Origin: Candidatus Izemoplasmatales bacterium
GTDB lineage: Bacteria > Bacillota_I > Bacilli_A > Izemoplasmatales > Hujiaoplasmataceae
DNA: 64,000 bases
NCBI GenBank assembly: GCA_050177605.1
Contig: JBFXGX010000002.1
Coordinates: 1-64,000, forward strand
Reading direction: 5' to 3'
Below, one piece after another: positions 1-64,000 of the stretch (position 1 is the first letter of the stretch; the number at the start of each line of letters is the position of its first letter). A model generated the notes under the pieces. The model was given only the letters and a program-made list of their open reading frames with translations, did no database searches and had not been told where the DNA came from. The translations under genes and the position numbers were made by a program.

Positions 1-34
1 AATGAATAAAGTTATCGCTGTCAAGAAAAAAACA

Positions 35-63
35 TTGACAGCGGTATTTTTTTTTGATATAAT
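35..63 (+). promoter_or_regulatory. sigma-A promoter of rpsP-khpA
   Basis: TTGACA 35-40, 17-nt spacer, TG-n-TATAAT 58-63. Confidence 0.8.
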
Positions 64-97
64 ATACACGATTTTTGATAAACAGGAGGAAACGAAC

Positions 98-367
98 ATG
101 GTGAAAATTAGATTACAAAGATTTGGAACAACAAAACGCCCATTCTATCGTATTGTCGCTGCTGAGGCTACGAAAAGAAGAGATGGTAGATATTTAGAAA
201 TCATTGGACAATATGATCCAACGAGAGAACCAGCATTTGTCCAAATTAACAACGAGTTAGCACTTAAATGGCTTTCTAATGGCGCACAACCTACAGACAC
301 AGTTAAAAGTTTATTCACTAAAGCTGGCATTAACGCTGCTTTCTTAGCATCAAAGAAAAATAAGTAG
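98..367 (+). CDS. rpsP: 30S ribosomal protein S16
   Basis: [34 protein letters not shown] places start at ATG 98, not the ORF-track start at 2. Confidence 0.97.
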
Positions 368-378
368 GTCTTTTTAAA

Positions 379-630
379 ATGGCTGTTAATTTTGAAAAGT
401 TAGTCCTTGATTTAGTAACTCCACTCGTCATTCATCCAGAAGATTTATTGGTGAAGAAATTCTCTGAAGATGAAGAATCAATCACGATTCAAGTGTTGGT
501 TAATAAAGAGGACTTAGGAAGAGTTATTGGTAAAGGCGGCAAAATTGCAAACGCAATCAGAACCATTTCCTATGCAGCAGCATCAAGAATTGGAAAAAGA
601 ATCAATATTGATATCGACTCATTCGAATAA
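379..630 (+). CDS. khpA: KH-domain RNA-binding protein KhpA/YlqC
   Basis: DLGRVIGKGGK KH motif; canonical position after rpsP. Confidence 0.92.
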   Translation: MAVNFEKLVLDLVTPLVIHPEDLLVKKFSEDEESITIQVLVNKEDLGRVIGKGGKIANAIRTISYAAASRIGKRINIDIDSFE

Positions 631-650
631 GTAAGAAAGTTGGGGGTACT

Positions 651-1088
651 ATGGATCATGTTATTGCAGTCAGTGCCTGTCTACTCGGGTACAACTGTAA
701 ATACAATGGTGGAAACAATTTAAATCCTAAATTGATGAAACTTTTACAAGGCAAAAAAATCATACCTATTTGTCCTGAACAACTAGGTGGACTTTCTACA
801 CCACGAATTCCTTCGGAAATCATGAGTGATGGTGAGACAGTATATGATCAAGCCGGCCATGACACCACCCTCTTTTTCGAAAGAGGAAAGCAAGCAACCT
901 ATATGATTCTTGAACAACACAAATGCCACCAAGTCATCCTTAAAGATGGGTCTCCATCTTGTGGATACAAGACGATTTACGATGGGTCATTTACTGGACG
1001 TAAAATCCCGGGTGAAGGAATCACTTGCAAGTACTTAAGAGAAAAAGGAATTGAAATCTTAGAAGTTACAGAAGAAGGAGAGCTGTAG
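651..1088 (+). CDS. DUF523 / 2-thiouracil desulfidase (TudS/YbbK-like) Fe-S protein
   Basis: SACLLG, CPEQLGGL.TPR, SPSCG motifs. Confidence 0.85.
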   Translation: MDHVIAVSACLLGYNCKYNGGNNLNPKLMKLLQGKKIIPICPEQLGGLSTPRIPSEIMSDGETVYDQAGHDTTLFFERGKQATYMILEQHKCHQVILKDGSPSCGYKTIYDGSFTGRKIPGEGITCKYLREKGIEILEVTEEGEL

Positions 1089-1103
1089 TGCTCCCTTTTT
1101 TTT
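1075..1103 (+). terminator. intrinsic terminator
   Basis: AAGGAGAGC..GCTCCCTT hairpin followed by T run. Confidence 0.6.
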
Positions 1104-1153
1104 GTGAGATGTGTTACAATGTAGTAGTAAAAATTTAAAGAAAAGAGTAAATT

Positions 1154-2770
1154 ATGGAATTAAAACAAGAGATTCAAAAAGCAATAGAAGAGATGGGTTT
1201 CGTCGAATTCACTGAAATTCAAAAAGGAACCATTCCCCTACTTCTTGGTGGGAAAGATGTCATCGGACATTCTCATACAGGAACTGGAAAAACCGCAGCG
1301 TTTGGGATACCTATTTTAGAGAAAGTTGATTTCTCATTAAATCAGGTTCAAGCGCTTATTTTAGCACCTACACGTGAACTAGCTGTTCAAATTCATGATG
1401 AAATGATGAGAATGGCCAAATATATCGACAATTGTAAAATCGTTACCGTGTTTGGTGGAGATCCAATCACAAGACAAATCTATCAATTAAAACAAAAACC
1501 TCAAATTATTGTTGGTACACCTGGTAGAACAATAGACCATATGACAAGAAAAACGATTCGTTTTGATAATGTAAAGTTTATGGTACTTGATGAAGCAGAT
1601 GAAATGTTAAAAATGGGCTTCCAAGAAGACATTGAAACGATATTTCAAGCACTACCAGTAGAAAGACAAAACTTAATGTTTTCCGCAACAATGCCAAAAC
1701 CAATCTTACAACTTGCGAAAAGTTATATGATTGAACCAGAGATTGTTAGAGTGATTGGTGAAGAAACAACGAACACTGATGTTGTTCAATATTACTATAA
1801 AGTTCGTAAAGAAAATAAAACGGAAGCATTATACCGTCTTATCAATATTTACCATCCAAAATTATCACTTGTCTTTTGTAACACGAAAGTTCAAGTTGAT
1901 GAATTAACTCAAGAACTGATTGAACGTGGTATTAATTGTGATAAAATCCATGGAGATTTACCGCAAACCACGAGACTTGACGTCTTAAAAAAATTCCATA
2001 ATGGGATTATTGAAGTTTTAGTCGCAACCGATGTTGCTGCACGTGGACTTGATATTAAAGCAGTTGAAGCCGTATTTAATTATGATGTTCCTGAAAAAGC
2101 AGATTACTATGTTCACCGTATCGGTAGAACAGGACGTATCGGAAATATCGGGTATTCTTTCACACTCGTTTCGAAAGGTGAAATGAAACAAGTGGAAGAA
2201 ATTGAACGAATTACGAAAACGAAGATTAAGAAAAGAAACATTCCAACTTACGATAAAGTTCAAGATGTTAAAAACGATAAATTAATTGAAGAAATTATTT
2301 ATATTTTTGAAAACAATTCCTTTGATGAAGAATATGAAATTCTAAATAAAGCAATTGGTCAAAAATTATCGGAAGATCAAATTATTGTTGCTCTTTTAAA
2401 GAAAATCAAAAGAGAAAACAATGCTGAAATCAATGATAAAGACATCAATGAAGAATTCGAACTTCGTGATAGAAAAAGATCTTTCAACCAATCAAATAAT
2501 GATGCGAAAGATACTCGTTTCCACCTTAATTTAGGGAAAAATGATGATTTAACAGTTTCTGACATTTTAGATTATATTCGCACGAAGGTTCGTATTGAAT
2601 CGAAAGAAATCCAAGATATTGCAATCTTAACTGAATTTTCTTTCTTTACAGTACCTTCAAAGTTCGCTGATGAGATCATGTCAAAATGTAATAATTCAAA
2701 ATTAAAAGGGAAAAAAGCTTCATTACAAATATCTAGAAAACCTCGAAAACCAACCAATTACCGCAGATAA
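1154..2770 (+). CDS. DEAD-box RNA helicase (CshA/DeaD-like) with C-terminal DbpA-type RNA-binding domain
   Basis: TGTGKT, PTRELA, DEAD, SAT, ARGLD, HRIGRTGR. Confidence 0.95.
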   Translation: MELKQEIQKAIEEMGFVEFTEIQKGTIPLLLGGKDVIGHSHTGTGKTAAFGIPILEKVDFSLNQVQALILAPTRELAVQIHDEMMRMAKYIDNCKIVTVFGGDPITRQIYQLKQKPQIIVGTPGRTIDHMTRKTIRFDNVKFMVLDEADEMLKMGFQEDIETIFQALPVERQNLMFSATMPKPILQLAKSYMIEPEIVRVIGEETTNTDVVQYYYKVRKENKTEALYRLINIYHPKLSLVFCNTKVQVDELTQELIERGINCDKIHGDLPQTTRLDVLKKFHNGIIEVLVATDVAARGLDIKAVEAVFNYDVPEKADYYVHRIGRTGRIGNIGYSFTLVSKGEMKQVEEIERITKTKIKKRNIPTYDKVQDVKNDKLIEEIIYIFENNSFDEEYEILNKAIGQKLSEDQIIVALLKKIKRENNAEINDKDINEEFELRDRKRSFNQSNNDAKDTRFHLNLGKNDDLTVSDILDYIRTKVRIESKEIQDIAILTEFSFFTVPSKFADEIMSKCNNSKLKGKKASLQISRKPRKPTNYRR

Positions 2771-2786
2771 TTAATTCTTCCTCTTC

Positions 2787-2814
2787 TTGACAAATCTACT
2801 TTTACTTATATAAT
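2787..2814 (+). promoter_or_regulatory. sigma-A promoter
   Basis: TTGACA 2787-2792, 16-nt spacer, TATAAT 2809-2814. Confidence 0.65.
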
Positions 2815-2846
2815 GAAATCATAGGTTATTTAAGGGAGAAAAAAAG

Positions 2847-3701
2847 ATGAAAAAATTAGGCGTACTCGTATGTACGAATTCGGCACTAGATTACATTCCT
2901 CATGATTATGATATTCGTATCATTCGATCCACTATTTTAATGGGTGGAAAAGAATATGTTGATTATGAAGAATTAACCGCATCAAAATATTATGAGATGT
3001 TAGAAGAAGATCCATCTCTATTCCCTCGTACTGCGATGGCTTCAACAGGAACAATGTTGGAAGCATATGAAAAATTAAGAGATGAAGGATGCGATGAAGC
3101 AATTTTCATTACGATATCCTCGAAGATGAGTGGTATATACGAAAATGCTATGATTGCGAAAAATATGGTTGAAGGGATTAAAGTAACCGTATTTGATTCA
3201 AAAACAGTTGGGTACTTACAATGTAAGATGGCATTTCTTGCTCATGACATGGCAAAAGAGGGTGCTTCGATGGATGAAATCATCGAAGAACTATCTTATA
3301 TTCGCGACAATAATCATATTTATTTTGCTGTCAATGATTTAAAATATCTTGTTAAAAACGGTCGACTTTCAAACGCCGCAGGATTTGTCGCAGATGTATT
3401 AAAAATTAAACCTTTGCTCGAGATAGATAAATCTGGGGCAGTTGTTTCCATAGAAAAAATAAGAACTTTCCATAAAGCAGTTGATCGTGTTCTTGAAAAG
3501 TTTCTAGAAGAAACAAAAGGCAAAAAAGTAGAAGCTTTCATCATTCATGCGAATAATCCTGAAATGGTAGATTATTTAAGAAAAAGAGTATTAGAAGAAC
3601 GTGAAGACATTAAAGAAGTCAAAGATTATTTATTAACGCCTGCTGTGGGTGCTCATTCTGGTCCTAAGGCGATTACAATAGGATATTTGCTCTTAAAATA
3701 G
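2847..3701 (+). CDS. DegV family fatty-acid-binding protein (FakB-like)
   Basis: ISSKMSG, FDSKTV, LVKNGRLS, LKIKPLL, GAHSGP. Confidence 0.92.
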   Translation: MKKLGVLVCTNSALDYIPHDYDIRIIRSTILMGGKEYVDYEELTASKYYEMLEEDPSLFPRTAMASTGTMLEAYEKLRDEGCDEAIFITISSKMSGIYENAMIAKNMVEGIKVTVFDSKTVGYLQCKMAFLAHDMAKEGASMDEIIEELSYIRDNNHIYFAVNDLKYLVKNGRLSNAAGFVADVLKIKPLLEIDKSGAVVSIEKIRTFHKAVDRVLEKFLEETKGKKVEAFIIHANNPEMVDYLRKRVLEEREDIKEVKDYLLTPAVGAHSGPKAITIGYLLLK

Positions 3702-3710
3702 AGGTGTTTT

Positions 3711-4043
3711 ATGATTCATAGTGATGTTATTAGAGGACATATCGATACGATTATCTTAAAATTATTGTTTGAAAAAGATATGTATGGATATGAAATCGCG
3801 AATGAAATAACCGAGAGAACAAAAAACAAGTTTAATATAAAAGAGGCGACACTTTATAGTGTCGTTACTCGTTTAGAATCGAAAGAGTTGATTACTTCTT
3901 ATATGGGGGAAAAGACGCATGGAGGAAAAAGACGATATTATCGACTGACGCCACTTGGAAAAGCATATTACAAAGAAATGCTTGATGAATGGGCTTTACT
4001 TCGTGAAATTATGAGCAATATGTTAGGAAGTGACGATTTATGA
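3711..4043 (+). CDS. PadR family transcriptional regulator
   Basis: YGYEI, EATLYS..RLE, RRYYRLT.LG. Confidence 0.92.
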   Translation: MIHSDVIRGHIDTIILKLLFEKDMYGYEIANEITERTKNKFNIKEATLYSVVTRLESKELITSYMGEKTHGGKRRYYRLTPLGKAYYKEMLDEWALLREIMSNMLGSDDL

Positions 4044-4459
4044 ACAGTATAAAACACTTTGTGTCAAAACTCTTGAAAGATTATTTTAACGATCAAGATA
4101 AGAAAGAACTTATTGAAATTCTGACAAGATCTCTAGAAGAAAAAGTGGAAGATTTGGTTGAACAAGGTTCTACCAAAGAAGAAGCGATTAAAAAATCGAT
4201 GATGGAATTTGGAAGTACAGAAGATATTTTAAATGCATTTCCAGAAAAAAAATCGAAAGAACAATCCATGATAAGAAGAAGAAAAAGTCAATTTTTCTTC
4301 GCCCTCTTTGGCTACCTACTGATTGTCGGACTTGCAATCTTCTTTAATTTTACCTTCTTCGATTTCTTCGGTGGAATGTATTGGTTCGTGGTTGTTACGA
4401 TCGCTGTTTTCTTTTGGCCACTTGTGATGTTATACCGTTATTTACTGAGTAAAAGATAG
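4040..4459 (+). CDS. PadR-associated membrane protein (permease-prefix/HAAS-like N-terminus, 2 TM)
   Basis: EEAIKKSMMEFGS motif, two hydrophobic helices, ATGA overlap with PadR gene. Confidence 0.65.
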   Translation: MNSIKHFVSKLLKDYFNDQDKKELIEILTRSLEEKVEDLVEQGSTKEEAIKKSMMEFGSTEDILNAFPEKKSKEQSMIRRRKSQFFFALFGYLLIVGLAIFFNFTFFDFFGGMYWFVVVTIAVFFWPLVMLYRYLLSKR

Positions 4460-4474
4460 GAAAGTAGTGATACC

Positions 4475-4987
4475 TTGAATCTTCGAAAAACCATTTTTAT
4501 AGGAATCTTGATTTCAATTAGCATTGTTTTATCGATCTTAGAATCAATGATTTCTGTTTCGCTTTTTATCATTCCCGGTGTCAAACTTGGGCTGGCCAAT
4601 ATCATCACGTTAATTGTGCTTTACATTTATGGAGAAAAAGAAGCTTTGATTGTTGTTGTAATTCGCATCCTGCTTGTAGCCTTAATTTCTCCAGTATCGA
4701 CAATCATTAGTTTCTCACTAAGTATTAGTGGAGGATTCTTTGCGATTATTACGATGATTCTTCTTCGTAAAATCAAAACGTTATCCATCATTTCTGTTTC
4801 AGTGATGGGATCCTTGATGCATATGGTTGGGCAAATTCTTTTAGCTATATTTTTACTCGACACGCCAACGCTCATTTTTTATCTACCCTATATGATTCTG
4901 TTATCGATTCCTACAGGAATATTTACAGGATATGTTGGAAAGAAAATGGTGTATATCTTCAACCATCAACTCTCCAAATTAAAGTAA
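4475..4987 (+). CDS. Gx transporter family (heptaprenyl diphosphate synthase component I-like) membrane protein
   Basis: PGVKLGLAN, HMVGQ motifs; multi-TM. Confidence 0.85.
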   Translation: MNLRKTIFIGILISISIVLSILESMISVSLFIIPGVKLGLANIITLIVLYIYGEKEALIVVVIRILLVALISPVSTIISFSLSISGGFFAIITMILLRKIKTLSIISVSVMGSLMHMVGQILLAIFLLDTPTLIFYLPYMILLSIPTGIFTGYVGKKMVYIFNHQLSKLK

Positions 4988-4991
4988 AATA

Positions 4992-5022
4992 AAAGCAACT
5001 CTGCTCGAGTTGCTATTTTTTT
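4992..5022. terminator. bidirectional terminator
   Basis: AGCAACTC/GAGTTGCT stem with A and T runs between convergent genes. Confidence 0.75.
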
Positions 5023-6167
5023 TAGTTGTTAGGCCACTGATATAGGTAATTCTCAAAACATAAACTATATTCAATTGATCCATCTTGTAAATACCAAATG
5101 GCTTCAAGGCCATCCGTACTATTTACGAATGCTTGTCCTTCTTCCACGGTCATTAAAAAGATTGCGGTAGAAAAGATATCAGCAAGTCCACCATCTTCAT
5201 AAAATATGGTAACACTCATCGCTTCTCCTCCAGGATAGTTTGTTCTTGGATCAATAATATGATGATAGACGACGCCATCTTCGCCAACAAAATAACGTTG
5301 ATAGTTTCCACTTGTAACGACTGCGACATCATTTGGGATTTTCAAGTAAACAAAATAGGAAGTATTCAGTGAAAAGCCGATTTCTGGTTTTGTTAAAGCT
5401 ACATAATAATAGCCATCCCCATTGTTTGGATTCGTACCACCCGTTTTGATGTTGGAATTACCCACATTGAGTAAATACTTAATATTGAGAGAGTCATAAT
5501 AATCGCTTAAAATTTCGCTTACATACCCTTTTCCATATCCACCTAAATCGATACTCATTCCATCTTCTAAGAACGTTAAGGACAAATCTTCACTATTTAA
5601 GCTTACATTTGATGGATTTGTTGGAAAAGAGATGCCATCAATCAATTCACTTGGGACAGGACACACATTATAAGCAAGGGATACAGTCGTATCACAACTT
5701 TCACTTTCTCTGGCGTTATGCCATATCTTGAGCACAGGGTCTAGTGCAATATTGAATAACGAAACATGATCCACTTGAACGATATCTTCGTTTTCTAAAC
5801 CAAACTGAATAACATCGAATAATTCTTGACTAAGATAAGAAGTTTCATCATTTGCTTGATTGATCGAGTAGACATTTGTTATTCCTTCATAGGGATGATA
5901 TTTGTCTAAATATTGATGATAGGTTGATAAAATATTCTCTGTATAGGCATAGATATCATCCACATCATACGTATCTGCTTTGGTCACATAGAGTTTTAGT
6001 AACACTGTAGTATCAAAATAAGAAGTGTAGGTCACTTGACAAACATAAACATCCTCCGTAGCGCCAAGGTCGCAAATGTCAGGATTTGGATTTTCAAACG
6101 AAGTTGTACATCCACTTAACAAAAAGACCAAAAGAAGCGTTAATGGAAGGATTAATAATTTTTTCAT
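5022..6167 (-). CDS. apbE: ApbE/FmnB FAD:protein FMN transferase lipoprotein
   Basis: Lipobox LLSGC; IDLGGYGKGY, TSGNYQRY, HHIIDPRT, AD..STA. Confidence 0.92.
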   Translation of the reverse strand: MKKLLILPLTLLLVFLLSGCTTSFENPNPDICDLGATEDVYVCQVTYTSYFDTTVLLKLYVTKADTYDVDDIYAYTENILSTYHQYLDKYHPYEGITNVYSINQANDETSYLSQELFDVIQFGLENEDIVQVDHVSLFNIALDPVLKIWHNARESESCDTTVSLAYNVCPVPSELIDGISFPTNPSNVSLNSEDLSLTFLEDGMSIDLGGYGKGYVSEILSDYYDSLNIKYLLNVGNSNIKTGGTNPNNGDGYYYVALTKPEIGFSLNTSYFVYLKIPNDVAVVTSGNYQRYFVGEDGVVYHHIIDPRTNYPGGEAMSVTIFYEDGGLADIFSTAIFLMTVEEGQAFVNSTDGLEAIWYLQDGSIEYSLCFENYLYQWPNN

Positions 6168-6286
6168 TGTTCTCACCTTGCTATATTATATCAAAAACAG
6201 AAATGATTTCAAAATGATATCTGTGTGATGATTCTAGATTTTTTTATCTAGATAAGATATAATATGGATGAAACGAGGGTTCACCC

Positions 6287-6787
6287 ATGAAGAAAAACGA
6301 TATCTATCTCATCATCATCTTATTTATGGTCGGCATTCTTTCCTTAATTGGAATCAAACTCTACGAGAATTACTCCGCTACAGGCAATGTTTATGCCAAA
6401 GTCTTCTATCAAGATGAACTAATATTAATGATTGACCTCCAAAATGATGAATATACCGTCTACAATACACCATTTAAGGACATGATTGATACAGGGAGAA
6501 GTAGTGAAGGAATATTCTATGTACCGGGAACAGTGACGACCGACATGTCTGCTTTATATGAAGTTGATGAATACGCGAAAAATAATCAAATTATCGGGAT
6601 TAAGTTACAGGTACTAGATGGGGCGATTGCGGTCGTTTATCAAGAAAGTCCAAAGGATGTTTGTGAACTTCAAGGCTACACCAGTTCAAGTCTTCAACCT
6701 TTGGTTTGTTTACCCAATGAACTAGTCGTTGATATCTATACGAATTTAGAAAGCGATCAGTTTATCCCTGACGCCATATTGGAGTGA
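6287..6787 (+). CDS. NusG domain II-like (DUF1312) membrane-anchored protein
   Basis: MKKND start plus TM; P..VC...G...VCLPNELVV motif. Confidence 0.75.
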   Translation: MKKNDIYLIIILFMVGILSLIGIKLYENYSATGNVYAKVFYQDELILMIDLQNDEYTVYNTPFKDMIDTGRSSEGIFYVPGTVTTDMSALYEVDEYAKNNQIIGIKLQVLDGAIAVVYQESPKDVCELQGYTSSSLQPLVCLPNELVVDIYTNLESDQFIPDAILE

Positions 6788-6791
6788 TTTT

Positions 6792-7013
6792 ATGAGTTTA
6801 AATCAAATGTTTTTTATCGTTCGCATTATTCTTACAGTTGTATCCACATTGTTTATCTTTAATGCGGTTCAACGAATTGATTTACAGAAGATTTTTAAGC
6901 AGGGTAGCGGAAATGAAATACGCTTGTTAATGATGGTTTCTTCTTTTATACTTGGGTATTTATTTACCGATGCGATTGTCTCTTTGTTTATCGAACTATT
7001 TTCATATCTATAA
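6792..7013 (+). CDS. small 2-TM membrane protein (DUF1146/YwzB-like)
   Basis: 73 aa, two TM, KIFK..IRLL..ILGY pattern. Confidence 0.6.
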   Translation: MSLNQMFFIVRIILTVVSTLFIFNAVQRIDLQKIFKQGSGNEIRLLMMVSSFILGYLFTDAIVSLFIELFSYL

Positions 7014-7048
7014 AAAAAGAATGACGATCTACTCAGGTCGTCATTTTT
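7014..7048. terminator. bidirectional terminator
   Basis: AATGACGATCT/AGGTCGTCATT stem flanked by A/T runs. Confidence 0.75.
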
Positions 7049-7668
7049 TATTCATAGATTTCGATTACTTCATGATTCTCTATAGTAGGCTCTGAATGAA
7101 TCTTTTCCGTGATGGATGTAACAAGCTCTGGATATTGATCCGTCGCTATTTTGATTTTTAGATGAATTTCATCACTGTAAGAAGCACTTAAGACACTTGT
7201 TCGATCGTTTAAGATAGGCTCTATTTGATGATGTTCTTTATAACCAATCGTTAAATCAAAGATGGTATACGATAATTTATAACTATATTCCGCATCGACG
7301 AGTAAACTTGATATTGATTTTGTATAAGCTCTCACAAGTCCAGATGCGCCAAGGAGCTTTCCACCAAAGTATCTGATTGTGATGGCTAAAACATTCGTCA
7401 AATCATTTTTCTTTAAAACTTCTAGCATTGGAATTCCAGCAGTTTTTTGAGGTTCTCCATCATCACTAGCCTTTTGCGATTCTTGGTTGTCCCCCACAAT
7501 ATAGGCATAACAATAATGTGTTGCATTTGGATACTGAGATTTTATTTCTGTTAAGTTTTCCAGCGCTTCCTCTACCGTTTGAATAGGAATTACTATACCG
7601 ATAAACCTTGACATATCAAGGATTATTTCGCCTTGGTATGGTTTCTTCAGTGAACGCATATTCATCAC
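7048..7668 (-). CDS. YigZ/IMPACT family protein
   Basis: SRFIG, ATHYCYAY, SDDGEP..TAG.PM, RYFGG.LLG..GL.RAY. Confidence 0.93.
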   Translation of the reverse strand: MMNMRSLKKPYQGEIILDMSRFIGIVIPIQTVEEALENLTEIKSQYPNATHYCYAYIVGDNQESQKASDDGEPQKTAGIPMLEVLKKNDLTNVLAITIRYFGGKLLGASGLVRAYTKSISSLLVDAEYSYKLSYTIFDLTIGYKEHHQIEPILNDRTSVLSASYSDEIHLKIKIATDQYPELVTSITEKIHSEPTIENHEVIEIYE

Positions 7669-7747
7669 CCAACTTATTATATCATGATTTGCTTTTTATG
7701 TACTACAAGTAACCAATATTATGTTATAATATGAGAGGTGATTTAAT

Positions 7748-8917
7748 GTGATGAATCGATTAGAATTAGGAAAAGAAGTGATTTTAAAACTTCACGAACA
7801 AGGGTATCTTGCGTATTTTGTTGGTGGCTTTGTGAGAGATTTTCTCCTTGGCATTCCAAGCGATGATATCGATATTACCACAAGTTGTCGTCCTGAAAAT
7901 GTATTAAGTTTATTTGAAGGTAGTAAGGCTACAGGAATTAAATATGGGACTGTCACTGTATTTCATAAGGGAGAATCCTTTGAGGTGACGACTTTTCGTA
8001 TGGATGGTCTCTATCAAAACCATCGACACCCTGAAGATGTCGAGTATAGCACGAAACTGGATGAAGACTTAGTGAGAAGAGACTTCACAATGAATGCTCT
8101 CGCGATGGATATTCACGGTGAGATTGTCGATTTATTCAATGGGCTAGATGATATGAGAAACCATCTGATTCGTGCTGTTGGAGATCCGGATCGCAGATTT
8201 AGTGAGGATGCATTAAGAATTCTTCGCGCATTCAGATTTGTATCAAAACTGGATTTTGTAATTGAAAAACATACAAAAAAGGCCATCTTTGATCAAAAAG
8301 AATTAATTCTTACGCTTGCCAATGAACGGATTATTCAAGAAATGACAAAAATCATCCGTTATCCTTATGTGAATCATGCATTTAAAAAAATGATTGATAT
8401 CGGAATTGATCAACTTTTACCTTCTCTCAGAGAAGGGATTCAGTTCCTTGTTTCAACCGATCAACAACTCCATGATAAATTAGAATTTTTTACACTTTGT
8501 TTCTATTTATCTCATGGGGAAGTAGATGAATCGTGGCGTTTTTCCAATAAGGAAAAACGATTGATGAGTGAAGCAATCAATTTGATGAGTGTAACCCAAG
8601 AGGATGAGTTTCAGTTACTTCATGTGTACACTTTTAAAAAAGAAGTATGTTTGCTCGCAAACAAACTGAATGTCATTCTCAATCCATCGAACAATCAAGA
8701 AGAAAGAATTCTATCGATCGATGCATCCTTACCCATTCGTAAGACATGTGATCTTGCCTTTAAAGGTGGAGATATTCTTGCACTGACTGATTTAAAAGAT
8801 GCCGAGATTATTGGTGATATCATCGATGACATCATTTATAAAGTTTTACATCAAGAATTACGTAACGACTATCAAGAATTAAAAGAATACACAATGAAAA
8901 CATATTTTAAAAAGTAG
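7748..8917 (+). CDS. cca: CCA tRNA nucleotidyltransferase
   Basis: VGGFVRD, DIDI, EVTTFR, RRDFTMNA, EDALRILR. Confidence 0.92.
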   Translation: MMNRLELGKEVILKLHEQGYLAYFVGGFVRDFLLGIPSDDIDITTSCRPENVLSLFEGSKATGIKYGTVTVFHKGESFEVTTFRMDGLYQNHRHPEDVEYSTKLDEDLVRRDFTMNALAMDIHGEIVDLFNGLDDMRNHLIRAVGDPDRRFSEDALRILRAFRFVSKLDFVIEKHTKKAIFDQKELILTLANERIIQEMTKIIRYPYVNHAFKKMIDIGIDQLLPSLREGIQFLVSTDQQLHDKLEFFTLCFYLSHGEVDESWRFSNKEKRLMSEAINLMSVTQEDEFQLLHVYTFKKEVCLLANKLNVILNPSNNQEERILSIDASLPIRKTCDLAFKGGDILALTDLKDAEIIGDIIDDIIYKVLHQELRNDYQELKEYTMKTYFKK

Positions 8918-8925
8918 GAAGAACG

Positions 8926-11022
8926 ATGGACACAAGAACCTTTTATCCTTATTTAGATAATTTTGATGAACTCACAATTATCGTACCACTCAAGCATTAC
9001 CGCGATAACAATACTTATAAACTTCTTGGAAACGATGAAGAAATCGAACTCAAAGTATTTCAAAAAGTGAATCTAGGCAGCGAAGTCAAACTCATCTGCT
9101 CTTTTGATGCCTATATTGATTTAGGGAAAAAGTATTGCGTACAGAATGAAGAAGAGGAGAAATCTGAACTTTATACTGGAAAGATTGTCAGAACAGAACT
9201 ATTTGATAACATCTACAATTACAAGAAAAGTGATTTAGGTTTTACGTATACAAGTGAATCAACCAAATTTAAAATTTGGACTCCAGTCGCAAAATATGTT
9301 CATCTTGAATTGGTAGATTTAAATGGAATCACGGAAATTCATGATTTGTTATATACTAATTCAGGGGTTTGGCGTATCTTAATTGATGGTGATCTTGATG
9401 GATATAAATATCGATATCATGTCTACGTTAATGGAAAAGAACATATTGTTACGGATCCTTATGCAATCGCTTCTACACCTTTGAGTGAATTCAGCGTGGT
9501 AATCGATAAATCGAAAACGTATCAAATGAAACATCACTTCCATTTTAGTGGTGAATTACAAGATGCGATTATCTATGAAGCAAGTGTTCGCGATTTTTCT
9601 ATCGATGAAAGTGTTCCTTTTAAAAACCGTGGAAAGTTTATAAGTTTCACAGAAACCGGACTCAAAACTTTAGCAGGGAACCCTGCGGGACTAGATTATC
9701 TCGTTGAACTTGGGATTACCCATGTTCAATTAATGCCTATTTTTGATTTTGATGGCGTTGACGAATTTGATGTTCATGGGTCATATAATTGGGGATACAA
9801 TCCACGTCAATTCAATGTTCCACAAGGATGGTTTAGTACAAACCCTGCGGATCCATATAATCGAATCAATGATTTAAAAATGATGGTTGATACACTTCAT
9901 TCAAAAGGAATTGGAGTGATTATGGATGTCGTCTACAATCATGTCTATAATCCAACCAATTTTCCAATTGAACGACTCGTTCCTGGTTATCTATACCATG
10001 TCGATAGACAAGGAATCTATACTTCCGTAAGCGGATGTGGTAATGATTTAGCAACCCACCGAAAAATGGTTAGAAAACTAATTTTAGACTCTGTCCTCTT
10101 TTGGGTGAATGAATACAAAATCGATGGATTCCGTTTTGACTTAATGGGACTCATTGATTTTGAAACAATGAATGAGATTCGTCAAGAATTACACTCCATC
10201 AGTAAGCATTTAGTCGTTTATGGTGAAGGATGGAAGATGTACTCTTCGAACCAAGCAGATCGTATGGCGCATATGAGTAACAAAAACGTTATTCATACCA
10301 TTGGATTCTTTAATGATTCGTTTAGAGAAACCATTAAAGGGGCAACCTTCGATTTAAAAGTACCAGGATTTGTTTTCGGTAATACGACAAAATCAGAACA
10401 AGTCAAACAATTATTACTGGGTAGCGCATATAACCGTTTTATGTTTAAATATGCGAACCAATCAATCAATTACGTAGAATGCCATGATAACAACACTTTT
10501 TATGACAAAGGGTTAATGATTTCAAAAGATCCAAAAGTCATTGAAAGCGCCGCAAAACTTGCCCTTTCGATGGTGTTACTATCTGAAGGTGTGCCTTTCA
10601 TCCACGCGGGTCAAGAATTCTACCGTACAAAAAAAGGTGTAGAAAACTCTTATATATCAAGTGATGAAATCAACCTCTTTGATTGGTCGTTACTTGATAA
10701 ACATTATGATGATGTAACCTATATACAGAAGCTTATCGCATTTAGAAAAAACCACGCCTTACTTCATCTAAAATCCAGTTCTGACATGAACAGTCATGTT
10801 GAAGTGATTGAACTTCAAAGCAAATCAATGATGATGAATCTTACCAATGGTGAACAAATCATTATCATCTTCAAACCAATTGCCGAAGAAGAAACAATTT
10901 GTCTACCAGTTGGATATGCACTAGAACTTTCTTCAACTGATCAAGTAACGAAAGTAGAAGATTCGTTTGTCATTCATGAAGTAGGTACGTATATATTTGT
11001 TAAGGGAAGTGAAAATGCATGA
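8926..11022 (+). CDS. pulA: type I pullulanase (GH13)
   Basis: YNWGYNP, DVVYNH, GFRFDLMG, YGEGW, YVECHDN; no signal peptide. Confidence 0.93.
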   Translation: MDTRTFYPYLDNFDELTIIVPLKHYRDNNTYKLLGNDEEIELKVFQKVNLGSEVKLICSFDAYIDLGKKYCVQNEEEEKSELYTGKIVRTELFDNIYNYKKSDLGFTYTSESTKFKIWTPVAKYVHLELVDLNGITEIHDLLYTNSGVWRILIDGDLDGYKYRYHVYVNGKEHIVTDPYAIASTPLSEFSVVIDKSKTYQMKHHFHFSGELQDAIIYEASVRDFSIDESVPFKNRGKFISFTETGLKTLAGNPAGLDYLVELGITHVQLMPIFDFDGVDEFDVHGSYNWGYNPRQFNVPQGWFSTNPADPYNRINDLKMMVDTLHSKGIGVIMDVVYNHVYNPTNFPIERLVPGYLYHVDRQGIYTSVSGCGNDLATHRKMVRKLILDSVLFWVNEYKIDGFRFDLMGLIDFETMNEIRQELHSISKHLVVYGEGWKMYSSNQADRMAHMSNKNVIHTIGFFNDSFRETIKGATFDLKVPGFVFGNTTKSEQVKQLLLGSAYNRFMFKYANQSINYVECHDNNTFYDKGLMISKDPKVIESAAKLALSMVLLSEGVPFIHAGQEFYRTKKGVENSYISSDEINLFDWSLLDKHYDDVTYIQKLIAFRKNHALLHLKSSSDMNSHVEVIELQSKSMMMNLTNGEQIIIIFKPIAEEETICLPVGYALELSSTDQVTKVEDSFVIHEVGTYIFVKGSENA

Positions 11023-11948
11023 ATTTTGAAATCGGAGAAAAATTCAATTTCTACGGAAAAGTAGAACAAATCAATAATTCCAGCTATGATACATTTGCAT
11101 GTAATGTCTTAAGTCAAGATAAGGAAGTATTGATTGTGAGAATCAAAGAGGGCGAAGATGTCAGTTTAAATAAAATCTATTATTTTGAAACGGAAGCCAT
11201 TCTTTTCAAAGAAAAAATTCATTTACTCGCGAGTAAAGTAACGATTATCGGAGAACTCGATCTCGATGATGATTTAAAAGAAAAATTAATGCGAGCATTT
11301 TATGAATACGCTCCTATGAAACTTTCGGACATTCGTGCTGGTGTGGAGGCTCATCTAAATCAAATTGAAAATGTAGTGATTAAGAAAATCGTTGATCATA
11401 TTTATAAACAATATGGAAATGACTTCTATCTCTATCCTGCCGCAACGAAGTTCCATCATGCTTATATTTCTGGACTATCCTATCATAGTTTATCGATGAT
11501 GAGACTTGCGGATGGATTCTTCCCAGTGTATCCATTTCTAAATAAGGATTTAGTGTATGCTGGAATCTTTTTACACGATGTATGCAAAATCCTTGAGTTT
11601 GATTCTTATGAAGGTAGTGAATATACATTACGCGGCAGACTCGTTGGCCATATTACAATGGGTGCGTCTTTGATTCATTCTGTCGCGAAAGAACTAGGCG
11701 TTGAAAACGAAGAAGAAGTAATGTTACTAGAACATATCATTATTTCGCATCACTACTATGGAAACTTTGGTTCTCCAAAGAAGCCAAACATCGCGGAAGC
11801 ACTAATTATTCATTTTATTGACAATATCGATTCTAAAGTTAATGAACTGGGAGAAGAACTAGAACTTGTAAAAATTGGCGATTTAACAGGACCTATTGGG
11901 GTCCTGGAAAGAGAACGTTATTACAAACATAAATTATCTAAAAATTAG
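11019..11948 (+). CDS. yhaM: YhaM-like HD-domain 3'-5' exoribonuclease
   Basis: PAA..FHHAY..GL..H, LHD..K, GHI, SHH, HFIDNIDS. Confidence 0.85.
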   Translation: MNFEIGEKFNFYGKVEQINNSSYDTFACNVLSQDKEVLIVRIKEGEDVSLNKIYYFETEAILFKEKIHLLASKVTIIGELDLDDDLKEKLMRAFYEYAPMKLSDIRAGVEAHLNQIENVVIKKIVDHIYKQYGNDFYLYPAATKFHHAYISGLSYHSLSMMRLADGFFPVYPFLNKDLVYAGIFLHDVCKILEFDSYEGSEYTLRGRLVGHITMGASLIHSVAKELGVENEEEVMLLEHIIISHHYYGNFGSPKKPNIAEALIIHFIDNIDSKVNELGEELELVKIGDLTGPIGVLERERYYKHKLSKN

Positions 11949-11951
11949 AAC

Positions 11952-11991
11952 AAAAAAAAGGCTAGGTTTTCACCTCAGCCTTTTATTTTTT
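11952..11991. terminator. bidirectional terminator
   Basis: AAAAGGCT-AGG..CCT-C-AGCCTTTT stem between convergent genes. Confidence 0.7.
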
Positions 11992-11998
11992 GATTGAA

Positions 11999-14900
11999 TT
12001 ATTCAGTAACGAAATCTCCGTATAAAGCTTGATAGTAAACGTTCTTAACATCTGCTAGTTTCGCAAGTAATTCTTCACTCGTAAATGAGCAATAATCACT
12101 ATCACTTTGGAATGAACCAGTTGCTAAATATTCTGCCATTAATACATTTAATGTACCAACAACGTATAAGTTTTGAAGTTCAGCGTCGAAGTAGACTGTT
12201 AATGCACTTGTTACAGTCGCAGGAAGCTTCGGAACAGAAATGTTATTATCGCTTTCTACATTTCCATCCGTTAAATCATAAACCGTGTTGTAGAAGAAGT
12301 AAGTCGCATATAATTCCATTTGATCAAGAGTTGGCATATCATTTGGATTTTCTGATCCATCAGAATAATTAGGATTCGCTGCATCCGTTTCTGTGAATGC
12401 TGCAGATGGTTTTGTAAAATCATCCCCAGGTGTTACTTGAATGATGTGATATCCAAATTCTGTTGTCACAGCACCAACCATGTTTTCTAAATCAGCGTTT
12501 TGTTCTAATTGATATTCTTGATATAAATTGATTAATTCAGTTGTATATTCAGGAACATAAGTATCTTTTACGCCATAATCACCACTGTAAGTGACGGAAT
12601 GAGCATCGCCATTATCATCTGTTTGGTTTAAATCTTCCCACATTAAGTTGATTCCAGCTTGTTTGTAAACGCCCCAAGTTTCATCAGTTCTTAAAGCAGC
12701 TCTATAATCCGTAACCGCTTGTTCTAAATCGTCATAATCATCTAAGACAACTTCAAGACCAGCGATAAGTGACTCGAAACTCGTTAATTCTTCAGGAGTA
12801 AGTCCTGCAGTATAATCAAAGTAGTTATCAGGCGTACCATCTTCATTTAAGTCAACGTAAATAACAATGTGATTTACATTTAAAGAGAAGTAGTTGTCGA
12901 AATAATCTTGGACTGTCGTATATAATTGGCTCACTAAATTGTATTCGTTAATTGCTTCATCAATATAATAAGGTTGTAAAGAAGATTGTACGAAGTATGC
13001 TAATAAGTCACTTTCAGATTTCGTGCCGTATTGTGCATAAGCATAATCAGCAAAGGATGAATAAGTGAATGTCATACCATAAGTCGCATATAATTTTGCT
13101 AAATAAGCATAATAATCTTTTGCATCTTGAACTTGTTGGTACATTGCATCCATCTTCGTTGATTTATTTTTTGATAGGTCAGTTTCTGTACCATATAAAT
13201 CAGTGAAGAATGTTGAATAGATTAATTCTTTTTGTTGAGAAGCATAGACTAAGTAAAGTGATGGACTCTTGCCCATTGCATAAGTGAAAAAGTCATCTGC
13301 AGTCACAGTATACTCTGTATCTTCTGCGCCAGGACGTCCGCTCACACTAAACCATACACTCTTATCACCTTTATCGTTGATGACATAATCAGTATCAGTA
13401 CCTTGATAATCCACTTGTACATAATAATCAAATAAAGTGAAATTATATTCTTGACGTAAGGCAATCATATGATCACTTACGGTTGTATCACCATTTGTAC
13501 CATAAACTTCATCATCTACTAATTGGTTGTATAGAGTATCGTACAATGTATCATCATTTAGAATTGTTTTGAAAGAAACTTCTTCATCTGTGAAAGTTGT
13601 CACAGCTGAATTTTCTCCACTAGCTAATACCGTTACGAGGATCGTACCAGAGCGGACAACGCTGTTTGCGGTAATTGTATACGTTAAGGTTACTGCAGTA
13701 TCTTCAGAAGGTGTTGTTACAGTTCCATCGCTTGCTAATACGCTGCTGTTGGAAGAATACCAAACGATTTTAGCATCATACCATCCTGTTGTTGGAAGGG
13801 TAATATCGGTTGCAATACTGCTTGGAACTGAAATTCTTTCTTCGATATTATCAAGCATGATTTCAAATGCGTCAACTTTATCTGTTTGATGTAATTTATA
13901 AACCATATAATAGTTTGTATCGTTCGCTCCAGCGTAAGCTTTTGGAGAAACACTATAAGGTAATACATCTTCACTAGCTAAGTTTAATGTTTTGAACATA
14001 TAGGCTGCTAAACTTGTTTGTGTAGCGTAGACTTCATCATAGTTGAATGTTAAGTTTGCGTCATCTAATGCGATTAAGTCTGCAACAGTAGCATCTGTTG
14101 GTAATGTTGTACGGTATTCGCCATAAACATAGTTATACATTTCAATATATTTTGCTAAGATTTCTTCATCAGATAATTCAACTGAATTGTTTAAAGAAGC
14201 GGCAGAAACATTTTTAATATCAGTAAATACTTTGTTAACGATTAAATCGGTCGTATCCGTAACATCAACATTTAAAGTATCGAAGATTTTTCCATCACTA
14301 TTGATCGTGTAAACAACAGTTCCTTCACTATCTTTTACTTGAGCAACTTCGTTTACATCGAAATTGTCAACTTTGGATACGGTATAGTATACAGTATTTG
14401 CTTCTTTATAAGCTAAGGCAGCTTCACTTGAATCGAATAATAAGTTGTTTGCGATGACAACTTCTGTATCGATGTTTACTAAATTACCAGATTCATCTAA
14501 TTGATATTCGTTATCTGAAGAATCAGTATAACCGGCTGCTTCTGAATCGTAAGTATAGATAATTGTGCCACTTGTATTTAAGATGTTGTTAGATTCATCA
14601 AAATAATAAGGAGTTACGGTAGTATAAGCTTCAACGACTGCATCATTGTTGTCAAGCAGTGATTCACTAGTAAAGATGTAACCTGAATATTCTCTTAATG
14701 TTGATAAGTTATAAGTTAATAAATTAAATTTTTTCATTACATCAGTTGCATCAGCAGAACTTGTGAAACGAATTCTGATTGCTTGAATATCTTGGAAATA
14801 GTTATTTACATATTCACTTGCTACATTCAAATCAGTGATTTCTTGATTGAAATCGATGATATATCTTGTATAAATTTCTCTTGCAAGGATAACTGATGCA

Positions 14901-15337
14901 AACTCAGCTTCGTTATCAACATAACCAGCAAGGATCATGCTTTGTTCATAAGCTTGTTCGTAAGAAGTTTTTGTGTCAGCATCTAGTGCAGCAATTTCAT
15001 CTGCATTTGATGTGCCATATTTTAGTTCTAAGATTTTGTTTTGGATTTGTTCATCGGTAAGTCCATCAAGGTAAGTCGTTAATAAATAAGCATCTACCAA
15101 TAATAAAGATTGGTCTACGCCATCATTGCCTTTGATTTGTTCGAATAATTCTTGGTTCGTTATTTGATAAACAACGTCCCCATTAGCGTCTAATCTTTCA
15201 TAAAAAACACCATCAGGATTACTTAAAGATGGGTATTTTGTGTTCCCAGTCAAAAAGGCTAATAAAACGAATGTTACTACAATCGTTAATAAGACCGAGA
15301 AGATGACGATAATTTTCTTTGTAGATACGGTTTTCAT
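11999..15337 (-). CDS. giant membrane-anchored tandem PrsA/parvulin-like protein with inserted Ig-like domain
   Basis: N-terminal TM; VNHIVI and TEFGYHII parvulin-like motifs; DITLPT..IVWYSSN..DGTVT Ig-like insert; paralog at 56720. Confidence 0.6.
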   Translation of the reverse strand: MKTVSTKKIIVIFSVLLTIVVTFVLLAFLTGNTKYPSLSNPDGVFYERLDANGDVVYQITNQELFEQIKGNDGVDQSLLLVDAYLLTTYLDGLTDEQIQNKILELKYGTSNADEIAALDADTKTSYEQAYEQSMILAGYVDNEAEFASVILAREIYTRYIIDFNQEITDLNVASEYVNNYFQDIQAIRIRFTSSADATDVMKKFNLLTYNLSTLREYSGYIFTSESLLDNNDAVVEAYTTVTPYYFDESNNILNTSGTIIYTYDSEAAGYTDSSDNEYQLDESGNLVNIDTEVVIANNLLFDSSEAALAYKEANTVYYTVSKVDNFDVNEVAQVKDSEGTVVYTINSDGKIFDTLNVDVTDTTDLIVNKVFTDIKNVSAASLNNSVELSDEEILAKYIEMYNYVYGEYRTTLPTDATVADLIALDDANLTFNYDEVYATQTSLAAYMFKTLNLASEDVLPYSVSPKAYAGANDTNYYMVYKLHQTDKVDAFEIMLDNIEERISVPSSIATDITLPTTGWYDAKIVWYSSNSSVLASDGTVTTPSEDTAVTLTYTITANSVVRSGTILVTVLASGENSAVTTFTDEEVSFKTILNDDTLYDTLYNQLVDDEVYGTNGDTTVSDHMIALRQEYNFTLFDYYVQVDYQGTDTDYVINDKGDKSVWFSVSGRPGAEDTEYTVTADDFFTYAMGKSPSLYLVYASQQKELIYSTFFTDLYGTETDLSKNKSTKMDAMYQQVQDAKDYYAYLAKLYATYGMTFTYSSFADYAYAQYGTKSESDLLAYFVQSSLQPYYIDEAINEYNLVSQLYTTVQDYFDNYFSLNVNHIVIYVDLNEDGTPDNYFDYTAGLTPEELTSFESLIAGLEVVLDDYDDLEQAVTDYRAALRTDETWGVYKQAGINLMWEDLNQTDDNGDAHSVTYSGDYGVKDTYVPEYTTELINLYQEYQLEQNADLENMVGAVTTEFGYHIIQVTPGDDFTKPSAAFTETDAANPNYSDGSENPNDMPTLDQMELYATYFFYNTVYDLTDGNVESDNNISVPKLPATVTSALTVYFDAELQNLYVVGTLNVLMAEYLATGSFQSDSDYCSFTSEELLAKLADVKNVYYQALYGDFVTE

Positions 15338-15533
15338 GTGCTTCACTCCTTAATAAATTTCGCAATATCTATGATACCATTAAATGCCACTAAAAACAAC
15401 AAAAATATTGTGATTATTGTGTGTTTTATCCTATCTTTTCTAAAGAAAAAGGAGAACACTCTGCGTTTTTTTGTTATTTTGTTCGAAAACGAGGGTGTAA
15501 AATGTCAAATTCAACCAAAATGGTGAATCTTTG

Positions 15534-15562
15534 TTGACAAATGGGAGCAACAAATATATAAT
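15534..15562 (+). promoter_or_regulatory. consensus sigma-A promoter of riboswitch operon A
   Basis: TTGACA 15534-15539, 17-nt spacer, TATAAT 15557-15562. Confidence 0.9.
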
Positions 15563-15567
15563 AATCT

Positions 15568-15641
15568 TGTTAATAGCAAAACTAGTGAAAACTAGTGACG
15601 CAAAGCTATAGGGCCTTCGTAAGATGGTAGCCAGTTGCCGT
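15568..15641 (+). ncRNA. GEMM-I cyclic-dinucleotide riboswitch aptamer (c-di-GMP-I fold, A20 variant)
   Basis: GCAAA-ACTAGT-GAAA-ACTAGT-GACGCAAAGC...GGTAGC..GTTGCCG matches the class I consensus; A15575 at the G20-equivalent position. Confidence 0.92.
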
Positions 15642-15669
15642 TGTCTTTTTAAGACGAGGGCATTTTTTT
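15636..15669 (+). terminator. riboswitch-controlled intrinsic terminator
   Basis: TGCC-G-TTGTCTT/AAGACGA-G-GGCA stem plus T7; 5' arm overlaps aptamer 3' end. Confidence 0.85.
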
Positions 15670-15701
15670 ATTTCTAGGGATAAAAAAATGTTCCGCAAAA
15701 A

Positions 15702-15719
15702 AAGACGAGGGCATTTTTT
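15702..15719 (+). repeat. direct repeat of the terminator 3' arm (copy of 15651-15668)
   Basis: AAGACGAGGGCATTTTTT occurs at 15651 and 15702. Confidence 0.9.
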
Positions 15720-15758
15720 ATTTTTCAGAACTATGTTACAATAGTTTGGGGTGATAGT

Positions 15759-16442
15759 TTGACTTCTCGATCATTAAAACGACGTTTCATCCTGTCCTTG
15801 GCAATGTTGATATTCTCATTGTCTATTTTTGCATTGTCTACCTACGCATGGTTTACCTATATCAATACATCAAGTTTTTTAGGAGAAGTTGGATTTGTTT
15901 CTGTGGATATTGATGCTTATTTTGATGATGGTAATGGCGGAAGGATAGAGGCTAGTGAAGTCTCTGTCGGTCCAAGCACAACTAAAACCGGCGTTTATTC
16001 GATTAATATCATCAGTAATGCATCCACCAATTATTTTGAAGATTTTAGAATGAATGTTTTGGTATATAGTAACGTATACACCTACATCCGTGTTAAAATA
16101 TATGAACAATTGACACTTACTTATACAAACTTTGAAGGAATCGTAACTGAATTATCCATTTTGAATGATGAATACATGCCTTTTAATTACAATTTAACAG
16201 AGTGGTATGACAACCGCGATGTTGATAATTATATTTACTTCATGGTTCCTACAATGAGAATTGATGAATCAACTTCAGCGATTTTAACATTAATTACAAC
16301 TTATTTCTCCGGTCAAAATTTTTCAAATTATTCTCCGGGTTATTCATTACAAATAGCTTTTTCTGTAGAAGCAGTTCAAGCACACTTAGGCCCTGAAAAT
16401 GTTTGGGGATTAGCGACACCTCCATGGGGAGGAACTTGGTAA
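15759..16442 (+). CDS. SipW-type signal peptide protein (TasA/CalY-like minor subunit or adaptor)
   Basis: hydrophobic helix ending STYA|WFT; beta-rich; YIRVKI, NYIYF, FSVEAVQA motifs shared with 47800 protein. Confidence 0.75.
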   Translation: MTSRSLKRRFILSLAMLIFSLSIFALSTYAWFTYINTSSFLGEVGFVSVDIDAYFDDGNGGRIEASEVSVGPSTTKTGVYSINIISNASTNYFEDFRMNVLVYSNVYTYIRVKIYEQLTLTYTNFEGIVTELSILNDEYMPFNYNLTEWYDNRDVDNYIYFMVPTMRIDESTSAILTLITTYFSGQNFSNYSPGYSLQIAFSVEAVQAHLGPENVWGLATPPWGGTW

Positions 16443-16462
16443 ACTGAAAGGACGGTTTTGAT

Positions 16463-19400
16463 ATGTTATACTTACGTAAGAATATCAAATTTATGCGCTT
16501 AATTGCGTTCTTTTTGGTTTTAGTTAGTGCGCTCGCTCTAATGCCTTTCTTCGTAAATGCAGAAGGAATAACTACCGCGGATCCAACCTCTGATATCCTC
16601 GAGTTTACAGGCGATTTTACATGGGATGACACATTGAATGTAAAGACATCGACTAGCCTTTATATTACCTACACCGATTTTAGAACAAATTATTGTACAG
16701 TCTCCTCGACTGCTTCAGAATGTGCTAGTGCGGCGAACGGAAAATTCATCCGATTTGACACTGCAGAAGAACTATATCGTTTTTCAGTGGATGTATCCTA
16801 TGAACATGTATATATCTCATCTAATCCTTCAGAAAATGTGAAATTATCACAAGATAAAATTGCAGTATTGTTATCACTCAATTATGTACTTGGGAATAAT
16901 ATTGACTACTCTGTAATGGGTGCGAAAACGTTTATTCCTATCGGATATTGGTTTAGTGATGTCGATGGAATTGAACATAAAAATATCTTTACTGGTTCTT
17001 TTGACGGACAAGGTTTTGTCGTCAAAAACCTATATGTTGCAGGATATGATTATTTGGTTTATGTGGATCAAATAGATGCTGTGACGACAATTGATATCGC
17101 TTTATCAAACTATTATTCAATGTTCCCGTTCAATGGTGGGGAAATTACTGATTTTGGCCTTTATAACCCAACATTTGAATTGTTAAATTTACATATTGAT
17201 ATTACCAAAGCTTCCAATATCGTCGGTATAAACTTAAGTAGTGGTGTTGTGGATCACGTCTATGTAATCGATGATAGAACTGACGTTACTGAAGCAGGTA
17301 TTCGTTATAAGGTTGGGACTGCAACAGGTAGTTTCCAAGCTGCAGGAATTATTCATACAAATCAAGGAACTTTTACAAATGCTTATTATGTTTCGAAAGT
17401 CGTTGTCAATGGATCTTATATCAATAAATTCAGTGTTCAACCAGTCTTATATTTGAATCAAGGAACCATTTCTAATTTGGTCTATGATTCATCAGTTTAT
17501 TTATTAAATGTGACTGTAGGTACGTCAACCTTTACAGTAACCACACCAAATTCACTTGCTGTTGGAGAATCTTCTGCAACGCTTAAGTCTTCAAGTTCAT
17601 CTTTAAATACAGCAACCGATTTATGGTATTTTTACGCTAGCGATACCTACCCTTTATTACAAGGATTGGTTTATGATAACACATTACAGGCTTACTTAAT
17701 TTCCACGCCGATTGATTTAGCATTCTTCTCCCGCGTCATTGCATTTTTAACAGAGAGAAGTGGTGTGAAGTTTAGCGAAGATGATTATGTTTTAACGAAT
17801 GATATAGATATGTCCGTTTTAGCGCCTGGAGCGTACGCCACACCATCTGTTACATTCACTGGTACGTTTAGTGGCTATAACTCATCTGGTAGCGCATTAG
17901 TGGATAATTATTATATTTATAATTTGAATTTAACCAAAGGTGTTATCCGTGGAACTGGATACTATGTTGGTTTATTTAGTATTATCGGAACAAACGCAGT
18001 CGTATCGAATTTCAATATTTCTCAGTCTAGTTATACTTTAGCAACAACTGAGAGTTATTATTCCTATACTTTCTACGCAGGTAGTGTCGCAGGAAGACTC
18101 ACTACAGGAACAATTGAGGACATTATTACTGATGTAGATATTGATATGGGCACAACAGCCATCGGTAAAACTTATTTAGGTGGTGTTGCTGGTGAAGCTT
18201 CAGGATTAATCCAAAGAGTAGCAACCTATGGTTCGCTGAATATGAATTCGCATACCTATGATGTATCTTATAATGTGAATCCTAAGTTCTATATTGGTGG
18301 AAGTGTTGGTGGGGCTGATTTACTTCAACTTAAACTAAAAGATACCGTCAACTATGGAGATATTTATGGTTTTGGTACAACATCAACTTTTAACTTCGTT
18401 TCGGGGGTTACTTCAATTGAAACGAAAGTTGGCGGGGTTATTGGATACATTCTCAATACGTCAACCATCAAACATCAACTAGTAAATGTTGCTAATAATG
18501 GAGATATTTATTTAGTCTCCACAACCAACACATTGTCGATTCCTTCAACCAAACGAATTGGTGGGGTATTCGGAGAGTTATCTGGATATGCACCAGTCTT
18601 AGAATCAAGCAATGTTTATCAATTTGCAAATCTATACAATACAGGAACAATTCATGCCTATTACGAATCCGGGTCCAGTACAATTCAAGCTGCAGGAATC
18701 GGGATCTCAAATACTTCGACTGCTGTTGAATATGCTCTTTTATTTAATCATGGAACATTTGATTATGATGCGACAGGTGCTAGTTACGCTAGTCCAACAT
18801 TTAAATATACGGGCACTATTTTTGATGTTTCAAGTAGCGATGTTACTTTATCAAGAGTATATAATTATGGTAATTTAACCTATACTTCTAATTATTATAC
18901 GAATATTAATGCGCTCTATTATTCGTTAAATGATAATCAAACATTAATTCGTTTTAGTGCTAACTATGGCGATATTTCTTATATGAACAATAATGGTGCT
19001 AGCGCAATTACACTTGCGGCACCTCTCTATATTAGCGGAATTACTACTTCAAATAATGTAAACTTCCTTAACGTTGTGAATGGTGGTGAAATCGCTGTTG
19101 TCAATGTTAATAATGGCAGTCATTCTATTTATATAAGTGGAATTACAACATCACTTCAAAGCGGTTATTATATCAAAAATTCGCTCAATCAAGGCAATAT
19201 TACATTTGCAAAAATTAATGGTACTGCTAATATCTATGTTGGTGGTATTGTTGTCTCAAATTACAGTGGAGATCTTCACCTAGGAACACAGTCCACAACA
19301 CAACCTATTGCGACTGTAGGAATTATCAATACCATGAATTATGGTAATATTTCGACATCCTATGGGCTCCAAGCGCAAAACCTCTATGGAATCACTGGCT

Positions 19401-22400
19401 CATCCAATACATTTGTTGGTGGGATTGCGACATTAAACGCTGGATCCATTCAAGATACAGCGAATCTAGGAAATGTATCAGTATACAATAGTTACACGAG
19501 TGGTGTTGCGACTTTTGCGACGGATACGAACTATGCAGGTTTAGTCACTGCCTATACCGCTGGTGTTGTTGTAGGTGGCGTCGTCGGTGTTACTTTATCA
19601 GGAAATGCTAGAGTTTATGATACTGGTAATAATGGAGATATTAATGCTATCGCTTATAAATTCGCTCGTTCAGGAGGCGTTTTAGGCGTAAGTCTTTATG
19701 ATGAAGCTAGCGCTGGAGGAATTACATCTGGCATGGGCCTCGTTGATACAATTGAAAACTCTGTTTTATCCAACGGTCTTAACTTTGGTAGTATTAGTGC
19801 AATCACATATCAAATAGGAACCTACACAACTTCTACAACGACACAGTCTTTCACTGTATATTATCTTAATGGTTCATCACTTGACACTTTCTCAGCTACA
19901 ACAACAACAGGGACACAAGAACGTCCGCAAATTAATGCAAGTGCTGGAGGTGTGATTGGATATGGGTTAAGTGTTATGAAAAACATGCTTAACCATGGGA
20001 CAATCTCATCAACGGATGTAGCCGGTGGAATTGTTGGAGCAACCTACGCTTTAGGTAGCGTAACAACCGTTACTCATATCACTACCGCAATTAATTATGG
20101 TGGAATCAAATCCATTTCCACCTCTAGTTATAATTCGATTAACAAGTATTTAGTGTCTACTTCAGATATATCTGCTTATTACATGGCAGATGGTAATTCA
20201 TTTATATTCCCATCTGGCTATACCGTAGAAATGCCTCGCGGAAAAAGGGGATTCGGTGGAATCTTTGGAAGGTTACAACGTGGTACCAACGGTGTCATGA
20301 CATCTGAAGGTGGAGAATTTGATTTTATTGTCAATGCCAATCCAAATATCGATTTGATTGGTCGTTTAGACCAAGTTTATAATTTTTCTAGTTCGAGTCG
20401 TTATTTTAGATTTAATGATGCGATTTATTATTCTGCAAAGTGGGATGATACCACTCAAGTCGTTTTTACAGGTTTTTACTATGGTTATTACGAAATAACG
20501 AGTTATACAGGCTCGAGTCGTAAGTGGTATATTACCGTAACTGCTTACCAATATGAACAAGTCGGTATCGTTTCCACCCAGAGTTCACCACTCGTTGCTT
20601 TAGATACTTATACTTACTACAGTACGAGTCGCTCTACTCCAGTTATAGGTCAGACCGTGACAAGTCCATCGCCATTTTATTATTCGCACATTCCTGTGCC
20701 TTGGATTACAGAAAATCCAAGTGACAGTCATATCACAGATTCAAATACGCAGTACATGTATGATGCTGATTTTGAGATGCGGACAAACTCTAATTTAAGT
20801 ACATATATTTATTATATGGAATATAATTTGTTGGCTGATCGTTTTAAAACTACAGGTACGAATCCTCGACCTAATGGAATGTATGTTCTATCGACAACGG
20901 CTGGGTCTACTTTTGGTAGTGTTTTGCCTGCGAATATTAATACCGATACCATTGGTCTTATTAATGAAGATTATGAAGATCAAATTAGTCTACTCATTGA
21001 TTATTCTAATCTTTCTATCGTATACCATGATACCCTAGATAGCGCGGTTCTTACGAAATATTACGCATTACGTCAAACAATATTTAATGAAAAGTCAGAA
21101 TTAATTCCTAATTCGAGTATTGATGTTGTTTTAACAGAAAATGGCGGTTCATCAACCGTTCTTTCAACACCGACAATTGATTATGATAATCATACGATTA
21201 CCTATCAAATATCGATGGAAGCCTATCTTGCAGGCGGCGTGAATGTCACTTACCAAGTGTCAAGTGCTCAAACCTCCTTGTATGCTTTAATCGCAGAACG
21301 ACCAGATGATTATTATGGTACAAGTCCATCTTCAGCACAGCTTCTTAGTTACCGTACGTTATTATTTCCAGAAAAAAGTATGGGCATTTCAACGAACTAC
21401 GCTCCTGTTCTTTCTGTAACCTTACCTTCGAAGACAATTACGTCGAATACAACACTATCGCTAGGATATTTAACCGTATTTTCAGAAGCCTTTGTAGGAA
21501 GTGATTTATTCGCTTCAGGAAATTACTATACAAACTATCATGTTTATGTTACATTTACTCCACAAATTAGTTCTGTATCTACAGGGACTATTGGAATTTC
21601 ATCCGTATCATTTAATGGTGGAAGTAATATTACTGTATCTAGTCAAACTGATATTCGTTCTTTGGGTGATGTCAATTACAATGGAACATTAACAATTAAT
21701 TTCCAAGATAGTAAGCACATTTGGGTGAGCGGATATGATTTCAAAAACTATTTCGTATTAAAATATAATGATGGTTCAATCGTCCCTTCCAGTTATTATA
21801 CTGTGACATCCTCTCCAGTATCGATTGTAAGTAATGTAGGTTACTACTCGATTACCTTTACATTTATTCCAGGAACTAGAATGGGAGATTATTACTTTGA
21901 ATATCGCTATTATGCTAGTTCGTCTCTATTAACGCTTAACTTTGATAAAGCTGCTTCTAGCGATAAAACAATATTTGACTTTAGTTATTATTCTGATTTA
22001 GATAGCATCTTGATTGCTGGAACATCGATCACATCTTCGGTAAATATTGGAACAACCATCAATATGGATTCTTCAACTTCGAATTTTACATCTTCAACAG
22101 ATCCATTGCTTGCGAGCTACTTATCGAATATAACCTATAATATTAACTATATGAATAGTGGAAGTTTATCGATTTCACCGTTCGCTTCAATTACCTCTGC
22201 TAGACTGGTTAGTGTAGCGTATAATAATGGATACATCACGTATACCTTAGAATACATAGTGAGGGCTGAAAATAACACGACAGCGACTTATACTCATACC
22301 CTTACTGAACGAGCTACGGATTTGAGTAGCGTTCTCAAAAATGGTAATGAAGTTGATTTGAATGATGTTTTTGCAGTGAGAGAAGATTTATCAACTGATT

Positions 22401-23704
22401 TTTCTGTTGATTTAGGATTTGATCAAAGTCTCAATTTATATCAATTAGATACCGCGACGAATTATATTTCTGTTTCAGTTACAGGAACGCATTTGGATGG
22501 TATCACGAATTATGATCCAAGTGAAATTTTAGGGATTACCTATACGACTGATGATTATTTACATATTTTAATGAGTTATGATACCTTACCAGGAATCTAT
22601 TCTTTCACCTTTACATATACGAGAGATACGATAGCTCATTCAATCACTTTCGCGACAACTTTAATTATTACAAAAAGAGCTGGTACAGACCCTTACTTAA
22701 CGGATATTCGTTTCTCTGATTTAGCCAATGAAACGGAGTACCCAATTATTCGTATTACCGATCAATATGGTGAAATCAATACGACGACAGGACTCGATCC
22801 GCGTGTTTACTTTGATGGTATTGACTATGACGAAGCGGACACCTTGGGATATCAATTCTTCCGAGTTGATGGAACTGTCGCGAATACACCACTGAATGAT
22901 TATATGCCTTATGTATTAAATTATTTACCATATGGCGCAACGATTGCGAAATATGCCTATAATTCAACAAGTTCTTCATGGTACTGGACTGATGAAGTCA
23001 CAGCCGCTTCAACAAGTGAAGAAAAAGCGGTATTACTTGCGGATTTCACGAAGTTTGCGGATACAGGACAAGAACCTGGTGAAGGTGAAGAAGTCGTTGT
23101 TTTATACCGCGTCACCTCTGAAGATGGTTCAAATTATACTTATTACTATGTTACAGTTACCGATGTTGTTTACAACGTTACACTTATTTTTGATATCTAC
23201 TATTGTGAAGATGAGACAAATAATGCTTGTGTCTTAGCCTCTGAAAGTGTTGACTTTGCAAATCAACTTGTGATTATCAATGTTAAAAACTATGATACAA
23301 ATGGCGATGATACAGTCGTTGGTGTTACCAATCCTGCAGATTACCCTACATTTAGTACAGTTAACCAGTTGAACAATCAAATGACACAATTTTATTTCAC
23401 GTATTCAGGTGACTACAGGTATAGTTTCGGACGTAATATCTCGGGCTTCTATGTCTTTGATATTGAACTTCCACTTGATCAGTACTTGAATGATATGTAT
23501 ACTTATGATATTGTATTTTCAGACTATACTTTAAATGATGCATCAAATTATGTATCTTATTTAGAAGGAAAATACTTCTATATTGAATATGCAACAAAAA
23601 ACAGATCAAGAAGATTCAATGTTTATATTCATCCAATTGCGAGTCCTTCAACGGACGCACCTTGGGGATTATTTGACTTCTTTAGATCATGGAAACAAGA
23701 ATAA
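16463..23704 (+). CDS. giant secreted adhesin-like protein (GLUG-like repeats, Ser/Thr/Tyr-rich), 2413 aa
   Basis: Sec signal ..FFVNA|EG; FTGSFDGQG, repeated (V/I)GG(V/I)xG and NxGxI motifs; no TM or LPXTG at C-terminus. Confidence 0.75.
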   Translation: MLYLRKNIKFMRLIAFFLVLVSALALMPFFVNAEGITTADPTSDILEFTGDFTWDDTLNVKTSTSLYITYTDFRTNYCTVSSTASECASAANGKFIRFDTAEELYRFSVDVSYEHVYISSNPSENVKLSQDKIAVLLSLNYVLGNNIDYSVMGAKTFIPIGYWFSDVDGIEHKNIFTGSFDGQGFVVKNLYVAGYDYLVYVDQIDAVTTIDIALSNYYSMFPFNGGEITDFGLYNPTFELLNLHIDITKASNIVGINLSSGVVDHVYVIDDRTDVTEAGIRYKVGTATGSFQAAGIIHTNQGTFTNAYYVSKVVVNGSYINKFSVQPVLYLNQGTISNLVYDSSVYLLNVTVGTSTFTVTTPNSLAVGESSATLKSSSSSLNTATDLWYFYASDTYPLLQGLVYDNTLQAYLISTPIDLAFFSRVIAFLTERSGVKFSEDDYVLTNDIDMSVLAPGAYATPSVTFTGTFSGYNSSGSALVDNYYIYNLNLTKGVIRGTGYYVGLFSIIGTNAVVSNFNISQSSYTLATTESYYSYTFYAGSVAGRLTTGTIEDIITDVDIDMGTTAIGKTYLGGVAGEASGLIQRVATYGSLNMNSHTYDVSYNVNPKFYIGGSVGGADLLQLKLKDTVNYGDIYGFGTTSTFNFVSGVTSIETKVGGVIGYILNTSTIKHQLVNVANNGDIYLVSTTNTLSIPSTKRIGGVFGELSGYAPVLESSNVYQFANLYNTGTIHAYYESGSSTIQAAGIGISNTSTAVEYALLFNHGTFDYDATGASYASPTFKYTGTIFDVSSSDVTLSRVYNYGNLTYTSNYYTNINALYYSLNDNQTLIRFSANYGDISYMNNNGASAITLAAPLYISGITTSNNVNFLNVVNGGEIAVVNVNNGSHSIYISGITTSLQSGYYIKNSLNQGNITFAKINGTANIYVGGIVVSNYSGDLHLGTQSTTQPIATVGIINTMNYGNISTSYGLQAQNLYGITGSSNTFVGGIATLNAGSIQDTANLGNVSVYNSYTSGVATFATDTNYAGLVTAYTAGVVVGGVVGVTLSGNARVYDTGNNGDINAIAYKFARSGGVLGVSLYDEASAGGITSGMGLVDTIENSVLSNGLNFGSISAITYQIGTYTTSTTTQSFTVYYLNGSSLDTFSATTTTGTQERPQINASAGGVIGYGLSVMKNMLNHGTISSTDVAGGIVGATYALGSVTTVTHITTAINYGGIKSISTSSYNSINKYLVSTSDISAYYMADGNSFIFPSGYTVEMPRGKRGFGGIFGRLQRGTNGVMTSEGGEFDFIVNANPNIDLIGRLDQVYNFSSSSRYFRFNDAIYYSAKWDDTTQVVFTGFYYGYYEITSYTGSSRKWYITVTAYQYEQVGIVSTQSSPLVALDTYTYYSTSRSTPVIGQTVTSPSPFYYSHIPVPWITENPSDSHITDSNTQYMYDADFEMRTNSNLSTYIYYMEYNLLADRFKTTGTNPRPNGMYVLSTTAGSTFGSVLPANINTDTIGLINEDYEDQISLLIDYSNLSIVYHDTLDSAVLTKYYALRQTIFNEKSELIPNSSIDVVLTENGGSSTVLSTPTIDYDNHTITYQISMEAYLAGGVNVTYQVSSAQTSLYALIAERPDDYYGTSPSSAQLLSYRTLLFPEKSMGISTNYAPVLSVTLPSKTITSNTTLSLGYLTVFSEAFVGSDLFASGNYYTNYHVYVTFTPQISSVSTGTIGISSVSFNGGSNITVSSQTDIRSLGDVNYNGTLTINFQDSKHIWVSGYDFKNYFVLKYNDGSIVPSSYYTVTSSPVSIVSNVGYYSITFTFIPGTRMGDYYFEYRYYASSSLLTLNFDKAASSDKTIFDFSYYSDLDSILIAGTSITSSVNIGTTINMDSSTSNFTSSTDPLLASYLSNITYNINYMNSGSLSISPFASITSARLVSVAYNNGYITYTLEYIVRAENNTTATYTHTLTERATDLSSVLKNGNEVDLNDVFAVREDLSTDFSVDLGFDQSLNLYQLDTATNYISVSVTGTHLDGITNYDPSEILGITYTTDDYLHILMSYDTLPGIYSFTFTYTRDTIAHSITFATTLIITKRAGTDPYLTDIRFSDLANETEYPIIRITDQYGEINTTTGLDPRVYFDGIDYDEADTLGYQFFRVDGTVANTPLNDYMPYVLNYLPYGATIAKYAYNSTSSSWYWTDEVTAASTSEEKAVLLADFTKFADTGQEPGEGEEVVVLYRVTSEDGSNYTYYYVTVTDVVYNVTLIFDIYYCEDETNNACVLASESVDFANQLVIINVKNYDTNGDDTVVGVTNPADYPTFSTVNQLNNQMTQFYFTYSGDYRYSFGRNISGFYVFDIELPLDQYLNDMYTYDIVFSDYTLNDASNYVSYLEGKYFYIEYATKNRSRRFNVYIHPIASPSTDAPWGLFDFFRSWKQE

Positions 23705-23717
23705 ATATTAGGAGATT

Positions 23718-26276
23718 TTGTGTGTGAGAACGACCGTCAAAGTAAAACAAAATAGTTTATCGAGAAGAATTGTCAGTTTGACTGTTTTTCTTGATGCGCT
23801 GTTCTTGGTCTTAATTATGGCGGTTCTTGCATTTATCTTTATTTCTAGTTCAAGACAAAACAAGATGGATACGGCAATGAGTTCTTCAGAAGCGACAGTG
23901 TCGGCCATTCAAGCATTTTATGATGAAACATTCAGTATGATTGACTCGCTTTCGAAAGACCAAGATATCATTGATTACTTAACTTATTTATCAAGCGCTT
24001 CTTCACCAATCGTAACGAATCCATCAGATAGTCACTATGTTCTATATGAAAACTTCATGTCAAAACTCGATAGTATGAGTCACTACAATAATGGTGGTAT
24101 TTATGATTTTGTTTTCGTTGCCAGTGAAAATGCGTGTTCATCCGGAAGTGATGGCTGTTATATTGGTAGCGATGAACATTATTCGGATGCCTCATGGAAC
24201 TTAAGCCAACGTCCTTGGTTCATTGATTTAGGTGAAAAAAACGCTGTTGTATCTCATCCTTATCTAGATAGCCTTACTTCAGAAATGACGATTACTTTCG
24301 TGATGAAAGTATACGATGGAGAGAACTTGATTGGATACATCGGTATGGATGTCTGGGTATCGAGTATTGCTTCAGCGGTTAATTTATATGATTATACTTC
24401 CGATCAAGCGGGGAAATACATTGTCATTACTGAAATGAATAACGAACAATCGGTGATTTTGTATTTTTCAAATGAAAATTACCCACTGTATACCTTAGCG
24501 AATACTTCTCAGTTTGATACAATTGATAGTAACTATGGTTTTCAAAATGGAATGGCATCGCTATTGAATGATTCTATTAATTCATCGATTGTTGAAATTT
24601 CAACCCTTGGGGATACATACTTTGTTTATCAAGAAACCTTAACCGGTGGAAGTTGGACAGTTAGCGTGCTTGTTGAAGATACCCAACGAATTGGATTAGA
24701 AGCTGCCTTTTTTATTCTTCTTGGATTGATTATGGGATTAATGGCAGTTGTATCTCTTATTTTATCTAAAAAAATTAATCAAACCTTATCACCAATTAAT
24801 AATATTATCGAATCCATTGATGAAATCAAAAATGGAAATTATGATGTAAAAATTAAAGTCAATGAGAATAACGAACTAAAATACGTTGCGGATGCTCTCA
24901 ATTTGATGTCCAAAGAAATTGGAAAACAAGTGAATTTAGTTTATGAAACTTATGTATTTGACCAATTAACGGGATTAAAGAATCGTAAAGCAGTGCATTC
25001 TGATATTGATGAAGCATTATTTAATGGTACAGATAAAGTCGCTGTTTGTTTACTCGATATTGATAACTTTAAAAGTATTAATGTCACTAAGGGACAAAAC
25101 ATTGCGGATGAATTATTAAAATCCATCGCATCTCGTCTTAAAATGACTTTACGTTACAAGGAATATGTTTATTTTAATAGTGGGAATGAATTTGTCTTTA
25201 TCGTTCCTAAAGTAAAACAACTAGAAACAGTGGAATCAGAAATTCTACGTGTGATTGAAAACTTCCAAGACCCACTTGAAGTTAAAAATATTAAAGTGGA
25301 TGTGAAAGTGCATATCGGTGTATCCATCTATCCTTCAGATGGAAAAAATATGACCGAATTAATGAAAAAATGCGATACAGCATTATACAAAGCAAAAGAA
25401 TCACAATCGGTGAAATTTGTCTTCTATAACGATCAACTTACGAGAGAAGTCAATTATCGCGCTCAAATCAATGAAGAACTATCACTCGCTCTAGGCAGAA
25501 ATCAATTATACTTAAAGTATCAGCCACTGATTGATAGCCGCAATGAAATCTATGGCTTTGAAGCCCTTGTTAGATGGAAATCTCCAACACTTGGTGAAAT
25601 CAGTCCGCAAATATTTATTGCGAATGCAGAAGAATCACATATGATTATCCCAATTGGTACATGGATTTTAAGAGAAGCTTGTCGTACCCAGGTCAAACTA
25701 AAAGCCCAATTTGGGAAAAGTTTTGTAATGAGTATTAATGTGAGCCCGGTACAAATCATTCAAAAGGATTTTATTGATGTACTGAAACGAGTTATCCGTG
25801 AGACGGAAATTGATCCGCAAGATTTAGTGTTAGAAATCACCGAGGGTGTGTTAATTGAATCTACAATTTATCTTGAAGAAACAATCAATTTCCTTCATAA
25901 TATTGGTGCGAGAATCGCACTTGATGACTTCGGTACGGGATATGCATCCTTAACCTATTTACGTAAAATTCCGTTTGATAATTTGAAAATTGATAAATCG
26001 TTCGTTGATGGCATCTTCGCAGGAAAAAAAGATCACTCAATCATTGGTACAATTGTCGACATGGTCCATAATCTCGATATGAAGGTTGTGGCAGAAGGTG
26101 TCGAAACGAGAAAACAATATGAATATTTAAAACAAATTTCAACGGATATTTTCCAAGGCTTTTTATTCTCAAAAGCGCTTGAACTGGATGAACTAAAAAA
26201 ATATATAGATCAATTCTATAAAGTGGCGAAAGCAAAACGTATTGATGTATTCGCCGCAAAAGATTATGCTGAATAG
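23718..26276 (+). CDS. membrane sensor (Cache-like + HAMP) with degenerate GGDEF and intact EAL phosphodiesterase
   Basis: 2 TM; RPWF..PYLD Cache motif; GGDEF replaced by SGNEF; EALVRW, EITE, DDFGTGYASL, KIDKSF, EGVE, QG intact. Confidence 0.9.
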   Translation: MCVRTTVKVKQNSLSRRIVSLTVFLDALFLVLIMAVLAFIFISSSRQNKMDTAMSSSEATVSAIQAFYDETFSMIDSLSKDQDIIDYLTYLSSASSPIVTNPSDSHYVLYENFMSKLDSMSHYNNGGIYDFVFVASENACSSGSDGCYIGSDEHYSDASWNLSQRPWFIDLGEKNAVVSHPYLDSLTSEMTITFVMKVYDGENLIGYIGMDVWVSSIASAVNLYDYTSDQAGKYIVITEMNNEQSVILYFSNENYPLYTLANTSQFDTIDSNYGFQNGMASLLNDSINSSIVEISTLGDTYFVYQETLTGGSWTVSVLVEDTQRIGLEAAFFILLGLIMGLMAVVSLILSKKINQTLSPINNIIESIDEIKNGNYDVKIKVNENNELKYVADALNLMSKEIGKQVNLVYETYVFDQLTGLKNRKAVHSDIDEALFNGTDKVAVCLLDIDNFKSINVTKGQNIADELLKSIASRLKMTLRYKEYVYFNSGNEFVFIVPKVKQLETVESEILRVIENFQDPLEVKNIKVDVKVHIGVSIYPSDGKNMTELMKKCDTALYKAKESQSVKFVFYNDQLTREVNYRAQINEELSLALGRNQLYLKYQPLIDSRNEIYGFEALVRWKSPTLGEISPQIFIANAEESHMIIPIGTWILREACRTQVKLKAQFGKSFVMSINVSPVQIIQKDFIDVLKRVIRETEIDPQDLVLEITEGVLIESTIYLEETINFLHNIGARIALDDFGTGYASLTYLRKIPFDNLKIDKSFVDGIFAGKKDHSIIGTIVDMVHNLDMKVVAEGVETRKQYEYLKQISTDIFQGFLFSKALELDELKKYIDQFYKVAKAKRIDVFAAKDYAE

Positions 26277-26287
26277 AGGTGTTTAAA

Positions 26288-27811
26288 ATGAAAATTCAAT
26301 TCTTATCGGATGTTAATTATCCGGCACAGACCTATGAAGTCGTTGCGGCGTTTGTCATTATCATATCGGTCTCTGTGGTGATTTATTTTCTAGCTAGAAA
26401 TATTTGGAAAGAATTTAAATCTTCACAAAATGATAAGAAACTAGTCAAACGAAACTTAAATGGCGATCAAAAGGAAGATAAACTCGACTCAAAACTAGTA
26501 GTGGAAAGACGCGCAGTAAGTAAAAATAGTAAAGATTTAAGTGCACTCATTAATCAAGAGATTTTTCACTCCAAAGAGGGTCAAACGATTAGCGTATTAT
26601 ATTATATTAACTTAGATAACTTTCACTATATCGGAGAAAAATATACGCCTAAACAAGTTGATAAAGCGATTAGTGAGATCACAAAGAGAATCAAAAAACA
26701 TGCTGCGAAAACCTCCATTTCTGGTCATGTGGGTGAAGACACGTTTTTAGTGTATTTTACCGGTGAAGTGAATAATCAATCCATTAAAGAGAGCGCAGAA
26801 GCGCTTCTTGATGTTATTCGCGAACCATTAAAATCCATTCCAGAAGAGCTTACTGCTTCGATGGGTATAGTTCTCTTCCCATTTGATGGAATTAGTGCCT
26901 CACAGTTAATTAAAAACGCTGAAGTTGCATTATATGTATCCAAAAAAGAAGGAAAAAATCGTTACTCACTTTATTCAGAAGATTTAATTGCTAAAGAACA
27001 ATTTAACATTAGTTATTACCAAGAAATAAAAAAATCCATCTCAAATGATGAATTCATTCTGTATTATCAACCGATTGTCGATATTAAGACTGGTAGAATG
27101 ATTGGACTTGAATCACTCTTACGTTGGAACCATCCAACAATGGGTATTTTACCTCCTGGAAAGTTCTTAAATGTTATGGATTTAACTGGAGACATTACCT
27201 GGTTCGGTAAATGGGGCTTTGAAAAAATCGTTGGACAGTATCAGTTATGGAAGAAAAAATATAAAATTAGAGATTTATTTATTTCTACCAACCTTTCTCC
27301 TAAACAATTAGTGATGGAGAATCTAGCAGATGATTTTCACAACATCGTTAAAAAATATGAATTTCCTGCAGAATCATTCTGCTTAGAGATCATTGATTAT
27401 TATTCGATTATTCGTAATCCAATTGCTCTTCAAAATATCACTGAATTCCGTCGCTACGGTTTTAGAATTGCTATTGATGATTTAGGCGATCAGTTTGAAA
27501 TACTTGAAGATATGACAAGAGTCAAAGCAAATATCATCAAGATTTCGCGTGAAGATGTGCTTAAGATTATGAATGGATTCCAAGAAGAACAATCCATTAC
27601 CAAGGCTATCCTTCTCGCTCAACAAAACCAAAAAGTGGTTGTTGCGGAAGGAATAGAAGACGAAAACATGATTAAAGCAATGGCTGAACGTGACATTCGT
27701 TTCATGCAAGGGTACTTTTTCTCTCAACCCAAATCTGTTGAGGATACAGAAAAGATTTTTAGAAGTTCTCCATGGAATGCGGATGAATTCGCTCGTATAA
27801 CTAAAAATTAA
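26288..27811 (+). CDS. single-TM degenerate GGDEF-EAL protein (candidate cyclic-dinucleotide receptor)
   Basis: GEDTF instead of GGDEF; ESLLRW, EIID, DDLGDQFEIL, KISRE degenerate EAL motifs; GAGGTG RBS before ATG 26288. Confidence 0.85.
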   Translation: MKIQFLSDVNYPAQTYEVVAAFVIIISVSVVIYFLARNIWKEFKSSQNDKKLVKRNLNGDQKEDKLDSKLVVERRAVSKNSKDLSALINQEIFHSKEGQTISVLYYINLDNFHYIGEKYTPKQVDKAISEITKRIKKHAAKTSISGHVGEDTFLVYFTGEVNNQSIKESAEALLDVIREPLKSIPEELTASMGIVLFPFDGISASQLIKNAEVALYVSKKEGKNRYSLYSEDLIAKEQFNISYYQEIKKSISNDEFILYYQPIVDIKTGRMIGLESLLRWNHPTMGILPPGKFLNVMDLTGDITWFGKWGFEKIVGQYQLWKKKYKIRDLFISTNLSPKQLVMENLADDFHNIVKKYEFPAESFCLEIIDYYSIIRNPIALQNITEFRRYGFRIAIDDLGDQFEILEDMTRVKANIIKISREDVLKIMNGFQEEQSITKAILLAQQNQKVVVAEGIEDENMIKAMAERDIRFMQGYFFSQPKSVEDTEKIFRSSPWNADEFARITKN

Positions 27812-27838
27812 AAAAAGGCAAGCTGCGGCTTGCCTTTT
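27810..27838. terminator. bidirectional terminator
   Basis: AAAAGGCAAGC/GCTTGCCTTTT perfect stem. Confidence 0.85.
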
Positions 27839-28448
27839 ACTTTGGTAAAAATAATCCTTTATTTAATATTTTCATAGCTTCATCTGTGACATAATCAATA
27901 TACGCTTCATCAACATTATCTTTAAATAAAACCTGAAGACCACAAAAGTTCGCTATCCCCATAAGGACATAAGAAGCAGTTTCTAAATCAATTTCAGGAC
28001 GAATTTCACCAGTCGCTAAATGCTTTTTTAAATGATAGATATAGGACTCAGCAAAACTTTGATAATATTCTCTAAAGATTTCTTGATCAACAAACAAGGA
28101 TTCCCAAACGACTTTATAAGCAAGGGGATCCTTTTTTACATACTGGAGGAATGACTTAATCCCAGCACGTTCCATATCCTCTCTTCTTTCAAGTCCTTGA
28201 ATAGCTTTCGAAGAAGCATTTCGAATGGACACTCTGTATTGATCTAGAAGATATAAATACAGCGCAAGCTTGTTATCGAAATAGATATAAAAAGTTCCAG
28301 CCGCCACTTTTGATTTTTCAATAATATCATTAATTGAGGTTGATTGATAGCCATTCTTAGAGAATAACTTTTTTCCTGTGGATATAATTTTATTAAACGT
28401 TTTTTGACCGACTTTTGTTTTCGGCACTCGATAATTATTTACAGACAT
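27837..28448 (-). CDS. TetR/AcrR family regulator (FadR/YsiA-like)
   Basis: LFSKNGY..TSINDI...VAAGTFYIYFDNK HTH. Confidence 0.92.
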   Translation of the reverse strand: MSVNNYRVPKTKVGQKTFNKIISTGKKLFSKNGYQSTSINDIIEKSKVAAGTFYIYFDNKLALYLYLLDQYRVSIRNASSKAIQGLERREDMERAGIKSFLQYVKKDPLAYKVVWESLFVDQEIFREYYQSFAESYIYHLKKHLATGEIRPEIDLETASYVLMGIANFCGLQVLFKDNVDEAYIDYVTDEAMKILNKGLFLPK

Positions 28449-28526
28449 GTCTTATCACCAACATCATTTTAACCCAAAGATAAAAAAAAGACAAGAGATA
28501 TTTACAATGTTCTAGACGCCATACAT

Positions 28527-28546
28527 AGGTGAATAAAGTTTCATAT
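28527..28546. promoter_or_regulatory. candidate TetR operator, copy 2
   Basis: TGAATAAAGTTTCA, similar to 28718-28731. Confidence 0.45.
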
Positions 28547-28667
28547 ATCAAAATCGTGATAGCGCTTTCTATTAAAAATCCCGTTTTTTAGCCAAATATC
28601 GCACTTAAACATTATTTAGTAGGTATATGGCGTATATTTTCAAAAACTGAAAAAAACTATTTTTGAT

Positions 28668-28705
28668 TGAAAGCGCTTGACATTTATTTCATAGTCGATT
28701 AAAAT
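28668..28705 (+). promoter_or_regulatory. sigma-A promoter with overlapping cre/LacI-like site
   Basis: TTGACA 28677-28682, 17 nt, TAAAAT 28700-28705; TGAAAGCGCTTGAC 28668-28681 overlaps the -35. Confidence 0.7.
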
Positions 28706-28714
28706 ACAATCAAG

Positions 28715-28734
28715 ATATGAATAAATATTCACAT
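28715..28734. promoter_or_regulatory. palindromic TetR operator just after the predicted start site
   Basis: ATATGAATA-AA-TATTCACAT, one mismatch from a perfect inverted repeat. Confidence 0.65.
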
Positions 28735-28814
28735 ATTTTTATTGGTTTTGAAATGATCAAAAGCTTAAGCAAATCGATGCTTAGGCTCTTTCATATGAAA
28801 AAGGGAGGTTCTTT

Positions 28815-30020
28815 ATGAACAAAAAAGTTTTTATTGTTGGTGCATTGCGTAGCCCCATCGGAAGTTATTTAGGTGCCTTAAAAGATACGCACCCATCGGA
28901 TTTTGGATCACAAGTTCTTTCAAAATTACTCGAAGTTACAAACGTACCTAAAGATAAAATTACTGAAGTTATTGTTGGAAATATTCTTCCAGCAGGAATT
29001 GGGCAAGGAATCGCAAGACAAATCTCCATTAAAGCAGGAGTTCCAGATAGTGTGCCAGCGTATTCGCTGAATATGGTCTGTGGTTCAGGGATGAAATCGA
29101 TGATGAACGGATTCATGGGAATTCAATCTGGCTTTTCCAGTATTGTCGTCGCTGGTGGCGTTGAGTCAATGAGTAGAACACCTTATCTTGTACCTGGAAA
29201 AGTACGTGATGGTGTTAAAATGGGCGACCTCACTTTAACTGATCACATGATTGGTGACGCTTTAACTGATGCATTTGGAAATATGCATATGGGAATTACC
29301 GCAGAAAATATTGCAAATAAATACAATATCTCAAGAGATGAACAAGACCATTTTGCGATGAACTCTCAAGAAAAAGCAATTGCGGCAATCGATGCGTTAA
29401 AATTTAAAGATGAAATTTGTCCAATTGAAATTAAAACAAGAAAAGAAACAATTCTTTTTGATACAGATGAGTATCCTAACAGAACAACATCTTTTGAAAA
29501 ACTTGGTAAACTAAGACCTGCTTTTGTAAAAGACGGAAGTGTTACCGCAGGAAATTCAAGTGGAATTAACGATGGCGCAAGTTTTACAATCTTAGCAAGT
29601 GAAGAAGCAGTGAAAGAAAATAACTTACCAGTATTAGCTGAAATTATCCAAATTGGACAAGGCGGGGTTGATCCTAATTTTATGGGTATGGGTCCTGTGC
29701 CAGCCATCCGCGATGTTTTACTTCGTGCAAATATGAAACTTTCAGAAGTTGAATTAATTGAACTCAATGAAGCTTTCGCAGCTCAAAGTATTGGCGTTGT
29801 AAAAGAATTAAGTTTAGAACATGGCGTAAGCGAAGAAGATATCTTCAAAATCACGAACGTGAATGGTGGAGCGATTGCCCTAGGCCATCCAGTAGGTGTC
29901 AGTGGAAATCGTATCGTTGTGACACTACTAAATGAAATGATCAAAAGAGATTTACATATAGGACTAGCAAGTTTATGTATCGGTGGCGGTATGGGCACAG
30001 CCATCATCATTAAAAGATAG
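28815..30020 (+). CDS. acetyl-CoA C-acetyltransferase (thiolase)
   Basis: NMVCGSG, GVESMS, NEAFAAQ, GHPVG.SG, CIGGGMG. Confidence 0.95.
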   Translation: MNKKVFIVGALRSPIGSYLGALKDTHPSDFGSQVLSKLLEVTNVPKDKITEVIVGNILPAGIGQGIARQISIKAGVPDSVPAYSLNMVCGSGMKSMMNGFMGIQSGFSSIVVAGGVESMSRTPYLVPGKVRDGVKMGDLTLTDHMIGDALTDAFGNMHMGITAENIANKYNISRDEQDHFAMNSQEKAIAAIDALKFKDEICPIEIKTRKETILFDTDEYPNRTTSFEKLGKLRPAFVKDGSVTAGNSSGINDGASFTILASEEAVKENNLPVLAEIIQIGQGGVDPNFMGMGPVPAIRDVLLRANMKLSEVELIELNEAFAAQSIGVVKELSLEHGVSEEDIFKITNVNGGAIALGHPVGVSGNRIVVTLLNEMIKRDLHIGLASLCIGGGMGTAIIIKR

Positions 30021-30034
30021 AGAGGAAAAATTAA

Positions 30035-30757
30035 ATGGAAAAATTAGCAGGTAAAGTCGCTGTTGTTACTGGTGGCGCAAAAGGTATTGGCGGAGAGATC
30101 GCTAAAGAATTCGCACGCAATGGCGCAACCGTTATTGCGGCCGATATGGGAGAATTATCCTTTGAACAAGAAAACGTTGTTGGATATAAATTAAATGTTG
30201 CAGATCCAGAAGGATGTAAAGTATTTTATGATGAAATCATTGAAAAATACGGGCACATTGATATTTTAGTGAACAATGCTGGTATCACAAGAGATTCAAT
30301 GACAAAGAAAATGACCGATGAAATGTGGGACCTTGTCTTAGATGTGAACTTAAAAGGATTATTTAACCTTGTTCGTTACATTGGACCTCAAATGGAAACC
30401 ATTGGTGGAGGATCTATCATTAACATTTCATCCGTCGTCGGTGTATTTGGAAATATTGGTCAAGCGAACTACGCTGCTTCAAAAGCAGGCGTGATTGGAT
30501 TAACAATGACTTGGGCGAAAGAATTCGCAAGAAAAGGTGTTCCTGTTAGAGTGAACGCTATCGCTCCTGGATATGTTATGACAGATATCTTGAAGACTGT
30601 TCCACAAGATTTACTTGATCAATTTGCAGCCTTAACAATGTTAAAAAGACTTGGACAACCAGAAGAAATTTCAAAAGTTGCGTTATTCCTAGCAAGCGAT
30701 GACTCCTCTTATATTACTGGACAAACATTAAACGTTAACGGTGGAATGCGTTTATAA
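30035..30757 (+). CDS. SDR: 3-oxoacyl/acetoacetyl-CoA reductase (FabG/PhaB-like)
   Basis: TGGAKGIG, NNAGITRD, GQANYAASK, NGG. Confidence 0.92.
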   Translation: MEKLAGKVAVVTGGAKGIGGEIAKEFARNGATVIAADMGELSFEQENVVGYKLNVADPEGCKVFYDEIIEKYGHIDILVNNAGITRDSMTKKMTDEMWDLVLDVNLKGLFNLVRYIGPQMETIGGGSIINISSVVGVFGNIGQANYAASKAGVIGLTMTWAKEFARKGVPVRVNAIAPGYVMTDILKTVPQDLLDQFAALTMLKRLGQPEEISKVALFLASDDSSYITGQTLNVNGGMRL

Positions 30758-30788
30758 TTACTAAACTATAAAAGAAAGAAGTGAAATA

Positions 30789-31811
30789 ATGGAAAAACCA
30801 ACTGTAGGCATTGTTGGAACAGGAATCTATCTTCCCAAAGAAAAAATGACCGCAAAAGAAATCAGCGAGAAAACAAACGGTGTATGGAGTGAAGAAGCTG
30901 TTATTCAAAAACTAGGGATTGTTGAAAAAACGATTCCAGGTGAAAATGACGGAACACAAGAAATGGGTGTAAAAGCCGCTCTTGACGCACTTAAAAATAC
31001 TGGCGTAGATCCAAAAGAAATTGATGTTGTGATTTGTGTTGGTGAAGAATGGAAAGAATATCCTCTAACAACAAGTGCTCTTTATATTCAAGATCAAATT
31101 GGCGCAACGAACGCATGGGGAATCGACGTTCAAAACAGATGTTGTACGACTGTTTCAGCATTAAAGATGGCGAAAGACATGTTAATCGCTGACGATGATA
31201 TCCATATGATTATGGTCGTAGGTGGTTATCGAAACGGTGATTTCGTCGACTATACTGATAAAGATATGTCGATGATGTTTAACCTTGGCGCAGGTGGCGG
31301 AGCAATCATCTTGAAGAAAAACTATGGGAAGAATTTGTTACTAGGTTCTCATATCATCGGTGATGGATCCTTAGCAAGAACCGCTGGAGTCGAAATCGGT
31401 GGGACATGTAACCCAATTACAAAAGACAACCTTGAAGAAGCTAAAAAATCATTACGTTTAATGGACCCAGTGAAAATGAAAACAAGACTTAACGAAGTTT
31501 CGATGCCAAACTGGTACAAATGTATTGATGAATCACTAAGAAAATCTGGAATGACAAAGAAAGATTTAGATTTTATGGCGATTCTTCATATTAAACGTAG
31601 TGGACATCTATCGCTATTACAAGATTACGGTTTAACCGAAGACCAAACAATTTATTTAGAACACTATGGTCATATTGGTCAAATCGATCAAATATTATCA
31701 CTTCACTTAGCGCTCCAAACTGGACAAGTTCAGGATGGTAGTGTTGTCTGTATGTTGGCGGCAGGAATTGGATATGTTTGGGCCGCAAACATTGTGAAGT
31801 GGGGAGCTTAA
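30789..31811 (+). CDS. FabH-like (KAS III/thiolase-fold) acyltransferase
   Basis: GTGIYLP, catalytic Cys in NRCCT, ILH, YGHIG, AAGIGY.W. Confidence 0.85.
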   Translation: MEKPTVGIVGTGIYLPKEKMTAKEISEKTNGVWSEEAVIQKLGIVEKTIPGENDGTQEMGVKAALDALKNTGVDPKEIDVVICVGEEWKEYPLTTSALYIQDQIGATNAWGIDVQNRCCTTVSALKMAKDMLIADDDIHMIMVVGGYRNGDFVDYTDKDMSMMFNLGAGGGAIILKKNYGKNLLLGSHIIGDGSLARTAGVEIGGTCNPITKDNLEEAKKSLRLMDPVKMKTRLNEVSMPNWYKCIDESLRKSGMTKKDLDFMAILHIKRSGHLSLLQDYGLTEDQTIYLEHYGHIGQIDQILSLHLALQTGQVQDGSVVCMLAAGIGYVWAANIVKWGA

Positions 31812-31812
31812 G

Positions 31813-32919
31813 GTGCTCTTTGATACATCTCAGTTTTGGAATCATTTATTACTCTTCTTAGTCATTGCATTTGTTTTATTTTTAGTACTAGACAGAATTG
31901 TCTTAAGAAAGCATGAGAAGAGAAGTAAAATCCAAAATTTGATGATTAATATACTACTTGTTGCTGGACTGATCTATTTATTTGAAGAAATGATTCAAAT
32001 AATCGGCTTTTATCTGTTCATGCAATCAATATTAAACTCTGTGGCGAATATTTGTGTTCTAGTACTCGCTACTACCGGAATTGTACTCATCTTCAAGACA
32101 TCATTTACAACAAACTTTGCTCAAGGAATGATTGCTACTTTTGGTGCGTATGTTGCGGCAAAATTAATCCAATATTTTGCAGCATCAACCCTTGGGCTTA
32201 GCCAATCAATGACGGTTGTTTACGCAATGATTGGTAGTGCATTCACCGCATTCTTATTAGGTGTATTTATCGATACAGTCATCATTAGACATGCAAAAAA
32301 CGTGACGTCTGTTGGAAAACAAATGATTACAATGGGACTCGTTCTTGTTTTTTCGGGAATGATGCCAATCGTATTTGGTATTTTACCACTGGAAATTCCA
32401 CGTTTTAGTTATGATATTGTACCGGTGACCATGTTTGGCTTAGCGTTAACTATTTCAAAACAAGCTTTAATCGCTTTGGCAATTACTGTTGTTTTGTTAA
32501 CATTATTATTCTCTGCACTTCGCTTTACAAAATGGGGCTTAGGTGTAAGAGCGACAGCTTCCAATGAAAGAGTCGCTTCAATGATGGGTGTAAACACAAA
32601 GATCATCACAGCGATGAGTTGGGCGATTGCTGGTGCACTCGGTGGTGTTGCGGCAGTACTCCAAACACCTGTTAGTACGCAAGTGAGTGTCGTTTTGATG
32701 GTTCCAACGCAAGTCAACGGATTTATGGCATCTATTTTAGGAAGTTTTTCTTCCTTCTTAGGACCTTTAGTAAGTGCCATTTTGATACCAATATTAACTG
32801 GATTATTCTCTTATCTTGTTGGATTATGGTCCAATGCGTTAACTTACCTATTTATTTTATTAATCGTTTTGGTAAAGCCTCTTGGCTTATTCGGAAAACG
32901 AATTGCAAAGAAGGTGTAA
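31813..32919 (+). CDS. LivH-like ABC transporter permease
   Basis: NFAQG, TKWGLGVRA, A..MGVN. Confidence 0.9.
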   Translation: MLFDTSQFWNHLLLFLVIAFVLFLVLDRIVLRKHEKRSKIQNLMINILLVAGLIYLFEEMIQIIGFYLFMQSILNSVANICVLVLATTGIVLIFKTSFTTNFAQGMIATFGAYVAAKLIQYFAASTLGLSQSMTVVYAMIGSAFTAFLLGVFIDTVIIRHAKNVTSVGKQMITMGLVLVFSGMMPIVFGILPLEIPRFSYDIVPVTMFGLALTISKQALIALAITVVLLTLLFSALRFTKWGLGVRATASNERVASMMGVNTKIITAMSWAIAGALGGVAAVLQTPVSTQVSVVLMVPTQVNGFMASILGSFSSFLGPLVSAILIPILTGLFSYLVGLWSNALTYLFILLIVLVKPLGLFGKRIAKKV

Positions 32920-32922
32920 ATC

Positions 32923-34005
32923 ATGAACTTTTTCAGCGAATTATCAATGGAACGTAAAATGAAAATCAAATCGATTCTCAATCATCCCTATTTTGGCTTT
33001 TTCATTATCACCTTCTTAATGTTCTTTGTCCAAATCCTAAGTTTTCTAGGTGTGAATGTCCCTATTTCTGTGATGAGAGCCTTTGGGTTAACAATGATTT
33101 ATATTATCATCGCACTCGGATTTTCAATCTTGCTAGGATATGCTGGACTTGCATCATTAGGTACAGCTGGATTTGTAGGAGTTGGAACTTATATCTTAGG
33201 ATATTTGTCGAACACGCTCCATTATGGATTTATTTCGATTTTAGTGATTGCGATTTTAATTGCCATCTTAATTGGAGTCATTGTTGGTTTTATCTCTCTT
33301 CGTATCGAAGGGATGTACTTAGCAATTATTACTTTAGGACTCAGCGAAATCCTCAATGAAATCTTTAAAAATGCAACTGTTTATACGAATGGAACAAATG
33401 GTTTAGGAATCAATACACTTTATTTTTTCTCTCATCCGATTCCATTAAATGATAGTACTGTGTTTGTCTTTCTTTCCGTTATGCTATTTGTGATGATGGT
33501 ATTAACCCTTAACATCATTAAAAGCCCTACAGGAAGAGCAATGCTCGCAATGAGAAACTCAGAATCTGCAGCACAAGCGATGGGTGTGAGTGTATTTAAA
33601 TATCGTTTACTTGCGTTTATGATTTCCACAGTATATGCAGTTTTAGGTGGATATATCTATATGAGTTATTTTGCTTTCAGTATTCCTACATCTTGGTCAC
33701 TAAGTTTTTCACTCAATATTTTAGCAGCCGTAATTGTGGGTGGATCGCAATCGATTTATGGAATTCTCTTAGGAACATTTATGATTTTTGGACTCAACCT
33801 GAGCGTTTTACAACAAATTTCATTCTTCCAAAACAATCCTGCAATCAGTATCGTCTTTAATGGTGTATTAATTATTGTCGTTATTATGTTTTACCCTGGT
33901 GGATTGGTACGTTTAATTCAAACACTCTATTACAAACTTAAAAAAGCATTACATCAATTACATGAGAAATGGAGACTGTATAAGTATGGACCTGATCCTG
34001 AATAA
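32923..34005 (+). CDS. LivM-like ABC transporter permease
   Basis: GYAGLASLG, G.YLAIITLG, S.TGRA..A.R.SE.AA.AMG. Confidence 0.9.
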   Translation: MNFFSELSMERKMKIKSILNHPYFGFFIITFLMFFVQILSFLGVNVPISVMRAFGLTMIYIIIALGFSILLGYAGLASLGTAGFVGVGTYILGYLSNTLHYGFISILVIAILIAILIGVIVGFISLRIEGMYLAIITLGLSEILNEIFKNATVYTNGTNGLGINTLYFFSHPIPLNDSTVFVFLSVMLFVMMVLTLNIIKSPTGRAMLAMRNSESAAQAMGVSVFKYRLLAFMISTVYAVLGGYIYMSYFAFSIPTSWSLSFSLNILAAVIVGGSQSIYGILLGTFMIFGLNLSVLQQISFFQNNPAISIVFNGVLIIVVIMFYPGGLVRLIQTLYYKLKKALHQLHEKWRLYKYGPDPE

Positions 34006-35392
34006 GATCTGGAGATGGTTCTGGACCAATCTTCTTAGATATTATCAAAAAAAGAAAGAATATTATCAAGGTTTTCTACCTGTGTATAAAACGAGAGAAG
34101 AAAACAAACTTGTCAAAAGAAATCATCTTATTGACTTGAAAATCGAACGTGCGAATTTAAAATTAGCGATTTTCAAACATGAGTCAAATGTATTAGTAAA
34201 AAAATATCACGCATATCAACTTGAAAAACTGACACACAAGTTTGATTTAAAAAGACGAGCACTGAAACAAAAGGAAAAACGTGCTCAAGCTGCAAGTTCA
34301 AATACTTATTCGTTTCCTAGTCTATTAAAGAAACTAGATGTAAATTTTGAAAATGCAAAATCAAAACTTGAAATGAAATACTTCCAAGCAACACCAATCT
34401 TATTTCAAGATACTTGGGAAACATACCTAGGAAAGACAGTCAAAAGACTTGAAACTAGAAAAACGAAACTTGCAAAAGTATCAGCAAAGAAAATGAGTAA
34501 GAAATTGACTCAAATTGAAGCGACGATTAAAAGTTCTATGAGAAGAATCGATAGTATCGCTTTACGTATTCAAAAGCTATCAAGAACGAATCCATACGAA
34601 CAAATGCTCGAAAGTGATACTTTATTAAAACTCGATGGATTATCAATGTATTTTGGTGGTTTAAAAGCTGTAGATAACCTTAGTTTTGAAGTTAAACAAG
34701 GTAGCATCTTTGGACTTATCGGTCCAAATGGGGCTGGAAAAACAACTGTGTTTAACTGTATTACTCGTTTTTACAAAGCGACCTATGGTAAGGTGTATTA
34801 CAGAAATCAAAGCAATGAGGTCATTTGTTTAAATGACTATGTTGTACACAATGTCATCAAAGAAGGAATCGTAAGAACATTTCAAAATGTGGAACTGATA
34901 TGGGAACTGAATGTCATCGACAACCTCCTAGTCGCAGCTCATACTATGTACCGTAGTTCCTTCTTCGGACATTTGTTTAATTCAAAAGTGCTTCGTCAAG
35001 AAGAATTAATCTTAAGAGAAAAAGCAATCAAAATATTGATTGATTTAGGGCTCCAAGATTATATGTACATGTATCCTCTTGGGCTTCCTTATGGAATCTT
35101 AAAAAAAGTAGAACTTGCAAGAACGTTGATGGCAAATCCAAAATTGATTATCCTCGATGAACCAGCAGCCGGACTAAATGATGCAGAAACAGAGAATCTA
35201 GCACATACAATCAAAAAAATTCGAGACCAATATCATACAACGATTTTCTTAGTTGAACATGATATGGGTCTGGTGATGGATATTTGTGATACTATCTGCG
35301 CCATTTCATTTGGTAAAAAACTTGCGATTGGATCGCCAAAGGATATTCAAAATTCTAGCGTTGTTCGAGACGCCTATTTGGGAGGTGAGTAA
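33986..35392 (+). CDS. LivG-like ABC ATPase with long basic N-terminal extension
   Basis: GPNGAGKTT, LPYG, LDEPAAG, EHDM; start moved to ATG 33986 by GGAG RBS. Confidence 0.88.
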   Translation: MDLILNKIWRWFWTNLLRYYQKKKEYYQGFLPVYKTREENKLVKRNHLIDLKIERANLKLAIFKHESNVLVKKYHAYQLEKLTHKFDLKRRALKQKEKRAQAASSNTYSFPSLLKKLDVNFENAKSKLEMKYFQATPILFQDTWETYLGKTVKRLETRKTKLAKVSAKKMSKKLTQIEATIKSSMRRIDSIALRIQKLSRTNPYEQMLESDTLLKLDGLSMYFGGLKAVDNLSFEVKQGSIFGLIGPNGAGKTTVFNCITRFYKATYGKVYYRNQSNEVICLNDYVVHNVIKEGIVRTFQNVELIWELNVIDNLLVAAHTMYRSSFFGHLFNSKVLRQEELILREKAIKILIDLGLQDYMYMYPLGLPYGILKKVELARTLMANPKLIILDEPAAGLNDAETENLAHTIKKIRDQYHTTIFLVEHDMGLVMDICDTICAISFGKKLAIGSPKDIQNSSVVRDAYLGGE

Positions 35393-35393
35393 T

Positions 35394-36137
35394 ATGGAAT
35401 CCATCTTACAAATAGAAAACCTCGTGGTCGATTATGGGATTATTCGTGCAATTAAAGGAATTGATTTAGATGTCAAAAAAGGAACGATTGTTGCGATTCT
35501 TGGCGCCAATGGTGCCGGGAAAACGACAACGATACGTACCGTGAATGGCGTCGTCAAAGCGGCAAGTGGTAAGATTCTTTTTAAAGGTCAAAATGTGACA
35601 AACATGGAACCTTATAAATTAGCCGCAAGAGGGATGATTCAATCTCCTGAAGGAAGATTAATCTTACGTGGACTGACTGTCGAAGAAAACTTATTGGTTG
35701 GAAGTTATTCAGTGAAATCAAAAATCATTGATGGACATCGAAAATCAGCGAAGAAGTTAGTTCAAGAATCACTAAAAGAAGTTTTTGAGTTATTTCCTGT
35801 TTTGTTTGAAAGAAGAAAGCAACAAGCATCAACTCTTTCTGGTGGTGAACAACAAATGTTAGCTATCGGAAGAGCACTGATGGGGCGACCAGATTTGTTA
35901 TTACTTGATGAGCCATCACTTGGACTCGCGCCACTAATCGTGCAAGATATTTTCAAAGCAATTGTAAAAATCAAAGAAAAAGGCACAACGATTTTAATTG
36001 TTGAACAAAATGCATATCAAACATTAAAAATCGCTGATGACGTGTATGTGCTTGAACTAGGAAAAGTGAAATCACATGCGACCCCAGAAGAATTACTCAA
36101 AGATAATCAACTCGTAAAAGCTTATCTTGGAGGATAA
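35394..36137 (+). CDS. LivF-like ABC ATPase
   Basis: GANGAGKTT, LSGGEQQM, LDEPSLGLAP; GGAGG RBS before ATG 35394. Confidence 0.92.
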   Translation: MESILQIENLVVDYGIIRAIKGIDLDVKKGTIVAILGANGAGKTTTIRTVNGVVKAASGKILFKGQNVTNMEPYKLAARGMIQSPEGRLILRGLTVEENLLVGSYSVKSKIIDGHRKSAKKLVQESLKEVFELFPVLFERRKQQASTLSGGEQQMLAIGRALMGRPDLLLLDEPSLGLAPLIVQDIFKAIVKIKEKGTTILIVEQNAYQTLKIADDVYVLELGKVKSHATPEELLKDNQLVKAYLGG

Positions 36138-36188
36138 ACCAAAGAAACTACCGGTAACCCCGGTTTAAATAAAAAAAAGGAGAAAAGT

Positions 36189-37571
36189 ATGAAAAAATTA
36201 GTAATGTTAGTTTTATCAGTTTTCGTTGGACTAGCGCTCGTTGCATGTACAAACGCAACAACTGAAGATACACAAACAGCGACTACAACAACAACGACTA
36301 CAACGACAACTGTAACAACTACAGGTGAAGAAGACTATGTTCAAGGTGTCACTGATACCACGATTAAAGTTGGAAACACTGCAGCTGTTTCTGGAGCATT
36401 CGCCGTTGTAGGTATTCCTTTCAATGATGCAATTAAAGCCGTTTTCAAACAAGTTAACGACGCTGGTGGTATCGGTGGAAGAACAATTGAATTTGTAACT
36501 TATGATGATCAATTCAACGCTGAACTAGGAGTTACTTACACAGAACAACTAGTTGAAGATGATGAAGTGTTCGCACTTGTTGGACATTTCGGTACACCTA
36601 CAGTTGGTGCTACACTTAGTTACATTCAAGAACAAGGTGTTCCAATGGTTTATGCCGCAACTGGTATCAACAGTTTATACTTCGAAGAAACACCTGGAAA
36701 CCCAATCATGGCTGTTCAACCAATCTATTTAACAGATGGTAGAATCATGACTGCAAGAGCATTCCAAGAATCATTATATGGAACGAACCATGATGAAGCT
36801 TTAGCAGATACAGCTAAAGTTGGTGTTCTTTATACAAATGATGACGTCGGAAACTCTATCAAAGCTGGTGTTGAAACTGAAGCCGCTGCTCTTGGTATTT
36901 CTGCATCAAGATTAGTTTACATTGCTGTAACTGCTGAAACAGCTGTATCAGCTGTTGCTTACTTAAAAGCATTTAATGTTTCGTCTGTAATCTTAGCTAT
37001 GAACCAAGCTCCATTTGCTTATACTTTAAACGCAATGTATGATGCTCAATTAGAAGTTCCAGTATTTACTTCTTATGTAAATGCAGACATCACTGCAGTT
37101 GACCATTTAAAATATTCAGTAGATCGTCCAATTTATACAAATGCATGGGTTGATGTTTATTCAACAAAAGGTCAAGAAGATGTTCAAGCTTATATCGCTT
37201 GTATTAGCAATGCAGACCTTGACGAAGCTACAAAAACAGCGTATTATGGAAATAGCTTTGCTATCGCTGGATATATCGCTGCAACTGTATTTGTTGAAGG
37301 ATTAAAAAGAGTTGATGCAGCTGGGTTAGACTTAACTTGGGCAAATTACATCGCTATGATGGAAGATGGTCCTATCAGCATCCCTATGGGTGGTGTTGTT
37401 GACTTCTCTAATGGACATCGTTGGGGTATCGCTTCAATGAGTTTACTACAATACACTTATGGTTTAGGAGATAATCCTGCTACTACAGATGTTACTGAAA
37501 CTGATTATTTAACTGAAGCATTCGTAAAAATTAGAGAAATTGAAACAATTTCTGAGATTGAAGCAAAATAA
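36189..37571 (+). CDS. ABC substrate-binding lipoprotein (Liv-type fold)
   Basis: lipobox LVAC, poly-Thr tether, QGVTDTTIKVG, N.AGGIGGR.I, DD.F. Confidence 0.9.
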   Translation: MKKLVMLVLSVFVGLALVACTNATTEDTQTATTTTTTTTTTVTTTGEEDYVQGVTDTTIKVGNTAAVSGAFAVVGIPFNDAIKAVFKQVNDAGGIGGRTIEFVTYDDQFNAELGVTYTEQLVEDDEVFALVGHFGTPTVGATLSYIQEQGVPMVYAATGINSLYFEETPGNPIMAVQPIYLTDGRIMTARAFQESLYGTNHDEALADTAKVGVLYTNDDVGNSIKAGVETEAAALGISASRLVYIAVTAETAVSAVAYLKAFNVSSVILAMNQAPFAYTLNAMYDAQLEVPVFTSYVNADITAVDHLKYSVDRPIYTNAWVDVYSTKGQEDVQAYIACISNADLDEATKTAYYGNSFAIAGYIAATVFVEGLKRVDAAGLDLTWANYIAMMEDGPISIPMGGVVDFSNGHRWGIASMSLLQYTYGLGDNPATTDVTETDYLTEAFVKIREIETISEIEAK

Positions 37572-37655
37572 TTTAACTCATTAATGATTGATCGTTTTGT
37601 GAGGGAGGGATTTTCCTCCCTTACTAACGATAATAGAAAGATAGGTAGATGAAGA

Positions 37656-38966
37656 ATGAAAACACCTCAAACAATTAAAATAGAACAACTGATTGATTTA
37701 ATCCAAAACGATTTTGACATCGTTGTTGGTATGGCTGGTTCTGAACCGCAATCCTTTATGACACACCTACACTTGGCAGCTGACCGTTTGAAAAACGTAA
37801 CTGTCACAAATTGTCTTCCTTTTGCTAGTGGCGATTTTTACCTTGATGAAAAATATGCGAAGACATTTAACCTCGATACTTGGTTTTATTCAGGTACCTT
37901 AAGAAAAGCCCATAAACATGGAAATATATCGTTTATTCCAAATCACTTGCATTTTGCTGGGAAGAAACGTTTAGATTATAAAACACCAGACCTATTTATC
38001 GGTTGTGCAACTCCGCCTGATAAAAATGGTTTCATTTCTCTTTCTTTATCAAATGTATATGAAAGAGAAGTTCTTGATCAAGCAAGAATTGTTGCATTTG
38101 AAATTAACCCTAATTTTCCGAGAACGCTTGGCGATTTGGAAGTTCATATTAGTGAAATTGATTATTTAATTGAAGTGGATTATGAAGCGCCTACGATTCC
38201 TAATTTAGATCCAAATGAAAAGGATACGTTAATCGGAAATTTAATCGCTGCAGAAATTCATGATGGGGATACCATACAACTTGGGATTGGTGGCATCCCA
38301 AATGCTGTATCAAAAGCGTTATTTAATAAGAAAGATTTAGGAATCCATACTGAAATGTTTACTAGTGGAATGATGGATTTGATTAAGGCCGGAGCCATTA
38401 ACGGTAAGAAGAAATCATTACATCCTGGAAAACATGTTTGTTGTTTCGCTTTAGGGACAAAAGAACTCTATGATTTCATCGATGATAACCCATCAGTGAT
38501 GGTTTTAAATGGTGCATATGTCAATGATCCTGCGATTATTGGGCTCAATGACAACCAAGTTTCGATTAACTCTACGCTCGAGATTGATTTAACAGGACAA
38601 TGTGCCTCAGAGTCAATCGGTACGATGCAGTTTTCGGGAACAGGTGGTCAAAGTGATACAGCAGTTGGAGCACAAAACGCTAAAAATGGTCGTTCGTTTA
38701 TGGCGCTTTATTCAACAGCGATGGTTCGAAATCCAGAAACTGGTGAAAAAGAAGAAGTATCAAAAATTGTTCCGATGTTAAAACAAGGGGCTGCCGTTTC
38801 TTTATCTAGAAATGATGTTGACTATGTTGTCACTGAATATGGTATGGTCCATCTACGTGGTACAAATTTACGTGAACGTGCTAAATTATTAATCTCTATT
38901 GCACATCCTGCTTTTAGAGAAGAACTCACAAAACAAGCCGTTGAAGCTGGATTTATCCATGAGTAA
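37656..38966 (+). CDS. acetyl-CoA hydrolase/transferase (4-hydroxybutyrate CoA-transferase-like)
   Basis: QLGIGGIPNA, HTEM, GTGGQ.D, VVTEYG, IAHP.FR. Confidence 0.9.
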   Translation: MKTPQTIKIEQLIDLIQNDFDIVVGMAGSEPQSFMTHLHLAADRLKNVTVTNCLPFASGDFYLDEKYAKTFNLDTWFYSGTLRKAHKHGNISFIPNHLHFAGKKRLDYKTPDLFIGCATPPDKNGFISLSLSNVYEREVLDQARIVAFEINPNFPRTLGDLEVHISEIDYLIEVDYEAPTIPNLDPNEKDTLIGNLIAAEIHDGDTIQLGIGGIPNAVSKALFNKKDLGIHTEMFTSGMMDLIKAGAINGKKKSLHPGKHVCCFALGTKELYDFIDDNPSVMVLNGAYVNDPAIIGLNDNQVSINSTLEIDLTGQCASESIGTMQFSGTGGQSDTAVGAQNAKNGRSFMALYSTAMVRNPETGEKEEVSKIVPMLKQGAAVSLSRNDVDYVVTEYGMVHLRGTNLRERAKLLISIAHPAFREELTKQAVEAGFIHE

Positions 38967-39780
38967 TTTTGAATATTTGGGACGGAATGTCTTTTACGAA
39001 ATAGATGGTGAAGGAAAACCGCTGATTATATTAAATGGAATTATGATGTCAACAAAATCTTGGCAACCATTTATTCCTTCCTTAAAAGAGTATTTTAAAG
39101 TGATTCGACTTGATTTTTTAGATCAAGGCCAATCGGATAAACTTGTTGGCGCGACTTACACGCAAACATTACAAGTTGATTTATTAGCCGCTTTTATTTC
39201 CTTTTTGAATTTAGATAAAGTCAATCTTTGTGGTATTTCATATGGTGGAGAAGTGGCACTAGGATTTGCGACGAAATATCCTCAGATGGTGAATCGGCTT
39301 ATGTTATTTAATACAACCGCATATACAAGCCCTTGGCTTCAAGATATCGGTCGTGGATGGATTGCTGCAGGGAAAACAAGAGATGGCAAACATTATTATC
39401 AAACAACCATTCCTGTCATCTACTCACCAACTTTTTATGAACAAAAATTAGATTGGATGAAAAAAAGAGAACAAGTTCTGATTCCTGTTTTTTCAAATCC
39501 AGTCTTCCTAGATCAAATGGAAAGACTTACCTTGAGTGCAGAGAGTTATGATGTTCGCGACCACCTAGATTTAGTGAAAGCTCCGACAATGATTGTATCT
39601 GCAGAACAAGATTATTTAACTCCAATGGAAAATCAAGAATATTTGCATCAACATATTGAGAATTCTCATCTCGTAAAAATTCCTTTTGCTGGACATGCAT
39701 CTATGTATGAGAAACCACTCTTATTTACCTCATTTGTCATTGGCTTTTTTGGTGTAAAAGACACTATTTATCCTATATAA
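38959..39780 (+). CDS. alpha/beta hydrolase
   Basis: GISYGG nucleophile elbow, D, GH; start moved to ATG 38959. Confidence 0.88.
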   Translation: MSNFEYLGRNVFYEIDGEGKPLIILNGIMMSTKSWQPFIPSLKEYFKVIRLDFLDQGQSDKLVGATYTQTLQVDLLAAFISFLNLDKVNLCGISYGGEVALGFATKYPQMVNRLMLFNTTAYTSPWLQDIGRGWIAAGKTRDGKHYYQTTIPVIYSPTFYEQKLDWMKKREQVLIPVFSNPVFLDQMERLTLSAESYDVRDHLDLVKAPTMIVSAEQDYLTPMENQEYLHQHIENSHLVKIPFAGHASMYEKPLLFTSFVIGFFGVKDTIYPI

Positions 39781-39801
39781 TAAAGAAAGGTATTTTTTGA
39801 T

Positions 39802-40686
39802 ATGGAAAAAAAGTATGTAACAATCGATAATCATGAACAAGTTGCGTATGTTGAAAAAGGGAAGGGCTCAAAGACATTACTCTTAATCCATGGCAATTTC
39901 TCTTCTAGTATTTATTATCAACCTTTGTTTGAACGTCTACCTGAAGATGTACATGCGATTGCGATGGATTTAAGAGGCTATGGTGATACCTCTTATAAGA
40001 ATCGTGTATTATCTTTAAAAGACTTTGCTAAGGATGTTAAATTATTCATGGACAAAATGAATATTGAGAAAGCTTTTGTCTGTGGTTGGTCTTTAGGAGG
40101 TGGTGTTGCGATGGAACTTGCAGCACATTATCCTGAAAGAGTAGAGAAACTAATCCTACTAAATTCAACAACGCATAAAGGTTATCCTGTGTTTAAAAAA
40201 GATGAAACAGGGAAGATGATTGTTGGTTCTGTTTATAAAGATGCGGATGAAATGGCAAATGATCCTGTTCAAGTAAAACCATTGCTAGATGCTTTAAATG
40301 GAAAAAACTTTGCTTTTGTTAAATATATCTTTGATGTAACAATTTATACAGTTGGAAAACCAACGGATGAGCAAACGATTCTATTTATTGGCGAATCCTT
40401 AAAACAAAGAAACTTGGCGGATGCCGATTTTGCACTCGCTAGCCAAAATATGGGTGATACGCCTTCTTTCTATAAAGATGGTGAAAGAACGATTCATCAT
40501 ATTACGATGCCTGTTCTTCACATTTGGGGGGATAAAGACATCACTGTGCCTGAAATGATGATTCAAGATAATTTGAATGCGATGAAACAAAATTCAACCT
40601 ATATCAAATTTGAAAACTGTGGTCATAGTCCTTTGATTGATAAACCGGACGAATTGACAAAAGCAATCTTAGATTTTATTCAATAA
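39802..40686 (+). CDS. alpha/beta hydrolase resembling Bacillus-type intracellular PHB depolymerase (PhaZ-like)
   Basis: HGN..SS, DLRGYG, GWSLGG, GDKD, GHSP. Confidence 0.7.
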   Translation: MEKKYVTIDNHEQVAYVEKGKGSKTLLLIHGNFSSSIYYQPLFERLPEDVHAIAMDLRGYGDTSYKNRVLSLKDFAKDVKLFMDKMNIEKAFVCGWSLGGGVAMELAAHYPERVEKLILLNSTTHKGYPVFKKDETGKMIVGSVYKDADEMANDPVQVKPLLDALNGKNFAFVKYIFDVTIYTVGKPTDEQTILFIGESLKQRNLADADFALASQNMGDTPSFYKDGERTIHHITMPVLHIWGDKDITVPEMMIQDNLNAMKQNSTYIKFENCGHSPLIDKPDELTKAILDFIQ

Positions 40687-40815
40687 GGTCTCCTTTTCAT
40701 ACTTAGCCTAACATACAACTATTTTTGTCAAGAGGCTAAAATGGCTAAAAATAGGCTGTTTTAGCCTCTGCAACAAAAATATTAAAAAAATATTAAAAAA
40801 ATTGAGCGAAAGTTG

Positions 40816-40844
40816 TTGACAAAGAGATTTGACTATTATATAAT
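40816..40844 (+). promoter_or_regulatory. consensus sigma-A promoter of riboswitch operon B
   Basis: TTGACA 40816-40821, 17-nt spacer, TATAAT 40839-40844. Confidence 0.9.
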
Positions 40845-40849
40845 GATGT

Positions 40850-40923
40850 CGTAAATAGCAAAACTAGGGAAACCTAGTGACGCAAAGCTATAGGGCCTTC
40901 GCAAGATGGTAGCCAGTTGCCGT
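40850..40923 (+). ncRNA. GEMM-I cyclic-dinucleotide riboswitch aptamer (A20 variant), second copy
   Basis: 68/71 nt identical to 15572-15642; differences are one compensatory P2 pair (T-A to G-C) and GTAA/GCAA loop; A40857 at position 20. Confidence 0.92.
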
Positions 40924-40951
40924 TATCTTATTTAAGATGAGGGCATTTTTT
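40918..40951 (+). terminator. riboswitch-controlled intrinsic terminator
   Basis: TGCC-G-TTATCTT/AAGATGA-G-GGCA plus T6; covaries with the copy at 15636. Confidence 0.85.
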
Positions 40952-41052
40952 ATTTCATAGGGTTATTTTATCCATTAGTGAGTAAAGAATGCACAAATCT
41001 TCAAAGGGTAGTGGCTTTTTTTTATAGCCAACCCGGACCTAAGAGGGAGGGA

Positions 41053-41829
41053 ATGCACTTTGGTATGAGTACAAAAGTTAAATTAGCCGAACGAGTCGTA
41101 TATGCTTCCAGAGCTACGAGAATAGCTAAGGCTAGTCGCTTAGGAATCATCGTAAGTGCAGTACTAACTTTTCTGATCTTCGCAATATCATATTATGGAG
41201 AGGTCGTCGGAAATTTCACATTCAGCGTTGATAGATTCGCAGAAGAAGCTGGAATAACAATTTACGACAATTCAATTACAAAGAATTACACATCAAGACT
41301 TGCCTCAGCCAAAGTAGATAATGCAGACGGAATGACTGGATATTGTGGTACAGAATACACTACATTCCCAGTTGGACATGAGTTGTGTGTCCCAACCGAT
41401 GACGTTGTTACAAGCGTGGATGGATCAAACAATGGAACATCATATCTTGCCTACACATTTTATGTAGAGAACGCAGGAGATGCTACTGTTGATCTTACCG
41501 CAACCATTAAAATCATCTCCGCAACGAAGGGCGCAGATCAAGCCATTAGGGTCAGAGTGATTATCGATGGGGTAGGAACCACTTACGCAGCAAGACAAAC
41601 GGATAAAGGTGTTGCTCCGGGGGAACTAGAACCGCTTACAGAAGCATTTTACGCTCTCACTACCGTTATGTATCAAGAGTATTACATGTTCAGACCAGGC
41701 GATGTAAAAAAAATAACCGTTCTGCTCTGGTATGAAGGTGAAGACGCTGATCACAATCAAGACATTGTTGGCGGCGGTGTAAAACTAGAGATGGACATTT
41801 CCGTTTCCTACGTTTATGAGCTCGAATAG
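41053..41829 (+). CDS. membrane-anchored fibre-subunit-like protein
   Basis: basic N-terminus and TM without the A|WF site; C-terminal ITVLLWYEGED resembles ITVRIYVEGWD of the next gene; start is ATG 41053 or 41065 (GGAGG at 41046). Confidence 0.6.
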   Translation: MHFGMSTKVKLAERVVYASRATRIAKASRLGIIVSAVLTFLIFAISYYGEVVGNFTFSVDRFAEEAGITIYDNSITKNYTSRLASAKVDNADGMTGYCGTEYTTFPVGHELCVPTDDVVTSVDGSNNGTSYLAYTFYVENAGDATVDLTATIKIISATKGADQAIRVRVIIDGVGTTYAARQTDKGVAPGELEPLTEAFYALTTVMYQEYYMFRPGDVKKITVLLWYEGEDADHNQDIVGGGVKLEMDISVSYVYELE

Positions 41830-41902
41830 ATCTTACTAGGAAAACAAAGAAACACAAGACAAAAAAACAAAAAAAAATAAAAATCCAAAAGGGGAAAAAA
41901 TT

Positions 41903-42841
41903 ATGAAAACATTAAGAAACAAAGTTATTCTTTCAGCAGTCGTATTAGCTTTCGCATTAATCGCAACAATCGGTTCAACTTATGCATGGTTCACAGTATC
42001 TCAAACAGCAACTGTAGAATCAATGACATTAAACGTTACAGCAGCTAACTCTTTATTAGTTAGAGTGTATGATGGTGAAGATCCAGTTGCAAACGAAGTT
42101 GATTTAAAAACAGCTACTAATTATACTACTACAATTACAAATGCAGTTATCACAGCTTCAAGTTTATATACTAATTTAGCTACATATAAATTACAACCTG
42201 TTACTGCTATTCAAGATGGATATGATTCACTAGATGCTGGTACTTTAGGATATTTAGCAGACTTAACTGATTATACTCATACCATTACTGCTTTATCAAA
42301 TGATGTTCTAGACGGTGCTTTTAATTCATCTACTGGTTATTTCGTAGAACTAAAATTCTGGGTTTTACAACAAACAGGTGTTAACCAAAACTTATTATTA
42401 AATACTTTGTCAGTTCAAGCAGCTGATCAAGATGGAACAAGAGAAGATATCATCAACACTGTAAGATTATCAGCAGGTACTGCTTCTGCATCCTTAATTT
42501 ATGCACAAGGTGGAACTGCAGCATTAGCAAACGATTATGGTTTTGCATTCGTAGCTGGATTACCAGGATATACAGCAGCACCAGGTGCTGGAGAATTTAA
42601 TTCAATCGCAGCAGGCGACTTAACAACAATCACAACAAATGCTCTAGATGCATCTTCTGCAGGTGTAACTGGCGCTACAGTAGCAGATGGAGCTTCTGTC
42701 ATCGCTACACTAACAAATAACACTCCAACATTAATCACTGTAAGAATTTATGTTGAAGGTTGGGATGCTCAAACTACAAACGACGTAATTCAAGCTCAAT
42801 TTAATATTGCATGGTCTTTCATTATTGATGCTGCTGTTTAA
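41903..42841 (+). CDS. SipW-type signal peptide protein, probable major fibre subunit (TasA/CalY-like)
   Basis: ATIGSTYA|WFTVS; Ala/Thr-rich; codons strongly A/T-ending. Confidence 0.8.
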   Translation: MKTLRNKVILSAVVLAFALIATIGSTYAWFTVSQTATVESMTLNVTAANSLLVRVYDGEDPVANEVDLKTATNYTTTITNAVITASSLYTNLATYKLQPVTAIQDGYDSLDAGTLGYLADLTDYTHTITALSNDVLDGAFNSSTGYFVELKFWVLQQTGVNQNLLLNTLSVQAADQDGTREDIINTVRLSAGTASASLIYAQGGTAALANDYGFAFVAGLPGYTAAPGAGEFNSIAAGDLTTITTNALDASSAGVTGATVADGASVIATLTNNTPTLITVRIYVEGWDAQTTNDVIQAQFNIAWSFIIDAAV

Positions 42842-42873
42842 TTAGAACAATTACAATTATAAAGTAACCTAAT

Positions 42874-42935
42874 AGGTAAAAACATAACTTAGGGAGCTCC
42901 CCTAAGTTATGTTACCTTATAGGGATTGTTTTTTT
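42874..42935 (+). terminator. long hairpin / partial terminator after the major subunit gene
   Basis: 14-bp perfect stem AACATAACTTAGGG/CCCTAAGTTATGTT, extendable; T run at 42929. Confidence 0.7.
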
Positions 42936-43099
42936 CAGAATCAATCAAAATTGGTTTTGAAAAAGATGATTCGTATAGAAAAGCACAAAATGGCCGTAAA
43001 TTTTATAGTTTTTTCACAAAATAATGATGAAATATTCGCCTTTTTATAATATAATTAAATGTGACAGATAAATTTAAGATAATATTAAGGAGTGTTTTT

Positions 43100-43825
43100 A
43101 TGGAAAATACGGTCAAAAAAGGTAAAACAGTAAAAACGATATTAAATGTTGTATTTTACGTGTTTCTTGTTCTTGTAGTATTGTATTCAGTGTTAGCACT
43201 ATTCTCAACACAAGACAATAATCGAACATCAGTTTTAGGAATGTCTGCGTTAACAGTTCAATCAAATTCAATGAGTCCGACTTTTAAAGAAGGTGACCTC
43301 ATTTTCATTGATACGAATTTTAATGTAGAAGATTTAGCAGTTGGAGATGTAATTACCTATCTGATGATCGTCGATACAGTTGATGGTCCAGTACAAATTT
43401 ACAACTCCCATAGAATTACAGAAATAACAGTTATTGATGGTGTTTATTGGTTTACAACACAAGGAGATAACACTGTTACAAATCCAACCGAAGATGCAAA
43501 CCCAGTTTTTCAAAATGATATCATTGGTGTATGGGGTGGAACAGTATGGGCGAATGTAGGAACAGGACTTGATAGTCTAATCACATTCTTAAAATCACCT
43601 ACAGGATTCTTCTTATTCATTGTATTACCCGTCTTTGCTTTCCTTGTTTACCAAGCAGTTCGTTTCATTGGAATAATGACAGAGTACAATACTCAAAAAG
43701 CTCTTGGTTCAAGAGTATCAGTAGAGGAAGAAGCCATTAAGATTGCAAGAGCACAAATCGAAGCAGAAATGCGCGAAAAAGCTCTAAAAGATCAAGAAAC
43801 GAAAGATCAAGAAGCAAAAAAATAA
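43100..43825 (+). CDS. sipW: signal peptidase I, SipW/ER-type (S26B)
   Basis: VQSNSMSP..GDLI, SHRI, TQGDN (Ser-His dyad); N- and C-terminal TM; AAGGAG RBS before ATG 43100. Confidence 0.88.
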   Translation: MENTVKKGKTVKTILNVVFYVFLVLVVLYSVLALFSTQDNNRTSVLGMSALTVQSNSMSPTFKEGDLIFIDTNFNVEDLAVGDVITYLMIVDTVDGPVQIYNSHRITEITVIDGVYWFTTQGDNTVTNPTEDANPVFQNDIIGVWGGTVWANVGTGLDSLITFLKSPTGFFLFIVLPVFAFLVYQAVRFIGIMTEYNTQKALGSRVSVEEEAIKIARAQIEAEMREKALKDQETKDQEAKK

Positions 43826-43880
43826 ACGTCAATCAACTCATATATACTTGTATATATAACAAGAAGGGGGATTCGACACT

Positions 43881-45551
43881 ATGAATGAATTTTCACATTA
43901 TTTTGTTGAACTATTTAAACGAATATGGGAAGATACAGTCTATCTATTCAGAGATGCAATTTGGAACAGTATTATCAAAAAGTTTTTTGAAAATCTTGCT
44001 TCCTATTGGCGACTATTATTAGATAGCTCATCCAATTTTAGTGTTATATCCTGGACTATGGTTGCTCTAACCAGTGTCATCTTCTTGTTTTTTATTATTT
44101 TAGTTATCGCACAAATTGTTATCTGGTGGCGTAAATTCGCTTCATTCAGAAAAATTGAAATAGAAAAAAATGAGCTTATAGAAGAAATCGCTATGCTGAA
44201 CGATCGTGTGATCGCCCTTATGGATGAAAAGAATCAAATCATGGCGATGAAAGTATCTCAACTTGGAATAAATGCAACCACAGGTGCTCCAGCAGAACAA
44301 GTAATCACTGGACCACTGGGATACCAACAAAGAGTTCAACCAGCGTATGCCGGAGCAGGATATACGCAAGCTGGACCAATTCAAAGATCATATCAAGGTG
44401 TTGGTACACCTGAAGAACCTGTTCAAGAATCACGTGCTGCTCAAGCTGCTGCAGCTGCCGGTCCATCTAGATTCGTTAAATTAATCCAAGTAGATAAAGA
44501 ATACTCTGGAAAAGATACACATATTTATATGGAAGAAGAAGATTATATCTCTTTACCAGAATTAGTCACTCATTTTATTAATTTCTCAGCTTCACAATTA
44601 AAACTCTACTACACACCTAAAATGATTTCTTATTTCTTCGCAGGTATGGCTGCTTCAAAAGTAATCATCCTAGAAGGTATCTCAGGTACAGGTAAAACAT
44701 CTTTACCTTATGCTATGGCGAAATTCTTTAACAATAATGCCGCAATGATTTCCGTTCAACCTTCTTGGAGAGACCGTGCTGAAATCATCGGTTATTTAAA
44801 TGAATTTACAAAACGATTTAATGAAACGGATTTCTTAAAAGCTTTATATGAATCAACTTATCGTAAAGATGTCAATTTCATCGTTCTCGATGAAATGAAC
44901 TTAGCGAGAATTGAGTATTATTTCGCAGAGTTCTTATCGATTATGGAAATGCCTGACCCTTCAGAATGGAAAATCGACTTAGTTCCAGATTCCAAACCGA
45001 ATGATCCATTAAAAGTAATCAATGGTAAAATCGCTGTTCCAATGAACGTATGGTTTGTTGGTACTGCGAATAAAGATGATTCAACGTATACGATTACAGA
45101 TAAAGTATATGACCGTGCTATCGCACTTGAATTTGAATCGAAAGGAGTGTTCTTCCAAGCTCCTGAAACTCCTTCAGTTCATATGTCCTATTCTTATTTA
45201 CAAGAATTATTCGACGAAGCTTTTTATAAATACCCAGTGTCCGAAGAATTATTAAATAAATTCTCAATCTTAGATAAATATGTTCAAGCAAACTTTAAAA
45301 TAGCCTTTGGTAACCGTATTATGGTTCAAGTTCACAAATTTGTTCCTGTCTTCGTTGCGACTGGCGGAAATGAAGAAGAAGGTCTTGACTATATCTTCGC
45401 CAACAAGATTTTAAGAAAATTCGAAAGCCTTAACTTAGCATTCTTACATGAAGAGTTAGAAGAACTCATCAACCAAATCCAAAAGATTTTTGGGAAAAAT
45501 GGATTCGAAGAATCTGTTAAATTCATCAAAAACTTGATGAAATTGATGTAG
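43881..45551 (+). CDS. membrane-anchored McrB-like AAA+ GTPase
   Basis: N-terminal TM and coiled coil; GISGTGKT, LDEMNLAR.EYYF, GTANKDD (NxxD), DKVYDRA. Confidence 0.85.
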   Translation: MNEFSHYFVELFKRIWEDTVYLFRDAIWNSIIKKFFENLASYWRLLLDSSSNFSVISWTMVALTSVIFLFFIILVIAQIVIWWRKFASFRKIEIEKNELIEEIAMLNDRVIALMDEKNQIMAMKVSQLGINATTGAPAEQVITGPLGYQQRVQPAYAGAGYTQAGPIQRSYQGVGTPEEPVQESRAAQAAAAAGPSRFVKLIQVDKEYSGKDTHIYMEEEDYISLPELVTHFINFSASQLKLYYTPKMISYFFAGMAASKVIILEGISGTGKTSLPYAMAKFFNNNAAMISVQPSWRDRAEIIGYLNEFTKRFNETDFLKALYESTYRKDVNFIVLDEMNLARIEYYFAEFLSIMEMPDPSEWKIDLVPDSKPNDPLKVINGKIAVPMNVWFVGTANKDDSTYTITDKVYDRAIALEFESKGVFFQAPETPSVHMSYSYLQELFDEAFYKYPVSEELLNKFSILDKYVQANFKIAFGNRIMVQVHKFVPVFVATGGNEEEGLDYIFANKILRKFESLNLAFLHEELEELINQIQKIFGKNGFEESVKFIKNLMKLM

Positions 45552-45561
45552 GTGAATAACC

Positions 45562-47148
45562 GTGATTGATAGAGATGCGAGTAGATATTATAAAAAAATA
45601 AATACAACATTTGTTGGCGTAAATAAACAAGATGATTTCGCGAAAATGTTTATCAATCTATTAGAGAGCGGGAATACGACTTTGTATCAAAAAGAACGTC
45701 GTGAACGTCGAATCTTCGACGATTCATGGATGGATTCTGTTGAGCAAGCGATTCCCGTCATTGATAAATTGACACGAAAACCGAGAGAAACACTTAAAAA
45801 AACAAGCATGGTTGTGCCTGTTGAAAGAGCAAAGAAAATTGATAAAGAGACCGTGAGGCATCTTTCTCAAAATACGCAGTTAATTCGAAGCATTGACCGC
45901 GAAGGAAATGTTATTCCTTCAAAGGTTTTAACGAGCTTTTCAGAGTCAGATTTAGGAACATATGAAAATCGTTTCTTACGCTCTTTGGTTGATAATCTCT
46001 TTATCTTCATTGAAAAAAGATACGATCTTATCATCAAAAAAATGCATACTGAATATGTCAATTTCTTGAATGTAAAATCTGAAATTGAATGGATGGGTGC
46101 GACCATTGATTATGATGTTACTTTTCAAATTCATCAAAATATGGAACAAGATGAAATCGATCAAAAGAATCAAGTTTTACTAGATCGTATTACCGAGATG
46201 AGAACATCCATCACGAACTTCAAAATGTCGAAATTTATGCTCGATATGAAAGCTTTCCCTGGTGTTGTTCCACCGATTATGCAAACCAATCTTTTACAAA
46301 AAAATGTTGATTTCCGTAAATGTTATGATTTATGGATATTAATCGAGCAAGTCGATCGTATTGGATACGATGTTGACGTTTTCGAAAGAAATGTTGAATT
46401 TAAAGATAAATATCTTGCAGATATTGAAAATGCCATGATGGTACTTTACGCAGCAGTTGCGAATAACCAAACAAGCGAATTTGTTTTGAATCAACAAGAT
46501 CCCTACGTTTATCGTAAAACAAGACGCCCAAAAGTCATGAAGAATAACCCTGCAGATATTACGATTGATCCAGGATACTATCAACTTGAAAATTATGGCT
46601 TAAGCCAATACTATTTAGAGCAAATCAAAAAAAGTAATTATTCCCGTTTTAAAACACTAACTGAAGCTGGAATTACTTTAAATGAGTCTGTCGATATTGT
46701 TTTCAAACAATTAGGAAATATTACGAATGCAGTTTACGAAGACTATATCCAAACGAATTATCATCCAGAAACAAAGGAAACGCTTGAAGAAAAAGTAGCG
46801 GTTCAAGAAGAGATTATTGAGTTATATAAAAAAATTGAACAAATCAAAAGAGATGACTTAAAAACTTTAGCTACGCAAAAAGCCATCGCTTTACTTAATC
46901 TACGAAACTATAAAGATGATATCGCCAAGAAAAAAGAATTAGAGCGTCTTGAGGAAGAAAAAGAAAAAGAACTTGAACGCTTAGAAAAAGAAAGACAAAA
47001 GAAAATAAGAGAAGAAGAACGCCTTGCAAAACAACGTAAAATTGAAGCTGCTAAGAAAATATTAGCAGAAGAAAAAGCGAAACGAAAAGCAAGAGAAAAG
47101 AAAAAACAAAGATCTGTATCTTCAAAAAAAGAAAAATTAAATAAATAA
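45562..47148 (+). CDS. DUF2357-like McrB partner with C-terminal charged coiled coil; no nuclease motif seen
   Basis: TYENRFL..L, T.LLQKN..FRKCY.LW; C-terminal ~100 aa E/K/R-rich. Confidence 0.7.
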   Translation: MIDRDASRYYKKINTTFVGVNKQDDFAKMFINLLESGNTTLYQKERRERRIFDDSWMDSVEQAIPVIDKLTRKPRETLKKTSMVVPVERAKKIDKETVRHLSQNTQLIRSIDREGNVIPSKVLTSFSESDLGTYENRFLRSLVDNLFIFIEKRYDLIIKKMHTEYVNFLNVKSEIEWMGATIDYDVTFQIHQNMEQDEIDQKNQVLLDRITEMRTSITNFKMSKFMLDMKAFPGVVPPIMQTNLLQKNVDFRKCYDLWILIEQVDRIGYDVDVFERNVEFKDKYLADIENAMMVLYAAVANNQTSEFVLNQQDPYVYRKTRRPKVMKNNPADITIDPGYYQLENYGLSQYYLEQIKKSNYSRFKTLTEAGITLNESVDIVFKQLGNITNAVYEDYIQTNYHPETKETLEEKVAVQEEIIELYKKIEQIKRDDLKTLATQKAIALLNLRNYKDDIAKKKELERLEEEKEKELERLEKERQKKIREEERLAKQRKIEAAKKILAEEKAKRKAREKKKQRSVSSKKEKLNK

Positions 47149-47164
47149 CATTAAGGAGAGGTGA

Positions 47165-47791
47165 ATGAAAATGAAAAAACGACTGTCTCTATCATTATTA
47201 GCATTGATAGGTTCCGTTTTTATGTTTGTTGTTGCCTCTTTTGCTTGGCTTCAAGTGAGTGGAGTTGTGAATATTTTCGGTCCTACTGCTTCTGTGAATA
47301 ATGTTCAGTCAGAAGCTGTTATTTATACCTCAACTGATGGAACCAACTATTCAGAAACGGAATCAATTAACGTAGCGACTGGTTCTCCTGGAAATAGTTA
47401 CTACTTCCAAATCGTAGTTACAAATACTGGCACAATCGCATCCACATCTCGCGTGATGCTCTATAGTTTCACGGATTCGTTATCGAATCCAAATGGAACC
47501 AACGCTGGGTTGCTTGCAGGATTATCTTTAACCCAGGTGATTCGTGTTTCTACGTCAAACAACTATAATGCAGATACGATTCAAAATACATTAATGGTTG
47601 ATTTGTTACCGACTGATACTGGTGGAGACTTTACGACTTCTTATCTAACTTTGTTAGAAGGCATTTTTTTAGAACCCAATGAAACTGCCATTTTATACGT
47701 TACTTTTACCCTCGATGAAGATACATCCAATGATTATCAAAATTTAAATTTACTCATTGGTAGCGTATCGATTTCATCGGTAAGTGAGTAG
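47165..47791 (+). CDS. SipW-type signal peptide protein (minor fibre subunit)
   Basis: FVVASFA|WLQ; PG..YYF.I.VTNTG, LEPNET, NDYQN (TasA/CalY-like). Confidence 0.75.
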   Translation: MKMKKRLSLSLLALIGSVFMFVVASFAWLQVSGVVNIFGPTASVNNVQSEAVIYTSTDGTNYSETESINVATGSPGNSYYFQIVVTNTGTIASTSRVMLYSFTDSLSNPNGTNAGLLAGLSLTQVIRVSTSNNYNADTIQNTLMVDLLPTDTGGDFTTSYLTLLEGIFLEPNETAILYVTFTLDEDTSNDYQNLNLLIGSVSISSVSE

Positions 47792-47799
47792 GTGATACG

Positions 47800-48396
47800 A
47801 TGAAAAAATGGACTTTATTTTTCTCGATATCTTCTTTACTTCTCATTGTAGTTTCACTCGTGATGTTAAGTATAACTTATGGTTGGTTTACTGCACTATT
47901 TTCCATTCCTGATGGAGAAGTAGGTGTGGGTGCACTAGATTACACTGCTAGTGGAAGTTTTGTCCAAGATAATACGATTTTCGTTCCTGAAGAAGAACTG
48001 GTCAATACTGCTTTTGAGGTAGACAATCAATCCTCATTAAAATCGCAATTGCGAATTCAAATAACGTATACGAAAGTAGTCAACAACGCCGGAACAATCA
48101 CTTCGTCAACGCAAATTTATCATGATGATTCAACGGATCATTTATCGGTTGTGATGAATGAGAACTTTGTTCAAAGCGGAGACTATTTCTACTTTGGTGG
48201 CGATACTTATGATATCCTTACTTATTCTGGTGTCATTTCATTAATTACCTCCATTGTTTATGATGGTAACTTTGCGGGTATTGACTATGAAAATATGCCG
48301 ATATCCATTTCCATTACGATACAAGTCAAACAAGCGGACAATGTCACATGGTCTGATCTTGCAGGATACGATTTTTCGACAGGATTACCTGCATAA
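47800..48396 (+). CDS. SipW-type signal peptide protein (minor fibre subunit)
   Basis: LSITYG|WFT; QLRIQI, DYFYF, ITIQVKQA. Confidence 0.75.
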   Translation: MKKWTLFFSISSLLLIVVSLVMLSITYGWFTALFSIPDGEVGVGALDYTASGSFVQDNTIFVPEEELVNTAFEVDNQSSLKSQLRIQITYTKVVNNAGTITSSTQIYHDDSTDHLSVVMNENFVQSGDYFYFGGDTYDILTYSGVISLITSIVYDGNFAGIDYENMPISISITIQVKQADNVTWSDLAGYDFSTGLPA

Positions 48397-48411
48397 AAAA
48401 GAGGTGAAAAA

Positions 48412-49044
48412 GTGCTAAAGAAAGTACTTAAAAAAATATTACAAGCCCTGCCTTTTATCTTCTTTGCATTAGCCTTTTTCCTTATTGTCCAAGTGCTTGT
48501 TGCAATTAAGAATGATCGAACACCAGATTTCTTTGGTTATTCAGTATTTCTTGTTGTATCCCCTTCAATGGAAGATACAATTATGACTGGGGATATTATT
48601 TTTGTTGATACTTCCATCACAGATTATGAAGTTGGCGACATCATTTCATTTCACCGTCCTGATGATGAGTCAATCATTATTACACACCGCATCGTTTCCA
48701 TCAATGAACTTGATGGTAATCTGTTAATTACGACACAGGGTGATAATAATTTCGAATCGTTATCTTGGGAAAAAGACTTTACGGTAGACCATATTATTGG
48801 GGTTTATCAAGGGAAGTCAACCTTCTTAGGGAATATCTATTCTTTTATCTACACAGGTGGCGTTAGTTTAATTTATGGTGTCGTGATTTTAGCGTTTTTA
48901 ACGATTGGTGTTACTGAAGCTATTTCGATTGTGAAGACTTTGTCAAAAGCAAAAGTGGAAGAAGAAGAGAAAAAGAAACAAGAACTCATTGAAATCGAAA
49001 AAGAACGACTTCGAAAAGAATTTGAGGAAGAAAATAAACAATAA
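48412..49044 (+). CDS. sipW: signal peptidase I, SipW/ER-type (S26B), second paralog
   Basis: VVSPSME..GDII, THRI, TQGDNN. Confidence 0.88.
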   Translation: MLKKVLKKILQALPFIFFALAFFLIVQVLVAIKNDRTPDFFGYSVFLVVSPSMEDTIMTGDIIFVDTSITDYEVGDIISFHRPDDESIIITHRIVSINELDGNLLITTQGDNNFESLSWEKDFTVDHIIGVYQGKSTFLGNIYSFIYTGGVSLIYGVVILAFLTIGVTEAISIVKTLSKAKVEEEEKKKQELIEIEKERLRKEFEEENKQ

Positions 49045-49047
49045 AAT

Positions 49048-49084
49048 AAACGCACACTTTTTTGGGAGTGTGCGTCTTTTTTTA
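49048..49084. terminator. bidirectional terminator ending operon B
   Basis: ACGCACACT/AGTGTGCGT stem with T run. Confidence 0.75.
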
Positions 49085-49086
49085 CT

Positions 49087-50334
49087 TTATTTCGATTGCT
49101 TTTCTAACCAAATCGCTTTCAGTTTATCATAGGTTGCTTGAGGGATATCTGGATTTCCTTTGGAATAACACGGAAAGACTTGGTCTCCCGCCACAAGCGG
49201 ATCTGTACAAGCAAAGTTATATCGATATTTTTCTCTTTCTTCTTTATTTCTAAAATTAGGAATGAACTGTTCACTACCCCCCTGTAAGATACTTTGATAC
49301 GCAAAATATCCAGGTAAAAACATATCGAGTGCTTCATACACATCAATGGTATCCGCAAGAGGATTTCCTTTTATTTTTTCGATAAAGTGATGCATCGTAT
49401 AAAAATCACTACCGCCATGACCATAGCCCTTCGCTAAATGATGTTTAAATGTTTTTGGAAGATAGGTCTGAACATTGTTTTGAAATTCATTTTCAACTTC
49501 ATCGAAATTTGTATAGATTCTTTCTATATCACCTTTCAGGGCATCTTCTCTTGCGCTTTCCATTCTTCCCTTGGTTCCATAAAGCGAAAACCAAATCGAG
49601 TTCTTCGCTAAATCTCCATGGATACTTTTCAAAATCGCTCCGTTTTCTAGCGTGATCATCTCAATTCCTGCAGTTCCACCAAGTTTTCCCATTTCTTCAG
49701 CACGAGAAGTTCTAGGTAATTCGAATCCAATGACTTTTGTTGGTCTTAGTCCGGTAATATGCAAAATAGGTCCAATCGAATGCGTTGCATAATAAGTAGC
49801 GTACATATGATTTCGCCAATGCTCTTTATCTCCATAAGTAATGTCAGCCCAAATTGGGTGACAATTATGAATATACTCACTTTCAGCGTACTCTAGATTC
49901 CCAAGTTTTCCTTCGCGATATAATTTTTTCATTTCCATCGGAGATGGCATATAACAATAGTTTTCAGCGTAGGCATAGATTTTATCTGATTTTTCAACAG
50001 CTTCACAAAGCATTACAGCCTCCGCGAGCGTTTGAATAGGCAGTACCTCACTAAGAACATGCTTTCCTGCTTCAAGTGCTTGTATTGCAAATTTAGCGTG
50101 TTCTGTAGCGTAATTCGCAAGAACAACCGCATCCATATCGTATTTTAAGAATTCTTCATAATTGGTGAAGTATTGAATAGAGTCATCCTTTGTCTCTTCT
50201 TTCAGCTTCATAAGACCTTCTTCCCAAAAATCACAAATTGCGACGAGTATTGCATTGGATACCGTGCTGGCATATTCAATCATCGTTCTTCCTCTTCCGA
50301 TTCCAATGACACCAATTTTTACTTTTTTCATCAT
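49087..50334 (-). CDS. Gfo/Idh/MocA oxidoreductase (GH109-like NAD-dependent glycosidase)
   Basis: GVIGIGRG, AGKHVLSEV, AENYCY, YATHSIGP, GHGGSDF. Confidence 0.8.
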   Translation of the reverse strand: MMKKVKIGVIGIGRGRTMIEYASTVSNAILVAICDFWEEGLMKLKEETKDDSIQYFTNYEEFLKYDMDAVVLANYATEHAKFAIQALEAGKHVLSEVLPIQTLAEAVMLCEAVEKSDKIYAYAENYCYMPSPMEMKKLYREGKLGNLEYAESEYIHNCHPIWADITYGDKEHWRNHMYATYYATHSIGPILHITGLRPTKVIGFELPRTSRAEEMGKLGGTAGIEMITLENGAILKSIHGDLAKNSIWFSLYGTKGRMESAREDALKGDIERIYTNFDEVENEFQNNVQTYLPKTFKHHLAKGYGHGGSDFYTMHHFIEKIKGNPLADTIDVYEALDMFLPGYFAYQSILQGGSEQFIPNFRNKEEREKYRYNFACTDPLVAGDQVFPCYSKGNPDIPQATYDKLKAIWLEKQSK

Positions 50335-50450
50335 GTTTTACCCCCTTACGAATATACAGCGTCATTATATCAAAAAAGAATAAAAAAGCAATCATTAGTT
50401 TTTTAAGAAATCATGATTTATCTATGGTATAATATTTTAGTGTTGGAGGG

Positions 50451-51152
50451 TTGATGATGGACTGGAGAAAAAACTATACAAAAGCAATTACATTTACCTA
50501 TGATGATGGCGTCATTTACGATCGAAAATTCGTCGAAATACTCAACCGATATGGACTGAGATGTACGTTTAATATTAACACGGGATTCTCTTCATTTGAT
50601 GATCCTTTTTTTGATGAAGGAATTCTTGTTTCTCATCTTGATGTTGAAGAAATGGTATCCTTATTTCAGGGCCATGAAGTAAGTGTTCATACCTTTACTC
50701 ATCCTGATTTAACGACATTAAATGAAAGTGAAATTCTTTATCAAATAAGGCAAGATCAAGAACGAATTAAGCAATATTTTGAAGTTGAAGCTTGTGGGAT
50801 GGCCTACCCATTTGGAACGTATAACGAAAGTGTAAAAAAGGTTGTAAGAGAGAGTGGATTATCCTATGCAAGAACGATTCATTCTACCTATGATTTTCTA
50901 TTTCCGAAGGATCTATATGAATTTCATCCTACGATTCATCACAATGACCCAAGATTATTTGAAATCATTGATGAATTCTTGAATGTAAAGTCATCAGCCC
51001 CACTAGTTCTATCTATTTGGGGACACAGCTACGAATTCGAGGCTCATCAAAATTGGCGTCTTCTTGAAGAAATCTGCCAAAGATTATCAGGACACGAAGA
51101 GGTCTTTTACGGAACGAATAAAGAAGTTCTTTCTCCTTTATTTACTAAATAA
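50451..51152 (+). CDS. polysaccharide deacetylase (CE4/NodB)
   Basis: TFTYDDG, HEVSVHTFTHP, AYPFG. Confidence 0.88.
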   Translation: MMMDWRKNYTKAITFTYDDGVIYDRKFVEILNRYGLRCTFNINTGFSSFDDPFFDEGILVSHLDVEEMVSLFQGHEVSVHTFTHPDLTTLNESEILYQIRQDQERIKQYFEVEACGMAYPFGTYNESVKKVVRESGLSYARTIHSTYDFLFPKDLYEFHPTIHHNDPRLFEIIDEFLNVKSSAPLVLSIWGHSYEFEAHQNWRLLEEICQRLSGHEEVFYGTNKEVLSPLFTK

Positions 51153-51217
51153 AAAAAGACAAGTATTTAGAAACAATCAAAATCGGTTTTGCGTTATAAT
51201 GGAAATGGAGTGATATT

Positions 51218-52006
51218 ATGAATGTACATATCTTAGCGAGTGGATCGAAAGGGAATTCGACCATTATCGAGATTGAAAATCAAATCATTATGATTGATGC
51301 GGGAATTTCTTTAAAACAAGTGGGATTAAGACTTGATTTTCACCAAAAGGAACTCACACATTTAGATGGCGTATTTATCACTCATGAACACGCTGATCAT
51401 GTTGGGGGATTAGCTAGTTTATATAAGAAATATCAAATGCCGATTTTTCTTTCGAAAGGAACTTATCGTAATCTTGCTAGAAGTATCGTCGATAAAATTG
51501 ACGAATCAGCTTTTCATTTTGTACAGTTTGAACAATCTATTCCCTTTACAGATTTTGAAGTGATCCCTTTTATGACTTATCATGACGCACTGGAACCTAC
51601 GGGATATAAAGTCATCGAAAAAGAGAAGTCCCTTGTATATATGACCGATACAGGATACTACCCCGAACATGGATTCGATATTTTAAGGAATGCTCATTGT
51701 TATATCATCGAAAGTAATCACGAACCGGATTTATTACTTGATAGCGACAGACCTTGGATATTAAAAAGAAGAATTTTAGATGATAAAGGGCATTTATCCA
51801 ATGAAGATAGTGCATTCTTAATGGTAAATCTCGTAGGCGTTAACACAAAAAAAATTGTGTTAGCTCATCTCTCCGAAGAATGCAATACCGTGGATCATGC
51901 TCTAGATGCATACCATAGAATATTTAAAAAGAATGGACTTTGTACAGAAGATTATCAAATTATCTGTGCCGATCAATACTTAATCACGGAGGAAATTGTT
52001 ATATGA
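51218..52006 (+). CDS. MBL-fold metallo-hydrolase (YycJ/WalJ-like)
   Basis: ASGSKGN, THEHADH, HDA, TDTG, ESNH, GHLSN, HLSEE.N. Confidence 0.9.
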   Translation: MNVHILASGSKGNSTIIEIENQIIMIDAGISLKQVGLRLDFHQKELTHLDGVFITHEHADHVGGLASLYKKYQMPIFLSKGTYRNLARSIVDKIDESAFHFVQFEQSIPFTDFEVIPFMTYHDALEPTGYKVIEKEKSLVYMTDTGYYPEHGFDILRNAHCYIIESNHEPDLLLDSDRPWILKRRILDDKGHLSNEDSAFLMVNLVGVNTKKIVLAHLSEECNTVDHALDAYHRIFKKNGLCTEDYQIICADQYLITEEIVI

Positions 52007-52890
52007 GTCATGAATCGATTACCAAAAAAGAAGTCGCTTCTTTTTTGAAAAAGCAAGAAGAACAAGTTCTCATTCGTCATCGTTTAAAAGGCGGAATGTC
52101 CAATTCAAATTATGTCGTCGAAGTTGATGGTTTAAGTTATACCTTTCGAATTCCTGGGAAAAATGCCGAAAACTTTGTCTCTCGTGAGATTGAACAAAAA
52201 ACACTGGACTTAATTCATCCGCTTCATATTGATGGGAATCTATTATTATCGATGGATTTAGCGACAGGATATAAAATATCTAAGTTTGTGCCTGGAACGC
52301 CCTTAGTAGAGTTGAATCCTGCAGATTACTATCAAGAAGCTGCAACATTACTTCAAAAACTACATCGTTCAGGACTCAAAGCTGAGAATGATTATTCACC
52401 CTTTGAAAGATTAGCTCAATATGAACAATTGGTCGTGAAGGAAGGACTTGTGCACGAAGATAGTTACTTTGATATTCTGAATCGTTTCAAGGTGTATCAA
52501 CCATATTTAGAATCTTTACCAAAGGTGATGTGCCATAACGATTCTCAACCCTCTAATTTTATCCATACAGAAAAAGATGGTTTACTCTTAGTCGACTGGG
52601 AGTTTGGCGGCAATAACGACTATTTTTATGATATTGCTTGTTTTGGGAATAACGACTTTAAATATGCGGAAGGATTATTGCCAGTTTATTTAGGAAAAAC
52701 CCCACAAAAAGAGGATTGGAAAAGGCTCTATTTATGGCGAACATTTCAATGTTTACAGTGGCACAATGTTGCGCTTTATAAAGAAGCCACTGGGTTATCT
52801 TTAGAACTGCACCTCGATTTCAAAATGATTGCGGCAAATTACATCACGAAAGCGAACACCTTATTTTCACAAGCTTTACTTTATGAATGA
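52003..52890 (+). CDS. choline/ethanolamine kinase family (LicA-like)
   Basis: GGMSN, CHND...N, DWEF; GGAGG RBS and ATGA overlap at 52003. Confidence 0.85.
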   Translation: MSHESITKKEVASFLKKQEEQVLIRHRLKGGMSNSNYVVEVDGLSYTFRIPGKNAENFVSREIEQKTLDLIHPLHIDGNLLLSMDLATGYKISKFVPGTPLVELNPADYYQEAATLLQKLHRSGLKAENDYSPFERLAQYEQLVVKEGLVHEDSYFDILNRFKVYQPYLESLPKVMCHNDSQPSNFIHTEKDGLLLVDWEFGGNNDYFYDIACFGNNDFKYAEGLLPVYLGKTPQKEDWKRLYLWRTFQCLQWHNVALYKEATGLSLELHLDFKMIAANYITKANTLFSQALLYE

Positions 52891-52995
52891 AAGCGTATTT
52901 TTGCATAGATTTCATTGTCTAATAACAGAATTTGATGTATAATAACATAGTGATATTTTAAATAAAAGTATTTAATTTAGGAGGTTGTGTCATCT

Positions 52996-55900
52996 ATGAC
53001 AACAAAAAAAGTGTTTCAATCAATGGATGGAAACCAAGCAGCTGCTTATTGCGCTTATGCCTTTACTGAAGTAGCTGGTATTTACCCAATTACTCCTTCT
53101 ACACCTATGCCTGAGTATACAGACCTTTGGGCATCTCAAGGAAAGAAGAATTTATTTGGAATGCCAGTTAAATTAGTCGAAATGCAATCTGAAGCTGGTG
53201 CGGCTGGTACTGTTCATGGATCCTTAATTTCAGGTGCGTTAACAACAACGTTTACGGCATCTCAAGGGTTATTATTAAAAATCCCTAACATGTATAAAAT
53301 CGCTGGTGAATTACTACCAGGAGTTATTCATGTCGCTGCTCGTTCTTTAGCAGCTCAATCATTATCTATCTTTGGTGACCACCAAGACGTGATGGCCGCA
53401 AGACAAACTGGATTTGCAATGTTAGCTTCTGGTTCAGTTCAAGAAACAATGGACTTAGCTGGGGTTGCTCACTTAGCAGCAATCAAAACATCCATTCCAT
53501 TTATGCATTTCTTTGATGGTTTTAGAACAAGCCATGAAGTGAATAAAGTGGAAGTGATGGATTACAGTGTATTTGATCGTTTACTTGATAGAGATGCAAT
53601 TAAAGCATTCCGTGCAAGAGCATTAAATAGTACACATCCAGTAACGAAGGGTACGGCTCAAAATGATGACGTATACTTCCAAGCAAAAGAAGTTCAAGAA
53701 AAATTCTATGTTCCAGTAGCTGATACTGTAGCTTATTACTTAGATGAAATCTCTAAAGAAACAGGTAGAGATTACAAACCATTTAGTTATTATGGACCAG
53801 AAGATGCAACAGATGTTATCATCGCAATGGGTTCTGTAACTGAAACTATCCGTGAAGTTGTAGATTACAAAACTTCACAAGGAGAAAAAGTTGGTTTAGT
53901 GGCTGTCCATTTATACCGTCCTTTCTCTGAAAAACATTTCTTTAATGTATTACCAAAAACCGTTGAAAGAATCGCTGTTCTTGATAGAACAAAAGAAGCA
54001 GGTTCTGTTGGCGAACCACTATACTTAGACGTAAAAGCTGTATTCTATGGAAAAGAATGGAATCCAGTCATCGTAGGTGGACGTTATGGTTTATCAAGTA
54101 AAGATACAACTCCTGCTCAAATTTTCGCAGTATATAACAATTTAGTTGGTGAACAAAAAGATCGTTTCACGATTGGTATTGTGGATGATGTTATGAACAC
54201 TAGCTTACCAGTAGAAGAAGCACCAGATGTAACAGATCCAGCAACCACAGAATTATTATTCTTCGGTCTTGGTGGAGACGGTACAGTAGGTTCTGTTAAA
54301 AATATTTCTAAGATTATTGGAGATTACACAGACCTCTATGGACAAGCTTATGCTTCTTATGATTCAAAAAAATCTGGTGGGGTTACAAGACTTCACTTAC
54401 GTTTTGGTAAAAACCCAATTCGTTCAACTTATTTAGTAAATAATCCTCATTTCATTTCTTGTTCTCAAGAAAGCTATCTTGAAAGATTTGAAATTGTTGG
54501 TGGTATTAGAAGAAAAGGTATTTTCTTATTATCAACTGTCAAATCACCTGATGAAATTGAAGCATTCTTACCAAATGATGTTAAACGTGTTTTAGCTAGA
54601 AAAGAAGCTCGTTTATTCATTATCGATGCTTATAAATTAGCAAAAGAAATCGGAAATGTAAAATTAATTTCTACCATTTTACAATCTGCATTCTTTAAAT
54701 TAAATGAACAAGTAATCCCTTATGAAAAAGCACAAGATGCAATGAAATCATTCGCGAAGAAATCATTCTCTCGTAAAGGTGAAGAAATTGTTGAAATGAA
54801 CTATCAAGCCATTGATAGAGGTGCTGATGGATTAGTTGAAGTTAAAGTAAAACCTGAATGGGCGAACTTAGATGTTGTTGAAACTGATGCACCAAATCGT
54901 CCAGCATTCGTTAAAAATATTGCGGACAAAGTCAACTCTATCGAAGGAGATACATTACCTGTATCTGCATTCTTAGATTATGCGGATGGTCATATTCCTA
55001 ATGGTACAAGTGCATTTGAAAAACGTGGTGTTGCGGAAGAAGTTTCTTCTTGGTTAAGTGACAACTGTATTCAATGTAACCAATGTGCTTACGCATGTCC
55101 TCATGCTGCTATCCGTCCAATCTTAGCTACGGCTGAAGAAGCTGCTGCAGCTCCAGAAGGAACGGTATGGAAAGACGCTGTTGGAAAAGGTCTTGAAGGG
55201 TTAAAATATCGTATTCAAGTATCTATCCTTGATTGTACAGGATGTACAGTGTGCGTTAACACTTGTCCAGCAAAAACAAAAGCATTACAAATGAGTCCTA
55301 TCCAAACTGAAATCGAAGACAAACAACATGTTAAAGCTGAATACTTATACAATGAAGTCACTTCAAAAGCTAGTTTAGTAGGAAAAAATACATACAAAAA
55401 CGTTCAATTTGAAAAACCATTATTTGAATTCAGTGGAGCTTGTGCTGGTTGTGGAGAAACTCCTTATATCAAATTTGCGACACAATTATTTGGTGAAAGA
55501 ATGGTTATTGCAAATGCTACTGGTTGTTCATCAATTTATGGTGCTTCCTTCCCTGCAAGTCCTTATACGACTAACAAAGAAGGTAGAGGACCAGCTTGGG
55601 CAAACTCATTATTCGAAGACAATGCAGAATTTGGATTCGGTATGGCAATTGCACAAGAAACTTTAAGAGATCGTATTCAAAATACTGTTTTCGCTAAAGA
55701 AGCAGAATTTAAGAATGCTGAACTTGTTGCTTTACTAAAAGAATGGGCTGAATATCGTCAAGACGGTGAAAAAACACTTGAACTTTCGAAGAAAATTCTT
55801 CCATTACTTGAAAGTGACGGAAGTGCAGCAAGTAAAGATATCTTAGAATTAAAAGATTACCTTGTTAAACAATCGAACTGGATTATCGGTGGAGATGGTT

Positions 55901-56541
55901 GGGCATACGATATTGGTTACGGCGGGTTAGACCACGTAATTTCCAATAATGAAGACGTCAACATTTTAGTACTTGATACTGAAGTATATTCCAATACTGG
56001 TGGACAATCTTCAAAATCTGCTCGTGCAGGATCTATCGCTAAATTTACTGCTTCTGGAAAACCTGGAAAGAAGAAAGATTTAGGATCCATCGCGATGACT
56101 TACGAAAGCGTTTATGTTGCAGCTATTTCTCATGGAGCGAATGCTACACAACTTCTTAAAGCAATGAAAGAAGCTGAAAGTTACCCAGGACCATCCTTAA
56201 TCATCGCTTATAGCCCATGTATCGCACATGGTATCAATGGTGGTTTAGGAAATTCACATCAAGAAGCAAAACTTGCAACAGAATGTGGATACTGGCCAAT
56301 ATTTAGATACGATCCACGTTTAATTGAAGAAGGCAAAAATCCATTCCAATTAGATTCAAGAGAACCTCAATGGGAAAAATATCATGACTTCTTATTAAAT
56401 GAAAATCGTTATCAACAATTAGTTCATGAAAATCCTGAAGCAGCAAAAGTATTGTTAGACAAAAACCTTAAAGACTCTAAACGTCGTTGGGCAATGTACA
56501 AACGTTACGCAGCTATGGATTACTCAACAGTGATTGAATAA
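52996..56541 (+). CDS. nifJ: pyruvate:ferredoxin (flavodoxin) oxidoreductase
   Basis: YPITPS, QSEAGAAG, two CxxCxxC..CP ferredoxin motifs, GACAGCGE, GGDGW.YDIG. Confidence 0.96.
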   Translation: MTTKKVFQSMDGNQAAAYCAYAFTEVAGIYPITPSTPMPEYTDLWASQGKKNLFGMPVKLVEMQSEAGAAGTVHGSLISGALTTTFTASQGLLLKIPNMYKIAGELLPGVIHVAARSLAAQSLSIFGDHQDVMAARQTGFAMLASGSVQETMDLAGVAHLAAIKTSIPFMHFFDGFRTSHEVNKVEVMDYSVFDRLLDRDAIKAFRARALNSTHPVTKGTAQNDDVYFQAKEVQEKFYVPVADTVAYYLDEISKETGRDYKPFSYYGPEDATDVIIAMGSVTETIREVVDYKTSQGEKVGLVAVHLYRPFSEKHFFNVLPKTVERIAVLDRTKEAGSVGEPLYLDVKAVFYGKEWNPVIVGGRYGLSSKDTTPAQIFAVYNNLVGEQKDRFTIGIVDDVMNTSLPVEEAPDVTDPATTELLFFGLGGDGTVGSVKNISKIIGDYTDLYGQAYASYDSKKSGGVTRLHLRFGKNPIRSTYLVNNPHFISCSQESYLERFEIVGGIRRKGIFLLSTVKSPDEIEAFLPNDVKRVLARKEARLFIIDAYKLAKEIGNVKLISTILQSAFFKLNEQVIPYEKAQDAMKSFAKKSFSRKGEEIVEMNYQAIDRGADGLVEVKVKPEWANLDVVETDAPNRPAFVKNIADKVNSIEGDTLPVSAFLDYADGHIPNGTSAFEKRGVAEEVSSWLSDNCIQCNQCAYACPHAAIRPILATAEEAAAAPEGTVWKDAVGKGLEGLKYRIQVSILDCTGCTVCVNTCPAKTKALQMSPIQTEIEDKQHVKAEYLYNEVTSKASLVGKNTYKNVQFEKPLFEFSGACAGCGETPYIKFATQLFGERMVIANATGCSSIYGASFPASPYTTNKEGRGPAWANSLFEDNAEFGFGMAIAQETLRDRIQNTVFAKEAEFKNAELVALLKEWAEYRQDGEKTLELSKKILPLLESDGSAASKDILELKDYLVKQSNWIIGGDGWAYDIGYGGLDHVISNNEDVNILVLDTEVYSNTGGQSSKSARAGSIAKFTASGKPGKKKDLGSIAMTYESVYVAAISHGANATQLLKAMKEAESYPGPSLIIAYSPCIAHGINGGLGNSHQEAKLATECGYWPIFRYDPRLIEEGKNPFQLDSREPQWEKYHDFLLNENRYQQLVHENPEAAKVLLDKNLKDSKRRWAMYKRYAAMDYSTVIE

Positions 56542-56553
56542 TTTTTAAAACTA

Positions 56554-56579
56554 ACGGCCTCCACTTGAGGCCGTTTTTT
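56554..56579 (+). terminator. intrinsic terminator
   Basis: AACGGCCTC/GAGGCCGTT plus T run. Confidence 0.85.
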
Positions 56580-56719
56580 CTTTTTTAAGAAATATCACAG
56601 AAAACCCACGAATCTTTGCTAGACTGGTTACGCAAATTCTTTAAAAAAATGTTTTTAAAACAAACGAATTTGTTATATAATAGAATAAAGTGTCGATTAG
56701 AAAAAAGGAGTTTGAGACA

Positions 56720-59335
56720 ATGAAGTTTATGACAAAAAAAGCGCTAGTCCTCGTGCTAGGATTACTTGTATCTTTTTCCCTTGTAGGATGTAAAGATACC
56801 GCAACAACAACAACGACCACCGCTGCATTTACAGGTGCTACACCAGTGCTGACAAATCCAGATGAAGTATTTTACGATGGTGGATCGTACCTTATAACTT
56901 ATGGAGACGTTTATGAGGAATTTAAAATCAATGATGGTATTAACCGATTACTTTTCATGGTTGATAGTGTCCTTTTATCCGACTATATTGCAAGTGTAAC
57001 TGATGAACAAATCGCAGCGAAGATTTTGTATCTTACCTATGGAACAAATAATAGTGAAGAAATCGCTCTCTTAACGGATCAAGAAAAACAAGACTACCAA
57101 GATACATTCGCTGAAAACATGAATTTACTTGGATATGCTGATAATCAAGACGAGTATGTTCGCCTTGTTTGTGCAAAAGAAGCATATGCAGTAGAACAAA
57201 TGTATAATGAGGCTAATGCTTCAGAAGACTGGTATGCAGGACCAGAAGGGGTTGCTTCATACTACCAAGACACTTATTTCGAAGATTATTCAGCAATAAA
57301 AATTCGTTTTTATAATGAAACGGATGCCAAAAATGTCTTAAAAGCATTTAACTTAGTTAGTTATAATGGAACATTAAGATTATATACAGGTGTTACACCA
57401 ATCGATCAAGTTCCAAGTTCAAGCTTTAATGATACAAATACACAAGTTTTAACCAATGAAGAAATCTTAAGTTACTTTATTCAAATGTATAACTATGTTT
57501 ATTCATATAAAGCAGATTTAGCAACGGATGCAACGTTTGCGGAACTTGTAGCAAATACAGATTTGACTCAAAACTATGAAACATTAAATGGTAACTCAAC
57601 CGCTTTAGCAACTTATATGTTTTCAACGCTTGGAAGTTATGATACTTATACAGCTGGAACAAGTACTAAAATTTATTATACTTATACCCCTGTTAAATAT
57701 TATGGTGCCAGTGATACAGCATATTATATGATCCTCAATTTAGATCGTAGTACGAAAGCAGATGTTACAGATTTTAGTGGAGATGAAGCTGCTCTAGTGG
57801 CTTTAATTGGTCAATCTACGTACGATACAATTGAGTCTACAATTCAAGAAACCAATGTGACTACAACTGGCTATACTGCAAATCGTATTTCTGAATTACG
57901 TGCTGCCAATGATTTAGTCATCTACGATTATTATTTAGGCATCGATTATCAATCGATTGATGCATCCTATGTACTCAATGAAGAAGGCGATGATGCTATC
58001 GTTGCTTCCTTCGCAGACACAACAATTACGGCAGATCAATTATTTATCAGTGCAATGGCAACCAATGGTGGAATTTACGCATTATATGCCGCTCAAATGA
58101 TTGTAGCAATGGATCAATACTTCGCACAGGTTTATTGTGAAGAAGATCAAGTGAATTGTTCCTATAATTTAGATGAGAATACGAGTGCTAAACTTGCAGC
58201 GGATAAAGCTTCACTTGAAGAATTGCGTGCTAGTTTTGAAGCAAGTTATTATGTTTATTACTATACATTTGAAGAATATATGTATTTAGCATATGGCGCA
58301 AAAACTGAAACTGAAATGTTGTTAAAATATTATGTAAAATCAACATTACAACCTTATTTAGTTTATGATGAAATAAAGAAGAATGATTGGGAGTTATTAA
58401 CGGGTTATTTATATAATTTAATTCAAGATTATTATGATAATTATTTCAGCTTAAATGTTCAACACCTTCTCATTTATGTCGATCATAATGAAGATGGTAC
58501 CCAAGATAATTATGCAGATTTCGTTGCTGGACTTGATGACCAAGCTCAGTATGATCAATTGCTTTCTGATTTTGTCAGTGCAATACGTACTTATTTAGGG
58601 GCATCAACGACTAATACATTTGCGACGTTAATTGATACTTACAATAAAGCAAAAAGAACGGACCCAATTTGGGGACAATTTAAAAATTATGGCTTCTATT
58701 TAATGACTGAAAACTTGTCTTCGACAGCGTCTCTTACTTATTTAACAACAGTAGATACATACGAAACTCCTTTTGTTGAAGGATTAGTAGCGACTTACGA
58801 ACAATATAATGAAGCAGCAAATATCGATAAAGCTTCTATTTATTATGATAATACAGTTGAAACGAGTTATGGAGTTCATATCATCTATGCAACCAAAGGC
58901 TCTGATTTTGAAAGACCTACCGCTGCATTTACAATGACCTATGATACTGCTGGGGATCCAAATTATACAGTCGGTATTGAAAATGATTCTGATATGTTAA
59001 GCGTTGAACAATTAAAAATCTATGCAGAATATCGTTTCTATCAAATTATTTATGGAACTGACGCAACTGCAGAAGAAGATTATGGATTTACATTCCCACT
59101 TATCCCTACAAGCGTGATGGATGCGATTGATGCTTATTTCGCAGATTTATATGATTCAATGTATGTTGTTGGATTCTTAAATGTGATTGTTTCAAATAAG
59201 TTACAAGAAGGTACATTTGTCAATGACTATGCAAGCTATTGTTCTTATACTGATGCAGAGTTAAAAGCTAGAATCTCTGATATCGGAGATATCTACTTCA
59301 AACAATTATTTTCAGCTTACGATACAACAAAATAA
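56720..59335 (+). CDS. tandem PrsA/parvulin-like lipoprotein, paralog of 11999-15337
   Basis: lipobox LVGC, poly-Thr; collinear similarity (AIKIRF, YFSLNVQHLLIYVD.NEDG, ETSYGVHII). Confidence 0.6.
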   Translation: MKFMTKKALVLVLGLLVSFSLVGCKDTATTTTTTAAFTGATPVLTNPDEVFYDGGSYLITYGDVYEEFKINDGINRLLFMVDSVLLSDYIASVTDEQIAAKILYLTYGTNNSEEIALLTDQEKQDYQDTFAENMNLLGYADNQDEYVRLVCAKEAYAVEQMYNEANASEDWYAGPEGVASYYQDTYFEDYSAIKIRFYNETDAKNVLKAFNLVSYNGTLRLYTGVTPIDQVPSSSFNDTNTQVLTNEEILSYFIQMYNYVYSYKADLATDATFAELVANTDLTQNYETLNGNSTALATYMFSTLGSYDTYTAGTSTKIYYTYTPVKYYGASDTAYYMILNLDRSTKADVTDFSGDEAALVALIGQSTYDTIESTIQETNVTTTGYTANRISELRAANDLVIYDYYLGIDYQSIDASYVLNEEGDDAIVASFADTTITADQLFISAMATNGGIYALYAAQMIVAMDQYFAQVYCEEDQVNCSYNLDENTSAKLAADKASLEELRASFEASYYVYYYTFEEYMYLAYGAKTETEMLLKYYVKSTLQPYLVYDEIKKNDWELLTGYLYNLIQDYYDNYFSLNVQHLLIYVDHNEDGTQDNYADFVAGLDDQAQYDQLLSDFVSAIRTYLGASTTNTFATLIDTYNKAKRTDPIWGQFKNYGFYLMTENLSSTASLTYLTTVDTYETPFVEGLVATYEQYNEAANIDKASIYYDNTVETSYGVHIIYATKGSDFERPTAAFTMTYDTAGDPNYTVGIENDSDMLSVEQLKIYAEYRFYQIIYGTDATAEEDYGFTFPLIPTSVMDAIDAYFADLYDSMYVVGFLNVIVSNKLQEGTFVNDYASYCSYTDAELKARISDIGDIYFKQLFSAYDTTK

Positions 59336-59383
59336 ATAAATTGTGCGGGGAGAAATCCCCTCACTTTCATTTAGAGGTGCGAT

Positions 59384-60271
59384 ATGAATTCAGAATCAAA
59401 GATTATTGTCAGGACAACAATCAAAATTATGGTATTAAATGCTTTCCTTGCGGTGATTAAAATCTTCGCAGGTATTTTCGGAAAGTCGAGTGCCTTGATT
59501 TCTGACTCCGTGAACTCTATCTCAGACATTATGACAAACGTAGTTGTGATGGTGAGCGGAAAGTTTTCACATAAAGGAAGAGATGATGATCATCCCTATG
59601 GCCACGAAAAATATGATGCACTTGTTAGTGTCTTACTTGGTGTAGCTATTTTAATAACCGCATTTGAAATTGGCAAGAGAGCTGTTATTGTGCTCTATGA
59701 TTTTATCCGCTTTGGGACAAATATCGATGAGCCAAAAATCATTGCATTGGTGGTTGCCTTAGCAACGATTGGAATTAAAGAATTTATGTTTCACTTTACA
59801 AAGAGAGCTGCAAAAAAATCCCATTCCTCCTCACTCAATGCACAAGCTTATGATCATCGTAGCGATGAACTAGCAAGCTTTGGAGCATTTGTCGGTATTG
59901 GAGGGTCCATGCTCGGATATCATTTCTTAGAACCGATTGCGTCGCTTTTCATTACATTCTTTGTCGCTCGCGTTGGTTTTAATATCATCAAAGAAGGTAT
60001 TGCACAGGTTGTTGATCAAGCGGCTGATAGTGAAACAATTGAACAAATTAAGTCGATTATCTATTCTCATCAAGAAGTACTCAATATCGACGAGATGCGG
60101 ACAAGACAATTTGGGATGAAATTATACGTAGACTTGGAAATTCAAGTTGATCGAAATTTAACGCTATGTCAGGCACATGAGATTGCTGAGAAGATTCATG
60201 ATCACGTTGAAGAATCGTTTGATAATGTATTACATTGTATGATTCATGTGAACCCAAGTCATAAAATATAG
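59384..60271 (+). CDS. cation diffusion facilitator (FieF-like)
   Basis: SSALISD..NS.SD, HPYGH, HRSD, HVNP. Confidence 0.92.
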   Translation: MNSESKIIVRTTIKIMVLNAFLAVIKIFAGIFGKSSALISDSVNSISDIMTNVVVMVSGKFSHKGRDDDHPYGHEKYDALVSVLLGVAILITAFEIGKRAVIVLYDFIRFGTNIDEPKIIALVVALATIGIKEFMFHFTKRAAKKSHSSSLNAQAYDHRSDELASFGAFVGIGGSMLGYHFLEPIASLFITFFVARVGFNIIKEGIAQVVDQAADSETIEQIKSIIYSHQEVLNIDEMRTRQFGMKLYVDLEIQVDRNLTLCQAHEIAEKIHDHVEESFDNVLHCMIHVNPSHKI

Positions 60272-60354
60272 TGAAAATGATTGGTAATGTGTAAACAGTA
60301 ACACATTGCCAATTTTTTTTGCTTAAAAAAATGATGTTTTGGTGATTAAATCTA

Positions 60355-60401
60355 TTGAAATCGCTAACATGATTTGATATAATTAATGAGTAAACGGTTA
60401 C
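60355..60401 (+). promoter_or_regulatory. promoter with cre/LacI-type operators
   Basis: TTGAAA 60355-60360, 17 nt, TG-n-TATAAT 60378-60383; TGAAATCGCTAACA 60356-60369 fits TGWNANCGNTNWCA; GTAAACGGTTAC 60390-60401. Confidence 0.65.
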
Positions 60402-60425
60402 GGCCAAAAAAAATAGGAGGAAAAA

Positions 60426-63425
60426 ATGAAAAAGAAAGGGTTTATTTTTTTACTAGTTTTACTTTTTAGTTTCGGTCTTGTTTCTTGTACAGAAGATACA
60501 GCAGCAACTACTGCTGACACAAGTACAACGGAAACGACTACAACTACAACAAGTGAAACTACTCAATCAACAACAGCATTCTCAATCACAATTTCTGGAT
60601 TAACAGATGCTGGTTATGATGAAAAAATTTATACAGGCGAAGCATTTGATTTATTAGCAGGCGTATCTGCTATGGGATCTGATGGTGTCGACTACGTTGA
60701 TAACATCTTACTACAAAGTGATGATGCTGCATGTCAAATCGAAGATGGAAAATTAACTTCCAACTCCGCTAAAGTGTGTGTTATTACTTATACAGTTGTT
60801 GTTAACTCAAAAATCGCTAGAGATACTCGTAACGTTAAAATCTCTTCAGCTCCAGTAACAATTGATTTTACTGAAACTGACCGTTTTGACAATGATGTAT
60901 TATTTGGAACAGATTATGCAATCACAACTGATGACCCAGGCGTCAATAAATTCCATTATTGGCAAGCTGCAGCTACAGTACTTGGTGATACAGGTTCTGT
61001 TACAGTAGCAGATGGAAAACTTGTTATCGTTCAAGAATCTATGGGTGATGTAAACTATGCTCTTCAAGTTATCGCTTTAACTGAAGTTGCTTTAGAAGAA
61101 GGACGTACTTACAAAATTACGTTAACAATTACATCAACTACTGATCGTGTAATTGATATCGTTACAAAAGCTCCAAACAATGATTATGCAAATGATACTC
61201 ATAGTTTAATTGAAGTTTCAACTGGAACAGCGGACTACGAAATGGTATTCGTAGCGAACCAAGATACATTACACCTTAACATTATGACAGGTGCTGTTGA
61301 AGGTAACCTAAATGCTGGTACACTTGAATTTTCAAACTTCAAATTATGGGAAGGTCCAATCGTAATTGAATATACAGAAGTAGCTGATTTCTTCACAAAT
61401 ACAGAAGTAGCTGCTGATACAGCGATTGAATTCAATTCTAGTACAGATACTGACTATGTAAGAGAATTCTACTATTGGGATAATGCTAGTGGTGCTATGA
61501 TGAGTGGTACAACTACTGCTGATGGTGTTGATGTTACTCTTGTATCTGAAGGCTCAAATACATGGGAAAACCAATTACAATGGAACGACGTTAATAAAGC
61601 TGGAACTCCTTTAATTAAGGGTGGAGCTTATAAATTAACATTCGATGTAAACTCTACAGTTGTTAGAACAATTGAAGTAGCTATTACTGGTAGCGTCAAT
61701 GGCTTACCTAGTTCAGCTTCTCAAGTTGTTGAATTAGCAGTTGGAGATAACACAGTTACATTAGAATTTACTTCTTTATATGATTACTATTTCATGAAGA
61801 TAATGATGGGTAACTATGGCGATCTTGATGGCCTTGGAACTTTATCATTCACAAACTTCCAATTATTCGTTGATGTAAATGCTACACCAGCTGAAGAAGA
61901 AGAAGGCACAGTAGTTGACGGTGTTGACTACTGGACAGATGAATTCGTTACTGTTGAAAATGGAATCCAAAATGGTGATTTCTCTAAAGAAGGTATGGTT
62001 ATTGATGCTGATGGCACAGATGGATGGACATACTGGACTACAGTAGATCAAACATGGGCATCCGTTCAACTAGACGCTACATTCGCAATTACTGATGGAA
62101 AACTAGTAGCTACTACATTAGGAAGCGGTGGAGAAGTTTGGTATATTCAACTTTCTTATCGTCCTACAGAAGACTACAATGTAAATCCTGGTGCAACTTA
62201 CAGAGTTGAATTTGATGTTAATGCTTCTGTTGCAGGAACATTCTCTATGGAAATGACGACAACTGGTAACGTAGCAAATGTTGCTATCCCTGTTACTTTA
62301 GTTGAAGGTGATAACCATGTAGTTGTTGAATATGTTGCATACGAAGAAAACTTCAAATTAACAGCTTGTTTAGGTTTATATGGTGCTGCAGTGTTAACAT
62401 TTGATAACTTTACAATCGCAGAAGAACAAATCTTCGGTTACTTAGATCTTGAAGATGGAATCCAAAATGGCGATTTCTCTAAAGAAGGTATGGTTATTGA
62501 TGCAGATGCTACAGATGGATGGTCTTACTGGACTACAGTTGATCAATCATGGGCATCCGTTCAAATCGACGCTACATTCGCTATTACTGATGGCGCTGCA
62601 GTTGTTACTACATTAGGAACTGGTGGAGAAGTATGGTACATCCAATTCTCATATCGTCCAAGTGAAGATTACAATGTAAAACCTGGATATACTTATCAAG
62701 TAGAATTTGATGTTAACGCATCTGTTGCGGGAACATTCTCTATGGAAATGACGACTACTGGTAACGTAGCTAACGTAGCTATCCCTGTTACTTTAGTTGA
62801 AGGTGCAAACCACATCGTATTAAGTTATGTTGCTTACGAAGAAAACTTCAAATTAACAGCTAGCTTAGGATTATATGGATTAGCAACATTAACATTTGAT
62901 AACTTTACATTAACAGAAGTTTACCAATTCGATAATGGTGCAGACGTTACTATTCAAAATGGTGATTTTTCTAAAGAAGGTATGGTTATTGATGCAACTG
63001 GTACAGATGGTTGGACATACTGGACAACAGTAGATCAATCATGGGCATCAACTCAAATCGACGCTACATTCGCTATTACTGATGGTGCATTAGTTGTTAA
63101 TACACTTGGAAGTGGTGGAGAAGTTTGGTACATCCAATTATCTTATCGTCCAATTGAAGACTATGATGTAACTGCTGGTTACGTATACGTTGTAGAATTT
63201 GACGTAAATGCATCTGTTGCTGGAACATTCTCATTTGAAATGACGACAACTGGTAATGTTGCAAACGTTGCAGTTCCTGTTACTTTAGTAGAAGGCGCTA
63301 ACCATGTTACAGTTACATTTGTAGCATATGAAGCTAACTTAAAATTAACAGCTTGTTTAGGTCTTTATGGTGTTGCTACATTAACATTTGATAACTTCGT
63401 AATTAACGAATTCGTACCTCGCTAA
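60426..63425 (+). CDS. multi-CBM (CBM4/9-like) surface lipoprotein, no catalytic domain recognised
   Basis: lipobox LVSC, poly-Thr, Ig-like domain, then ~5 beta-sandwich modules (IQNGDFS..W..W..WYIQL..Y.VEF). Confidence 0.75.
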   Translation: MKKKGFIFLLVLLFSFGLVSCTEDTAATTADTSTTETTTTTTSETTQSTTAFSITISGLTDAGYDEKIYTGEAFDLLAGVSAMGSDGVDYVDNILLQSDDAACQIEDGKLTSNSAKVCVITYTVVVNSKIARDTRNVKISSAPVTIDFTETDRFDNDVLFGTDYAITTDDPGVNKFHYWQAAATVLGDTGSVTVADGKLVIVQESMGDVNYALQVIALTEVALEEGRTYKITLTITSTTDRVIDIVTKAPNNDYANDTHSLIEVSTGTADYEMVFVANQDTLHLNIMTGAVEGNLNAGTLEFSNFKLWEGPIVIEYTEVADFFTNTEVAADTAIEFNSSTDTDYVREFYYWDNASGAMMSGTTTADGVDVTLVSEGSNTWENQLQWNDVNKAGTPLIKGGAYKLTFDVNSTVVRTIEVAITGSVNGLPSSASQVVELAVGDNTVTLEFTSLYDYYFMKIMMGNYGDLDGLGTLSFTNFQLFVDVNATPAEEEEGTVVDGVDYWTDEFVTVENGIQNGDFSKEGMVIDADGTDGWTYWTTVDQTWASVQLDATFAITDGKLVATTLGSGGEVWYIQLSYRPTEDYNVNPGATYRVEFDVNASVAGTFSMEMTTTGNVANVAIPVTLVEGDNHVVVEYVAYEENFKLTACLGLYGAAVLTFDNFTIAEEQIFGYLDLEDGIQNGDFSKEGMVIDADATDGWSYWTTVDQSWASVQIDATFAITDGAAVVTTLGTGGEVWYIQFSYRPSEDYNVKPGYTYQVEFDVNASVAGTFSMEMTTTGNVANVAIPVTLVEGANHIVLSYVAYEENFKLTASLGLYGLATLTFDNFTLTEVYQFDNGADVTIQNGDFSKEGMVIDATGTDGWTYWTTVDQSWASTQIDATFAITDGALVVNTLGSGGEVWYIQLSYRPIEDYDVTAGYVYVVEFDVNASVAGTFSFEMTTTGNVANVAVPVTLVEGANHVTVTFVAYEANLKLTACLGLYGVATLTFDNFVINEFVPR
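61962..63400 (+). repeat. three tandem ~495-bp intragenic repeats (CBM modules)
   Basis: units begin near 61962, 62457 and 62949, with high DNA identity. Confidence 0.9.
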
Positions 63426-63454
63426 TACGGTAATATTCAAATAAAAAGACTTTC

Positions 63455-63490
63455 GGGACATGAAAAATCATGTCCCGTTTTCTTTTCTTT
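63455..63490 (+). terminator. intrinsic terminator
   Basis: CGGGACATGA/TCATGTCCCG plus T-rich tail. Confidence 0.85.
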
Positions 63491-63631
63491 TAGTGACTGA
63501 TGGCCACGCTATTATCGATAAAAAAAGATTACGATTTTCTTTATCTCTTTGCTTGATTCGGTAAGGCATTAATGTTATAATATTAATTCAAATAGTAAAG
63601 CGCTTACTAAAGCGCTAAAAGGTGTGATATT

Positions 63632-64000
63632 ATGTTTTTATCTGTTTTTACAAATTTTCTCGATACTGGACCTAATTTAGGAGAGATCATACTACGTATG
63701 ACTTTAACTGCATTCTTCGTTGGAATCATTGGAGTCGAACGACAAATGCGTCATAAAATCGCTGGCGTTACGACGCACTTAATGGTAGCTTTCGGTGCTT
63801 GTGGAATCGCTATCTTGCAAGATAGTTTATATTACCAAGCATTGAGTTTAGCAACTGATTTAGCAGCGCAAGGAGTGACAGTTAACTTAGAACGTCAAAG
63901 GGTGATTGCGCAAGTAGTCACTGGTGTTGGGTTCTTAGGCGCAGGTACAATTCTAAAAACATCCAATGGAATTTCTGGTCTTACAACAGCAGCGACGATT
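63632..64000 (+). CDS. MgtC/SapB family membrane protein (partial, runs off the window; absent from ORF track)
   Basis: manual translation: IGVERQ..HK.AGVTTH.MV..G..RVIAQVVTGVGFLGAGTI..GLTTAATI. Confidence 0.9.
   Translation, partial: MFLSVFTNFLDTGPNLGEIILRMTLTAFFVGIIGVERQMRHKIAGVTTHLMVAFGACGIAILQDSLYYQALSLATDLAAQGVTVNLERQRVIAQVVTGVGFLGAGTILKTSNGISGLTTAATI

Follow-up and report, generated by a model that had tools for sequence, protein, structure and literature searches.

Positions 43,881 to 47,148 of the window (the whole 64,000-nucleotide stretch of Candidatus Izemoplasmatales DNA analysed here) encode a two-gene module of McrBC ancestry, which has lost both the DNA reader and the nuclease and lies among genes for SipW-like signal peptidases and secreted subunits. 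These points had been raised in a sequence-only reading of the DNA, and motifs, a structural model and a comparison of loci all support them. The module matches the CoCoPALM type, a class named by Bell et al. (eLife 2024) in one paragraph. On balance we favour, with modest confidence, the view that it is a domesticated membrane NTPase ring for the biogenesis of surface structures, the McrBC motor having been taken from defence.

Both open reading frames were confirmed on the forward strand (Table 1). Around the pair lie four genes for secreted subunits and two for SipW-like peptidases, downstream of a c-di-GMP-I riboswitch. The tight packing that had been described holds for the gaps between McrB and partner (10 nt) and between partner and the next subunit gene (16 nt), but not for the gap between the upstream peptidase gene and McrB, which is 55 nt. 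The riboswitch and its overlapping terminator-like hairpin would together form an ON switch. The promoter scan found 32 sites against 31.4 expected, and the site listed is the only one with a 12/12 match. The start of subunit A was set downstream of a ribosome-binding site; the longest open reading frame begins at 40978. A second riboswitch heads the half of this system that has split off, whose 2413-residue secreted protein has homologues within 19 of the 96 McrBC loci. One RNA run contained 0.07 of the words; its contigs, which come from related strains and may reflect DNA, reached 25 of the 30 bins between the riboswitch and subunit D.

Table 1. Features of the operon and of its split-off half, in coordinates of the window.
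Feature	Position	Strand	Remarks
c-di-GMP-I riboswitch (second)	15565..15642	+	65.4 bits; heads split-off half
Subunit F, 227 aa	15759..16442	+	signal peptide ending TYAWF
Secreted protein, 2413 aa	16463..23704	+	no Pfam match
Two GGDEF-EAL proteins, 852 and 510 aa	23718..27811	+	homologues in 51/96 McrBC loci
Sigma-70-type promoter	40816..40844	+	12/12 consensus; immediately 5' of riboswitch
c-di-GMP-I riboswitch aptamer	40847..40924	+	Rfam RF01051, 64.5 bits (gathering score 35)
Terminator-like hairpin and U-run	40918..40952	+	overlaps aptamer 3' strand; z -3.09
Subunit A, 258 aa	41053..41829	+	N-terminal hydrophobic segment; homologous to subunit B
Subunit B, 312 aa	41903..42841	+	signal peptide ending TYAWF
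Strong hairpin 3' of subunit B	42868..42923	+	z -5.56; terminator or RNA-stabilising element
SipW-like signal peptidase 1, 241 aa	43100..43825	+	TIGR02228, 75.9 bits (cut-off 51.85)
Single-TM McrB-like AAA+ NTPase, 556 aa	43881..45551	+	McrB profile match, motifs
Nuclease-less McrC-like partner, 528 aa	45562..47148	+	DUF2357 finger/stalk, helical tail
Subunit D, 208 aa	47165..47791	+	signal peptide ending SFAWL
Subunit E, 198 aa	47800..48396	+	signal peptide ending TYGWF
SipW-like signal peptidase 2, 210 aa	48412..49044	+	TIGR02228, 70.1 bits; PF10502 above cut-off
Intrinsic terminator	49050..49075	+	ends the operon

The first protein of the pair carries the McrB-clade motifs that had been picked out (GISGTGKT at residue 266, DEMNLAR at 337, ANKDDS at 396), and N397-K-D399-D400 fits the NxD-then-D pattern of the NxD-branch McrB GTPases. 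Its single sequence matched nothing meaningful in the PDB; a profile of 80 homologues matched E. coli McrB alone (three sequences, E 1.6e-5 to 3.5e-5). The catalytic residues are invariant in all 80 single-TM homologues (Walker A, D337-E338, N340, N397, D399-D400, R412 and R479), and judged by these residues the NTPase is intact. There is one Arg (YDRA) at the position of the E. coli RRR, and the invariant R479, within FGNR, may be a true sensor II. Nucleotide discrimination is absent in some McrB relatives (10.64898/2026.08.31.748284). The AAA domain is under purifying selection (pN 0.088 vs pS 0.676, in one comparison with a same-genus homologue); since the gene is also conserved, an artefactual open reading frame was rejected.

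The DNA-recognition domain is indeed missing: residues 1–220 consist of amphipathic helices (1–55), a TM segment (~60–82), a coiled coil with a heptad pattern (~87–130) and a low-complexity linker (133–196), ahead of the AAA+ domain at ~222–556. The Pro/Gln/Ala/Gly linker that had been noted, 64 residues of which 59% are one of these four, is the least conserved stretch of the protein. Several TM helices had been proposed. A membrane segment is present, but only residues ~60–82 reach TM strength (KD19 maximum 3.0), giving one predicted TM. Positive charge directly follows it in 98% of 126 homologues; this bias places the coiled coil inside, whereas that of FtsB lies outside. A search for stand-alone McrB anchors returned seven short proteins, one of them named partial, which are probably contig-end fragments.

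The partner is predicted to consist of a DUF2357 finger/stalk (residues 1–307), a low-confidence loop (309–345), helices at 349–399 and a single 120-residue helix (408–527). In the predicted structure (pLDDT 88.6) residues 349–527 are helix alone, following about 40 low-confidence residues, with pLDDT 80–97 in this block up to residue 510. The all-helix model therefore leaves no room for a nuclease, and no intact nuclease fold is found in it. The aligned homologues agree with the claim that the partner is DUF2357-like and lacks a PD-(D/E)xK nuclease: 45 of 80 match DUF2357, and none matches a family of that nuclease type in Pfam at E 0.01. The partner's own sequence has no Pfam match and no Pro-Asp dipeptide, and a nuclease-motif regular expression run on 98 tails hit seven of them, at no conserved column. 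A wide fold search found no nuclease among its matches, which were filled by long helices, so that it excludes nothing alone; a PDDEXK_7 search of the genome was uninformative, no control genome having matched. Partner profiles met nothing meaningful among PDB sequences. In Foldseek, ranks 1 and 2 are E. coli McrC (E 0.025–0.031), and the fold aligns with T. gammatolerans McrC over residues 50–264 (Z 7.2, rmsd 3.7, 137 aligned). From their conservation, R137 (in YENR) and K247 are candidates for the basic residue that stimulates hydrolysis (McrC Arg263 / Lys157). The end of the tail is 68% charged and, with its many i,i+4 salt bridges, resembles a stiff single helix. A predicted complex of two McrB AAA+ domains with partner residues 1–308 scored 0.06 against a mark of 0.32, and is used neither for nor against the reading.

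Both peptidases flanking the pair score above the TIGR02228 cut-off and are thus of the SipW type (archaeal-like), and both have charged C-terminal tails. Peptidase 1 has the Ser and His motifs; on the Bacillus-specific NF046067 it scores 71.7, below the cut-off of 190. Subunits A and B are homologous (profile-profile probability 99.1, E 6e-19). Subunit B is the probable major fibre subunit, and its GC3 of 0.138 is the lowest among nine genes compared. Two fold searches both rank the TasA fibre 8aur first for it, though weakly (Foldseek E 3.5e-3; Z 6.1, rmsd 3.6, 140 aligned), with archaeal bundling pili close behind. Its profile found nothing meaningful among PDB sequences, and one of 99 homologues gave a candidate match to Peptidase_M73 (E 0.0009).

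Within the family the module is present in 32 of 36 genomes, between the same flanking genes and at about 70% identity. It is also found in Clostridia, where nine of 11 loci have the same operon. Signal peptidase genes occur in 83 of 96 loci, and an invariable link to sipW was therefore rejected; subunit genes occur in 80. Of the 13 loci lacking a peptidase, 12 lie within three genes of proteins of at least 800 residues, one of which contains 16 cadherin-like stretches. In a giant-protein subgroup the module adjoins giant adhesin-like genes, and McrB is immediately preceded by a GGDEF/EAL gene. In six operon copies McrB stands without a partner gene. The partner at one further locus is a zinc-ribbon protein. 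Among 399 genomes, which are related, full-length TM-McrB is found in 62, subunit A in 59 and both in 58, the subunit A profile having been built from McrBC-linked loci. Rfam scans place a riboswitch 5' of subunit A in 5/5 and 4/7 loci. In one genome (G011) subunit A and McrB are missing, as are the first 100 residues of the partner; this was not counted as functional co-loss, the gap also spanning metabolic genes.

The module shares with the McrBC systems of E. coli and T. gammatolerans (PMC7680126) the AAA+ catalytic set (Walker A/B, signature Asn/Asp, Arg finger) and a finger/stalk partner. Without a DNA-binding domain and a PD-(D/E)xK nuclease it was not accepted as a canonical McrBC. The closest non-membrane relatives of its AAA+ domain are those of Type II CoCoNuT, and the partner N-termini align, with YEN and TN motifs in common; the quick tree of the group carries long-branch warnings at its root. 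Genes that recur next to the module encode subunits, peptidases, GGDEF/EAL, giant and metabolic proteins. No helicase, tandem HEPN/nuclease or TerY-P gene is among these conserved neighbours, of which those of up to 700 residues were scanned with PADLOC, and membership of CoCoNuT was likewise rejected. Like the B. subtilis tapA-sipW-tasA operon (PMC9674648), the operon joins a SipW-type peptidase to secreted subunits, for which TasA is the best, if weak, fold match. In contrast to that operon, its subunits are of four to five types, and it has a second peptidase, a giant secreted protein, riboswitch control and the NTPase pair.

On the basis of these observations we hypothesise that high c-di-GMP switches the operon on, and that McrB would form a hexamer at the inner face of the membrane, with its N-terminus outside and its coiled coil and AAA+ domain inside. 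The finger of the partner would enter the ring and, in the manner of McrC, set off hydrolysis at one site after another. The long helical tail of the partner, in place of the nuclease, may relay work or timing to membrane partners, the likeliest being the charged cytoplasmic tails of the SipW-like peptidases or membrane-held subunit precursors. The outcome would be a chaperone-like platform that governs how TasA-like subunits and very large surface proteins are processed, released or anchored. There are precedents for a finger in a pore in the McrC rotation model (PMC7680126) and in NorQD, a MoxR-VWA chaperone whose ring turns the partner's finger and remodels a membrane protein target (PMC13036017). 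NorQD is a model of how such a module could work; it has a VWA domain, which is missing here.

The argument for an assembly platform is one of guilt by association, and several points stand against it. TasA fibres of B. subtilis come from a three-gene operon (PMC9674648), so no motor is needed there. Subunit cleavage and polymerisation take place outside, where a cytoplasmic ring cannot reach; in McrBC itself the pore is blocked by McrC (PMC7680126); the predicted match to the TasA fold is weak; and the six McrB copies mentioned above have no partner gene. If the domesticated-ring reading is true, the module is a clean example of an anti-phage motor retained for housekeeping, and adds an energy-consuming part to SipW/TasA-type fibres, which B. 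subtilis makes without one. On that reading it would also suggest that wall-less bacteria and some Clostridia have surface fibres under the control of c-di-GMP.

A signalling switch, in which the membrane NTPase senses the status of fibre or adhesin, such as surface contact or assembly stress, and in turn regulates SipW activity or the GGDEF/EAL proteins nearby, is rather unlikely. It would suit the GGDEF/EAL genes of 51 loci, including those next to McrB, and the retention of the module when the surface protein shifts from TasA-like subunits to cadherin-like giants. However, 45 of the 96 loci show no such gene, many of them on short contigs, the GGDEF/EAL genes in the window are 16 kb from the module, and neither the model nor a Pfam search of 80 homologues gives the partner a recognisable output domain. 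We give still less weight to a rotary machine, with the McrB hexamer as stator and the nuclease-less McrC as shaft, which extrudes, positions or retracts TasA-type fibres and giant adhesins under c-di-GMP. McrB-only copies would then borrow the shaft in trans, the engine being common to several operons; if true, donor-strand fibres would have an energised assembly engine derived from a defence system. Very unlikely, in our view, is a motor in which the membrane-fixed hexamer is the stator and the partner a rotating shaft, its 120-residue helix driving extension, retraction or movement of the fibre. McrC has been proposed to step round its ring like F/V-type ATPases (PMC7680126), the ring here is membrane-anchored, and the tail end resembles a stiff single helix. 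Against this, the partner has no TM segment (KD19 maximum 0.91) and so no visible link across the membrane, its length ranges from ~370 to 900 residues among homologues, donor-strand fibres resist depolymerisation (PMC9674648), and some copies have McrB only.

Defence, as a membrane-sensing abortive-infection module guarding a fibre used as phage receptor, is weakened and now appears very unlikely. The nearest non-membrane AAA+ relatives (37–42% identity) do belong to operons resembling Type II CoCoNuT, which also carry VWA, phosphatase, kinase and helicase genes, the PADLOC model PDC-M26A matches the AAA+ domain (E 4e-41; our literature search on PDC-M26 found no paper), and six TM helices could in principle make a pore. 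However, close homologues do not lie in defence islands, and when unlabelled neighbours up to five genes away were grouped into 102 clusters, no conserved effector appeared. AbiL-like (twice), Fic and AbiQ matches are each confined to a single locus, and the matches in recurring clusters are a metallo-beta-lactamase fold and an HTH protein; the PADLOC scan covered neighbours of up to 700 residues. There is no full-length match in 72,556 plasmids or 50,697 phage records. The fixed position, the family-wide identity and c-di-GMP control suit housekeeping better.

The CoCoPALM arrangement is already in print. An NxD-type McrB fused to a TM and a coiled coil, a coiled coil on McrC and adjoining signal peptidase genes are all described by Bell et al. 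(eLife 2024), whose supplement gives RHC33375.1 as an example and who call the anchor FtsB-like (HHpred E 1.2). The paragraph in question does not mention nuclease loss, TasA-like subunits, c-di-GMP control, McrB-only copies or a giant-protein subgroup, of which the last two were seen here; Figure 3 supplement 1 of the paper may show some of these points. Among the papers listed for CoCoPALM and for McrB with DUF2357 and transmembrane, none follows up that work; for fibres or c-di-GMP in Acholeplasma or Izemoplasma the searches found nothing on these organisms, and a paper listed for TasA/SipW with AAA+/McrB concerned strain genotypes. A family member is on record in Acholeplasma laidlawii (ABX81726.1), which is culturable, and the question is therefore open to direct test.

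The two McrBC-like genes of the window are real and lie at the place assigned to them in the sequence-only reading. The pair is conserved and biologically odd, and it belongs to a class that is already named, although uncharacterised. Bell et al. (PMC11090510) describe an NxD GTPase clade whose members bear a fused FtsB-like domain, made up of a TM and a coiled-coil part, adjoin signal peptidases and have coiled coils on both proteins; they coin the name CoCoPALM for it and postpone its treatment to a later paper. All four testable features of CoCoPALM are found in the window pair. No follow-up was present among the matches listed in a search of the literature outside subscription journals. 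The function of the pair is testable in a culturable species, Acholeplasma laidlawii (family member ABX81726.1).

Coordinates of the McrBC-like pair and associated features in the window
Feature	Position	Strand	Remarks
Large exported protein	11999-15346	-	1115 aa; bacterial Ig-like domain; divergent from second riboswitch
Second riboswitch	15565		
Promoter-like site	43027-43055		10/12; between the hairpin that follows subunit B and sipW1
sipW1	43100-43825		SipW-like signal peptidase
McrB	43881-45551		556 aa; McrB-like AAA+ protein
Partner	45562-47148		528 aa; McrC-like protein
sipW2	48412-49044		SipW-like signal peptidase
Oxidoreductase-like gene (minus strand) and 233-aa gene	49087-51152		Between sipW2 and a 262-aa gene
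Large exported protein	56690-59335	+	881 aa

The motifs attributed to McrB are all present (GISGTGKT at residue 266, DEMNLAR at 337, ANKDDS at 396). As a single sequence the protein matches AAA_5 only below threshold and has no match in the PDB, while a profile of 80 homologues matches E. coli McrB and no other PDB entry (E 1.6e-5). Walker A, D337-E338, N340, N397, D399-D400, R412 and R479 do not vary across the 80. Several TM helices had been proposed at the N-terminus, but there is only one, at about residues 60-82; it is preceded by amphipathic helices and followed, as proposed, by a heptad region and a P/Q/A/G linker, the latter poorly conserved. Lys and Arg average 0.7 before the TM segment and 4.5 after it in 126 homologues, which most likely places both the coiled coil and the AAA+ domain in the cytoplasm. 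Since some McrB relatives are reported to accept any nucleotide (10.64898/2026.08.31.748284), the use of GTP here is only putative.

The proposal that the partner lacks a nuclease is borne out. Pfam gives no match for the partner itself; DUF2357 is matched by 45 of 80 homologues, and PD-(D/E)xK families by none. Its three best Atlas clusters (score 0.94) have DUF2357 in 21%, 97% and 93% of their members. The predicted structure (pLDDT 88.6) has a strand-and-helix finger (residues 1-307), a low-confidence stretch to about residue 345, and thereafter only helices, the last being 120 residues long. Foldseek places E. coli McrC at ranks 1 and 2, non-significantly (E 0.025 and 0.031), and a wide fold search aligns residues 50-264 to T. 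gammatolerans McrC with a middling score (Z 7.2). The tails of 98 homologues are 30-49% charged and contain almost no Cys; seven of them match a permissive nuclease pattern, with no column in common. On these results the nuclease has been lost, beyond mere divergence. R137 and K247 of the partner are conserved candidates for the basic residue that stimulates McrB.

The operon begins with a 12/12 promoter and a c-di-GMP-I riboswitch (64.5 bits, Rfam), whose 3' strand is overlapped by a terminator-like hairpin, an arrangement that reads as an ON switch. There follow subunits A and B (secreted fibre-subunit-like proteins homologous to each other), sipW1, McrB, the partner, subunits D and E and sipW2, and a terminator closes the operon. 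The two SipW products each score above the TIGR02228 cut-off. The TasA fibre is the top match to the subunit B model in two fold searches, with weak scores (E 3.5e-3; Z 6.1). Rfam finds a riboswitch 5' of subunit A in 5/5 and 4/7 loci scanned, and a strict pattern finds one in at least 40 of 63, this count being a lower bound. The second riboswitch is followed by genes for a fifth subunit-like product, a secreted protein of 2413 aa and two GGDEF-EAL proteins. Homologues of these genes share a locus with McrBC in other genomes, and the surface system is therefore divided into two loci in the window.

Both SipW-like products have charged helical tails past the last TM segment, which are candidate docking sites for the coiled coils of McrB or the partner. 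A separate promoter for the motor genes may lie upstream of sipW1, at a site of a kind that matches at chance rate. In most family loci the 262-aa gene lies immediately 3' of sipW2, and the two genes that separate them here are probably a lineage-specific insertion. The two large exported proteins look related.

Named close relatives of McrB are mostly from Candidatus Izemoplasmatales. The gene is present in 32 of 36 genomes of the same family, whose loci have flanking genes in common, and in 8/10 and 1/14 genomes of the other two families of the order, the last being a weak match of another type. From 126 distinct single-TM McrB proteins, the 96 flanked by two or more genes both upstream and downstream were kept and 30 dropped; the partner is adjacent in 89 of the 96, with a peptidase in 83, subunit genes in 80 and a GGDEF/EAL gene in 51. 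Of the 13 loci without a peptidase, 12 adjoin proteins of at least 800 aa. Among 399 scored genomes, full-length McrB (E no higher than 1e-200) occurs in 62 and subunit A in 59, not counting three weak matches; 58 have both. This is not an independent test, since the genomes are related to one another and the profile for A was built from linked loci. Of the exceptions, G226 is interrupted by a contig end; subunit matches are weak or divergent in G331, G337 and G395, whose locus includes a peptidase; and G442 has only the giant-protein type. In the Clostridia class of G443, 12 of 300 genomes match, and 9 of 11 matching loci have the same sip-subunit operon.

The closest non-membrane AAA+ domains (37-42% identity) are encoded in operons that also contain VWA, phosphatase, kinase, helicase and DUF2357 genes. 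This is the layout of Type II CoCoNuT, and the partners in these operons align with the window partner. In a quick tree, subject to long-branch warnings, the single-TM, B-C-B and 600-aa multi-TM types group together (SH-aLRT 95), apart from the CoCoNuT-like proteins. In PADLOC the AAA+ domain matches PDC-M26A, a model for which no paper was found; the match shows kinship only. A role in defence is improbable: in a scan of neighbouring proteins with one representative per cluster (102 clusters; 223 proteins, 100-700 aa), defence-specific matches were confined to single loci. No plasmid or phage record searched covers as much as 80% of McrB. A phage-collection entry marked unverified (L218, MT835511.1) carries a Type II CoCoNuT-like operon of VWA, phosphatase, kinase, helicase-like, McrB and DUF2357 genes.

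In McrBC, the McrC finger enters the ring and activates single sites in turn, with a proposed rotation, and also obstructs the pore (PMC7680126); in NorQD a comparable geometry remodels a membrane protein (PMC13036017). By analogy, we slightly favour a McrBC-type cycle directed at the machinery that secretes and processes surface proteins. The McrB ring would be held at the membrane by its tether, the partner finger would enter it and activate it site by site, and the helical tail of the partner would act on the machinery. Against this, B. subtilis makes TasA fibres from a three-gene operon that has no motor (PMC9674648), the partner is predicted to be unable to cross the membrane, and its gene is absent from six operon copies that have McrB, so that the partner is dispensable or else shared in trans. 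A signalling role is unlikely, and a rotary or retraction motor is improbable.

The McrB-only copies (L026, L195-L199) are duplicate fibre operons with intact McrB motifs; in five genomes searched, each partner copy adjoins a different McrB. A peptidase-less subgroup (L027, L034, L039, L119, L158, L166, L167, L192, L193, L202) has the order giant protein, GGDEF-EAL gene, McrB, partner, and is placed among sip-linked loci (SH-aLRT 97; four sip-linked rows inside); its sole giant scanned, that of L027, is cadherin-like. L169, L188, L189, L191 and L231 have McrB-partner-McrB beside large proteins, with one transglutaminase-like domain; the two AAA+ domains are identical within L169 and within L191, which suggests gene conversion or recent duplication.

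A second McrBC-like pair (L041:1-3916, G000:C57, in the same genome; also L030, L040, L042, L043, L194) is not flanked by sip or subunit genes. Its McrB is predicted to have about 11-12 TM segments (8 in the copy truncated at a contig edge), and its partner (520-536 aa) has zinc-ribbon motifs at the end and weak PD-(D/E)xK-like leads in the middle (feature score 0.82, TM about 0.4); the partner could represent an intermediate whose nuclease is dead. L204-L210 combine a multi-TM McrB of about 600 aa and a zinc-ribbon partner with subunit-like genes, a sip gene and, where the locus was read, an ABC transporter.
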